A stretch of 57,459 nt of DNA, filler included, from Dirinaria sp. TL-2023a (GCA_051941275.1; 7 parts of 7 records of this genome joined end to end with filler, not necessarily neighbours in it), one strand, 5' to 3'. Numbered from the whole stretch's first letter, positions 1 to 57,459 are shown. The notes: generated from the sequence alone by a model not told the origin. Numbers and translations: made by a program.

Positions 1-3000
1 GTTTTTTATGCGGGTGGTGGTCGATGTCGAAGCGGACGCCTTTCTTGGTCCCGCGCCCCCGCTCCGCCATCATGGCCGCGACTTCACCGCGCAGCACACG
101 CGCCACGCCCTCGCTGATCGAATACTGGATCTCGTACCCCCGCATCATTCGCATCAGGCCTTCCTTCAACCCCTCGATTTCCAGGCCCTCGGGGATCCGC
201 CGCACGAGCTTGATGGGATCGATCGCCGTGCCGACTTCTTCCAGCAGGCCCTTGATGAAGCTGGGCTTGTTCATCGAGTAATCGAGCAAGTCGTCCCACA
301 GGCTGGCGTCGTTTTGCTCCTTCGCGAACGCAATCGCTTGAGACACGTCGCCGAGCTGGTCGATGATGAGGCGCAGCGCGGCGGTGATGCGGCCCTCTTT
401 CGAGAGCAGGTAGACGAGTTCCGGGATGTAGTGCCTCTGCTCGCAGATTCGGGAGGCGGTGTCGAGGGTGTAGGTCTGCGAGGTGCGCAGGAATGTCATG
501 AGCAGCGGCCGGTCGTATTCCGCGAAGAGGGACACGGCGAGATCGGCGTGGTCCGAGACGAGGGATTTGCCTTCTGAGGCTGCGAGGCGCTCGGAGGATG
601 GGTCGGAGGTGGTTTGGGGGGAGGCGGTCGAGCCGTTCCATAGGGCGCGGAAATAGAAGAAGAGGTATGGCTGCATGCCGGTTGTGTGTTCGAGTTGTTG
701 GACCACGGTCTCTGGCGTTACGATGCCGTGGTAGGCTTCTTGCAAGAGGAGCTGTATGGGCTCGAGGCTCGCAGCTTCGAGTTCGGAGAGTGGGGCCGAT
801 TTCTGCATTTCTTTCGAAATGCGCAAGAGGATGAAGCCGGGGATATCGTCTGAGATGGCGTCGACGAGGTGATTCGTGCTGATTAGGTTCATGGCCGCAT
901 CGGCGTCTTGAAGACGGATATAGCAGCCTAATGCTTGTCGAGGCCGGCCGTCCGCGAGATAGAGTTTTGCAAGGCTCGAAGTCAAGATGCGCCAATCTCT
1001 TCCCGGTTCGCCGTCTTCAGCGGATGATTCGGTGATATCGCCGGCTTTCAGGCGCCCTTGGATGGCAGAGATGACGCTGCTTGCATCGAAGAGTTCAGTT
1101 GACCAACGGTCAAGGAGCTGCTGCAGCCGGAGCCTGTCGGCGGATACGTAGTGTCCAAGTATCATTTCGTAGACAAGCGATGGGAGAGGGGGTCGAAGCT
1201 GAGTTGAGGGGACGTAGTCAGTGATCTCGTCGTATCTATTCGCTTGCGCGAAGACCCAAACCCAGTGCTCCCAGCTGGAGGACGTTCCCAGGACTTGGCC
1301 GCAGACCCGGCCAGCTTTAGTCCAATCGCCGCCCTTGATTAGCTGTTGCACCCACTGCTCGCCTATTCTTCGCTTTTCTTTTTGGGCATAGGAATAGAGA
1401 TCACGTGAACCCGTGGCGGAATCGGAGCTATCGTCCGCAAAGAACTCTTGTAGGCTATTCTGAGCTTTCAACAGATCTTGTATTGTGCCTCGTGGTTTGG
1501 TTGGTGTGCTTGGTGCACTGCTGAGAGAGCTTTCGGCCATCGGTCCGACAGCTTCAGGATGACGGTCGAGCAGATTCCATGCTTCTTCGTATTTGGCATG
1601 ATTGTCAAGCCAGGACAGATGGTCGGATATTGTGGGTTTCGTCGCAAGGACGCAATCATAAGGACTATGGATGAAGATCTTCATTCCATGCGTAAGCGTT
1701 GAAGGATGCGGCACGTTTTCCTTAGTGGCAGCAGATGCATCAATGCCGCTATTGATCTCACTGCCTGCTCTACTGCTAGAATCTTTAGGAGTCTCATCTC
1801 CCGTGCTCAGAGTGCTGGCGCCTGAACTGAAGAGTCTCGTGGTTTGCATGGTGGCATCCCAGATACCCCCACCGAGGGCTCGCGCAGGATACATCGTAGC
1901 ATCCCACGTGTAGACACTGGCATCCCATATGCCACCGCCAATAGCTTCAAGCGTTCCTCGAGTAGTTCCAGCCTTGTTTGCCACACGGATGGCAGGCAAA
2001 ACACCGAGATGGTAATCGGTTGCTGAAAGGCTCTCATACCGACTAACATTCAAAGTGTCAGCGCCGCAAACCTCTGCTTTCGTCTTGATATCAATTATTC
2101 GCATTTCGGGCTGCAAAGCGTTTTGCCTTCGATGAAACCCGCGTTTTGGGGTAGTTTCTGTTGGCGAAGTCCTCTCTTCGGGTGTAATATACGCAAGAAC
2201 GATAAGCAAATTTGGGGTATAAAGCGAAATTCCAGATATAATACAGTCAGTCCGTAAACTGCGAAAGTTTAGCACGTGTTCGGGATGGACCCATTCAGGC
2301 TTACATCGTTACCACTTCTACACGCCCTATCCTGCGTTCGGCTACGTCTTCACGGACACTTGGACGGCCTGGATGGACATCGACTATCCATATGGTGCCG
2401 CCCCATCCAACTACCATTTTTTCGTTCCGATGAGCTTGACCTCTTACCTTGGGTAGCTGACTCGCAGGGGTTACGCCTGATGCTGGTTTCTCTGTGGACC
2501 CGTTTTTGATTTCATCGTAGTCGTTTTCGGATTCCAGCCCAGCTTCGTCAATCCACTCTATATGTGGCTTCCACACAGCAGCCATTTCTTCCCAACCTGG
2601 GCGGTGCGGAGCGTCAACATGACTCATGCGTTTCCATGCGAGGTCTGTTTCGGTAGATTCGAGATGGAGGTTTGAACGCATGATCTTGATTCCCTTCTCA
2701 TTCACCCAAACGACATACTTCCCAGACAATGACCACTTAATAGTACTAATAGCGCCTTCGCCAGAATGTAGAACAGTGTCTTTCCCAGTACTGGATCCTA
2801 AGCCTATCGATCCCAGCCATCCTGATGCTTGCGCCGCGGCTCCTCCAGTGGTGTTGGATGTAGAGCTTGTACCAGCCCTTCCGCCAACCGTCAGGATGAG
2901 ACTGCCGGCAAGTCCTCCAGAAAGATATGAGCGGTCATTCTTGTACTCTGGGGACAACGCCACACTTTGTACGGGGCGACCAAAATTCCGTAGCACAACG

Positions 3001-3688
3001 TCTTTAGGCTCCGTCAAGGACTGCACGCACACGTGCCCATCTATAGATGACGAAGCGATATGTATCGCATTCGAAGGAGTTTGAGGTACGGGCGTTTGCT
3101 TGGGGCTTCGGGGGGAATGCTGTGGCGGAGGTTTGACACCTTTGACCGAGCTTGCAGGAGAGCCACGACGTTCGGAGACGAGTTTGCTGACGCCGTCTAC
3201 CTTAGCTGCCGGGAGCGGTGGAGGGAAAGGCGAGATTGATATAGAAGACGTAGATGCCGAGTGAGCGCGGTAGAATCGCAACGACTGTGTGGAAGGCAGA
3301 GAGAGCACATGCTTTCTCTCGTCAGCTATGTAACCGTCTTGGGTGTATTCCCACTGACAATATTTCCATTGTGCGTGCCAATGATCTATAGTTTCCCTTA
3401 GCACCGTGCGTGCACGCTGTGGCTGCGATATATATTCCGCCCGAACAGTCTTACCATCTTGTCGCCTGCAACCAAGAATGTACTTGTAGCATCGCCATTA
3501 CGGTACACAGCTGTGAGCTTCTTGGTCATCGACGCGTATTCCAACCGGGGCTCTTCCTCTTCCTCTTCCTCTTCGTCACCTTCGTCTTCCTCATCCGACT
3601 CGTGGACTGATGCGCCATTGCGTGTGGACTTCGCGGCTTTGCTATCAACATCATCATCTTGCTCGGTATCTTCGACGGCCGGCGCCAT
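1..3688 (-). CDS. VPS41: Vacuolar protein sorting-associated protein 41 (HOPS subunit); 3' end truncated by contig edge
   Basis: Spliced model: exons 3688-3455, 3385-3359, 3311-2305, 2258-<1, with GT..AG introns and CTRAY-like branch points. Product has an acidic N-terminus, then EPRLEYASMT..GDATSTFLVAGDKM|IIGTHNGNI|HVLSL..SSIDGHVCVQSL..FGRPVQSVALSPEYKNDRSYLSGG..HSGEGAISTIKW..ILRTDCIISGISLYTP, matching fungal Vps41. The long last exon has no stop inside the window and is absent from the ORF track. Confidence 0.93.
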
Positions 3689-3908
3689 TCGAACCAAGTA
3701 CCGAGCGCAGCTGGATCTATTTTATCGGATTGCAGGGTATTTGTAGCACGGACGCTGCAGCAAAACGATTAGCAGCGATGACGTTAGCCGAGGTCTAGAT
3801 GTAGCTAACAGCTAAGGTAAGGTATGTAAACGCGATTCCGCAACGTTGTCACGCCAGCCAAAAGCACTTAAGATGACACATTGACAGCGAATCAGCCTGC
3901 CGAAGAGC

Positions 3909-5346
3909 ATGCTTCTTAGCAGTGCTACAGTCTGGGGACACATAGAGCGAAGATGCGCCGCGGTCGTATCACGCGCATACAGTTTTCGGAGCTATCACCG
4001 GCTCTCCGCCTCGACTCCTGTTCTGTTTAGGCAGCGCTCGCTCAGCACCGGTGTTACACTTTCAGCAAAAAGACGTCGCGACTTCTTCTCCTCGAATGCA
4101 GCTTTACGGCAACGTCAAGATGAAGTAGGAGTCGCGGATTCAACCCCGCCGGAAGCGCAGCCTGTAAAGAGCCAAAAGCGGAAGAACAAGCGATCTTCGC
4201 TAGGAAAGTCATCGCTGCGAAGGGTGGCAGTCGAAGCACAAAGATCCAGAGATGGTAACGAGTTGAAGAAGTCAGAGACTGGAGAGTCGCAGAGCAATAC
4301 TAAGGTGAGGACTAGAGGATACTAGCTTCGAGGCTGGCAAAGCAAATAGCTAATAGCGGTCCTAGGCAATTACAGCTATCTGTGCAGCTGAACAATACGA
4401 CATAGCACGTGTATCTCATATTCTCCAGACTAAAGGCTATCGCCTAGACCCTTACGGAACTGGGCTTTATCCACAAGTTGTACACATCGAGCTACCTGTG
4501 GATATTCCAGCTGCCAACGCTGCTGCGGCGATCCCTGTGATCGGTGATGTCTTCGTATTCCCGTCCGGCACTGTTGTTGCGTGGGCAGTCTCTGAACACG
4601 TTCTTTCTGGCCTGGTCTCTGAAACCTTGCTGCCTGCAGCGGAAAATCCACATCCCGGCCACACTGAGGAAGAGGATCTCGAATATCTGATTGATCCAAA
4701 TAGGGAAAGTAGTAGCATCAAAGGTGACACAATTGTACTTGGTACAAAGCCAAAGTATCATGTCATTGAAGGAGGTCCACAGGGCACTCAAGTCAGCGTG
4801 CAAGACCGCGAACAGGGTCGCAATCTTGACACAGTACTCGCTAAAATCGCCTTCTCTTCTGGTTTAGCTCGGTCAACCAAACTTGCGGTCCTAGAAAGCC
4901 TGTTGAACAGTTACTTCCAAGCTACTAAGACTATCCCGCAGAAGCTATCTAAAGGAGGGCGCCTCCCATTCACCCGATCATTTATCCTGCAGAAAACTGG
5001 GCAGCTCCTGAACATACGAGCACAACTCAATCTCTACTCCGAGCTTGCGGATTCGTTGCCTGATATGTTCTGGGACAGCCGCCATGAACTTGGACTGGAA
5101 GGCTATTATGACCAGGTTGGTAGGACGCTTGATACGTCCATTCGGATTAAGACCTTGAATAGTAGGATGGATTATGCTCAAGAAATAGCCACCATTTTGC
5201 GGCAGCAACTGAGCGAGCAGCACGGAATACGGCTTGAATGGACTATTATCATCCTCATCATGGTCGAGGTAGGCTTTGAATTCTGGCATGTGGCAAGGGA
5301 AAACATGGAAGGAAGGCGGCATTTGAGTATGGAGCCTCCGGCATGA
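3909..5346 (+). CDS. MRX10: RMD1/DUF155-family protein, probably mitochondrial (Mrx10/RMND1-like)
   Basis: Exons 3909-4304 and 4366-5346 (intron GTGAGG..GCTAAT..CCTAG). Arg/Ser-rich presequence-like N-terminus. DUF155 motifs DVFVFPSGTVVAW, AFSSGLARSTKLAVLE, QLNLYSELADSLPDMFWD and RLEWTIIILIMVEV (C-terminal TM). Divergent from VPS41 across 220 bp. Orthology to MRX10 is inferred. Confidence 0.82.
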
Positions 5347-6899
5347 ATGGACGCATGGGATGTATGAGCTTGGTGACAAAACGCATTCTTCTATGTACAA
5401 TGATACCCTATATATTTCGATTGTCAACAATTCCAGTCCCTCCTCTCTAATCACACCCACCCATTCTTTCCATAGTCTCGATGACGAGTGATTTGAGTAT
5501 CTTAGACATGATCGCGCGCTTATTAGTAATCTGCCAAGCTGTCCAAAGAAGTAAAACAGGACTACACCTCCTCCTCCTCCTCACAGTCTCGATGTGTTGC
5601 ATATTTGAATTTGCCAATATGTTCTCCTTGAGCGCACAAACTTTTTCAAGTGATATTTGACGTGCTTATCTATGCTGCACGTAATATCTGACTCATTGGC
5701 TCTTCTGCGTCACCATTCGATCTCGAGCTGCAACTTATACATGGGTCTCATGCTTTGTTAAACCCGGTTTGTAGATTGTGGTGACATGTCTTGATATCTT
5801 GAATTGGTGAATGTGCCCATGGCTCTTCAAAATTGGTAGTAGTTCTAATCCCTGCTCATGTATTGTACCAACCACATTGCGGCATCGCATTCACGATCGA
5901 AATATCATATAGAGTCCTTGGTCTTATTCTCCTGGTTCCCTCAACAAACATCAATGCGATCTGTTTTTCTCTAGCGATAATTCATACTTCAAACAACGCT
6001 AAGCCTTTACCACTATTTTGGCATTACGGAGGGCTCTCGTAAAGAATCTTTAGCCTTTTCCCCTCTATCTCTCCACCTGGACACAGTATTTTGACATCGC
6101 ATCTAGGTAGACGCATTGCAAAACTTAGAAAGAGCTAGCGGTCTGCTCAGATACTCAAAGAAGATGTTCAGACTCTGGAAATATCATAGTTGAGTACGAA
6201 CCAAAAACTAGTCAACAAATAGGGAAATAGCTCTCTATACATACTACCTAACACTGGATATGTCCTGGCTAGGATTAGGTCTTTCAAGTTTGAGAAGATC
6301 TGATAAGACTTATCTTCGTCGGTTTCCATTGGAATCCAGGCTTAGTTCGTCGTCATTGGTAGAGGATTGACCTAATATCACCCTTCCGTATTTTCTGATG
6401 TCAACGATTTATTCAGAAACACAAGGCTTTACCAGCAATCAATTTACACCAAGGCTTTGTCTTCAGATGTCCGGCATGTCTGTTGTGTAGATATTGATCA
6501 TGTGTTTTTTGTTTTGACGCTTGCCTGAGAATGGAAGCGAACTTCTGTGAAATGGGGTGTCAGGCAGTGTTATTCACGCTAAGTTCTGGTTCACATCGAG
6601 GGTTATGCCTCTCTCGCTTAAAATCTTATCGCCTGATCCTGGCTATAGAAAGGTTTCATCAACCACATCTCTGGGTTGTTATCCTGCATATGTTCTCAAT
6701 CTCGAGTGCTTCGTTCTGAGCTGCTGCAGACTCGCTCGTTGCTTTGCTAGTTGCTTTGCTACAACAAATCCTTCTCTGTTAATACAGAATACTTCATTAT
6801 CGATATGCAAGGGTTCTGACCTGCTTCTAAATCGAGCTGATCCAAATAGACTAGCTCAAAGCACACTGAGAAAAACACAAAAAGACACAACTGTCAAAA

Positions 6900-7694
6900 A
6901 TGTCGGCGCCATCAGTACGTATTAAGCTGAGCGATTTTTTTGATCTTCTATTACCAAAATCATTCCGCTGACTATCCTCAGAGCCTGCAAGATCTTTACA
7001 TAGAAAATGCGATCGATTATGTCAAGCACCGGGCTGCCTCTATGCGCATCGATCTTATCTTCCGCGCCGAATATGAGCTCAGACTGCTCACACAGCTCGA
7101 TCTCAGCTCGCTCAACATCGAGTACAAAATAGCTTGGACGAACAAGGTGAATCCTATTCCATCCCTTCTTATACCCTATTCACTCCCCAGGACACCACCT
7201 CCCATGATCTCCTACCCCCTTATATCAAAACCCATCTTAACAACTCGCCATCGCAGATCCTGAGAAGCAACGAATTCGACGCGTACTGGAGGTCCATGAA
7301 AATCGAGCATCAGCTTTCCACTGCCCAACTCAAGCGTTACACACCAGACGACTCTCTCTGTGGGATCTCAGACCCAAAAACACCCAAAGCCAGCACCACA
7401 AAGAAACGCTCCACCGCCTCTCGCCCAAATGCAAATACCATGATCAGACCCCCACGCTCCCAGCTCCCAAGATCATCAAGCCCAGCCCGCAGCTCATCCC
7501 CAAATGATCCCCGTTACAACGATGTCAATGGTTTCCTGGTCGACGACCCGACCATCGATCTCGATTACGAGGGCGGAAACGGCAAACGCACTCCGGCGAA
7601 GCGGGCGCCCGCGAATGCGGGAAGGACAGGGAAACAGGTGACGCCTAAAAAGGTCAGCCGCACCACAGCCCCGAGATCTGGGGGCAAAAAATAA
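6900..7694 (+). CDS. Hypothetical 205-aa three-exon protein (orphan, basic disordered C-terminus)
   Basis: Exons 6900-6914 (MSAPS), 6982-7146 and 7257-7694. Introns GTACGT..GCTGAC..CTCAG and GTGAAT..CTTAAC..CGCAG are both phase 0 and join two track ORFs into one frame. Confidence 0.65.
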
Positions 7695-8156
7695 TGACAT
7701 TTTGTTCGTTTTTGCTGCGCAGGTGGTGCATTTCGCAGAAGATGTGCTGGAACAGTATGATGGCTTTACTTCGGCTCTGGAGGATCTTGAGATAATTTGA
7801 GGGGGGTATTTTTTCAATCAAGGATGTGGAAAGGGTGGTTGAGCGCGCTGGATTAGAGGGATTCAAATGTGAGTGGATGGAATAGGAGGGTGACGCGAAC
7901 TTTTTCTTTGTTATGGTTGCTTTTTTTCTTTTTTTTTTTTTCAAATGAAGAAAGAGACACAGGCTTTCGAACAGGAGCGAGGAGGATGCGTTAGGTAATG
8001 GGATTTCAGGCTGTGAAGAGCAGGTTTTTTTCTTATTCTTCTTCTGTATGTCTCATAGTTGAGACAGAAAGCCTTCAGACAGCCAAGGTCATCCAAGCCA
8101 GAGGCTGGCGATAGCATAGCATTCCAATTCTCTTTCTAAAATCAACTGTTCTTATC

Positions 8157-8256
8157 NNNNNNNNNNNNNNNNNNNNNNNNNNNNNNNNNNNNNNNNNNNN
8201 TTAATTAATTAANNNNNNNNNNNNNNNNNNNNNNNNNNNNNNNNNNNNNNNNNNNN
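8157..8256. other. Artificial contig-joining spacer (44 N + TTAATTAATTAA + 44 N)
   Basis: Identical 100-bp spacer occurs six times; TTAATTAATTAA places stops in all six frames. Confidence 0.98.
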
Positions 8257-8306
8257 ATATCTGCATACACTCAGTAAAAAAAACCTTACTGAGTGTATGC
8301 AGATAT
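8257..8306. repeat. Perfect inverted repeat (21-bp arms, 8-nt loop) at contig start
   Basis: ATATCTGCATACACTCAGTAA (8257-8277), loop AAAAAACC, TTACTGAGTGTATGCAGATAT (8286-8306). Confidence 0.9.
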
Positions 8307-8488
8307 CGGATTTGGGATATCATTCCTTAGAAAGATGTGTGCATGTGTCTGTCTTCTAGAGGCAGCGATAAATTGATCTAGCAAGCCTTGCATCAACTCC
8401 CCCCCCCCCCAAAATCCGCAACGGCCTATCTCGTTTGCTCCCGTCCATAGCAACCCAAGTCACTCAAAAAGTAGCCAAGAGCCGAAAG

Positions 8489-11245
8489 TCATGTAGCCGT
8501 CGTAGTAGAAGAAGAAGCAGCAGCAGCAATCTCATCATACCACCTCCCATGCGCCTCGCGATCCACATCCGCCACTTTCCGCAACTCATCCACCATGCCC
8601 CCGATCTGACCCACGAACTCGATCAGCCCGCCCGAAGCCAGCGCCTCGCTCGCCGTCGTCGTGGCTCGGATCCTCTCTTCCGAGCTCGCGGCGGTCAACC
8701 TTCCCAAAACATGCGCCTTCAATTTCTGCAACAGCACTTTCGTAACGGGGTGGTTGACCTCAGCCGCTCGAGCTTCTGCCAGGATCCGCTCCGTTGTGGA
8801 GGCCAGCAAGGTTTTTGTAGCTGGGGGCAGGGTGTGGGGGATTGCAGCGAGGAAAGGTCCCGGGGCGGTGTAAGGGAGGGCGGACATTCGTGCCGCTTCC
8901 GCCTTCCACTGGGACCGGATGTCTCGTTTTAGGAGTTTTTTCGCAGTGAGCAGGATTGATGCTATAGTGAGCATACGGAGGATGGAGGATCGCATGCTTG
9001 TTAAGCGTTGCAGATCGAGTTCGAGGGTTTCGGGGACGGATTCAGAGGTTAGGGGGTTTACCGCTATGGCTGTGTCGACTAGGCCTTGCATGTAGATTCT
9101 TTCTCTTGTTATTCGAGTCAAGGGAGATGCTGCGGAGTCCCCTGTCCGGCGGCTTGATTCCTCTATTGTCTTTGAGGCGGCGCGGCTCCACCATTCTGAT
9201 GTCCTTGGAGGCTGGAGGCTGCCATAGCGCTCGGAGAAACACCGTTGCTCGTAAGCAGCGGCTTGCTCCAGTAGCATCGGTGCATTCATCTGGAGTGTGA
9301 AGTTCGCGTGATCTAAAGACAATAGATCTATAACAAAGTGGACACGCGCTAATCGCTCCAGCAGATCTTCGGTGGTATCTTCCGTCAGCGCTTTTACTTC
9401 CGCGTCCCTCACAGGCGCGCAAAGCTGGGGCAGTAACGCGTTGATGAAGGCGAAAAATTGCTGGTATGAAAAGGCGCCCATTTCTACTTGCTGGGCTATC
9501 ATGCCTGGATCAAGTGTCTCGGAAATCATATTGTGCAATGACTTTCCCGGAGCGACTAATGCTAAGAGCTTCTTACGTATGGCTTGCGCCATAGCAACGA
9601 TCCACGCCCCGTTGGAGTCGATCTCCAAGCCTAATCTCATGCTTTCGGAGAGCGCTCGAATAAGCTGTTCTTTCGCCTCCGTTCTTGGTTTAAGATCGAT
9701 TCTGTACTCACGATCGATGGCTAATTCATGAATAATAGTCCGGTTGTCTGGCAGTGTCGTTAGTGCCTCAGACTCTGCCGCCGCTTGTGGCTCCCAACTT
9801 TGTGTCAACGGATCCGTCTGCGCATTTGAACTTTGAGAGGGCATAGGATCGACAAAGGATTCATTCGAGGCGGCAGCTCTTGGAGTTGAAGTCGATACGG
9901 GTTTTGTCCTTCGCTTTCGAGCTTTCGTCCTCCTTGCTTCTTTCACTGCTTCCCTAATCATCTTCATTGCCTCCTCTGAGCCGACAAGTCTCTTGAGCCT
10001 GACCATGATCAGAGTTTGGTTCTGCTGGATGCCTTCTTTATAATCATCCGCAACGCCTCCGGCTGTGTCATTCTTCACGGACTGCCAGATGGAATCCAAT
10101 TCGACAAATTGGGCGACCATCGTGTCGACAAGTATCGAAGAATCTTGGCCTTTCCATGCGGAGAAGGCAGACTGGTACGAAGAATACACTTCCGAGAAAG
10201 AAGCAAGCGGCGGAGACATGGACGAAAATCCGGGATGAGAGAGGGGTGTCGATAGCAGCGTCTCGAAAGATTCTAGCAATAGTCTTGCCTGTGAAATGAG
10301 GTCCTGTTCTTGTACACCATCCTTACTGAAAACTTGCTGCGGGTGGCTCGTGATTAAGAAGGCGCTCAAGAAGGTACGGACAGCGGCCTTTTCAGACCGG
10401 GAATTCGGCTCGCTTTCTTGAAGTCCATAAAGCTTGAACAACCTTGAGGTGCATTCAATTACCCGCTCCTGAGCGAGTAGTGCTCCCACATCGTCGAAAC
10501 TTGCGCTGCCAACAGCTTCGGTGGTCAGACCGTGGTCCACCAGCTCTGAAAATAGCCTTCGGCGTTGCTTGTTCCTCCAAGCTCGTTGCAAATACATGGT
10601 TGCTTCATTCTCGTTTCGCGGTTTCCAAACACTTAGGACTGCTCTCTTTTCTTCAACGGGTGGAAGACTGGGGTTCTTCAAGCGGCGCTGGCTCTGCTGA
10701 AAGACTGTCCTACGCCTTTCGGCCTCAGCGAGCCTTTCCTCCATCTCTCCCTTCATCCTCAGGAGGTCCGCAGCTTTCTTCTCGCGAGCATCTTCGGCGA
10801 TCCTCTTTGCGCGTTTGACCTCCTCATGACAGTTTGCTGCGACCTGCGCTAGATACTTCTCACGTGCTTGTTTGGCGGCCAAAGCTCGTTCTTCGCTGTT
10901 TGCGTTGACACGTGGTGCGGCTTTCGCCATGGCGGCTCTAAGCCTGACCTTCTCCGCATGGGCGGCTTTCTCTGCCAGTCGTGCTTTTCGGCTTTCAAGG
11001 AGAGACGCTCGGCGTAGATGCTGCGCGATGTGAGTGCTCTGAGGTCCACCATGAGCGGAGAGCGCTGACTTGCTGGAATGATGAGAGGACATGGAGTTGC
11101 GGCGAGAAGAAGCTGCTGACGATTTCCGGCGAGCTGCGGATGTGGTCGTCTTGGAGAAACGAGCTGATATTCGAGGTGGAGGGAGGAAGCTCCCTGGCCC
11201 CTCGCTGTCCGACGACATGGTGTATTCTTTACCAAAGCCTGCCAT
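8489..11245 (-). CDS. T-complex protein 11 (Tcp11/Sok1 family) domain protein with IQ-like motif
   Basis: Single 918-aa ORF. Coiled-coil N-terminus, IQ-like ATMYLQRAWRNKQRRR, and Tcp11-type motifs RTFLSAFLITSHP, IIHELAID, LPQLCAPVRD, LDHANFTL and VPETLELDLQRL. Confidence 0.85.
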   Translation of the reverse strand: MAGFGKEYTMSSDSEGPGSFLPPPRISARFSKTTTSAARRKSSAASSRRNSMSSHHSSKSALSAHGGPQSTHIAQHLRRASLLESRKARLAEKAAHAEKVRLRAAMAKAAPRVNANSEERALAAKQAREKYLAQVAANCHEEVKRAKRIAEDAREKKAADLLRMKGEMEERLAEAERRRTVFQQSQRRLKNPSLPPVEEKRAVLSVWKPRNENEATMYLQRAWRNKQRRRLFSELVDHGLTTEAVGSASFDDVGALLAQERVIECTSRLFKLYGLQESEPNSRSEKAAVRTFLSAFLITSHPQQVFSKDGVQEQDLISQARLLLESFETLLSTPLSHPGFSSMSPPLASFSEVYSSYQSAFSAWKGQDSSILVDTMVAQFVELDSIWQSVKNDTAGGVADDYKEGIQQNQTLIMVRLKRLVGSEEAMKMIREAVKEARRTKARKRRTKPVSTSTPRAAASNESFVDPMPSQSSNAQTDPLTQSWEPQAAAESEALTTLPDNRTIIHELAIDREYRIDLKPRTEAKEQLIRALSESMRLGLEIDSNGAWIVAMAQAIRKKLLALVAPGKSLHNMISETLDPGMIAQQVEMGAFSYQQFFAFINALLPQLCAPVRDAEVKALTEDTTEDLLERLARVHFVIDLLSLDHANFTLQMNAPMLLEQAAAYEQRCFSERYGSLQPPRTSEWWSRAASKTIEESSRRTGDSAASPLTRITRERIYMQGLVDTAIAVNPLTSESVPETLELDLQRLTSMRSSILRMLTIASILLTAKKLLKRDIRSQWKAEAARMSALPYTAPGPFLAAIPHTLPPATKTLLASTTERILAEARAAEVNHPVTKVLLQKLKAHVLGRLTAASSEERIRATTTASEALASGGLIEFVGQIGGMVDELRKVADVDREAHGRWYDEIAAAASSSTTTAT

Positions 11246-11661
11246 GATGCTGTTGGCAGAAGGAGAATGTGGAGATAGTCAAAAGTAATTCTCTCGAAAG
11301 AGCTAATCGGTGGCTGGTATGAAGCTTTCGGCGATAAGCCGGCGTAGGGCTGAATTAGTAAGCTATCTTACTTTGTATGATAAGTCACGTGCTCTGATTA
11401 AAGTCTAGATCGGAATCTCTACAACATCGAAATGCTACTTTGCCAGTCGAGGACATCCATTTTACGAGTTGCAAAGGCAATTTCGAAGTAAGCTCTCTGG
11501 TATAGCAGAACACGATTTAAGATGTGTCAGTATCAATATATTGCTCATATGCAACCTGCTTCATATACATGCCGCAATCCATGGTTGGCGTATCGAACAG
11601 AGACTATGCTCTCAGGTGTCATTCTGGACCTGCCAAATAGCAGTCCGACCATTTTCACCAA

Positions 11662-13368
11662 TCACCAAGAAACAACATCCGATTTTCTGATGATCTTCCC
11701 TCCAACCACCGCAGCAGCCTGCACAAACTCCTTACCAACCCCAAATTCTGTCTCAAATCCCTTAAAACCAATTCTTCCCACCTCTTCTAACCGTGTTGCA
11801 CTCGTACCCTCGTAGACAACCCAAGCCTCGACATCAGTCGCCCCGTTCCAGCTCACGTAGCCCTTTGCGCAGCCCTTTGCCCCTTTCTCCACCACTAAAC
11901 TCGGCCTCGATTTCGGCGTGGCATGCCACTCGGACTTAAAGCCTCGATAACTCTGCACTAGATCGTTAGCTCCAAAACGTGCCGTCCATCGCACGTCGGC
12001 GCCAGAAGGGCTGTCCGGCCCGTATTCTTTTACGACCGCGATCTCGCCGTAGCCCATGAAGATATTTCCGTTAGATAGGAACGTGAGAGAACCCTGTGAG
12101 TCGGCGTAGATGGGCTCGGAGGGGTCAGAGAGATACTTGAGGGCACGAGTGGTCGTACTAGTGTTAGATGGGGGAAGAGATAGGAGGAGTTCAAGACCTG
12201 TAGTAATGTGGGTGCCGTTGTCAACGCCGAGGGCGTTATTATTATTGAACCAGCTGAGACTGATGGAGCTGTTGGTGACATTATAAGCGCGTGCGTTATG
12301 TTGCCAGGCCTTGGAAGTGGAGTGTGCCATCAGCATGGTCGTTGTATGATCTTTGGAATACCAGCTGATACTTACGAAATGTCCATTAGGAGGTAAAGGG
12401 CCAAAGTCCCCACCAGTGTCACCCTGAATCGACCAAATGATATCACCAGTTGCTGATAGCAGGTAGGTCGTCCATGCGTGCCGACTGTTTAGTAAGTAGT
12501 TGTCACCAATATTTACAACAGAATTAATGTGGAAGTAATCGAATGGCTGCGACTGGCTCCTGCCTGTATTCCTGAGTGGAAACTTGCTGACGCCGACCGG
12601 AACATGATCTAGGGCGCTCCAGCGAAACAGAATACTCCCATCCGTGGGGTTGATCTCAAAGAAAAGACAGTCAAAAATCCAACCGTTTTTTGGGCCACCA
12701 ATTGAGGTTAAATCCGTTGGTGTAGCATTGTAAGCTGTGACTAATAATGTGTCTCGATCGGTAACATATGATTCGTGAAAATCAATCTCACAGGGGTAGC
12801 TGGTGTTATCCGGAGTCACAAGGCCGAGTTTGGGGCATACGGTCAAGATCTCGGTATAAGATGAATCAAGGAAAGTGACATTGCCGTACCCATGCCCTAC
12901 GTTTGCACCTGCCGTACTTAAGCCACTCCAGAAGGTCAAGATAGACTTTCCTTTATAAGACGCCACACGTAAATTGGTAGCATCGAGATTGGGTCCATTC
13001 CAGACAAGTTGGCCAGCGTCAGTCATAATAAGTGGCGCCTGATCCTGCGTCGCGTTGACAGAGGTGAAATCCGTAGGCGTCAAGAAGAGGAGGCCGGGCG
13101 CAAGATGCTTGCCATTTGCGGTTATTTGCAGTTGGGGAGGATTGAAGGTAGCTGTTCTAAAAGCCTGATAGGGCCAGATGGATCCAGTCCCGTTCACAAC
13201 TCGGCTTGACTCCCGTCCCCGACCCAACGGGCAAAATTTCACATTGGGATTAGGCAAGGCAGGAGTAAACGCCTCTCGACCGCTGAATTTAGACTGTTTT
13301 TGGAAGCCAATTGTAGTAGGCGCTTCGGCCAGGATAGCCAAAAAAGATGCAGCAAGGAAAATAAGCAT
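11662..13368 (-). CDS. Secreted arylsulfotransferase (ASST / Arylsulfotran_2)-like beta-propeller protein
   Basis: Likely start MLIFLAASFLAILAEA (signal peptide) at 13368. Motifs PLIMTDAGQLVW, IDFHESYVT, DYFHINSV, YLLNSRH, F|AWQHNAR, SQGS..L.NGNIFMGYG, SYRGFKSEW and YVSWNGATDV. Probable 66-nt in-frame intron 12375-12310 (GTAAGT..GCTGAT..AAG). Confidence 0.88.
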   Translation of the reverse strand: MLIFLAASFLAILAEAPTTIGFQKQSKFSGREAFTPALPNPNVKFCPLGRGRESSRVVNGTGSIWPYQAFRTATFNPPQLQITANGKHLAPGLLFLTPTDFTSVNATQDQAPLIMTDAGQLVWNGPNLDATNLRVASYKGKSILTFWSGLSTAGANVGHGYGNVTFLDSSYTEILTVCPKLGLVTPDNTSYPCEIDFHESYVTDRDTLLVTAYNATPTDLTSIGGPKNGWIFDCLFFEINPTDGSILFRWSALDHVPVGVSKFPLRNTGRSQSQPFDYFHINSVVNIGDNYLLNSRHAWTTYLLSATGDIIWSIQGDTGGDFGPLPPNGHFVSISWYSKDHTTTMLMAHSTSKAWQHNARAYNVTNSSISLSWFNNNNALGVDNGTHITTGLELLLSLPPSNTSTTTRALKYLSDPSEPIYADSQGSLTFLSNGNIFMGYGEIAVVKEYGPDSPSGADVRWTARFGANDLVQSYRGFKSEWHATPKSRPSLVVEKGAKGCAKGYVSWNGATDVEAWVVYEGTSATRLEEVGRIGFKGFETEFGVGKEFVQAAAVVGGKIIRKSDVVSW

Positions 13369-13851
13369 GCTGAATGACGCTATGGAAAGAATTACGCTCG
13401 CGAGCACAGGTGATAGGTTCTTCGTGCAGATATACACGTGGACACCCAAGTCCTGTGAAATGCTAGATACTTCTATCAGCAGGGTGGGAAGAGCTTATAT
13501 TCTGCTGCAAGAAAACGGGACTGATAGGCTGCATGTCTCGCCGCTGATCCTTGACGTATGCGTTATGCAGATCACCGGTGCGAATATCCATGCATTTGGT
13601 TCTCCCGATTCCCTGTAATTTGAACATAAGTGGTTGGTTGGTACGGAGTTAGAATGAGGAGGTTGCAGAGCACTCTGCATGTTTGTAAGCGAGCATATTC
13701 AGCTCTTCGGAGAATATTGCAACAGTCTCCAGGCAGTCCGAGAGGCTGAAGCGGATAGTCTAGTATAAAGTGGTTGAAGATCACTCCTTAGACGCTCAGG
13801 CTATTTCCGCGCTCCAGCGTTATATCAATTGTCGTATATAATTACGTAATT

Positions 13852-15044
13852 ATGCCAGACTCCCCCCATGCGTTTACCAAAGCCGAATACTATGTGAGTA
13901 TCTTGGTCGCCTACGACAAGACTGGGCATGAACTTACTTTTGCAACCCCATTTAGACGATTTTCTGGGTTCTCACCGGTCTGGCAATACTGTTCACAGCG
14001 GCCCGGATAGGGGTCCGGTTGAAAGTTTATGGTCGCCTGATGGTCGACGATGGGCTTGTCATACTCGCTCTCGTCTGTCTTTTGGCTGGGAGTATCATGT
14101 TCTCCGTCCTGATCGACACGACCTTTACGGTGCAAGACGTACACATCTACCATGCTAAGCCACCTCCGCATTTCGAGAACCTAACACACCGGTTTGCAAA
14201 ATATCAGTGGGCAGGCGCTTACCTCTTTTTCACGGGGATCTGGTCTGTGAAAGGTTCTTTTCTCGCCTTTTATGATGACTTGACCAAGCGCCTGCCTCTA
14301 TACCGGCGAGGATGGTGGGTAACCATCGTCATTACCGTCTTGACCTACATCGGCAGCCTGCTAGCATACGCATTCCTCGATGGAGTCCGGCTCACCAATA
14401 ATTCCAAAAATGAGGCCATCAAGTATCAGTTTTCGGCTGACTTGATCACGGACTTGCTTAGTAAGTCCATAAGTGCTCCAAGCTTGCTTTTCTAAAAGGG
14501 CCTCGACTAACATTTTGGAGTCACCATCATTCCGTTGACTCTGGCAGTCAAAAGCCGGGTACCTGCAAAGCAGAAGCTCGGGCTTGCGGGCATCTTCAGC
14601 CTGACCTTTATTATCACCATTATGTCAATTGTCCGATTTGCGCTCAATGCGCCCAGCAGTGGTGTGACAGTCCCTAGTTGGCTCCAGGCTTGGTCGGTCA
14701 TTGAGCAAGGCGTCTCCGTGATCATTTCTTGCTTTGCGAGCTTCAGAATATATGTCATGAACAAAACGAAAACCTCCAAAGCCTCTTCATCCAAAGGCCG
14801 CTACATGAATAGTTTTATTGCCCAGAAGTTGCGATCCGCCTCAAGCAAGTCCGGTCACTCTCAATTGGAGTCTCACCGGGCTCACGCTTCAACAGAGAAC
14901 GGTGCAAGAGATTCGATGGATGTCGAGCTGCTCGACATGGCAAATTCAAAGCGTGCTGAAGAGCAGATAGAAAATTTGCGAATTACGGAATCTCATCTTG
15001 ACGTCGGCCCATCAGAGACCCCGAAAGGTGCGAACGCAGTATGA
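13852..15044 (+). CDS. PTH11-like integral membrane protein (fungal rhodopsin domain, no CFEM)
   Basis: Exons 13852-13893, 13956-14460, 14521-15044. Motifs AARIGVRLKVYGRLMVDD, FFTGIWSVKGSFLAFY, DLITDLLITIIP, QKLGLAGIFSL and WSVIEQGVSVIISC; multiple TM segments and a polar tail. Confidence 0.87.
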
Positions 15045-16401
15045 GAAGTTTATTACTTAGTATATTGGAAACAGCAAATCACAGGCGTAAGGGTATCGGG
15101 GAGAAGATCAGCACGAGCGAATATTACATGAACTCTACCATGTCTTTGAAAGCAATACTCGAAGGAAATCAAAAGACCGAAGAGAAGACATATTGAACCT
15201 ACTTCGTGAGGACCTCCATGTTCTCCACTGGAAAGACCATCTGGAGCGTTTTTCCCGGATGGATCCGGCGAAAAGAGCCTACAGACAATGTCTTGTGGTG
15301 CGTTTTAAGCTTTCCACCGATCGTCGAGGATTGGCGGATGACTGGTTGGCTAGTGGCGGTGTGGGACATCCAGGCTGCAGTCAGACGGGGTTTTAATAGG
15401 TAAGGTAGTGTCTCCGTCTCAGCCTTTTCAACGAGGTTCATGACCTAAGGTAGGCACAGGACGAAGTAGTGTCGGTTAGAAACCTGTGCCAGAAGGGGAT
15501 TCGATTGACATGAAGGGTGCAAAGGCTCCGTCGCTCCCTCGGCGGATCAGAGTAAGGCAAGGTAGGTACCTTGAAGATAAGCGGGTTATGACGGAGTTCG
15601 TGTAAAGCCAGCCGCGCTAGGGAATCCTTCCTGATACCTTACGATACCAGCAGAAGATCGGCCGATGGACTGGATGCAAGACGCCCAAGAGGGTCGTCCA
15701 AGAGGGTCGCCCAGCTGCGTTGGACAACAAAAGCGAATACTTTACCTTACTTGTACCTAAGGAGAAAGCAAGGTATAAGGTAAGTCAATATGGCGGTGAA
15801 GTACGAGTTTCCAACTGTAAATATACGTACGGCATTAGAAGGAGGCATACCCGATCCAACAGGTTCAGCTTGTCGATCTTTTGCGCGTTGGATTGTTGCT
15901 GACCATACACGGAATCTTGATCATCACCGGCTACATGGGGAAGAAAGCCATGCGGATGCGATCCTTCAGTGTGGCGTGCTATGGCCCGACGGTTGCGCCT
16001 TTACGTTTGAATGGCGTCATCTTGTACATACTGTACCCAAAGGTACTAAGGTAGGTAAGGTAGTACGAGTACAGTATGGAACCCCCATTCGGAGTGCCAT
16101 ATCGCATACCTTAATCTCCATGCTGACGTGCTCATTTCAGCAGCTTATGGATTTTGGGCGACCGAGTACTGCTGACAAAGATGGTGGCATTGGGGTTGGA
16201 GCGTGCGGAGCAAGAGGTACTTTCAAGGTACAACTTACTACCTCGGTAAGTGATTGTGCCAAGACGCTACGGAGAAGCGAATGTTGCAACAACCCTATTA
16301 TTCAAGCGAAACCTAAGGTATATCAGAATTCTTTTCACTCACCTATCTGCTCCAAGTAGAGTCTGCACAGGTAGAGGGAGTAGTGAGCTGTGAAGCTGCG
16401 T

Positions 16402-16501
16402 NNNNNNNNNNNNNNNNNNNNNNNNNNNNNNNNNNNNNNNNNNNNTTAATTAATTAANNNNNNNNNNNNNNNNNNNNNNNNNNNNNNNNNNNNNNNNNNN
16501 N
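16402..16501. other. Artificial contig-joining spacer
   Basis: 44 N + TTAATTAATTAA + 44 N. Confidence 0.98.
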
Positions 16502-17339
16502 CATACATACCATCAACCCACCAATCCACTCTCCTTCAGAAAAAACCCGCATAAAATCTCCGCAGGCCCTGTCCGTGATATATCACCAAGAAAGTAAATT
16601 CTAGATGCGTTGTAGACAGATAGATACCCTCAACGCCGGTGAGATCACTCTCTTTCTATAGAGTTAGGATATAAGATAAGATGAGATGATATGATAAGAT
16701 AGATAGAGGGAATGAGGAGGCTGGATCGAGTATAAGTTGGAGTGGAGGATTTTGTATAATGGAGGGGGAGGAAATGTAAAGTAATGTATGTACATGTAAG
16801 ATAGATTAGGTAAAGGGAAGGGGCGGATTCCTCTCGGCGTTCCTTACTTTAGATTGATCAAGCTATATTTCTAAGGTACCTAAGGTAAAGGTACCTCTAA
16901 AGTCCGAGGGATCAAAGCCGGCGATTCCTGTGCCGGTAAGCCGAGTGATCCGGCGTTACCTATTCCCCGGCCACAGACAAACAGATGCCCGACGAATGTA
17001 ATTTTCTTTTTAGAAGGAATGGAGTACATTATTCGGATCGGAGGAAGATTTACGATTATCGATGGTATTGTCTCCCCAGCTCTGCTCTGCTCTGCTCTGC
17101 GGGCTTCTTCTATGCTTGCTATTAAATTGCAGGAATAGTGAAGGGTATGGTATATACAGGATATTGAAAGCGTAGATATCTGCGATAGCACTCTTTCAAC
17201 GCTTGAAGTAAAAGGTATGAAAGAAAGGATACGAACGCCGGTGCAATGCAGTCATTGATAACTCTCCTTTAAGCCGATTTTAGCTAAGTAAAAGCGAAAG
17301 GAAAACGCAAGAAGCAAGGCTGATTTTTAGGAAATACTC

Positions 17340-19197
17340 CTACGACATGGGGTATGGCGATCGTCGAGAAATCGATCCTGGAGTCATTCTGAAGAGAGAG
17401 CGCTTCCTGCGGTAGTATTCTTTCGTAGGGGGGAACAGGGCTCTATAATTAGGGTTAGTAAGGAAGGGCAAGTTTAGCCCGCTAACCGATTTAGAACTTA
17501 CCCCTGTGCATACTGTAGAACCTCATCATTTGCCCCTGTCAGATTGAGCGGGTTCCTCGTGTTCCCGGCGGCGTTGCCGGCAGTCTGCATCCCATTGCCA
17601 TATTGCTCGCACACCTTCTTATGGCTCGGCGGAATCGTTATATTGGACAGATACTCGGGGGCTTCGATGATGGTGGCGGCCAAGCCGGATTCGATGTGCC
17701 ACTCAATGTGGCAATGGAACGCCCAGACCCCCGGGTTATCCGCCCGGAACCTTAGCACTACGTTGGAAAGCTTGTTCGCCATGATGGTGTCGCGCTTCAT
17801 CGGCGTGCTGGACACGTTCGTCCAGTACCCGCTGAAGGGGCCCACGCTCGGGTCGCCGCGCTGGATTACCTGGAAGTCGTGTCCGTGAAGGTGCCAGGGG
17901 TGTAGGTTGTTGTGGTTGTTGTTCACGATGATCTCGACGGTTTCGTTGAATTTGAGTACGAAAGGGACGACGTCGCCGTAGACTGAAGGGTTGGAGGAGT
18001 AGTTCCCGACTGAGATGGCGGTGTACAGCGATGGCACTTTTTGAGGGAGGTAGGTCATGTTATTGATGACCGCTCGAGCAATCCCGTTGATATTCTCATA
18101 GCCAGTGTCCATAAGAATCTTGTGGTCGGGCTCCAATATTGGCTGCTTGTCATATGGTTTAAGGGTCCAGTCGTCGAAGAAATCGAATGAAGGAAACACT
18201 GGTGCAGGTGGATAGGGCTTGGTGTCATCGTACACCAACCATGCCGTCATATTGGCATTGTAGCCAACAGTCGGAACACCGGTGGGAGGGAAGAGCATGT
18301 TGATGTCGAGGGTCCCAAAGATGGGATAATTCTGACTGGTATCGTTCTTCGTCTTCATCAAGAAGCTCCATCGCTGGCCCGGCGCCAGACGAAGTTGCTT
18401 CGATCCCAAACTCTGAGGCTGTGTATAGACCCCATCAACTTCTACGGCCGTAATGTTGTGACCGAGGAATTGGACACCAACACCGGCATAATTACTGTGG
18501 CATATCGTACGGACCAGATACGTCTTCCCAGGCTTGACATAGATCTTCGCATCGGATTGCTCATTGTAGAGACCAGCGTCTGCAACTGGCGCCGTGATAC
18601 CATTGTCCGTGGTGGCATTGTTTTTGGTTGATTGATAATTGTTGACGAGACCGGGCATCTGGTCGTGGTACCAATCGGACATGGTCAGTATAAGCTCCTC
18701 GTCATACTGCCCGGCATAAGGTCCATCGTCGTCGTCATGCACGATGAAAGGAGCGCGCAGGCCATCCGGGTATTGGCCAAAATTGTGCGAGTGATACCAG
18801 TACGTCCCAGCTTGATACACCTAGCCAAGATCAGACTACGTAAGAGGTTTTAGGCAGGGGAGCTTACGTCGAACTCGTACTTGATGGAGCTGTTCGGGGC
18901 AACTGGACACTGCGTAAAGCCAGTGGGCCCGTCTTGCACGGAATTTCCATACTGCCGTATACCATGCCAATGAAGGCTCAATGATTCGTTTCCTAGGTTG
19001 TTGAACACATTGGCTACAAATCGATCGCCCTTGTTAATGTGCACTGTCGGGGGAGGCCATTGGCCGTTGATACCAATGACAGGCCTTGAGAATCCATCTG
19101 GAGCTGCAGTCACCCAGTCCACACTCCAATCATAAGTGACTGTCTTGGCCAGAGTGAGCTGGCATAGGCTGAGCAGAAGGACTCCGGCGGGTAGCAT
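17340..19197 (-). CDS. Secreted multicopper oxidase (AA1; Fet3/Abr1-related, no TM anchor)
   Basis: Exons 19197-18868, 18820-17502, 17442-17340. Signal peptide MLPAGVLLLSLCQLTLA. All four Cu motifs present: HWHG, YWYHSH, HPWHLHGH, HCHIEWHIESGL. Fet3-like segments APDGFSRPVIGINGQWP, SDWYHD and GNAAGN. Confidence 0.93.
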
Positions 19198-22100
19198 TAT
19201 GGGCGAGCCTGCTTGAGGTGGAAATGCGTGGCATTTTCAAGGGGCAGGTCAAGCAATTTGTATCAATGCCAAATCCAGGCATTCGCCTCTTTGTTATCAA
19301 CAGGGATCATGATGGGGCTTCCAGACGGCTCCACTTCGCCCTTGATTTGACGAAGATCCGTCCTAATGTCATCGGCATGTGACGGAAACCGCCATACTAG
19401 GTACTAGTATACGACCGAAGTGCAATCTTCTTGACTGTCGTGAGCCGATAGCATCCGGGAAGTGAGTCTACAAGTCAATATAATAAATCTCCCAACGCAG
19501 CTCTCGGCAGTGAGATTACAGATGGAGTTAGAAGAGGAGCTGTGGCCGAGCTCGAGCCGTCGAGATGATCTCATGCTGTTGGCTGATCCGACAATTGGCA
19601 TCGCTGGGAGCTGTTGAACTATGGGGATGCTTTAAAATTGCGGTCAAAGCTCCCGAGGAGAGAGAAGTGCCCGATGTCGGTGAATAACCGTTGGAGACCG
19701 AGACGTGCAGTTGAGGCTGTTACGATGATCCTGCTAATGAGCCCGGATCACCTATTGGCTCATTAACCGAGCCGCTGGTACGCCGAGACCGCCAAGAGAT
19801 GCCGAGAGATGTCAAAGCCTGCGGAATCTGCAGGACATTTTTCGTCTGGCTTATCAGGAAATGCGTGCTCGATAATAATGTTAATAGGTAATGTCAATGC
19901 TTGGTTGCGCCCACGATGTTCATGCTAGCTCTGCGGCTCAGGCAGCGTGGATTGTCGGTCTGCTGTAATCCAGAAGTGACTTGCCCTTTGAGTAAGCGGC
20001 AACATCGAGACTGGATTGGGCAGAAGTCAACCCTCGAGAGTCAGGCATCGCTGAGCTGCAAAGTCATTGTCTGGTAGTCGTTTGATTTCAATAACTGGCA
20101 TGTAGACGTGCATATCCTGCCTTACATACGCTCGGTTGTCTATTCCGGCAACGCAACCCGACGCCATGATTCATTGATCCAAGGTCTACCCGATCGGACT
20201 ATTACTGTACATACCCTAACCCTCAAACCATGAAAATACTGCCACACTCCAAGGTACAGTACAGTATCTTAAGCTCACAAGCTGTACCAGGTTTATTCGG
20301 GATCGTATGCAAGGATCTGCAACCTACTTACGAACTAAGATCTATGATCAATGCAAGGAACTTGGAGTTTGCAAGATCTAAACGTCTTCTGCATCGCCAC
20401 CGAAACAATATTCCCGGCTTACTTTAGAGTTCATGAGCCACTGTTCGCCGTATTCGGATCCAAGACCCAACTCGGCTCTTGCTGCCATTCTCACTGATGT
20501 TGTTACCTCACCCCGGCGCGCCAAGTTGCTTGTGAACGGTGACCAAGTCCTGAGCCTTGTACGATGCATCCTTCCTTTGGATGGCTCCTATGCTACAGTG
20601 CAGGCTTGAGCTTCCAATGCGGGGGAAATCGTCAATGAGATAGGTATTCTCATGCGGAGGCACGTCGACCTCGTTTGTACCTGACATCGCACCACAATGC
20701 CCAGCCGGGTATGCATGTCTATTTGCACTCGTCAATGTAGATACCCTGGCAACTTCGGCAGCTCTCCGTCCACTTCCCGATGTTACTACGCAATCATGCC
20801 TTCCGCTGGGTTGGTCGGGTTCTCTTTTCATGTTCTGGTTTCTCGTACTTGCACTACATATTCCGTCACATTCTACTCTGTCCCTTTTTCCAGAAAGTCG
20901 CCCATCATCTCGAAGCAACACAATAGTATTACAAGAGGCAACAGTAGCCCAGTGGCATCAATACCCGGTGCACCCGCATAGTAGTCAAGACCTTAGATTG
21001 CCACCATGATCTTCCCTGTCCCTAAAGTGAGTTTCCATCTGTGTTTGTGTACAAGATTTTTGTTGTCGTGCTCGCGGCTATCTACGTCTTCAACAAGTTT
21101 CTATCAAGGCAGAGGTAAGTTTGAGGTCTTGCTCAAGCGCCCGTATATGCACTCCACCGCACCATGATTATGTAATGAGAATTACTTGCTTTCTTGGTCT
21201 CCAAGTGATGACGATTTTCGAATGCGTTCCTTCACGGAGAACCTCTACAGCAATTGAACCGACAAAATGCATAGGGTTGTGCCAGAAAGAAGGGGGAAAT
21301 GCTCCCTTTTCAACTGCCCTAATTGTTTGGCACACGGACAGAAAATCCGCTTTCAAGGGCTTCCAAACCCTGAATTCGTTGTTCATGCCCTGAAAGACGT
21401 CCTTCCTGATACTTTAATCAATTTGCGTACTTGTAGGGTTCAGCGACTATCAGCGCTTCAGCGATCCGGTGCCCATGATCCTGACCGTTGAAGAATTGTA
21501 TGACACGGCGGCTTCAAGAGTTCTCCGACTAGCCTCGTCACAATCCACGGTATATCTGAAGCGGGCTTGCGCCATGTGCGTATCTAGTTAAAACGAAAGA
21601 CTCTGAAGTGCTGTTTTCGCGAAATATGACGTGTTCGGCTAATCCTACACCGGCCTCGTATTCGCGTAGAACATGCTCACTTCCGTAGAGTCGTGGAGTA
21701 CCTTACCTTACCTTATACTTCAGGCCTTATGACGCAATAACTACCCAGGGTGGGCCTGTCTGGTAACTGCTTTGAGGTTTGACAATGTCCATGTACCTTC
21801 CCACTTTGTTGCAAACGGGTAACTTAGGTAGGTACCTCGGAGGCTAAGGTACGCTAAGGGTTGGTAACATGGCATGGATGTACCTTACTCGTACCTGTAA
21901 ATGCGGGGAATAGCTAATCTTGCTTTGTATGCTTCTGGCTGAAGCCGTGGAATTGGAGTCTCCAGACTACCAATTAGTTCTTTCTCGACATCTATGCCGA
22001 GGGTACTTCAGTGCTTCTATGCAAGGTAGCTAAAACTATAGCTTGGAGAAGAAGATCTATCATCTGTCGTTAGTCACCAATTCTCAAGCAAAGAGCGCGC

Positions 22101-23657
22101 TCAATCGAACTTACAGTTGCATACATATCACAACATTAAAGCTCAAGTTGCGAACACGCAATTTGACTAGACATCATTCGAACTCTCCAGGATCACGTTC
22201 CCTTCACTACAATATGAGCTCCTTTGAGAAATCGAGTTCCGGCCCCAAAGACAGATTGAAATTACCTATGGACTGCTCGAACAAGCGATAACCGACCTAG
22301 CAGCCCTGGAATAACGTTATACTCATCCAAGATGCTGCAACGGATTGCCGCTCTCCTACAGCGCCAACCATCTGATAAGTGACTATGTGGTGCTTTGCAC
22401 ACTCAAGCCCTTGGAGACAGGATCGAATAGTCTTCGCCCATCGCCAGTCCTTCCGACGTAGATGATCAATTGCAGAACATATTCCTCAAAAATAAAGCCA
22501 CTCAAGTAGCTTCGCTAACACCACCCTATGCGATCGCAAAAACAGCTCTACGGAAAAGCAAGCAGCATCGTGTTAAGGACACCGCAGTGGAAGGAGCAAC
22601 ATCGAGACGGAGTCGCTAAAATTTGACGTGATGGATGGAGCATATGATACCGCAATATCCTATGATATGCTTTCACTCTGCAAAAGGCTCTCAGAGTGGC
22701 CTCTCAAACAAGATGAAAGATGGAATTCTTCGATTTTTACCCACGTGGCCTTGGCATACGTACACATGCTGCTAGCCTTGCTTAGGTCCTGCTACAGCGT
22801 TCTCCGTTCGCTGCTCCAGAACGCTGGGCCTGTAATGGTAAGAACAATCAAGATGTCTGTTCATCCTTGTCAAATTTGGAACGCTGATCCTCATCAATCC
22901 TCTCAGGCACTTCGCCTTCGGTTTCGACACCAAAAAGAAATCGTATACATGGCTTGGGATCCGTGACGAATGCTTGAGGAATGCTTGACGAATCGCCGCG
23001 TATTTTCTTCCGCAAAGGCCGCTCTGAGAGCATAAAGTGGTGGCTTTGGCCCAGAGGATCTCTTGAGCTCTCAACAATAAAATGAAGAATGTCTCGTCTC
23101 AAATAAAGGCGGTCATGGAACCTCTCGATGTGCGGCTTTCATTCGTCTAGAGAGAGAATTTCCGTGTAACGCTCGTACTTCATCATGTTATGGTTTTATG
23201 TCGGTAATAGGATCGAAATTCTCAATCAAGCTTAATTATAGGACTTCAAAGGTGACCACAGAGACTTGGAATGGAGAGTCAGCTACTAAACCAGAAAGAG
23301 CGTTGTACGCTATCATCAACAAACTTATGGAGTGGAAGTGTCTACCAGACCAGGACAACAAAGGTAAACCATAAGATTTGCACTAATTAGTGCATGGCGA
23401 GTGGGCACTTGCGCAGCACTGCAGCAATTCCACACTTGTCCTCAGGGTATGTCGAATGTCTGCCCAACTACCTACCTACCGTTAGTACCAGCCAAAGCCA
23501 GGAGCGCCACTGGTAGATATAATTCGTCCCGAAGCTTTCGAGATCATGCCTGAAGACCTGCATTGGACAGTGGGTACATGCTGGTATCTATGACCTTGGC
23601 AACCATTAGCGCGGAGAGCACAGTTTTTGCAGGCATCCAAACTATATGCCTTGACGG

Positions 23658-23658
<1 letters not shown>

Positions 23659-23700
<42 letters not shown>

Positions 23701-23701
23701 A
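23659..23701. repeat. T35 homopolymer followed by A8
   Basis: Directly visible. Confidence 0.9.
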
Positions 23702-24645
23702 TAAACAGAGCAAGGCCGTGACCCAGCAAACTAAGCAAATGTTCCGCCACGACTCTTCTAAGTCGGATCGTTGAAATTGATTTAGGGAAAATTGGGATGA
23801 TGCGCGCTCCCCTCAGTTCCGTAAAACATTCTCCGCTCTCAGATCCTGAATTCTTTCCCTTTCTTTATTCGTACTTTGACTCTTAACTCATTTATTCTTA
23901 TTGATAGTCATGTTGTCTTGTCTCTGTAGTCTGACAATGGCAGCTATTCTCACCAGTACTGTTGAGCATTCGACCCTTTCTCCCCAATTTCTTGGTAAAT
24001 TATTATATCTAGGCTAACCAGAATGACACCTGAATAAGCTCATGCTTCTTCTAACCAGCCTCTCTTTCGCCCTCGTGCATAGTGTTCCGCGTACTGTCGC
24101 TAAGATGGCTTTTTCCTCGCCCCCTCGTAGCCATCCATGGTGGAGGTCATACCCCGGTCAGTGGCGCCTCGCATATCAAGAAAGGGTGTTGCAGTGAATT
24201 CAGACCATCTTAACTCCCTCAACATTGTCATTACCGGCACGATCTCAGCTAGAGCCTGACCTGAGCCGTATACCAGCATATCATCGAAATTTCTGAAACT
24301 TCATCTCGAGTCTCAAGCCCCTGCAAAAGTTCCCAACACCCTCGCTGTTTTAGATGCTCGTGCAGCAATAGTTAGCGCAAATACAATTGCTCCTACCTTT
24401 GAACATCAGTCCTGTTGGCAGCTAAGGCTCAAGCGATGGTGTTTTCTGGGTTTGAACATATAAGTTTAGAAATAGATCAGACAAAACCGAGAAAGGAAAT
24501 GAAAAGGAAAGGAAAGAAAAGAAAAGAAAAAGAAGAGCGACTGCTTACATTCTATACCAGGCAGGTAAGCAAGTAGAGCAGAGCAGAGGTCCCTCCTTCG
24601 CTACAACCCTCCTCAAGGCTGCGAAGTTGAAACCCACCCCCCCCT

Positions 24646-24745
24646 NNNNNNNNNNNNNNNNNNNNNNNNNNNNNNNNNNNNNNNNNNNNTTAATTAATTA
24701 ANNNNNNNNNNNNNNNNNNNNNNNNNNNNNNNNNNNNNNNNNNNN
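24646..24745. other. Artificial contig-joining spacer
   Basis: 44 N + TTAATTAATTAA + 44 N. Confidence 0.98.
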
Positions 24746-25012
24746 AAATTGGTTCTATTATTTTGAGGTTACTATTTTTATGGAGGAAGGGAGGCTGATT
24801 CTAATCTATTTAAAATCTGTTACAGATACCTGGATCGGAATGGCTTTCGTGCTGGGCGGCATCGCTCTGTGCGTGCAATCGAAGGCGTGATAGCGAAAGG
24901 GGCTGCTGGGCTGGGGGAAGTCGAGGGGAGAGAGGGCTCGCGCGACCGGAATGAGAGCGGTTTTGTTTCCCCCCCTCTGTAGGTTGGTAGGTAGAAACGA
25001 AAGAAAACGCGC

Positions 25013-26715
25013 TCACCAGCGGCGTGCATAGAGTGAGTCCAAGCTCTGCTTCTTCTCGCCTCTGACCCTTCCCTCTTCGCTCTCTTCGCCAGCTCGTTTG
25101 GCTGGCTGTGCTCCTCCTCGTTGCCCTTGTTCTTTCTCTCGGTTGCTGGGCGCGAACATCGCTAGCAGCGTCGCCCGGTGATTGTCGTTAGGGTACGAGG
25201 ACTCGGCTGCGGAGTCGTTGACTACTTCCCGCCGCGCCCTCGTGCCCCGCTCTGTCTCGGTAGTAGGCTTCTTGGGCGGACTCGACGCCGCCGTAGTGTC
25301 AGCGCTACCGCCTTCGTCCCGGCGTCCGCTGGAGTTCGTGTCGTGTGGAGTAGTATACGGTGGTCGGTGTGTAGTATCGCCTGTGTCCTGGCGGTTCGCG
25401 TAAGGAGAGACGGATGGGCCGTCGCCCGTGTTCGGAGGAGGATGCGCATACGGGGAAACGTATGCCGGATTGCCCTTATTCTCGGGGTCCGTGGATGCAG
25501 AGACGTTGGGGTCGAGCCTGCTTTGGACCGGAGCCTTACCGCGGTGGCCACTTTCCTTCCCATCCTTGGCTGCTTCCTTCTGAGTCTTGGAAGGAGCCTC
25601 GGCCGATGCCTTATTGCCTTTCTTGACACGCCCGGTAGCCTTTGAAGTAGAGCCTTTCTTGGATGCGGCCCTGGAAGGAGTTCCTGTTGACTTGTTGCCT
25701 TCGCTGGTTGGACTTGCTGCTTTTGGCCCACTGGATGCCCGTCTCGTAACTTCCGATGTAGGATCGGCAGGAGCTTTGCTTCGGTTGGCAGGGCTCACCT
25801 CGGAAGGCTCCCCTTGAACCGTCGCCGCCGCGACACTTGACGCCCTCGGAGACACGAGCTTCGTTTGGGACTTCGCACCGGACTTCTTCCCCATCTTCTT
25901 TGCTGAAGGCTTGGCTTGGGACGGCGGTGGGCTCTTGCTCGGCACAGAGTCTGCATCCCGGCTCTGGACGCTGCCTGTTCCGCCCGTCGGATGTGCTTTG
26001 CCAGGTTGCGATGGCTCGGAAACAGACACTGAGCTCGGTCCTTCCGTTACCGTTGCAGAGACTTCGCCAAACCGTGGCACTAGGATGGGCACTCCTCTCC
26101 CTGGAAGCTTGGGCATATTGTCAACATCCACGGGTTTCTTGCTCATCTGTCTCATTGCCAATTTCCAAGGACGTTGGCGCTGCACGTCTACCTGTCTGTT
26201 TGTCTGTGCCATGGCAGTCTTGTATGCTCGGAAGGTGTTATCGAGCATGTCTAGGCCTCGCTCAAGCAGCTCGATAGGGGGCGAAGGGAACGGCACAAGC
26301 CCTCGATCGCCAGTGCTGGTGCTGGTGCTGGTGCCAGAGCCAGAGTTAGTGCCAGAGTCAGTTCCAGAGCCGGTACCAGTTGCTGAGTTAAATGGATCCC
26401 ATTGGTCATCTGGGATCTCGCTCATCGCATCCTGGAAGCTCTTAAAAGCTGCAGTGGCCCCGTCGAATGCTTGCTCCAGGCCATGCACCGATGGCACTGG
26501 TTTCTGCGCCTGGTGACGGTCAGCTATGGTGCTGATGACACTGTTAGCAGCCATGAACATACCGGAAACTTGCCCTCCTCGTTGACCGTGTACTGCTCGG
26601 CCATCCTATTCGTAATATCCTCGAAAGTCTGGAAGGTGCGGCCCAAGAGCTCTCGGCTACGATCCATTACCTTTGCCATGCGGTTCTGATCCGCCTCACG
26701 ATGTTGGCTAGTCAT
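25013..26715 (-). CDS. Hypothetical protein: three N-terminal amphipathic helical repeats plus long S/T/P/K-rich disordered region
   Basis: Exon 26715-26563 (MTSQHRE..GKFP), intron 26562-26510 (GTATGT..GCTGAC..CACCAG), exon 26509-25013. The 3' end may instead splice at GTGAGC (25016). No family recognised. Confidence 0.7.
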
Positions 26716-29701
26716 GATGGCTGTTGTAGCTTGGAAGATGCAGAAGATGGGGTAGGCTTTGTGGTGCAGAAGAAGAGTGGGAGGGGGACCTCAGCTGTGC
26801 AATTTAAGGGCTGCTTTGGTGTTGATGGCTCCGTGCTGTGAAGTTGCCAATCACGCAAATTCCAAGTATTGGCTGCGCCGGAACAATACAGCAGGCAGGC
26901 CAGCAGCACTGGCTATGCGGTGTGCTGAAGACCTGAAGACCAAGCGGAATAGAAGTAATTGCCGTGCAGTACCCGAGGAGCAGATTGCTGGAGCAAGTCG
27001 ACGAAGTAGACAGATCAGAAATGTTTGCCCTGCAGCAAGCTGAGGATCGATGATGAAGCAGCTCAGGAAGATCTGCTGTGCTGTAACCAGGCAAAGACAG
27101 AATCGATGACCCTCGAGCAAACAATCTCCAGTACGACCAGATCATTCAATGCTTCGTGGCGCCTTCCAATTGAGATTGCTTATGCGGCGATTCCTGGCCT
27201 TGTCTGTGCCAATACTGGGTGAAGTGGAACGATATCCTCCTTCAGGACCTCCCTTGTATTGCCAAGTAAATCACCGCTCGCACGCACCAGGACACTTCCC
27301 ATGCCTTGTCACACTTCCACATAGGATGGATCCCTTGCTGCTATGCCCTTCTCGGCGCCTACGACCTGAAATGTTCCGGCTCATACTGCGTTGTGCATGC
27401 CCAGGCCTTTTCCATGTCCATGCTTGAACATTTCTGTCTTTAGATGAATGGATCCAGAGCTACCTCCTTACGGACAATAGCAAGCTTCTTTCCCAAGCTG
27501 CCTTCTCTGGTTCTTCCATCTTTCGAGAGGTCCTTGCAGTTGGCATGTATCATTTTCTCGGCGCCTGTCCCAGGAAACACATTAAGTCTTTGCTTCCTTG
27601 ACTAAGAGGGGCAGCTGCACCATGCTCCAGCATAGCTGTATCATCAGAAGCTGTAGCAAGGTCCAGGACCAAAGGGTTACTTCATTGTCCGAAATTGTCC
27701 TCGCCCAATCATGTATAGATGGCGCTGGCTGCTCTTTGTACTGGCTCAGCTCAGCTCCGAATGGCCCGACTTCTTCGACTCCCGCAGCAACTATCTGTCC
27801 TTAATCAGGACCCAACTCTTGACTGCCTGACATCTTCCACTTTCACACTAGGTGACTTTCTCTTGACAAGCCTTGAAGTGCATGGTACCAGGCAGACCCA
27901 ACATCTCTCGGTCCAAATACCAAAATGCTCTATATACGAAAATGTCCAGTTCTAACGCCTTAACACGACTTTGGCTGAAATGATAAATGAAAACTTATTT
28001 AGATATACGAAGGCCAATTACTATGGCCATGCTTCTGACCCCTCCCCTGAAAGAGGCCTAGTATGAGGCCACACATGTAAAGAACTTATTTAAATATTCG
28101 GCAATCCATGACAGCATTGCATGCCATGCTCTGTAAGTATAGCGAGCTTGCCATCGCCATAGCCTTCAACCTCGGAGCTGGATGTGGTAGGAGTAGGATG
28201 CCACTCCTTTAGGAAAGCATGTAAGAGTAATAGATGGTAGCCCACGCTTGGGTTTGAGACACTAATAGAAGTCTGTAGCTCCTGCCATTCGAGACCTCGA
28301 GCGTGTACGAAGGGCACCACTGGCACCACCTATGGGCTCCTTATCCATGGCAAGCATGCCTGCACCCATGCAATGCTTGTGTGTCGAAGCAGAAGACCTC
28401 TAGATGTCTGAATTGGGTATTGAAGGACTTCGTAGGTCTCTTAACGCTGCCGCTGCAGTGCTTCCTCGTGGCAATAGGGACCGCTCTTGGAGGTTATGTC
28501 TCAATGGTAGGTTATGTTGGTGGTGACCGGATCTCTTTCTGGCGCCAGCAATCCTAAGGTACGGACATTTCTGCTCTTTGTTGTTGGGAAGTTCCTTGCT
28601 GCACTTCTTCTGAGTGCCTCTTTCTTTGGTTGACGCTTTCCTTTGGTTCCTGTCTTCTCTGGCTTTTGGTAAAAGAGGAGGTTGTATGGTGGGGTCAGCC
28701 ATCTTGTGCGTCGATCTCTGAGCACCACCTATGGCAGGCTCTGCTGCTGGCATCGTATCATCTGTTGATGTCGTATCAGCTGTTGGGATTGTAGCAGCTG
28801 TAAGACTTCTAGGTGGACGCGTCCTTGAGCTGATGGAGCCGCTTGTGCATTTGGTGAAAATTATCGTGAGAAGGCTCGAGGTTATTAAGAACTTGTACCT
28901 TCGAAGAGTCAAAAGATGGCTGTATCATCCTTTGGAAAAAGACCTCGAGGATCTGGAGGGCATGCTTGAGCTTCTGATGTATATCGGAGATGCTCGAGGT
29001 CACAGAAGCGGCGCCGAGGCTATATATGCTGCTTAGCTGTGATGAAGCTTCATGAAGGCCTGTGCAACACTGCTGGAGCAGTGTTGCGAGGCGAATAGTC
29101 GATGGCACTGTTGATGAGGGTTACTTACTCCATGTATCCATGAAGCAGCGAGTGTTGCAGCGCTGGCTAGCCAGTCGGCTCAATGAAGCTGCTGATGCCG
29201 CAGGTGACCCCTCCCAGTTTGGGCTGTAATCACATGTGTTGCGATGGGCCTTCCTATGTACGAGGAAGCTATCGAGACGTTGAGGCGTCGAGAGTGCAGA
29301 AGAGAATGAAGGGATATGAAGTCACTGGTTGGGGTTGCAAGTTAATGGAGGTGCAACCAGAGGAGCGGACCACCCAAATAGGCAAATTGTGAACAGCAAG
29401 CCATCACTCGGAACTAGTCCAATTCAACAAGGCGTTGAGCAGCCCAACAGCATCTGATCAAGTCCCAAGGACCCTCTGGACTCTGTTGAAGGCAGGTTCA
29501 CTACGATTCCCTAAGACTATGGAATATCACATTGCTCGTCCGTGGAAAGACACTATCGTTTGCACAGAGGAAATGTCATTGAGCGCTTGAGCGCTCTAGT
29601 GTTAAATACATTATAAAAACAAAAACAGAAAAAAAAAAAAAAAAGAAAAAGCTCAAACACCTCCGACCTCGACTCTGGGAACGCTCCAAATCATTATTCT
29701 T

Positions 29702-31206
29702 TCAGGATTGCTCCTGAAAGCGGCGCATCTTGGCCGGATCCCACCCCATATCCTCCCCACGGCGGTATCGTGCCTGTGGGTCGCTCTGTGCCTCTTGGAG
29801 GCTTTGGGGAGGGGTGCTACGAGGATTGAAGGGGCTGATTGATTCGTTGTAGCGGAGCGGATCAATGGGGCTTTCTGGCCCTATATATGTTTAAGCTATG
29901 ATACAAAGAAGCAAGTATGCTAGAGGGCATTCGCACCTCCAGCCCGGAAGCCAGCACCAGACCAGTATCTATTTGCCATCTCTTGAGATGGCGCCGGCTC
30001 TATAGAAGTATCAGCACGATGACCAGGCAATTTCGAATTTAGCTATCCAGTACCTTCGTTCCATGGCCCAATACGGGCCCGCGGCTGTCTATTTTCAAGG
30101 CCGCTGCTTATTGTCACCGGCTCTTGCAAAGGCGCCTGGTGCGTCGGTATCGCTGGAGGCGGTCGTCGGCCTCCAAGCCCGGATGGGCTGGTTTCAAGTG
30201 GCTCGGAGCCACGCAAGAGTTCTTGAAGGCGAGGCACTGATGGCCTCGGAGATGTCGATTCCGCTGCGAAGAATCCTAGCAGCGGTTCTTGCGAATGCGG
30301 TCTATATGGTTCTGGTGGAGGGATTGTTAAGTGGCTATGTGATGGGTCGTAAAGAGGGGCTGCGGATGATGGCGAGGAAATCTCAGGGACTGTTCCGGAT
30401 CCACTAGTGTTCATTGCAGGCACTGGCGTGGACCGATTCTGCATGCTTGCTCTGCCACGGACCTTGGAATCGTCTTTCTGTTCTCTGCCGCGGTCCTGGG
30501 AATCGTCTTCGCTCCAGGCGTGGCGTGTTCCAGGAGGCTGTGGTGCTATTGTGCCCGTGTGGTAATGTGCATACGAGCAATCTTCATCGGATCTCTGGCA
30601 GTGTCCGTTCGTGGCCCAAAAGTAGCAGGTCACGGATTTGTCTCGGGTCACGCCTGGAGCTGCAGCCATCCTGTGGAAAGATGTCATGTCAGTACATTCT
30701 GGAATCATGCAGAGTAGGAAAGCATAGACTAAGCTGCAAGAGCTGTTGCCCGGAGAAGGTGCCTTACCAGTCGGTCTCATAGTGCAGATAATGGCAATCA
30801 TCCTCGCTCTTGTTGCAGTGCCCCTTTGCCCAGAAATGGCATGTTATAGGTACCTTGGCGTGTTTAGAAGTAGTAACTGGAGCGGCCGCAACTTGGCCGG
30901 TATGTTCGTGTTCGTATATACACTGCTCCGCAGTCTTGGTACAGTTGCCTCTTACCCAGCTACGGCGGACGCGGAGTCAGTATATATAATATACTCGAGG
31001 GTGCAAAAGCAAGCTCGAGATGCAGCGAGGACTTACAAAGGACAAGTCAGAAGAGGTGCTCCCCTACGGCTGGGAGCAGGAGCCAGGGTTCCGGTGTGAG
31101 CATGAGTATAACGGCACTGCTCGTCTGTGTACCTGCACTGGCCACGAGCCCAGAAAGCACAAGTCAACTGACTCTTCGCCGGGATGAATGCGGGATCACG
31201 ATTCAT
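29702..31206 (-). CDS. Protein with four tandem CCCH zinc fingers and a Pro/Ser-rich disordered C-terminus (~406 aa), putative RNA-binding protein
   Basis: Five exons with consistent phases: 31206-31037, 30959-30768, 30670-30054, 29999-29937, 29880-29702 (1221 nt). Fingers: TCAFWARGQCRYTDEQCRYTH, TCPFWVRGNCTKTAEQCIYEH, TCHFWAKGHCNKSEDDCHYLH, TCYFWATNGHCQRSDEDCSYAH. Confidence 0.85.
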
Positions 31207-31253
31207 TCTGTTGATACTTATATCGTGCTGTGTCAAGAAGGTGATGGACGGTA

Positions 31254-31800
31254 GTGAAGAAGCGGCTACTTGAAGTGGCTACTTGAAGGAAGCGGTTGGA
31301 TAAAGAAGCGGTTACTTAAGAAGCGGATGGTTAAAGAAGCGGTCACTTGAAGACGCCGTTACTTAAAGAGGCCGTTACTTGGAGAAGTCGTTCCTTAAAG
31401 AAGCTGTATCTTGAAGAAGCCGTCCCTAAACAAGCAGTTGGTTGAAGAAGTCGTCCCTTAACAAGCAGTTTGTTGAAGAAGCGGCTGGTTAGAAGTAGCG
31501 GTTACTTAAGCGGGTACTTGAAGAAGCTGTTACTTGGAGAAGTCGTTCCTTAAAGAAGCTGTGATCTAAAGAAGCCGTCACTTAAGAAGCAGGTGGTTGA
31601 CGATGCGGTTGGTCAAAAGTAGCGGTTACTTAAGAAAGCGGTTACTTGATGAAGCCGTCACTTCAAACAGCTGTTACTTAAGGAAGCCGTTCCTTAAAGA
31701 AGCTGTAAATTGAAGAAGCCTTCACTCAAGAAGCAGTTGGTTGAAGAAGCGGCTGGTCAAAGAAGCTCTTTGGTGAGGAAGAACCGGCTGCTTGAGGAAA
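31254..31800. repeat. Degenerate 16-bp minisatellite (~34 units, consensus TTRAAGAAGCSGTTAC) with ~145-155-bp higher-order repeat
   Basis: Units such as ttaaagaagcggtcac, ttgaagacgccgttac, ttaaagaggccgttac, ttggagaagtcgttcc, ttaaagaagctgtatc, ttgaagaagccgtccc. An exact 34-bp duplicate lies at 31374-31407 and 31529-31562. Confidence 0.93.
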
Positions 31801-32202
31801 TGGTGGTGAGGGGGAGAAGAAGGAGAAGAAGGAGGAAAAGGAGGATGGGGTGAAGATCAACTAAATCCCAGGGAAACTTGGAAGCGGTTCTCCGGCAAAG
31901 ACTGATCACTTTGTCACCTTTCACTCAGCACAAGAATGATGAAAGAAAGCATCTGAGTGGTCCAAGACTCGACAGGCTCCACCGGTAGCTCTGCTTTCGT
32001 CAAGAAGGTGACAGGTTATCATGAGATTTCAAGGATACTCAAAAAGCCTGGGTCCACTTTGCACTCAGCTCGGAGGTCCTAGTGTCACCGTCTTTCAGAC
32101 CGCTAGAGCAGGCAGAACCTTCGAGCCGGTTCCCTACACCTACATGTATACTATGTAGTATTGGAGAGAACGTCACCATGTCACGCATTCAACGCCACTT
32201 TC

Positions 32203-32790
32203 ATGCCCGGGTGGATCCCTCGGCCGGTGAATTCTCTATCAATTTCTCGTCCTACCCCTTGTCATCCATTGATTTCCTGACCGCCTTCTTCAGATCCAGC
32301 AGCAGATCGTCGATCTGCTCTTTCTCCCCTCCTTCTATACCCGGATCAGTGACTGCTTCTCGTATCACCCCGCGAGCCAGCTCCATTATAAAGCTTTCCA
32401 CAGGCAAAGTACGTATATATACCATAAAGTACCTTGGACTTTCTTTTACCCTCGCCTCCAGACATCCCATTTCTTCCTTCCTCCAACCCTCAAAATGCTC
32501 TCATCCAACCCATTCAGACGCCACCCGTACGAGCAGCTCGAGGACGAAGACGAGGCAAATGGTACGAGTACTACCTCCCACTTCCCCCCCTCCAAAAAGC
32601 ACCCCATCTATCTTATGTACATGTAGAAAACAAAACCCCATCCTAAATAACTACTAACTCCCTCTTTCCCCCCTTTCTCCTAGCAGCGGCAGCAGCCAAT
32701 CCCGCTTCCAAGAAGCGTTCCGGTCCCAAACTCGCTCTCGAACGTCTAAAGAACAAGGTACATTCCATGTACCGCCGTGTGGCCCCGAAG
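32203..32790 (+). CDS. Probable small multi-exon gene, truncated by contig end; frame uncertain
   Basis: Chain of intron-like segments: GTGAAT 32227..CAG 32293; GTACGT 32409..CAG 32517; GTACGA..CCTAG; GTATGT 32791. Plausible peptides MPGWIPRP|IQQQIVDLLFLPSFYTRISDCFSYHPASQLHYKAFH and RHPYEQLEDEDEAN|AAAAANPASKKRSGPKLALERLKNKVHSMYRRVAPK join only via a GC donor or a 1-nt change near 32404-32408. Confidence 0.4.
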
Positions 32791-32851
32791 GTATGTATGT
32801 TTTCTTTCCTTCCAACAACCTGCTTTCCCCCCCAATCCCTCCTCCTCCTCC

Positions 32852-32951
32852 NNNNNNNNNNNNNNNNNNNNNNNNNNNNNNNNNNNNNNNNNNNNTTAAT
32901 TAATTAANNNNNNNNNNNNNNNNNNNNNNNNNNNNNNNNNNNNNNNNNNNN
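32852..32951. other. Artificial contig-joining spacer
   Basis: 44 N + TTAATTAATTAA + 44 N. Confidence 0.98.
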
Positions 32952-33456
32952 GGGGAAGGCGGATTCTGATCAAAAGGGGGCGGGAAATATACATACATAC
33001 TATACCTCCGGTAGTCCAGATTTTCGTTGCAGGAGCTGATGACGACGGTAGATAGCACACATGTGAGAAACATGGTCTTTGCTCCCAAAAAAAAAAATCC
33101 GTTAAAATTTGCTGCAGCATGCATTTCTCGAGTACCAGTACAAAAACAGGAGACAGAGAGAGAGTGAGAGAGAATTGCAAATCTAGGGGAACTGCGGCTT
33201 GCAAAGGTTCGATCCCAACCCAACCAATTCCCCCAATCTAAACAAACCCCCTTCCAGGAAATTGCTCCGTATTGCTTTGCCCCAGCCCCAAACAAACCAC
33301 ACCTTACCAGAGTTCCCCCTTATCACCACAAAGTCACCGCTGAAAACCCTCCACCCCAGTCATTTGTATTGAGGGAGCATCATCATCAAAGTGCCTGGCT
33401 TGCGTTTTTCAAATTTCGGTTCTTGGCACTGCAGCTCCGGGGGCTTTTTTTTTTTT

Positions 33457-34717
33457 TTAATTCTGAGCCTGCTCCTTCTCGTCCCCAGCAGCCACGGCGG
33501 TCTCGCCCGCGGTGTAAGCGGGGAGATTCTCATCTTCGTACGCGGGGAGGCTATCCTCTTTGTCGTCGGACTGGACGGCCTCGTACTTGGTGTTGCCGGA
33601 GCGACGATACTTGAGCCAGAGAAAGACGACCGCCTGGCCCACAAGCATGCCGATCGCGCTGGCCGTGATACCGACCGCCACACCGACCATGACAGGGAGG
33701 ACGACGAAGGTGAACATGTGCCTGGCGAATCCCATGATGGAGTCCAACATGCCATGGCGGTGTTGGGAGCCAGCGTGGTGCATGTGACCAGGGCGGAAGA
33801 CGTTGTGGGTAGGCAGCTTGGTGACTTTGGCATCTCCAGATGGCCTGGGTCGGGCAGGATGGCCGGCCAGACGCTGGAAGCAGCGCATGCAGAAGCACTT
33901 GGCTTTGCGGAAGCCGTGGTTTGCTTTGTGGGCTGCCAGAGCGGCTTTGGCGCGGGCTTGGGCAATCGCGGCGCCCAGTTTGGCCATGACGCGGCATGCC
34001 ATGTTTGTGCATTTGGCATCGGGATCGTTCGGCGATCGAGCGACGGTGTCAACGGAGAGAATGGAAAGCTGGATCTGGATGTCAGTTTGATCCCTTATCA
34101 GATACTTGATGGTTAATACTCACAACACCGTCTGCTTTGTGCTTGTTGACTTTGATGTCCACGTCATCGATCTTGACCATCTGGCCATCGATGCCCAAAA
34201 CAGTCATCTTGATGTCGATGAGGGAGTCTTCCGTGGTCTCTCCCTTGGTCTCGAATTCGAGGGTATAACTAAGCTTCAAGTCCTTATCGTACCCTTCAGG
34301 TCCCTTGCCAGATTGCGACGCTTTCCGAACTTGCGGGGTGTAAAGCAGGCCAGGCATTTTGTTCACCGTGATAGGATAGAATGGCTTGCCATTCAACAGC
34401 AACTGGTCATCTTTGGCGGCAAAATGCATGAGAAGATCGCTTTCGACATCGTTGGTCCATTCGTGCACACCATTCCGCTCGCTCTTGAGGGCGAAGGGGC
34501 ACGAAGCACAGTCAAGTTTGATGCCGTATGAGTTGTGATCGACAACCTGGGGGAGGATTTCACCAGCCTTGGCTTTGGCCTTTTCAAGAGCGTTATGTAG
34601 CCGTCCAGCCTTTGTTTGCTGCGCTGCTTGGACTTCATCTGCGATCTCGGGAGGGATGAGGAAGGCGTTGACGGTCAACGCCAACGCTGCAGTGGATAGC
34701 AGTGTAGGGATATGCAT
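33457..34717 (-). CDS. Fungal secretory-pathway single-pass membrane protein of unknown function
   Basis: Exons 34717-34124 and 34068-33457 (intron GTGAGT..CTGAC..CCAG; alternative acceptor 6 nt upstream). Signal peptide (..LTVNAFLIPP), LDCASCPF, CTNMACR, KCFC, His-rich linker, TM FVVLPVMVGVAVGITASAIGMLVGQAVVFLW, and cytosolic LPAYE/LPAYT PY-like motifs. Confidence 0.82.
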
Positions 34718-35690
34718 GGTGTCTTATTGCTAATGTCAGTCTTTGGATTGATGATAAGAAGTTGAAGTGAGTCAGTAGTAGTGAGTTGATGGAAAGATGA
34801 GGATGAGGACAGGTTGGAGGTGGAGAGAGTAGGCGGCTTTGGGGAGGGGGCAGTGCCGAGACTGCGTAACTGCGTCAGGTAATTCAGTAGTAACTGATAC
34901 CGTAACCAGACACACAAGGGTGAAACGGCGCTAATCTCGATTGGAATGTGCCTTGGCACTTCTAAGCGATCCTTTGTCCGCTTCACGCTTTTACTACTTG
35001 ACTCTTTGACGGCTGAAGTTAATGGAGTAGAGGAATAAAGTATGCGCCATGTCATAATATAATGTGATCATCAAATTCACACAGATTATTCTTCTAGAAT
35101 CGACAACTGGTGTTGAAAGAGTAAAGTAAGGTAAGTTCTCGGTAGTGACATTTAATGCTCTACAGGACCAGCAGGAAAGGGAGTACTACTGTAAAGGAGT
35201 AGAGAACGATGAAGAACAAGCTGTCATGGGTGCTTCTCGTACAAAGCATTCGCCACAGCGCCTACTCTCAAGTAGAGTAACGAGGCACCTTTTAGCCCTG
35301 TTGCATGAAACCCCTCCTCGAAAATCTCGAGACTAGAAGATGCATGCAAGATCTACGGGTCGTGATAACCACAGTAGTCAAGGCTCTTCTGCCTAAGGTA
35401 GGATATCGCTCGTGAGGCAAAAGTGGTTTGATTTCCTTGCTTCTCTCGAGATAGAAACACACTGTGGAGATCCCATAGACAAACAAGTCTTGAGGGTTGT
35501 ACTAGAAATGGAATGGTAGAACCCCCCGATACTCTAAACAATGCTAGATGTACATGCAATAATGCTCGCTCGAACGCTACAATGATGTGAGGGTGGGCCC
35601 GCCCTCACGAACCGAAAGTAATGGTACAGTGTATGAGTATGGTACAGCAAATCCTTCCCAATGCCTATAGATAATACATGGAGCCGACCA

Positions 35691-37251
35691 TCACCGGGAT
35701 GACTGCTTCGGGTGCTTCGATTCCGCTTCATTGCTCCCGGCCTGTCGACCTCGCTCCAAGAGCAATGTCAGCTGGCTCTGCGTTCGCGGTAGCGCCGAGG
35801 CCTCGTCGTCGTCTGTACCGATGCCAGACGCTGCTGGCCCTCGAGGTTCCAAAGGCGCCGCTTGGTCTGAAAAGGTGACTCTGCCTCCATTTCTACCAGC
35901 ACGCTCCGCCTGCTGACCTGAATCCAAGGTACCAGCCGCTTGGTAAGAAGCCGACGTCGCCGTAGTTGCACTGGGCTTACGCAGCAAGGACGGCAAGGAC
36001 ATGAACGAGGATTGGGCTGATCGGGTCTGCGCAACGAATTTGGACCGAAAGCCTGGCTCGACCAAGGCGCTTCGATGTTGCGGGATTCTTGAGCTTGTGC
36101 TCATTGATGATGCTTCTGTTTCGTGCGTTTCCGCTGGAGAGCTGAGATCGGTCTCAATAGCCTCCTCGGACGTGAGAGGAGTTTCTTGTGACTCCTCTCC
36201 ATGCTCCATAACCAGTGTATCTTTCAAGGTAGGGACGATAGAGGTTGAAGGGCGAGGGGAAACGGTACTGGAAGCTGTGCTAGATGAAGATTGTGAGGAT
36301 TGTCGTCGCATGAAGACTGGTCGCTTTCTGTTGGCAGGCGTGCTCGCGTAGTACACCCCCCGTTTTCGCGCCTTTCTTTTGGGAGTTTGATGGCTGCCGC
36401 TTCGATTCCCTTTGACGGTATCTTCGCTACTGGCGCTGACCACGGTCGCAACAGACGTTGGACTACCCGGCGGTATTGTCTCGCTATCGGCGCGGAGCAT
36501 TTCCGGCTTCGGTGGCGGTCCTGATCGTTGGAAAGCTTCAATGTACGATCTACTGGGCTCAGCCCGTCGAGCAGTAGGTGGAGGTGTGGGTGTGGGTGTA
36601 TTCTCATCGTCTCCGTCTTCAGGGAGAAGTTTGGGCCGTCGAGCTTCAGGCGGTGAATGTCCGACTCCTGAATCTTCTGGCCCTTCTCCCGACTGCAACG
36701 CATACCTTGCCCGTCGCGCGGCCGGGATGCGTCGGTCTTCTTCAGAACGTGCCACGGCTACTTTAACGTTGCCCGAATGCGGCATCGGTTCAGCCGGAGG
36801 TCGGCTCACAAGATTGCGATTGCTCTGGTCTCCAACCTTGATGGTTTGTTGCTGGGACTGCGGTTGGGGAATATGCCTCGTGCTGTAGTCTCCTAAAACT
36901 CTCGAGGCTCGAGGAGACTGGGTGGGAGTTGTGCGAAGAGGGCCTTCCTCTGATATGGCGTCGAATAGAACAGCCACTTGACAGCCAGTGATATTCTTCA
37001 ATATGTGATCGCTACTCCATAATCTCCAAAAGAAATTCTCCAGTCGTCGACCCGCGCCATCCGCAAGAAGTCTGCGGTTCGTAGAGTATGCTGTCAAAGG
37101 TTGCCTTAGTACGAGTACGTCCTGTGTGCCCAGCTGGAACGATACCTTTCCACAATTTGATGATGTCTGCCACGTCAACGTGGTCAACGCTTTCGATCTC
37201 TCCTGTGATTGTCTCACTGGTTGTGACCAGCCCCTCCGGTAGGCCTGCCAT
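35691..37251 (-). CDS. Protein with AreA N-terminal / DUF1752 (RLEN..WR) motif and long disordered tail
   Basis: Exons 37251-37146 and 37090-35691 (intron GTATCG..ACTAAG..CAG). Product IIKLWK|AYSTNRRLLADGAGRRLENFFWRLWSS; C-terminal LVEPGFRSKF and LPRTQSQLTLLLE motifs. Confidence 0.8.
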
Positions 37252-39978
37252 GCTGCGATGCTCGCTCTATGATGGAGCGTCCTTCACAGGATGGGAGATC
37301 CACATATTCCCCATTCGCCACCCCTGGAGTCCCAACCGTGGGTCTCTCCGTATACCTAGTAGTCTTACGAGAGCCTCGGCTACGCTAGGCTCAACACTCT
37401 GACAGGCACGCTAAGAATGAGCTGGTAATCAGATTGGGTCATGGCTTCAGTGTGCAGGCGACCATGGACGGAAGCTAGGAGGAGATAGACGTGAGGGTAC
37501 GTATGGGAAGGGGGAGATGAGGAAAATTGCAGTGTTGCTGCCGCTCAAGGAGGATGAGATGCAATAATGCTTCCATAGCTCATCAGGTAAGGTAGGTAGG
37601 AGGGTAGATAGAAAACCATCTTACGTCAGGGCAAGTCTGGATCGTCCCGGACTGGATTATTAGGAACGAGACAGCAGGAAGTCAGCTGGCTCGACCTGCT
37701 TCTCGGCAGATGGAATAATATGGATCTACCAGGTTTTTGGGTGCCTGAACCTGACTAGCCAGTGGTCTCCTGATCTTAATTCGCAGATGCAGTGCCCGCA
37801 TTCGGGGACTGGCAGAGGGTCATGGCCAAGATGGAGGTGCGGCTTGCGGACTATTGTCGCCCTTGCAGGCTTTAGAACTTTCCATTCCATAGCCTTTTGG
37901 GCGCTTTTCCGGTTGAAGGTTCCTGGATCAGGTGGAATAGTGGGATCATAGTGGATACTGGATACTGGATAGCAGCGGTGCCGGACGAGACGACAACCAA
38001 TCAGCCGAGTCAGCCAGCACACGACAAGATAGCTGACGGCGCCGCGGATGGGGGAAAGAACCGCGCAGGTGGTTTCGGAGGACTGACTACGAACACACTA
38101 AAGAAGGGGGGATCTGCGGCGCAATTTGGGCTTACGAGCCTACAACTCCTCACGTGGTCGCTCTCCTGAACTCACGCCCTGCATTAATCTTTTCTTTGGC
38201 TTTAAGTTCAACTTTGGGCTGCTCTCTGGCGGTCAGTGACGGAGTAGTCATCTATGAATAATCGACTCCTTTGCCCCCAGCGCAGTGGCCCATTGTGTCA
38301 TATGTGATAGCGCTATTGCTTCTCGCATCGAAGGAGGACAGCAAATCAAGCAGGCTCAGTGGCTCACGCTCTCCTCGCGACCAATCCGTTTCGGTCGCTG
38401 CCAGAATCAGAATTGATCCACGCATTTTTCCGCGTGGCGATTCTGCAACCGACGGTCATCTGCTCATCGGAATCTTCATCGTCTATGCTGCTACCCGCGT
38501 CGCTTCAAGGGAGCAGCGAATTGGCCTTTCCGGCCCCTACACTACTACTGGGGCAGGTTATCAATATCGGCCGCCGGCGGCGGCCAGGCGGAAGACTATT
38601 AGATGTAAAGGCTGCCGCTACTTCAAAGATGATACATACCAGGTACTAGAATATAGGGTGCACGGTATTCGAGATTCGGCAATCGCCTCGTGGAGCCCCT
38701 GTCGTGCCTGCAGATCATTCAGCGGCAATGGCTGGTCTGCCTCGTGCTCCTTTGACGATCACACCATCCTACACAGCTTACATATGGCGGTCAGACTTAT
38801 CTAGTGCCTATCAGCGGTCCGAGGCGTTGTTCTACCTTGATCCGCGGTCGCCGGCTCCTCGACGTGGCTGATGTTGTAATCCAGCATCTCCAGCATTTGT
38901 GCATAAAAGAGTTGATCGACTGACGTTTACACTCAACATATATGTGTAGTGACATTAACTTGTTCTGAAAATCATCAATTCTGCTTGGAAAGATTCCCGC
39001 TCGAGATATCAGGTTAATCAAAGCTCTGATAAGGACCCAAGAATGGCGCCACACCTCAGACAGGGCGATAGCTTTCTACTTATACGGAGTAGCATGGGAG
39101 TCGTTGACGATCACTACTTCCGATCCTTGTTCAGGTAAGGTAGACATACATCCAGCCTTGTTCCCTCTAATGCTACATCATCATCGCCCCCAAGGCGCCG
39201 GCGTTACACAGGAGAGTTACATTTCTTCCTCTTCCTTCCAGGGTTGTGATCAAGGTATGTTTCTTCCTATTTGGTGCGGGCGTCTTATCTTTGAGAGGAT
39301 CCTGAGTCTACAACTTGATTTCGAAGAAGCACAAGTTCATGGTCCCTAAGTCGTTCGTATTTACCAGCGTAATAAGTCAAAAAGCCCTTACATGCCATAA
39401 AAATTTCCATTCACAGCTTTACTTCGCTCATTTGGCAGGATGCGAAGACCCGGCGCCTGCTTGCTAAAGTCACGTGATCACGAGAAGCCTCTTTAGGTCC
39501 TTGGGAGCCACAAATACAAAGCCATATAGCTACCTTAATAGATTATCAAGTCTTGAGCTCTAGAGTTTCTAACGGGACTAAAATTTCCTTTGGTTAAAGT
39601 TGTGTTGAATAGTTTGCCTCCGTCCTCGCTGTTGACCTTCTGTGCATCCTCGTGTTGCTCTCCAGCATGCAGTCTTCTTTCTTCTTTTCTAAAAAATGGC
39701 GCTTTTGGCGGTGGCCACATCACTCCGGCCATTGAAGATGTGTGAAAGGAGGACCGTGTTCTATTTTTGCGTGTTGTTTACCGCAAGCGTCCATTCCACA
39801 CCTCAGGAATGTACCACAACCTAATCTCTTTATATCGCCCAAACATTACGCGAGTCTTCCTTTCCCTCCCTCCAACCCATCTGCACTCTCGTTCTCAACC
39901 TCCGTGTGTGCTTCAATTTATCATCAGAAAGATATTCGGAAGTCACTCGTTTCAAGCCAAACCACACAGTACAGCAAG

Positions 39979-40818
39979 ATGCGTTTCTCGAAGCAAATCC
40001 TCGCCGCCGTGACTTTGGCCGTCCCCTTCGTCTCGGCGCAGAGCCTAGCTGAACTACCTGCCTGTGCAGTAAGCTCTCCCTGCGTGCTCCCAAGCAAGTC
40101 CCCGACAACCGGTCAAAACTGACCAAAACTACAGCTCACTGCCGCCACCTCCGGTATCTCAGCCACAGGCTGCAAGGCCACAGACTACAGCTGCCTCTGC
40201 CGAGCGACATCCTTCTTGACGGCTCTGCAAGGCCAAGTATCGACGTCATGCAGCGCATCTGACTATGCCAGTAAGCCAACCCCCTCTGCAAAATCTCCCA
40301 CCCCCAAAAACAACCCAGGTGGAAGAAAAGAAAAAAAAAACTAACAAAAAAAATCTCCCGCAGCAACCCTTTCCTTCGCCCAGAAAGCCTGTTCCAACGT
40401 CGGTATCACCCTCTCCCTGCCCTCCTCCGCCGCCGGCCCCGCGAAGCCCGTCACTAGCGCAACAAGCCCTTCAGCAGCGGCAGCAGCTGGCCACGACGCC
40501 ACTTCAAAGAGCAGCAGCAGTCCTCCTGTCACTGTAAGTCCCCTCTTTTTTGCTCCGTTTCCTCCACCCACAGAAAAAAAAACAAAAAAGTTTCAAAAAA
40601 ACACGCGCCGCTCCTAACGCAAGAAACCCCCTCAGGTCCCAACGACGATTACAACCCCGCTCTCGTCCTCCTCCTCCAACGGCACCGGCAGCAACAACAT
40701 CACGAACGGCACCAGCCCGCCCGTCGTCCCCTTCGAAGGTCTCGCCACAAGTAATACCTTCCAGTGGGCCAGCGTGGCGCTTTTGGTCGGTACCGTGGCT
40801 GCGTTTGCGGGGCTGTAG
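39979..40818 (+). CDS. GPI-anchored CFEM-domain protein (6-Cys variant)
   Basis: Exons 39979-40068, 40135-40270, 40364-40533, 40636-40818. Signal peptide MRFSKQILAAVTLAVPFVSA; CFEM QSLAELPACA|LTAATSGISATGCKATDYSCLCRATSFLTALQGQVSTSCSASDYA|TTLSFAQKACSNVG; S/T/A stalk; GPI-type tail PFEGLATSNTFQWASVALLVGTVAAFAGL. Mostly missed by the ORF track. Confidence 0.88.
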
Positions 40819-41056
40819 AAAGAGAGAGAGGGGGTGTGTGTGTGTGTGGGGTATGAAGAAAGGAAAAGAGAAGAAAGACGCGGCAGATTTTTGTGCTTTG
40901 TCTGTAAAGTACGCTCTTTTTTTTTTAGATATGGCTGCTTGCTTGCCTGCTTGCCGGGGGGAAATGGGGAGGGGTAATAGAAGAGAACTCATTTTCCTTG
41001 TTTTAGACTGCATGTTTTGTGGTTTTTGTTTTTTCTGATGCGGTGCATGTATGCAT

Positions 41057-41156
41057 NNNNNNNNNNNNNNNNNNNNNNNNNNNNNNNNNNNNNNNNNNNN
41101 TTAATTAATTAANNNNNNNNNNNNNNNNNNNNNNNNNNNNNNNNNNNNNNNNNNNN
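41057..41156. other. Artificial contig-joining spacer
   Basis: 44 N + TTAATTAATTAA + 44 N. Confidence 0.98.
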
Positions 41157-41821
41157 GGATTGAGAGGAGGGGGAGGGGGATTAAGCATGCTATTGTGAGG
41201 GTGCATTGTAACATTTCTTAGAATCTGACACAACGTCAATAATGTTGAAACCCTTCAAACAAGGAGAAAGAAAAAAAAAACGATCAAATTAAAAAAGCAC
41301 CTAAAACCCTCTCCCAATCCATCCATCCATCCATCCATCCACCTCCCCACCTAATAATCTACACCAAAACTTAAAGACATAAAACAACTCTCCACGAACC
41401 GTCGAGGCGAAAGTAGTCTCTACAACCATTTCTTAGAAAAATTATTATTGATATTTATCTGAGGCTGTATGTACATACGGACCCGAAACTGGAATGGTGT
41501 TGGGAAGAGATTTTTTAACTTTTTGGGGATATATCAAGTGATTTTAAATTCAGGAGCTTCTTTCAAATAATGTAGGCTGTAAATTTGCTCCGGTGGCGTG
41601 CGTACTTACATATAGAGTGAGTGGTTTACTACTGACCTAAGGTAGGGAGGGGTGTAGGATAGTGGAATAGCTGTGGGATATTTTTTTCATGTACGATATC
41701 AAGCGATCGAAAGATGGGGAACCACTCCGATCTATTTGGCCTTTGTTTCCATTTATCGTGATTCACACAACACAAAATCTATACTCTATCTCTGAATGTG
41801 AGAGTGGACGATGCCGAAGGT

Positions 41822-42747
41822 CTAATATCCCCACCGCCTTGTTTCCCTCTGCTCGGCAGGCCAAAGCACCCACGCAGTCGCAATACCAGTCTTTATGGTG
41901 GCCGCCACCCACATCGCGATCGTGATACGGCCGGTTCGTTTCGTGATCCAGCCGCCGGTGATGGCTCCAATCAAGAGCGAGGAGAAGCCGAAGAACCTTC
42001 GGTTGCGGATGGCGTTCTTCGTCGGCGGTGCCAGCAGATGAGGGTCGGAAGCGAAATCGTATAGTAAGATGGAGATGACCACTGTCGGGACCTCGGCGAA
42101 CTTCATGTCTCTGCTGAGGCAGACTTGGCCCGGTGCCTGAAAGCTCAGAAGAGCGATGGGGATCAAATGGATCCAATCGATATCGTCGCCGATGAACTCG
42201 AGTCGGCCTTCCACGGCGCCGGTCTGCACTATGATGGCGGAGAAAAAAATAATGCCCGCTTGCAGGAGGAACGAGTATAGTAGTGTGCTTCTGCGCGATG
42301 GCCCAAGACGGCGGTTAAAGCGTGAGAAAGAAAATGCGCCGATCAGGAAGAAGACAAGAGAAACGATCGATTTAGCCCAGCCGTATGGTCTATCCGTTTG
42401 GTCGAAATTAGAGGCACCGAGACCGAGGAACATCGTATTGCCTGATAATCAAGTAAGTGACTACCACAAGGTCAGAGGAGGCGGCTAGAAGTACCAGTCT
42501 GCATGGACACGAAGGTACGATATGCATTGAAGATTGTGCTGTCTAGAAGACCTGTCGTGAACCAGCAGAAAAGTAGTACGTAGTCGGCGTTGCTGTTGTC
42601 GATCGTCGATTCAAAATGTCGACGAAAGCGTCCCGGGGCCGACTTCTCTGTCGTTGCTGAAATCGGGCTGCATTCTTCCAAATCCTTGGAATCGGGAGGC
42701 GGTACAATCTGATTGTCGAGGGGCGGAGGTTGACTGAGCTCAGACAT
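41822..42747 (-). CDS. DUF1275 (YoaK-like) membrane protein
   Basis: Exons 42747-42495 and 42441-41822. Signature FTTGLLDSTIFNAYRTFVSMQT|GNTMFLGLG, plus LLSFQ..GQV..SR..EVPTVV and NRR.....LLIGAITGG. Confidence 0.88.
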
Positions 42748-42935
42748 ATCTAGGGATAGGAGTACTGTTTTGGTGGTGTCCTAATTGAGCAGTTCAACAG
42801 ATGTAGAAGCGTTGCCTAAAGTCAAGCAGCTGTGTCGATATCGTTGATAGATTTGCTCGAACTTGCCCAAGGCTCGAAAAGAGCGATGAAGTCGAGTGTA
42901 GCTAACGTGTTTCGCAATGAATTCCGTGCTGTTGC

Positions 42936-43830
42936 CTAGATTGCGCTTGGGAAAGACTGAGAATGCATGGCGATTCTGAATCCATATCTTGACTCCTTTA
43001 TAAAGACTCTCAGGGCAAATTCCCGGCTCAACATGATCCCGATAATTATGAATCGCAAACCGATGAACATGTAGAATCCCGACCAGGCTGACCGATGAAA
43101 GCGTCCTTCTTCAATCGTGTTGGAACAAACGCCGAATCCTATGCATAATCGTACCAATATCTGCTGAACGGTGGGTCCGCCAAGTCGGAGTCCAGCCGAG
43201 CAAAAATCTTGATGGCGACGCGGGGCACAAGCGTATAGATTCCATATGATGAAAATTTGACCTACATTCAAGCCAAGACTCCCAAGCTATTCTAAGCAGT
43301 GTAGCATGAAATAATGAGGGATACCAGGAACCAGTGGCCTTCCATCCGGGCGCGGCTGTGCTCCGCATGGGAAGGAATGCGCGACAGAAATTTATCACAT
43401 CAGGGTGTAAGCTAGCAGAGCAAATGTTCGAATGCCTCGAACGCATTCTAATCTTTTCATCACGGCTCGGCACGATTCCTTGCGCTATTAGCGCCTCGGC
43501 GCGCTTGTCTTCAAGGCTCTTCTTTTTCGTGGACGATGTGGGGGTTTGGCTGAGCACACACGCAGACTTCTTGGCCGTGACATGCTTCACTTGGCTGCAT
43601 GAAGAGCTTCCGGGCAGCATCACCCGGCGGTGCACTGTTATCAAAGTACAGTACACAGCCCCTGATACGTCACCCGTTCCCGCTCACTTTTGGCAGGATG
43701 CTGCGAGCAACACAAGGGATCGTGCAGGTCGTAGCGCCGAGTGAGCAGTAAGGACTTCTTCCACCTACTGTATCGAGCACAGAGCGCAGCCTCGCGGAGG
43801 CGCAATTGATTTTTACTTTCCGGCCCATCA
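42936..43830 (-). pseudogene. Possible heavily decayed MFS/sugar-porter pseudogene
   Basis: Fragments in changing frames, in the expected order: DTVGGR/SLLL/GATTCTI, MLPGSS (LPESP-like), a charged loop, LNVGQIFIIWNL..RR, AWSGFYMFIGLRFIII..SREFALRV. Weak pattern match only. Confidence 0.25.
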
Positions 43831-44920
43831 ACCACGCGTCACCTGGCGTAACATTTTGATAGCATGACAGAGGGTGAGCATACCTGAGGTACAAAAAGCC
43901 ATATCGTGGCACAGCGCATTCGCTCACTCCAGCATCGAAGCTTTGGAAGCCAACCCTTTTCTGAACGCCAAGGCTAGGCTTGCATTATTCAAACCATCCC
44001 TGAATGTGATAGAAGATCGTCTCCAAAGGCTACAATCGAAGTTAGAATGGTGTCAGTCACTGTCGAGAGGTGACAAGTCTTGTAGTGCTGAGCAAGCCCA
44101 CGCGTCGCAATACCTTCAGTCAAAGCTCATTTGCGAGTCATTGCGGGTGGAAAGACTTGGCCTGTGTACTTGGCAGCATTCGTTGCCACTCTGTAGGGCG
44201 CAACGCGTCGTTGCCAATTTTCACCATGACAACAATAATGCAAAATACCTTAGCTTGGAAAATTCTGCTCGGTCCCCACAGCGGGAGCGTCGGCTGTTTC
44301 GGATCCTTCACTCAAAGCTTGAATGTGAAGTTCGAGTCCCAGCTCTTCCCATTGTCTTGCTGACACGGGTTTTGTTCTAATGGCCCATTCGGTTCTATTT
44401 CATTCCAACCGACCTACGCCCAAAGGCGCTCTAGAGACACACCAGCAAAGCAGACTAGCAGAGAGCTCCAATCCGACGAAAAGCAATTAACTCAACTTGG
44501 CAAATTGCCTCTATGCGTAACGCCATTTCCGGTATTAAAAAATGATATCAATGTAAGGTAGAAGATGAGATAAGCCTTATCCGTCCGCTGCGCTTGTCCT
44601 TGAGCTTCTTACGTGAATGCAGCAAAGATAGAACATAAGCGAATGCTTCTTTGATGAAAGGATAAAATTAAGAACCAGGTAAGACTTTGAGGTCTTCAGG
44701 ATGCTGACGAAGAAGGATACTGGTAAGAGGAAGGTCCAAGGCGTACCCTAGAAGACCCAGATAATAGTTCCAGATGAAGAATCTGTTGGGAATACTGCTC
44801 GAAAGATTCAGGTAGCCAAGTAGATAGATCAAGATATTCTAGAGGTTGATGTAGGAAAGATAGTATTGAAGTCGCGATCAATAGAAGGAAGTATATAGAG
44901 ATTAGGTATACGCATGTTGA

Positions 44921-46158
44921 TTATTTCTTCCAGACAGTGTGAAAAAACTCGATGACGACGTCAGCCAATGCAACAGGATTTTCCCAAGCGGCAAAGTGCC
45001 CGCCCTTCTCATGCTCTTTCCAGAATACAATGTTGGCAGTCTTCTCAGCCCAGGACCTTGGCACCATCTCCATTTCACCTGCAAAAGCACTTACACCAGT
45101 AGGGGTAGTTTCGTACGGGATATGATCTTTTTGTTCGGCACCGTTCTCCCGGTACATGTGGAAACCGGTTGTGGGCCCAGGAAAGTAATGGAGCAGAGTC
45201 CACGTGATTAGCTCTCGAGAGGACCAAGGGTAATTATCTGACCAAGTATATAGCTTATCCATCATCCATGCCAGCATACCCACTGGAGAATCATGCATTG
45301 CGACGCCCAATGTTCTTGGGGTTTCATTTTGCGCCATATAATAAGCGAACTGTCTTGTTGCGAAGTGGTGCTGCTGCTCGATAGACCTCTTTTCAAAGGC
45401 AGTGTACTGCGGCTCTTGGTCGAATTTGGGTTTTGGCATTGTGACCTGTGTTACGGTCAGCCCTAGTTGCTGGCTTCCACGAAGAGGTACACTAGCCAAG
45501 TTGATGTGATTTATATGCACCGCCTTGACTGCTTCTGGATACAACCTTCCCAGGTTTCTTGCGATGTCTGAACCCCAGTCACCACCCTGCACCACGTAGC
45601 GATCGTAGCCAAGCTTCAGCATGATCTTATGTAGTGCTTCGGCATCTTTCACATTGTCGAAGCCTGCTTTATCTGCGCAAGTTGAGAAGCCATAGCCAGG
45701 CAGCGACGGTGCAATCACATGAAAGCCGTTCTGCTGCAGCATCGGGATCATTTTGGTGACTTCTATAAAGGACCCCGGCCAGCCATGTACAAAAAGTAGC
45801 GGCACCGCGTTTGGATCTGGTGCAGGCGAATGCAGAAAATGCATCTCTAGGCTTCCAAAGCCGTCTACCTCAATCTGACATGTATACTGTGGAAATTTGT
45901 TTAAACTGGCCTCCTCCTCGCGCCAATTATAACTTTCTCTCCAGTACTGTATTAGATCGCTGAGCTTCGGTATCGTTACGCCATTTGTTTCACCCCATTG
46001 CTCGTCATTGAGGTTGGCCGGTACGCGAGTGAGCTCAAGCTTACGAGAGAGTAGGTCGAGCTCGGACTCTGGAATGTTGATCTGTTATGCTCATTGAGCA
46101 TCGTTGTTCGCCACTTTGCACATTGTCTTACTCGAAAAGGCTCAATAGAACTGTCCAT
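44921..46158 (-). CDS. Microsomal-type epoxide hydrolase (EHN domain + alpha/beta hydrolase)
   Basis: Exon 46158-46132 (MDSSIEPFR), intron to 46082, then INIPESELDLLSRKLELTR..YWRESYNWREEEASLNKFPQY..HFLH..LLFVHGWPGSF..PSLPGYGFS..QGGDWG..HDSPVGMLAWM..GGHFAAWE. A second, in-frame intron probably ends at 45446 (donor GCTAGT at 45496 or GTACCT at 45490). Confidence 0.93.
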
Positions 46159-46739
46159 GTCTCAGATGGAGCGGCCGAAAGTCGTCAACTGCCAATTTCT
46201 CGGTGCTCCTAGGAAAAAGCCGTGTATCTTAAAAATTGTAATGGGAGTTTGATCTTCTAGTGTAGGTACGTACAGTACTTTGTCTGTTTGTCGCTTTCGC
46301 CAAGGAAACTTGAATCCGAGTGCTTACTAATGAATTCTTGGCATCATTCCCACCAGACTGACCGGCTCGGACCGGGTTGGCTCGAGAGTCAGGTCACGGG
46401 ACTACGCGCGTATAAACAATTTTCCGAATCTATACCATCACAGGCAGCAACGAGGAACTGGACAGCGACAATGCTTGATCTGCTTGAGGTCAGGAAGAAG
46501 CTCGCGAAGCGTCTATGTCAGAGCTCAGCAAAAAAACGTGGCTTCGGTATCTGCTCATAACAGAGGAGAACATCATCCGTCCTGGATTTCTTTTGCCAAC
46601 TTCCTAGGTACCGACCAACCACTCCAGCCAGAAACAGCAATATAAAACACTTAGCAAAATCATTCAAACTCCCCTGAATTTGCACGAGTGGGTGCTAGAA
46701 GAGAGCAATGAGTTCTAAAGGTAGCCTACAGCCGGATGC

Positions 46740-47460
46740 TCAGTTGGAAGATATGTTCTTCTCCGATCTCACCTGTGGATATCTGACCATCAACCAGGTC
46801 CTGTGCACGCCGTCCAGTCCCAAACTCGTCAAGTCCAGGTCTATGACATATGCCTCCTCAAAGCCACAGTTCTTATACAATCGATATCCTTCAGGCGAGG
46901 ACTGGAGAAACGTCGGAACGCCATGGCTATCAGCAAACTCGCAACCCCATCTTATCATTGCGGTACCTGCCCCACGACCTTGATACTCAGGGTGGGTTAT
47001 AAGATTCGACAGGTCTACAGTTGAATTAGTGAACCAAGTCTGCCTGTCCAATACTATGACCCCTACAGCAATGCGGCGTCCTGCCAATGTGCTCGATGCG
47101 TCGTTTTCGCACGGTACCATTCCACATCGCTAGTCCAGCAGGATCAGCCCCTGGCACGGCGGTCCTAGAGCTTGGAATTGCATTCAAGTACTGTGAGTTG
47201 TCTTTATGGTAGAAACGCCATCTTGCAAACGCGATGGGCTTGTCGTTGTCTTCCTTATCGTCTATCACTTTGATATTGCGCACGCTTGGGTCTTCTTGCA
47301 TCTCTTCTAGCACGGATCTTTCTTGCAAGGCAAGAACTTTAGGATTTCTTCCGTTAGGGTAGAACAGGCTTTCGCCCACGGATCCTTTATAAACCAGGTT
47401 ATCCATGCGTATCATCTCCGCCACGTCGGCATCCGTTGCACCTAGGACTCGGAGTGGCAT
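46740..47460 (-). CDS. GNAT-family N-acetyltransferase
   Basis: Exons 47460-47067 and 47014-46740 (intron GTAGGG..ACTAAT..GTAG). Acetyl-CoA motif YLSNLITHPEYQGRGAGTAMIRWG and LQSSPEGYRLYKNCGF. Confidence 0.9.
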
Positions 47461-47819
47461 CGTGCTAAGTTTGGTCGTCGCTAGCAGCGCACCATGAGTC
47501 GTTTGTTGAAGTCGTCAATATCGAGATAATTTATTGTGTTTTATATTGGCATCGAGTCTCGTCTCAAGAGTCGCTGCATAGTATGATTCACTAACATTAT
47601 CTCGTGAGCCGTTTGCATAGGACAGCGACGACTTGGGACATGACAGAAGTATATGATAACGTACTTTGCAGCGTCCCCGCAATAACCCCGCACAGCGCTC
47701 AAAGATGATTGTAACAAGCCGACCCAATACTAAGGCCATGATGCAACCCTCCAAATCTGACTACGCGCGTCCTGTTCTTCTTACAGCGCCAGTTCAAATC
47801 GAGCCACCTTCCTGCAATC

Positions 47820-48713
47820 ATGGCTAGTGCGCAGGAGGAAACCAGCACAAAAACCGTCATCGTCACTGGCTCCAGCAGAGGAATGTCGGTAATATCAGAC
47901 CCCACTAAACCGAACCCAATATCCCACTGACGGGCCTTTCCCAGTGGGAAAGCAATCGCGATCCGCCTCGCCCAAGATGGCTTTGACGTGTGTATCAACG
48001 ACATCGAAGCCAGCACGCATGAGATCACGGAATGCGTGGCCGAAATCCAATCCCTCGGCCGCAAAGCCGTCGGGATCACCGCCGACGTCGGCAAACGCTC
48101 GGAGGTGGAGCGTCTGGTCCAGGAATCCGTCTCCGCGCTCGGCCCGTTGAGCGTGATGGTCGCGAACGCGGGGATCGCGCAGGTGAAAGGGGTCCTGGAC
48201 ATATCAGAAGCGGACGTGGAGCGCATGTTCACGGTGAACTTCTGCGGCGTCTTCAACTGCTACCAGGTGGCCGCGAAACAGTTCATCGCGCAGCAGGCGG
48301 GGACGACGACGAAGACCACGACCACCGGCGGGGGAGGCAAGATCATCGGCGCGGCTAGCATCGCCGCCTTCCGCCCCTTTTCGCTGCTATCGCACTACTC
48401 GGCCTCGAAATGGGCCGTGCGGGGGCTCACCCAGGCCTTCGCGATGGAGGTCGCCCGGCACAGCATTACCGTTAACGCCTACGCTCCCGGCATCGTGGGC
48501 ACGGCGATGTGGGATGAGATTGATGAGAAGATGGGGCAGATCTCAGGCGCAGCCAAGGGGGAGACGTTGAAGCAATATAGTGGGGGCATCCCGCTGGGCC
48601 GGGTCAGTGTGCCGGAGGATGTAGCTAAGGTTGTGAGTTTCCTGGCGGGAGAGGGGAGCGAGTACGTGACGGGACAGACGTGGATTGTGGATGGGGGGTT
48701 GCAATTTAGTTGA
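47820..48713 (+). CDS. Short-chain dehydrogenase/reductase, acetoin(diacetyl) reductase / 2,3-butanediol dehydrogenase type
   Basis: Exons 47820-47884 and 47945-48713. TGSSRG(I)GKAIA Rossmann motif split by the intron; NAGIAQV; catalytic YSASK; WAVRGLTQA; NAYAPGIVGTAMWDEID; VTGQTWIVDGG. Confidence 0.92.
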
Positions 48714-49258
48714 AGAGCAAAATAATGGCTGCTGTCGGGTTTTTTGGTTGTTGTTTGGTGCTTCGGGAATGTCGGCTTATATTTGGTTAATGAGGTATCT
48801 TTGAGCTGGCAATAGATTTCTCCGGTGAACCCTTCTAGGGATTTAATACCCCTTTGTTCCCCTAACCCCCAGATTAAAAACATAGACCAAGAAAAAACTC
48901 CATGGTAATCCCCTCAAAACTCCACTGAGAGCACCCTACATTTCTATATACACACATACCACCTATAAAACCATCTCAAATCTGCAAGTAAGCAAACAAA
49001 CAAGCAAGCGAATGAATATATCTATTCTATACACAGAGCGTTTCGTCTCGAAGAGGAAAGAAGAGAGAAAAGGCGGGGGTTTGGGTTATGGTTTTAAATG
49101 GGTATTGGAGGGGAAGCCAAGGCTGGGTAAGGGGAAGGATGAATTAAAAGCTCACAAGGAAAACGAGGGGTTGAAATTCCATTTTCTTATCAAAAGGAGT
49201 GGTTCTGGCAGAGATGCGAAATATGCTTCGAGGAAGAGATTAGGGTGAGAATCGATTC

Positions 49259-49358
49259 NNNNNNNNNNNNNNNNNNNNNNNNNNNNNNNNNNNNNNNNNN
49301 NNTTAATTAATTAANNNNNNNNNNNNNNNNNNNNNNNNNNNNNNNNNNNNNNNNNNNN
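49259..49358. other. Artificial contig-joining spacer
   Basis: 44 N + TTAATTAATTAA + 44 N. Confidence 0.98.
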
Positions 49359-49753
49359 CTTTTTGGGGAGCATCCAGTATAGGGTAGGGTGGTATTGATG
49401 GGTTTGGTTTGTCTTGATCGGTGGGCCTTTTTTCTTCTTCTTCGGACTTGGTTTCGATCTGCGATATGGATAGAATTTGGGACGAGAAGCTTTGAGAACC
49501 TTTTTAGTCTTGGATTTTTCGTATAGATACGAACGGTCATGTTCTCGTAAGCTCGGACTATAAAGCCTTAGTAGATGCAAGGGCGTTGCCTTGCAGATGT
49601 GGAATTTAGAGACAGTTGTGTGGTATCGTTCTCCCCAAAAACATTGCGCCAAAGGTTTTCCATCATAGCAGGTCCCCCATCCTAAAGAACACTGGCTAGC
49701 TCTCCTGCCTTTCGTACGAACGGGGCAAAAATCGGGTGGAGTCGATGAATTTT

Positions 49754-50368
49754 TCAAGCGTAGCTTGTTCCGCCTTCGCTGACTTTATTCGCGCGGTTGT
49801 CCTTGAAGACGAGGAGGATCGAGACCAAGAACGTGACACTGTTTCTCACGCTATTAGCATCAAGCTTCCTTTCGGATCTGTGTGTTGATGATATTGAATT
49901 GACTGACCACATGACGAGATCAAAGGCAACGGCGACATCCCACTGCGCCACAGGCTGGTCATCATGATACTTCCAATGCTTGCCGTCGTCCGCGGTACAC
50001 TGCTCTTTGCCGCCGTCTACAGTAGCGTTGTTCTCGCATCCGCCTTTGTGTCTGAGCATCAGCGCCGCGGTCGCCACCCAGAGCAGGAACACCAGCACTT
50101 CCACCACCAGCCGTACGATAGTGTATACCGAGCCTCGGCCCGAGAAGGGGTTGGAGCGGTGGTGTGTGAAAATCGTGTGCGCAGCGACGAAATAGGTGAA
50201 AAGGCAGGTGATGACGCCGACGGCGAGGGCGGGGTTGATGTTGTTCCACCAGCCACGGTGGGTGCCGGAGTAGCAGATCAGGACGAGGAAGGCGACGCTG
50301 AAGAGGATCTGGACGCAGCGAGTATAGTAGAGGATTTTGGGGTTGGAGAGGAAAGCAAGGCCGGCCAT
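49754..50368 (-). CDS. Four-TM MARVEL-like membrane protein
   Basis: Start MAGLAFLSNPK at 50368. Four hydrophobic segments, R..Q in TM1, EVLVFLLWVATAA in TM3, Cys pair in the second loop. Probable 69-nt in-frame intron 49907-49839 (GTCAGT..GCTAAT..AACAG). Confidence 0.72.
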   Translation of the reverse strand: MAGLAFLSNPKILYYTRCVQILFSVAFLVLICYSGTHRGWWNNINPALAVGVITCLFTYFVAAHTIFTHHRSNPFSGRGSVYTIVRLVVEVLVFLLWVATAALMLRHKGGCENNATVDGGKEQCTADDGKHWKYHDDQPVAQWDVAVAFDLVMWSVNSISSTHRSERKLDANSVRNSVTFLVSILLVFKDNRANKVSEGGTSYA

Positions 50369-52571
50369 GGTGGAGGTTTTTGCTGTGGAAAGAGAGAGAT
50401 AGACGATCACGTAGATACTTTAAAGTCTGATGTGGTGAGAAACAGTAAGGGATGCGAAAGGGGAAAGATAGATGTATTCAGGTAATAGAGAGACAGAGCC
50501 CGCTCGACGAGACAAACAACTGTCCTTCTTGCCTTTCTTGTATGGCAACAAGGAGGCAGGATACAGGGTTTCTGCCGTTATGTATGGAGTCGAGGCGAGA
50601 GGCACAAGGCAGTGCCTCCAGCCTACCACTCAGCTTAGATGTTAATTCCGTCTACTTCTATTACTTGCAAAATGCAAGCTATGGCATATAGTGTTGCAGA
50701 TCACGAAACCATGCATGAGAAGCTCCTTCGCAACAGGGATGTGAAGCAAACAAGAATAAGGCGTCATGTGGGTAGCCTTGGAAGAGGCCGATCCTAGTAG
50801 CCAGCCATTGGATCATCCGGGGGATACACGGCTTGACTTAACCGCAGTTGCAGCAGAGGCGCAGCCGAAGTGACCCTTCGAGCTCTTTGCTTCAGGTACG
50901 CGGCCGATAATGCATGGACAATCCATATATCTGTATCATATGCCCCACGGCTACTTGCAATGGTACTCGTCATTACGAGGTTCTTACGTCAATTGTAGCT
51001 TTTGCGTCCGATCAATTCGGGTTCTTGGATGGCGCGTACGGCCAGACCATGAACATTGATTGCAGTTATTTTCGGTGTCATCGAAGGATGGCGTGGATTG
51101 TAGGGCGATGATATTTCTGAAACATGGGATGAGGCTGAAGTTGAAGGCGAAGCGCGCTTAGTCAGTGCGTTAAGCGAACATAACCCTAGGAGATCATTTA
51201 TTTTTAGCTGCTTCCCTCCAACCCTAGAAAGCTAAGATCCCTAAAGTAAGGTACTTTAGGTAGGCTCTCAGTGTACGGAGGTCGCTATAATTTCCAATAT
51301 CTCAAGCTCTTACGTGAACAGAAAGTCTCATCGACAAGATCACATTTTTTTGGCAGTTATGATAGGGTCTGAGGCATAGTCGCCGAGTGCCATCGATTCT
51401 GACGTGCATGATCGCTGGATTGAGTGAGACATAATTGGTATCACATTGGTGTTGGGTAACGGCTAAAAACCGTTGTGACAAGGATCATCTCATCAATGAT
51501 CTACAATCTTTTTATATAAAGAGAACAGCGCGGTCGATTCCTGCTCGATACGAGAGACGCACCGGTCAACCTAGAGGAATGCAGCTCTAATTCGATTAGA
51601 AGCTCAGCATAAGTGCGCGACAGATACTTCGAATGGTGCTAGGGTAAGTGGACGCCTACCTATCTAGGTGGAAACTTACCCTATCGTCTATAGTAGGTAC
51701 TTTATCTCCTTAATCTTCCGGAGATCGTGGATCCATATTAGAGCCTGGCTTTAGTTTACTTTTTCAGAATACTCTCTTATGTATCTTTTGGCCCAGCAGG
51801 GTCCTCTGAATTCCTTGACGTCCTCAGCACTGCTAAGGGATTAGCCTGAGCACTCGAGCTGTGCCGCACATTTGCTCTTCGCTACTTCAAAGGAGCTGCT
51901 CATATCTAGTGGCTGCCCAGATACAACGTTTCTTGCTCATACGAATGACTTGCAACACTATTATCTAGTATGGGAGTAGAGAGGGACCTCGCAGGGATTT
52001 GAGGGTTAGATTTAACTGGTCTGGAATGTGATCTTCCATTGTTGGGGAATGTTGTTGGGGTGTGAGATCTTGGTGGAGGGAGGATTTGATGAGAGATTGA
52101 ATTCATGGGGGGACCGGGCTTTGCTGTATGATTCTGATTGATCGTGGAAGAGAAAGGGAAGAGGGTGAGAAGGAGGTAGCCATCATTGCATGCGGCCATC
52201 ATTCTAGAAACCGGTATATAAGTGGACGGTAGCCCCCTTGAATACAGGTAAGACTTATTTCAACACTCGTGGCAATATCACGTGCGGAGTCACGTGTGGG
52301 ATACATTACCCGCTACGTGATCAACCTCCCGCCTCATCTGTAAAGGCCGACGAAGCTAAACCCTGGATAGCGATCAAGTGCTCAACGACCCATATTGTCA
52401 CCTTGCTGCCCTTGGCTAGTTAGTCTCGCTAGATTCCAGGATGTCAGAGTAGTAGCCGTTGAGGTATCATTGATACATCTAAGCGATCTACATGTTACGA
52501 ACAGTAACATCGAGGCCTTTCGTTTCAATAACCAGGATACTATCCTTTCGACCATTTCCCGCAATTGGCCC

Positions 52572-53438
52572 TCAGTCCCTCAACCACGCCCTGCGTTTTT
52601 CCTCCTTCCGCTCGCGACGCTTCTCGCGAAACTCCTTCACCTCCTTCTTGCTCAATTTCTTCCCTTGCCGCTCCGCCTTCAAGCTACGCCCGTCGTGGGA
52701 GTTGGCCGCTTTATCTACATCAAAGAAAGCACCCATCTGCCGCTTGCTCTTGGCCTCGTCATTATGGTTCTCGGGGCTGATGTGATGTGGCTGCCATTTT
52801 CCTGTAAAGCGGTTGAATACCCCGGTCGCAGTGTAGATCTCACCCACTGCCTCCGCATTTGCCGCGCTGGACGCTATGTCGCCTTCTTCCCCCGGGACTG
52901 TGGTGGCTCCCGACGTGTCTTCTTGCGCGTACGAGGCCGTAGGGTCGTAGTCTCCATGGATGGCTGGATCATAGCCGCCATACGGCCGCGGCTGTTGCTG
53001 TTTCTGTTGCGGTTCGGGAGATGAGGTCGAAGGTATTCTGTCATAATTGCCTACGCCCGGCTGAGAAGCATCCGGGACGCGCGGGTTGGTCCACTGTGAG
53101 GCTTGGGTGAAACGGTTGTAGAAGTAGTAGGCGCCAGCATGGGGATCCCAGACCGGGTCCCAGCCGTCGTCGGGCGGTTCTTCTGAGGGTAGAGGGGGAG
53201 CTGTATCATTAGGTAAGGCGGGGTTTGTCGAGGTCTCCGTACTTGAATTGTCGTTTTGGGTTTCTTTTCCTTCTGGTTTGGAACTGGTTGATCTCATGTT
53301 CCTGTTCTCCTCATTAAGTTTTGCATCGGTGATCTCCGGGGAGGTGGTGCCTCCTTCGGCTTCGGCTTCAGCATCTCCGCGTTCTGGCTGCACACTGCTA
53401 CGGGCTACCCCTTCTCCATGCGAGCTGCGGTTCGACAT
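52572..53438 (-). CDS. WW-domain protein with basic C-terminus
   Basis: WW domain GWDPVWDPHAGAYYFYNRFTQASQWTNP. C-terminal FNRFTGKWQ..PENHNDEAKSKRQMGAFFDVD..KEEKRRAWLRD. Confidence 0.88.
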   Translation of the reverse strand: MSNRSSHGEGVARSSVQPERGDAEAEAEGGTTSPEITDAKLNEENRNMRSTSSKPEGKETQNDNSSTETSTNPALPNDTAPPLPSEEPPDDGWDPVWDPHAGAYYFYNRFTQASQWTNPRVPDASQPGVGNYDRIPSTSSPEPQQKQQQPRPYGGYDPAIHGDYDPTASYAQEDTSGATTVPGEEGDIASSAANAEAVGEIYTATGVFNRFTGKWQPHHISPENHNDEAKSKRQMGAFFDVDKAANSHDGRSLKAERQGKKLSKKEVKEFREKRRERKEEKRRAWLRD

Positions 53439-54058
53439 GATGGGTGCATGTCAGTGTGAAGTAAGCGGGGATGCTGCGAAAGAGAAAGAGCAACCAGAGC
53501 GAAGATCTCCAACAAATGAGGTGTCTCGGTATCGGTACACTCAAGACTCTTTTGGACGCGAGGACGCTTAGTGGACTTGGCAGACTGCCTTGACTCGCTT
53601 GGCAATTTTCATAAGGTAAGCGAAATATGGGTGAATCTCGGGTGCATCTCGGCAGGCTCGGAAGAAACCGCGGGGGCGGCTGCAGGCACTGCGGGAAGGC
53701 ATCATCACTCGTCATTCCCCCACTGGTTGCAGGCTATGAACAGAGCCAGACCGAGGGGACTGGATGCACCCCCGCTGTATATGCGAAAATGTCCTCCAGA
53801 TATGCTGCTGTCAGAAGGGTCTTCTGACTTTTCTTCTCAAAGATGTTCATCCATCGTCATGGCTGCACATGTCTCGACTGATTTGCACTTCAAACATTTG
53901 TGCTGATCAAAACTCAGTGCCTGGTTTGCAGGCTGAGTCTCTTTCCAGGGCTTTCGTCCCATCTTTCTCCAATTCTATACCCGCTCTAGATTGACCTTAC
54001 TCTGCATAGTGGCTCTCTGATAATAGGATAGCTATCCATAACATATCAGATTTTCAAG

Positions 54059-55728
54059 ATGTCTAGCATCAAAGACAGGCTCTTGGACAAGAAGACCGAG
54101 GTGGTCCTCTTCTCCTCCACCGCCATAGCCCTGTATGGCTACGATCAAGGCATGATGTCGCTGATCAACACCAACTACGATTATCTCGACACCATGGGCA
54201 TTGCTGAAGATGATCCCCTGGTCGGCATCATTGTCTCGGTATACTACCTCGGATGTGCCGTTGGGGCCGTTTTGGCCAGTCTGCTCGCAGACAAAAAGGG
54301 CCGCAAACCTAGCATCTTCGTATCTCTAGCCACTGCCGCCTTGGGAAACGTGCTTATGTTTGTTGCTGGCTTAGGCTATGATCGAGGCGCTATGACCATG
54401 ATGTTCTTGGGCAGAATTATCATGGGCCTAGGCGTGGGTGGCATTGATGCAGTCGTACCCGTCTATTCATCCGAGTTGAATGAGGAAGGGGGTCGAGGCA
54501 AAGCACTAGCGCAGGAATTCCAATCCAACATCTTCGGCCTAAACATGGCCTTTGCGATAAACTTAGGACTGACGACTGGCTTGGGCAAGGACAACCAATG
54601 GGGTATATTCACCTCCTAGTCGCTGTCATTGCTTTGCTGACAGAGGCTGCAGCATGGCGTATTCCAATTATAGTGATGCAGATATATCCTGTTCTTCTCC
54701 TCGCAGTCATTTATCGCCTCCCTGAAGCCCCTCGTTGGTTTGTCTTCCACGACTGCCAAGATGACGCCCACCTTGCATTAGCAGACATATATGGCGAGGA
54801 CGAAGCCAAAGGCAAGCTGGACGAATTGAACAAAGCTCACGAAGAAGAGTCGGCACATTCGGTTGGCTATAGCGATATGTTGATTCCCGGCGGGAACTCA
54901 TTCCATCCGACTGTTATCACCATCATGGGGCAAGTCAACCAGGCGTTGACCGGGTATGGGGCCGTCAGCGTGTACGGGCCTCAAATCTTTGAGCTCTTAG
55001 GCTTCGGTGTCCAAAAGGCAGAATTTCTGACACAAGGGAACTACATATCGTACTTTTTCCTCATGACATTTGCTTGGCTCCTCATCGATCGTGTTGGGCG
55101 ACGTATCCTCATGGTGTCGGGCAGCGTAGCGCTAGTGATCTCATTCCTACTCCTCACACTATTCGGAGGACTGGCTCGGCACGTTGAAGACCTTGACATC
55201 CCGAACTTGGCGGTCTCCATCCCCGGCAGCGTAGTGCTTTTTTTTGCGACTGGCGTGTTCGGCGTCGGCTGGCTCACGGAGGTGTGGCTCATTCCGACGG
55301 AAATCTTCCCCTCAACCTCTCGAGCTCAGGGATCTGCTATCTCGGTCATAATTTGGGGTATTGCTAATTTCGCCGTCACGCTCATCGTGCCTATTCTCTT
55401 CAACAATCTTAATTATTGGCTCTTCCTCGTTTTCGCTGTCACGAACCTCTTCGCCTTGTGGTGGACTTGGGTAAGTCCTAGGAGTTCCCCGACATTATCC
55501 TTCAAATTCGACTTCCGCTAACGAATATTTTTAATTCAGCTATTCTGCCCGGAAACAGGCGGGCGATCCTTCGAGCAAAACCAACAATTCTTCGAAGACG
55601 CGAAGAAAACAGGATCCTGGTCCGTCAACAAGGTTAACAAAGGCGAATTCAAGCGTATGCCGCAAAGCGAGAAAAACCGTGGCCAGGAAGACGGTGAAAA
55701 TGCCCCCCTGCTTGGCAACCGCGAGTAA
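54059..55728 (+). CDS. MFS sugar-porter family transporter
   Basis: Exons 54059-54602, 54653-55470, 55540-55728. Motifs LYGYDQG, DKKGRK, GRIIMGLGVG, VPVYSSE, W|AWRIP, PEAPRW, QALTG, DRVGRR, PTEIFP..SRAQG and CPETGGRSFE. Confidence 0.94.
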
Positions 55729-57459
55729 GATATCCTGAAAATTGTCGGTGGCTTTCCCCCTTCGCCTGCTGCTTATTCAGGTATAAATCACCTTCGCTTG
55801 GCCTCGCGAATATGATCTAAGCGACGCGAACTTCATGTTGCACTTATAATCTATATATACCCAGACCTCGTCCAGTGCTGGCTGGCTTGTCTCTAGAAAA
55901 CGCTTTACCGCGGTTAATTGAATAGATTACTCGTTCATAGGGATTGGAAATAGCCAGATCCTCGATCACTAATCAGGAATCGTGTGCCCCTGATGCCCTG
56001 ACACAAGCTCATTTTTCAGTCTCAAAAGCAAATGTGGTCTTGGCTCGAACATTTTTCTCCCATCTCCAATATCTGCTGTTGACGTATCTAGTGGGAACTC
56101 GATTTTACTAGCGTCACCTCTTAAGAGACAGGATTGGTACTCTTCCGTCTTTCGCCATTCTGTTCTCTGGTGCTTTGATAGAATCTCGTGAAGTAATCTA
56201 CCATAAGTTCGTCGCGAAGTAAGCGTCTCTTTCGGAGCCCTGTGTAGCTGGTTGAAAGTGTACAATCCCCTTCCTGTCTCCAAGAAAAAAATAAATAAAT
56301 AAAAAGGGGATAAAAACCCCCCTTCTTCCTCCAAGATAGATAAAAAAAAATCGGTTATGTATCTCCGTTTCATATATCTCGAAACATCTTACCTTCCCCC
56401 TTGAAAAATCCATCTGATGGAAACGAATATTGAGTCATGGTTTTTGCGGTAAGGCGTGTTTTCATAGATTTTCTTTGAGACTGCGAAATTCGGAGTTTTA
56501 TGGTTTGCCTGATTTTTATTGATTTAACCAGAGAGAGAGAAAGCATGGAGGGCTTGTGTCAGATTAGTAGGGCCAACGAGTCAATTGCACCTGTTTGGTA
56601 TGTGTATGTAGCATGTATTGTCTAAAGTCTATGGAAAAGCATTTGTGGGCACTATTTACCCTTAGTGGTGTTGAGGTAAGGTTGCCTAGTCTAGAAGCTA
56701 GACCGTTTGGGTCAACCTATCTAAGAAATGTTGTTGGAGGTGTTGAGGCAGTTTTACAGCTTGGATCGGAGGGTAGGTTGCTGCTGCCCCGAGGAGGGGC
56801 AACGGGGGTGGGGATTAGGTTTTCTGAGATCTTCTTGATCTTTTGTATCTATATACAGTCTGGCCGGTCTTTTTTTTTAAATTTGGCTGTTCATGAACGA
56901 CGGCTTTAAAAGAAGACTTGCTTGATATATACCTCTCATAACCCCTCTCGTATCCAGTGTTCGACCAAATTTTAAAATGTAAGGAATGAATGAAGTAAGC
57001 GGTTTAACTTGAATTGAGAGATACGCATTCTTTTTCTTTTAGCTGAGCAGTTTTAGTAAACCCCACCTGTTTGGTCTCAAATTTTCCTCAAGGAGACAAA
57101 TATCGCTCTCTCCCTCTTTCTCATTCTCCGACTACAATAATAAGTCCCGTCATACACCCAAAAAGCACCCCTCCCCCCTAGATACCAAACAAAGAACCCC
57201 ATCGCTCACTAACCCAAACCCTGCACCATATCTATCCCTAACCCACATACACATCACCAGATCATATCTCTGTTCTCACTCAGTGCTATACCCCTCAGCA
57301 ATACGCAGAATAAATTATCTCTCGTCACCCCAGAACCCTTGGTTCTCAAATAATTTTCTTCCCACAGGCATACTGATATGGAGACCGAACACACCACTTT
57401 TTGTCTTTGTCATCTTTTTGTACGAGGAGTTTTATTTATACACGAAATGAGATGAAACC

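Follow-up and report, generated by a model that had tools for sequence, protein, structure and literature searches.

Noncoding tandem repeats in the 5' flanks of fungal genes have been described as "tuning knobs" of expression, both in yeast (Vinces et al., reviewed in PMC3899988) and in Aspergillus flavus/oryzae, where 4.3% of the tested relationships between promoter-repeat variation and expression were reported as significant (PMC3516485). The degenerate 16-bp array described here, found upstream of a gene for CCCH fingers, shares with these cases its noncoding nature and its location in the 5' flank, is probably also variable in copy number, and may have a quantitative effect on expression. 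Unlike them, it is unusually long (~545 bp, ~33 units), degenerate, and organized in higher-order blocks, and the transcription start is probably upstream of it. With classical minisatellites (VNTRs), it has in common a 16-bp unit arranged head to tail, variant units, block amplification, decayed edges, and presence at a single locus in 57 kb. Hypervariability among individuals is a defining trait of VNTRs, and the array is a putative member of this class by its repeat anatomy in one assembly.

Two other systems are comparable by the type of gene involved. MBNL fingers bind YGCY (PMC3880588, PMC5888374), and the locus resembles the pairing of MBNL with its YGCY/CUG-repeat targets (PMC3880588, PMC5888374, PMC3103431) in encoding four CCCH fingers, three of them of the form C-x7-C-x6-C-x3-H, and in having GC within a pyrimidine-rich context in each unit of what would be a repeated single-stranded RNA. 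However, the protein is not an orthologue of MBNL but a member of a fungal module family whose E values against it are only 1e-4 to 1e-3, YGCY is not enriched in the array, and the likeness is one of sequence. The other case is the leader of NRD1 in Saccharomyces cerevisiae. Nrd1 is reported to bind GUA[A/G] and Nab3 to bind UCUU (PMC3197677, PMC5737872), and NRD1 is described as autoregulated by attenuation via multiple sites in its upstream region (PMC3197677). Like that leader, the array has many UCUU and GUA[A/G] motifs on the sense strand, 5' of a gene for a putative RNA-binding protein, although both organism and pathway are different, the gene is neither NRD1 nor NAB3, and the motifs are a by-product of one unit.

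The window, meaning the whole stretch of DNA analyzed (57,459 bases), is made of seven contigs of ~8.1 to 8.2 kb each, joined by six spacers of the form N44-TTAATTAATTAA-N44. Both the array and the CCCH gene are found on the contig at 24746-32851 (8,106 bases). Dirinaria is a lichen-forming ascomycete of the family Caliciaceae, and the source of the contig is a metagenome-assembled genome (MAG), an origin with which the copy number of the array may be misassembled. The features of the locus are collected in Table 1.

Table 1. Features of the array locus, listed along the minus strand from the divergent neighbor gene to the last exons of the CCCH gene (positions of the window)
Feature	Coordinates	Strand	Basis
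Divergent neighbor gene, cut by the contig end	32495..32851	+	ORF; the gene model is a reading of the sequence
Pyrimidine (CT) tract, up to 97.5% C+T in 40 nt	31793..31860	-	40-nt windows with >=90% pyrimidine
Degenerate 16-bp tandem array, 33-35 units	31255..31799	-	TRF row, wrap-around parse, column counts, unit matches
Higher-order block A, units 5-13, ~144 bp	31576..31719	-	Unit-by-unit correspondence with B and C; TRF periods 155 and 124
Higher-order block B, units 14-23, ~155 bp, with a two-unit duplication inside	31421..31575	-	Unit correspondence, TRF
Higher-order block C, units 24-31, ~127 bp, partial	31294..31420	-	Unit correspondence, TRF
Spacer between array and ATG, 48 nt	31207..31254	-	Read from the sequence
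Exon 1 of the CCCH gene, finger 1 and first Cys of finger 2	31037..31206	-	ORF, ATG 31206-31204; donor; tblastn 31233-31039
Exon 2, rest of finger 2 and finger 3	30768..30959	-	Splice signals; tblastn matches 30973-30749
Exon 3 and downstream exons, finger 4 and low-complexity tail	29705..30670	-	Public protein starts within, at 30669

The array was detected by TRF with a period of 16 at 31255-31752 (31.7 copies, 65% matches, 6% indels, score of 225) and with higher-order periods of 155 bp (31318-31600, 85% matches, score of 427) and 124 bp (31394-31634, 80% matches, score of 317). The best row unrelated to the array, among 61 in the window, scored 70, and by TRF this is the only minisatellite in the 57 kb. 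A wrap-around alignment to the consensus gave 35 rows over 31799-31255, with the first and last partial and 33 whole units in between, while an anchored split gave 33 units of 13 to 19 nt each plus one 28-nt double unit. The ~34 degenerate units that the sequence-only reading, an earlier interpretation of this DNA, had placed within ~50 bp of the ATG are therefore recovered by both approaches (31.7 copies by TRF and 33 to 35 units by parsing, with a gap of 48 nt). The consensus on the minus strand, GCTTCTTYAAGTAACN, is a cyclic permutation of the unit given in that reading. Counts over the 33 units showed that columns 1 to 7 (GCTTCTT), 9 and 10 (AA), and 13 to 15 (AAC) are conserved, column 2 being C in all 33 and column 1 G in 29 of them, and that columns 8, 11, 12, and 16 are variable, with C12/G10/A6/T4 in column 16.

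To evaluate how specific the unit is to this locus, the unit of the sequence-only reading was searched with up to three mismatches over the 57,459-base window. All 13 matches fell inside the array (0.49 expected), a number reached in none of 100 shuffles, and no second copy of the array exists in the 57 kb examined. Its noncoding status was likewise confirmed, as every one of the six frames contains between 9 and 15 stops and the longest open stretch has 52 codons, which rules out a coding repeat. Of the traits by which a minisatellite is recognized, the array has a head-to-tail unit of 10 to 100 bp, no coding function, variant units, and higher-order blocks.

The internal organization of the array gives some indication of its history. 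Nine unit types follow each other in the same order in approximately three blocks, so that the array amounts to about three copies of a higher-order block of 9 to 10 units, with another partial block upstream and decayed edges. With this structure, differences between types, which are old, could be told apart from those within a type, which are recent and postdate the block amplification. The old differences are concentrated in columns 8, 11 to 13, and 16, and columns 2 to 6, 9, 10, and 15 show none among the nine types; columns invariant between types could reflect an earlier constraint. Recent changes were found in 26 of 249 core positions and in 12 of 79 free ones (odds ratio of 1.5; Fisher P = 0.31), a comparison of 38 events with low power that excludes only strong constraint. 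Since core and free columns changed at similar rates, nothing indicates that the core was under purifying selection after the last amplification, and we infer that the units have been close to neutral from that moment on. Transitions and transversions among the recent changes were balanced (15:15), which is no RIP signature, and a repeat mutated by RIP was rejected. A MITE or transposon remnant was also discarded, with zero inverted repeats in 30900-32400 and no other copy of the unit in the window. The heptamer CTTCTTC is common to the array core and to the 9-bp micro-repeat of the adjoining CT tract, suggesting that the array may have originated locally by slippage.

The CT-rich tract that the sequence-only reading had noted just upstream of the array is prominent, since the window, counting its two strands, has only five tracts in which pyrimidine reaches 90% or more, this one included. 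TRF detected the micro-repeat inside it in two rows (31813-31843 and 31815-31845). In Aspergillus, pyrimidine-rich sequence is described between the TATA box and the start sites, immediately upstream of the starts, where it aids promoter activity (PMC9703631). By analogy, the tract likely marks the core promoter and the transcription start of the CCCH gene. It is separated from the ATG by 604 nt, which become ~59 nt when the 545-bp array is subtracted. As ~59 nt would be the usual arrangement, the array most likely rides in the mRNA, and its position between a strong CT tract and the ATG, together with the Aspergillus pattern (PMC9703631), makes a repetitive leader of ~600 nt a reasonable inference. 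A crude survey of 18 long ORFs of the window found the best CT window no more than 120 nt from the first ATG in 9 of them. The divergent neighbor gene, as read from the sequence, also has the usual layout, with TATATATA at 32414-32421 followed by a CT-rich leader and then the ATG. The 48-nt spacer between array and ATG contains a decayed unit-like stretch and the hexamer TATAAG at 31222-31217, and an A occupies position -3 of the ATG. TATAAG is the sole TATA-like hexamer near this ATG but was rejected as a TATA box, being too close at 10 nt. The distance between tract and ATG, the ORF survey, the layout of the neighbor, the Aspergillus precedent, and the closeness of TATAAG thus favor a start near 31800. 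We consider this start, and with it the ~600-nt repetitive leader and the 5' UTR status of the array, to be somewhat more probable than its absence, judging from position only.

On the other side, the sequence-only reading had offered, as an alternative, that the array is part of a bidirectional promoter shared with a small gene at 32203. However, the ATG at that position opens only ~25 codons, and the existence of such a gene is improbable; a divergent gene is credible only from 32495 on, and the divergent intergenic region that holds the array measures 1,289 bp.

The absence of ATG from the leader, also pointed out earlier, was confirmed. None is present on the minus strand in 31207-31949, and the nearest one upstream is at 31952. 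With 746 nt, the resulting ATG-free stretch exceeds all others on the two strands of the window, of which the second longest has 588 nt. A first-order Markov model predicts 2.0 ATG in the leader, and 9.3% of 2,000 dinucleotide shuffles had none. The unit itself lacks ATG and, consequently, the ~545 bp of array do not count as independent evidence; the part outside the array (31786-31951), taken alone, was ATG-free in 25.2% of shuffles. The absence of ATG is therefore compatible with chance, a hint rather than a result. The leader lacks no trinucleotide other than ATG, of which the opposite strand has eight (that is, eight CAT on the sense strand). Zero ATG against eight CAT on the sense strand is the pattern that selection on a leader would give.

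The gene downstream was described in the sequence-only reading as a four-finger CCCH gene with its ATG at 31206, and homology backs this structure across exons 1 to 3. The public model, Q9191_006663 of Dirinaria sp. TL-2023a (285 amino acids [aa]), to which exon 3 is 100% identical, begins only in that exon, with its Met at 30669, and contains a single finger. Intron 1 opens with the donor GTAAGT at 31036, and its branch site is CTGAC; for intron 2, the donor is GTAAGG and the branch site ACTGAC. When six homologues were compared to the contig by tblastn, exons 1, 2, and 3 were matched (31269-30355), and no match with an E value below 1 was found in 31270-32851. A larger gene with an upstream OB-like domain was discarded for lack of tblastn support. 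Exon 1 retrieved 460 proteins by phmmer at an E value of <=0.001, 100 of them at <=1e-10 and 4 at <=1e-30. Most carry between 2 and 13 matched stretches per protein, and the best ones are hypothetical proteins of the lichen fungi Letrouitia, Flavoplaca, and Mycoblastus. The homologues repeat the module LTC[YF]FW-x3-4-C-x-RSD-x-EC-x-YAH-x2-TG-x-[VI]A-x2-PP. Homology to proteins of lichen fungi across exons 1 to 3 indicates that the gene encodes four fingers, which in the spliced translation are three C-x7-C-x6-C-x3-H and one C-x8-C-x6-C-x3-H.

All Pfam matches, searched exon by exon, were below the cutoffs, the best being zf-CCCH_RBM22 with 32.3 bits (cutoff of 53; E value of 1e-7), while 8 of 12 homologues matched a CCCH-type family at an E value of <=0.001. 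A profile of the module was compared with solved RNA-binding fingers and matched Yth1 (4.9e-6), MBNL2 (6.8e-5), CPSF30 (1e-4), MBNL1 (6.7e-4), and RBM22 (8.8e-4), and the spacing of fingers 1 to 3 is that of the aligned MBNL2 finger. By sequence comparison, the fingers are of the putatively RNA-binding type, like those of Yth1/CPSF30 and MBNL.

Relatives of the locus were searched in several ways. The search with the exon 3 protein found only its own annotated protein (1 of 253 candidates), exon 2 did not match any of the longer proteins against which it was searched, and the 52-codon open frame of the array, used as a proxy of the repeat, gave no look-alike in other assemblies. Scanning metagenome contigs with the module alignment produced 143 pattern matches, from which two loci were confirmed. 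Each of them codes for a ~600-aa protein whose only finger is C-terminal, a distant paralogue rather than an orthologue, and has zero tandem-repeat rows.

We also analyzed the leader as RNA. The segment from 31805 to 31207 folds at -124.7 kcal/mol, compared to -121.9 ± 6.3 for its shuffles (z = -0.44), and 31 of 100 shuffles folded at least as well. The comparison to Rfam gave three matches with E values of 0.27 to 0.91, far below the gathering scores. Motifs were counted on the sense strand of the 545-nt array and compared with the expectation from the contig background. GCTT appears 23 times (3.0 expected), TCTT 21 times (3.6 expected; 2 on the other strand), GTA[AG] 10 times (2.7 expected; 3 on the other strand), YGCT[TG]Y 10 times (2.2 expected), and YAACNG 12 times (0.8 expected), whereas YGCY is not enriched (15 against 11.8). 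These enrichments are inherent in the consensus of the unit and hence are not independent evidence. The candidate readers that the motifs name are MBNL-like fingers, Nrd1/Nab3-like factors, and, on DNA, a Myb-type factor; the AAC-N-G block of the unit presumably resembles the Myb-type YAACNG core.

Several explanations of the array were considered in the light of these data. One takes the array as a 5' UTR in which the ~33 GCUUCUU..AAC units form a multivalent single-stranded RNA platform for the encoded CCCH protein or another RNA-binding protein, with feedback on translation or stability and copy number acting as a rheostat. We regard it as very unlikely, and slightly more so the version in which the gene would carry its own cis sponge or feedback sensor, bound by MBNL/CPSF30-like fingers, with the copy number as the set point of the RNA-binding protein. 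None of the tests that we ran favors this multivalent, autoregulatory reading. It agrees with the finger profiles (Yth1, MBNL2, and MBNL1) and the spacing shared with MBNL2, with the near-invariant GC followed by U-rich sequence in each unit and the corresponding count of YGCU[U/G]Y, and with an RNA that is not locked in structure and a leader that has no upstream AUG; moreover, autoregulating CCCH proteins are reported, such as NAB2 (PMC12581835) and MBL-1 (PMC10773944). But YGCY as such shows no enrichment, every k-mer taken from a repeated unit will look "enriched" simply because the unit is repeated, and the core has received recent substitutions as well; in addition, the absence of AUG is not significant, and the two related loci, although with a distant paralogue, have no tandem repeat. 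Another explanation is a cotranscriptional attenuator or terminator, in which UCUU and GUA[A/G] would recruit Nrd1/Seb1-like factors and lead to early termination or destabilization, as at the yeast NRD1 leader. The strand bias of both 4-mers and the self-attenuation of NRD1 through multiple Nrd1/Nab3 sites (PMC3197677, PMC5737872) speak for it, but since these 4-mers are inherent in a single repeat unit, their clustering is trivial. Furthermore, the Nrd1-Nab3-Sen1 pathway as such has, to our knowledge, been described for budding yeast, and we give this attenuator hardly any chance.

The array could act instead at the DNA level, as a multimerized transcription factor site or as a nucleosome-excluding spacer of a divergent promoter shared with the gene at 32495, with the transcription start within or after the array. 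This we consider unlikely, if not negligibly so. The location inside the divergent intergenic region and the YAACNG-like block, enriched on one strand, are what would be expected, and tandem repeats are reported to be common in yeast promoters and able to tune expression via chromatin (PMC3899988). However, the array ends only 48 nt from the ATG, with the lone TATA-like hexamer too close, the strong CT tract is upstream of the array and not downstream, AACNG is kept in only 14 of ~33 units, and the recent changes reveal no constraint on the core. In addition, few promoter repeats are reported to affect expression in Aspergillus (PMC3516485). A different possibility is that the array is inside an intron, either of the 5' UTR or of a larger gene, and therefore absent from the mature mRNA. 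Upstream of the ATG, another 22 codons are open in frame, a possible acceptor (..acacag) is found at ~31229, and in the closest homologues the fingers are preceded by an N-terminal domain of ~400 aa. Nonetheless, the tblastn comparison detected nothing at an E value below 1 upstream of 31270, and the finger is within 10 residues of the N terminus in several members of the family (P0013, P0073, P0092, P0097, and P0117). Introns of at least 550 nt, as this one would be, are long for filamentous ascomycetes, and we see only a slim chance that the array is intronic. Finally, the array or its copy number might be an artifact of short-read metagenome assembly, given that it comes from a short MAG contig. 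The units, however, are degenerate (65% matches) and the blocks only 80 to 85% alike, so that most k-mers of the array are unique and collapse or chimerism is unlikely; of all the explanations, an artifact is the one we believe least.

The remaining explanation, a lineage-specific, noncoding minisatellite that expanded between the CT tract and the ATG, in what was once a short leader, and is now drifting, is the one that we prefer, with about an even chance of being correct. A 16-bp unit would have multiplied by slippage or unequal exchange into nine variant types, and a block of 9 to 10 units (~144 to 155 bp) would then have been amplified approximately threefold. The expansion would have taken place between the CT tract, the probable marker of the core promoter or start, and the start codon of the CCCH gene, and the array would now most likely be carried in the mRNA as an AUG-free, unstructured 5' leader of ~600 nt. 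A drifting repeat is preferred because the base rate reported for filamentous fungi is low (PMC3516485) and all the tests are compatible with an ordinary minisatellite. As the units appear to drift under no detectable constraint, an effect on the gene is more likely to be a generic one of length or spacing than that of a sequence-specific platform, and the array would be at most a length "tuning knob." Two observations run counter to drift: the array is the only minisatellite in 57 kb, and it adjoins a gene whose fingers are like those of proteins with short, repeated RNA motifs as targets.

As no more than a drifting minisatellite, the array would be a routine element, of use mainly as a polymorphic marker. 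Were it instead a sequence-specific platform for the adjoining CCCH protein, it would represent a rare autoregulatory leader, encoded by a repeat and tunable by copy number, and would provide the first functional handle on an uncharacterized family of multifinger CCCH proteins of lichen-forming fungi. Independently of the array, the public annotation of the CCCH gene misses three of its fingers, which should be taken as a warning.

The publicly annotated protein of the CCCH locus, P0001 (285 amino acids), begins at exon 3 and leaves out three of the four fingers, which are encoded in the region 30669 to 31206 of the minus strand. Because the two exons upstream of its start are backed by homology to proteins of lichen fungi, this model looks 5'-truncated. 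A long homopolymer, A36 (29615 to 29650, 77% matches), lies about 55 nucleotides beyond the stop of the CCCH gene and reads as T on the strand of that gene.

The homologous proteins, P0002 to P0005, form an uncharacterised family that occurs in the lichen-forming fungi Letrouitia, Flavoplaca and Mycoblastus. Their first 400 or so amino acids make up a conserved domain, after which the same CCCH module occurs four to eight times, together with a "..TG.VA..PP" linker that is also conserved. The similarity of the N-terminal domain to the RPA OB fold was weak and sub-threshold, scoring 22.1 bits where the cut-off is 27. The scan with the module alignment gave matching results in two metagenome records, L001 and L002, at identical coordinates (4001 to 4105, 54% identity, E value of 9e-12), and these represent one locus. 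The ORF in L002 has about 608 amino acids, and its C-terminal end is one finger of the module family.

Upstream of the CCCH gene, the small gene that the sequence-only reading had placed at 32203 is probably absent, the open frame there being only about 25 codons. A divergent plus-strand gene is instead predicted at 32495, with TATATATA and a CT-rich leader present, and it is cut by the contig end.

Features upstream of the CCCH gene and contig spacers in the window
Feature	Position	Strand	Remarks
Small divergent gene	32414-32851	+	ATG 32495; two or more introns judged by eye; gene model read from sequence
ORF	32252-32386	-	44 aa counted from internal Met
Contig spacers	8157-8256, 16402-16501, 24646-24745, 32852-32951, 41057-41156, 49259-49358		

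The window consists of seven contigs of about 8.1 to 8.2 kb each, linked by N44-TTAATTAATTAA-N44 spacers in which TTAATTAATTAA is a six-frame stop linker, and any gene neighbourhood spanning these points is not real. A perfect T35 run (23659 to 23693) is found near the end of the contig preceding that of the CCCH gene.
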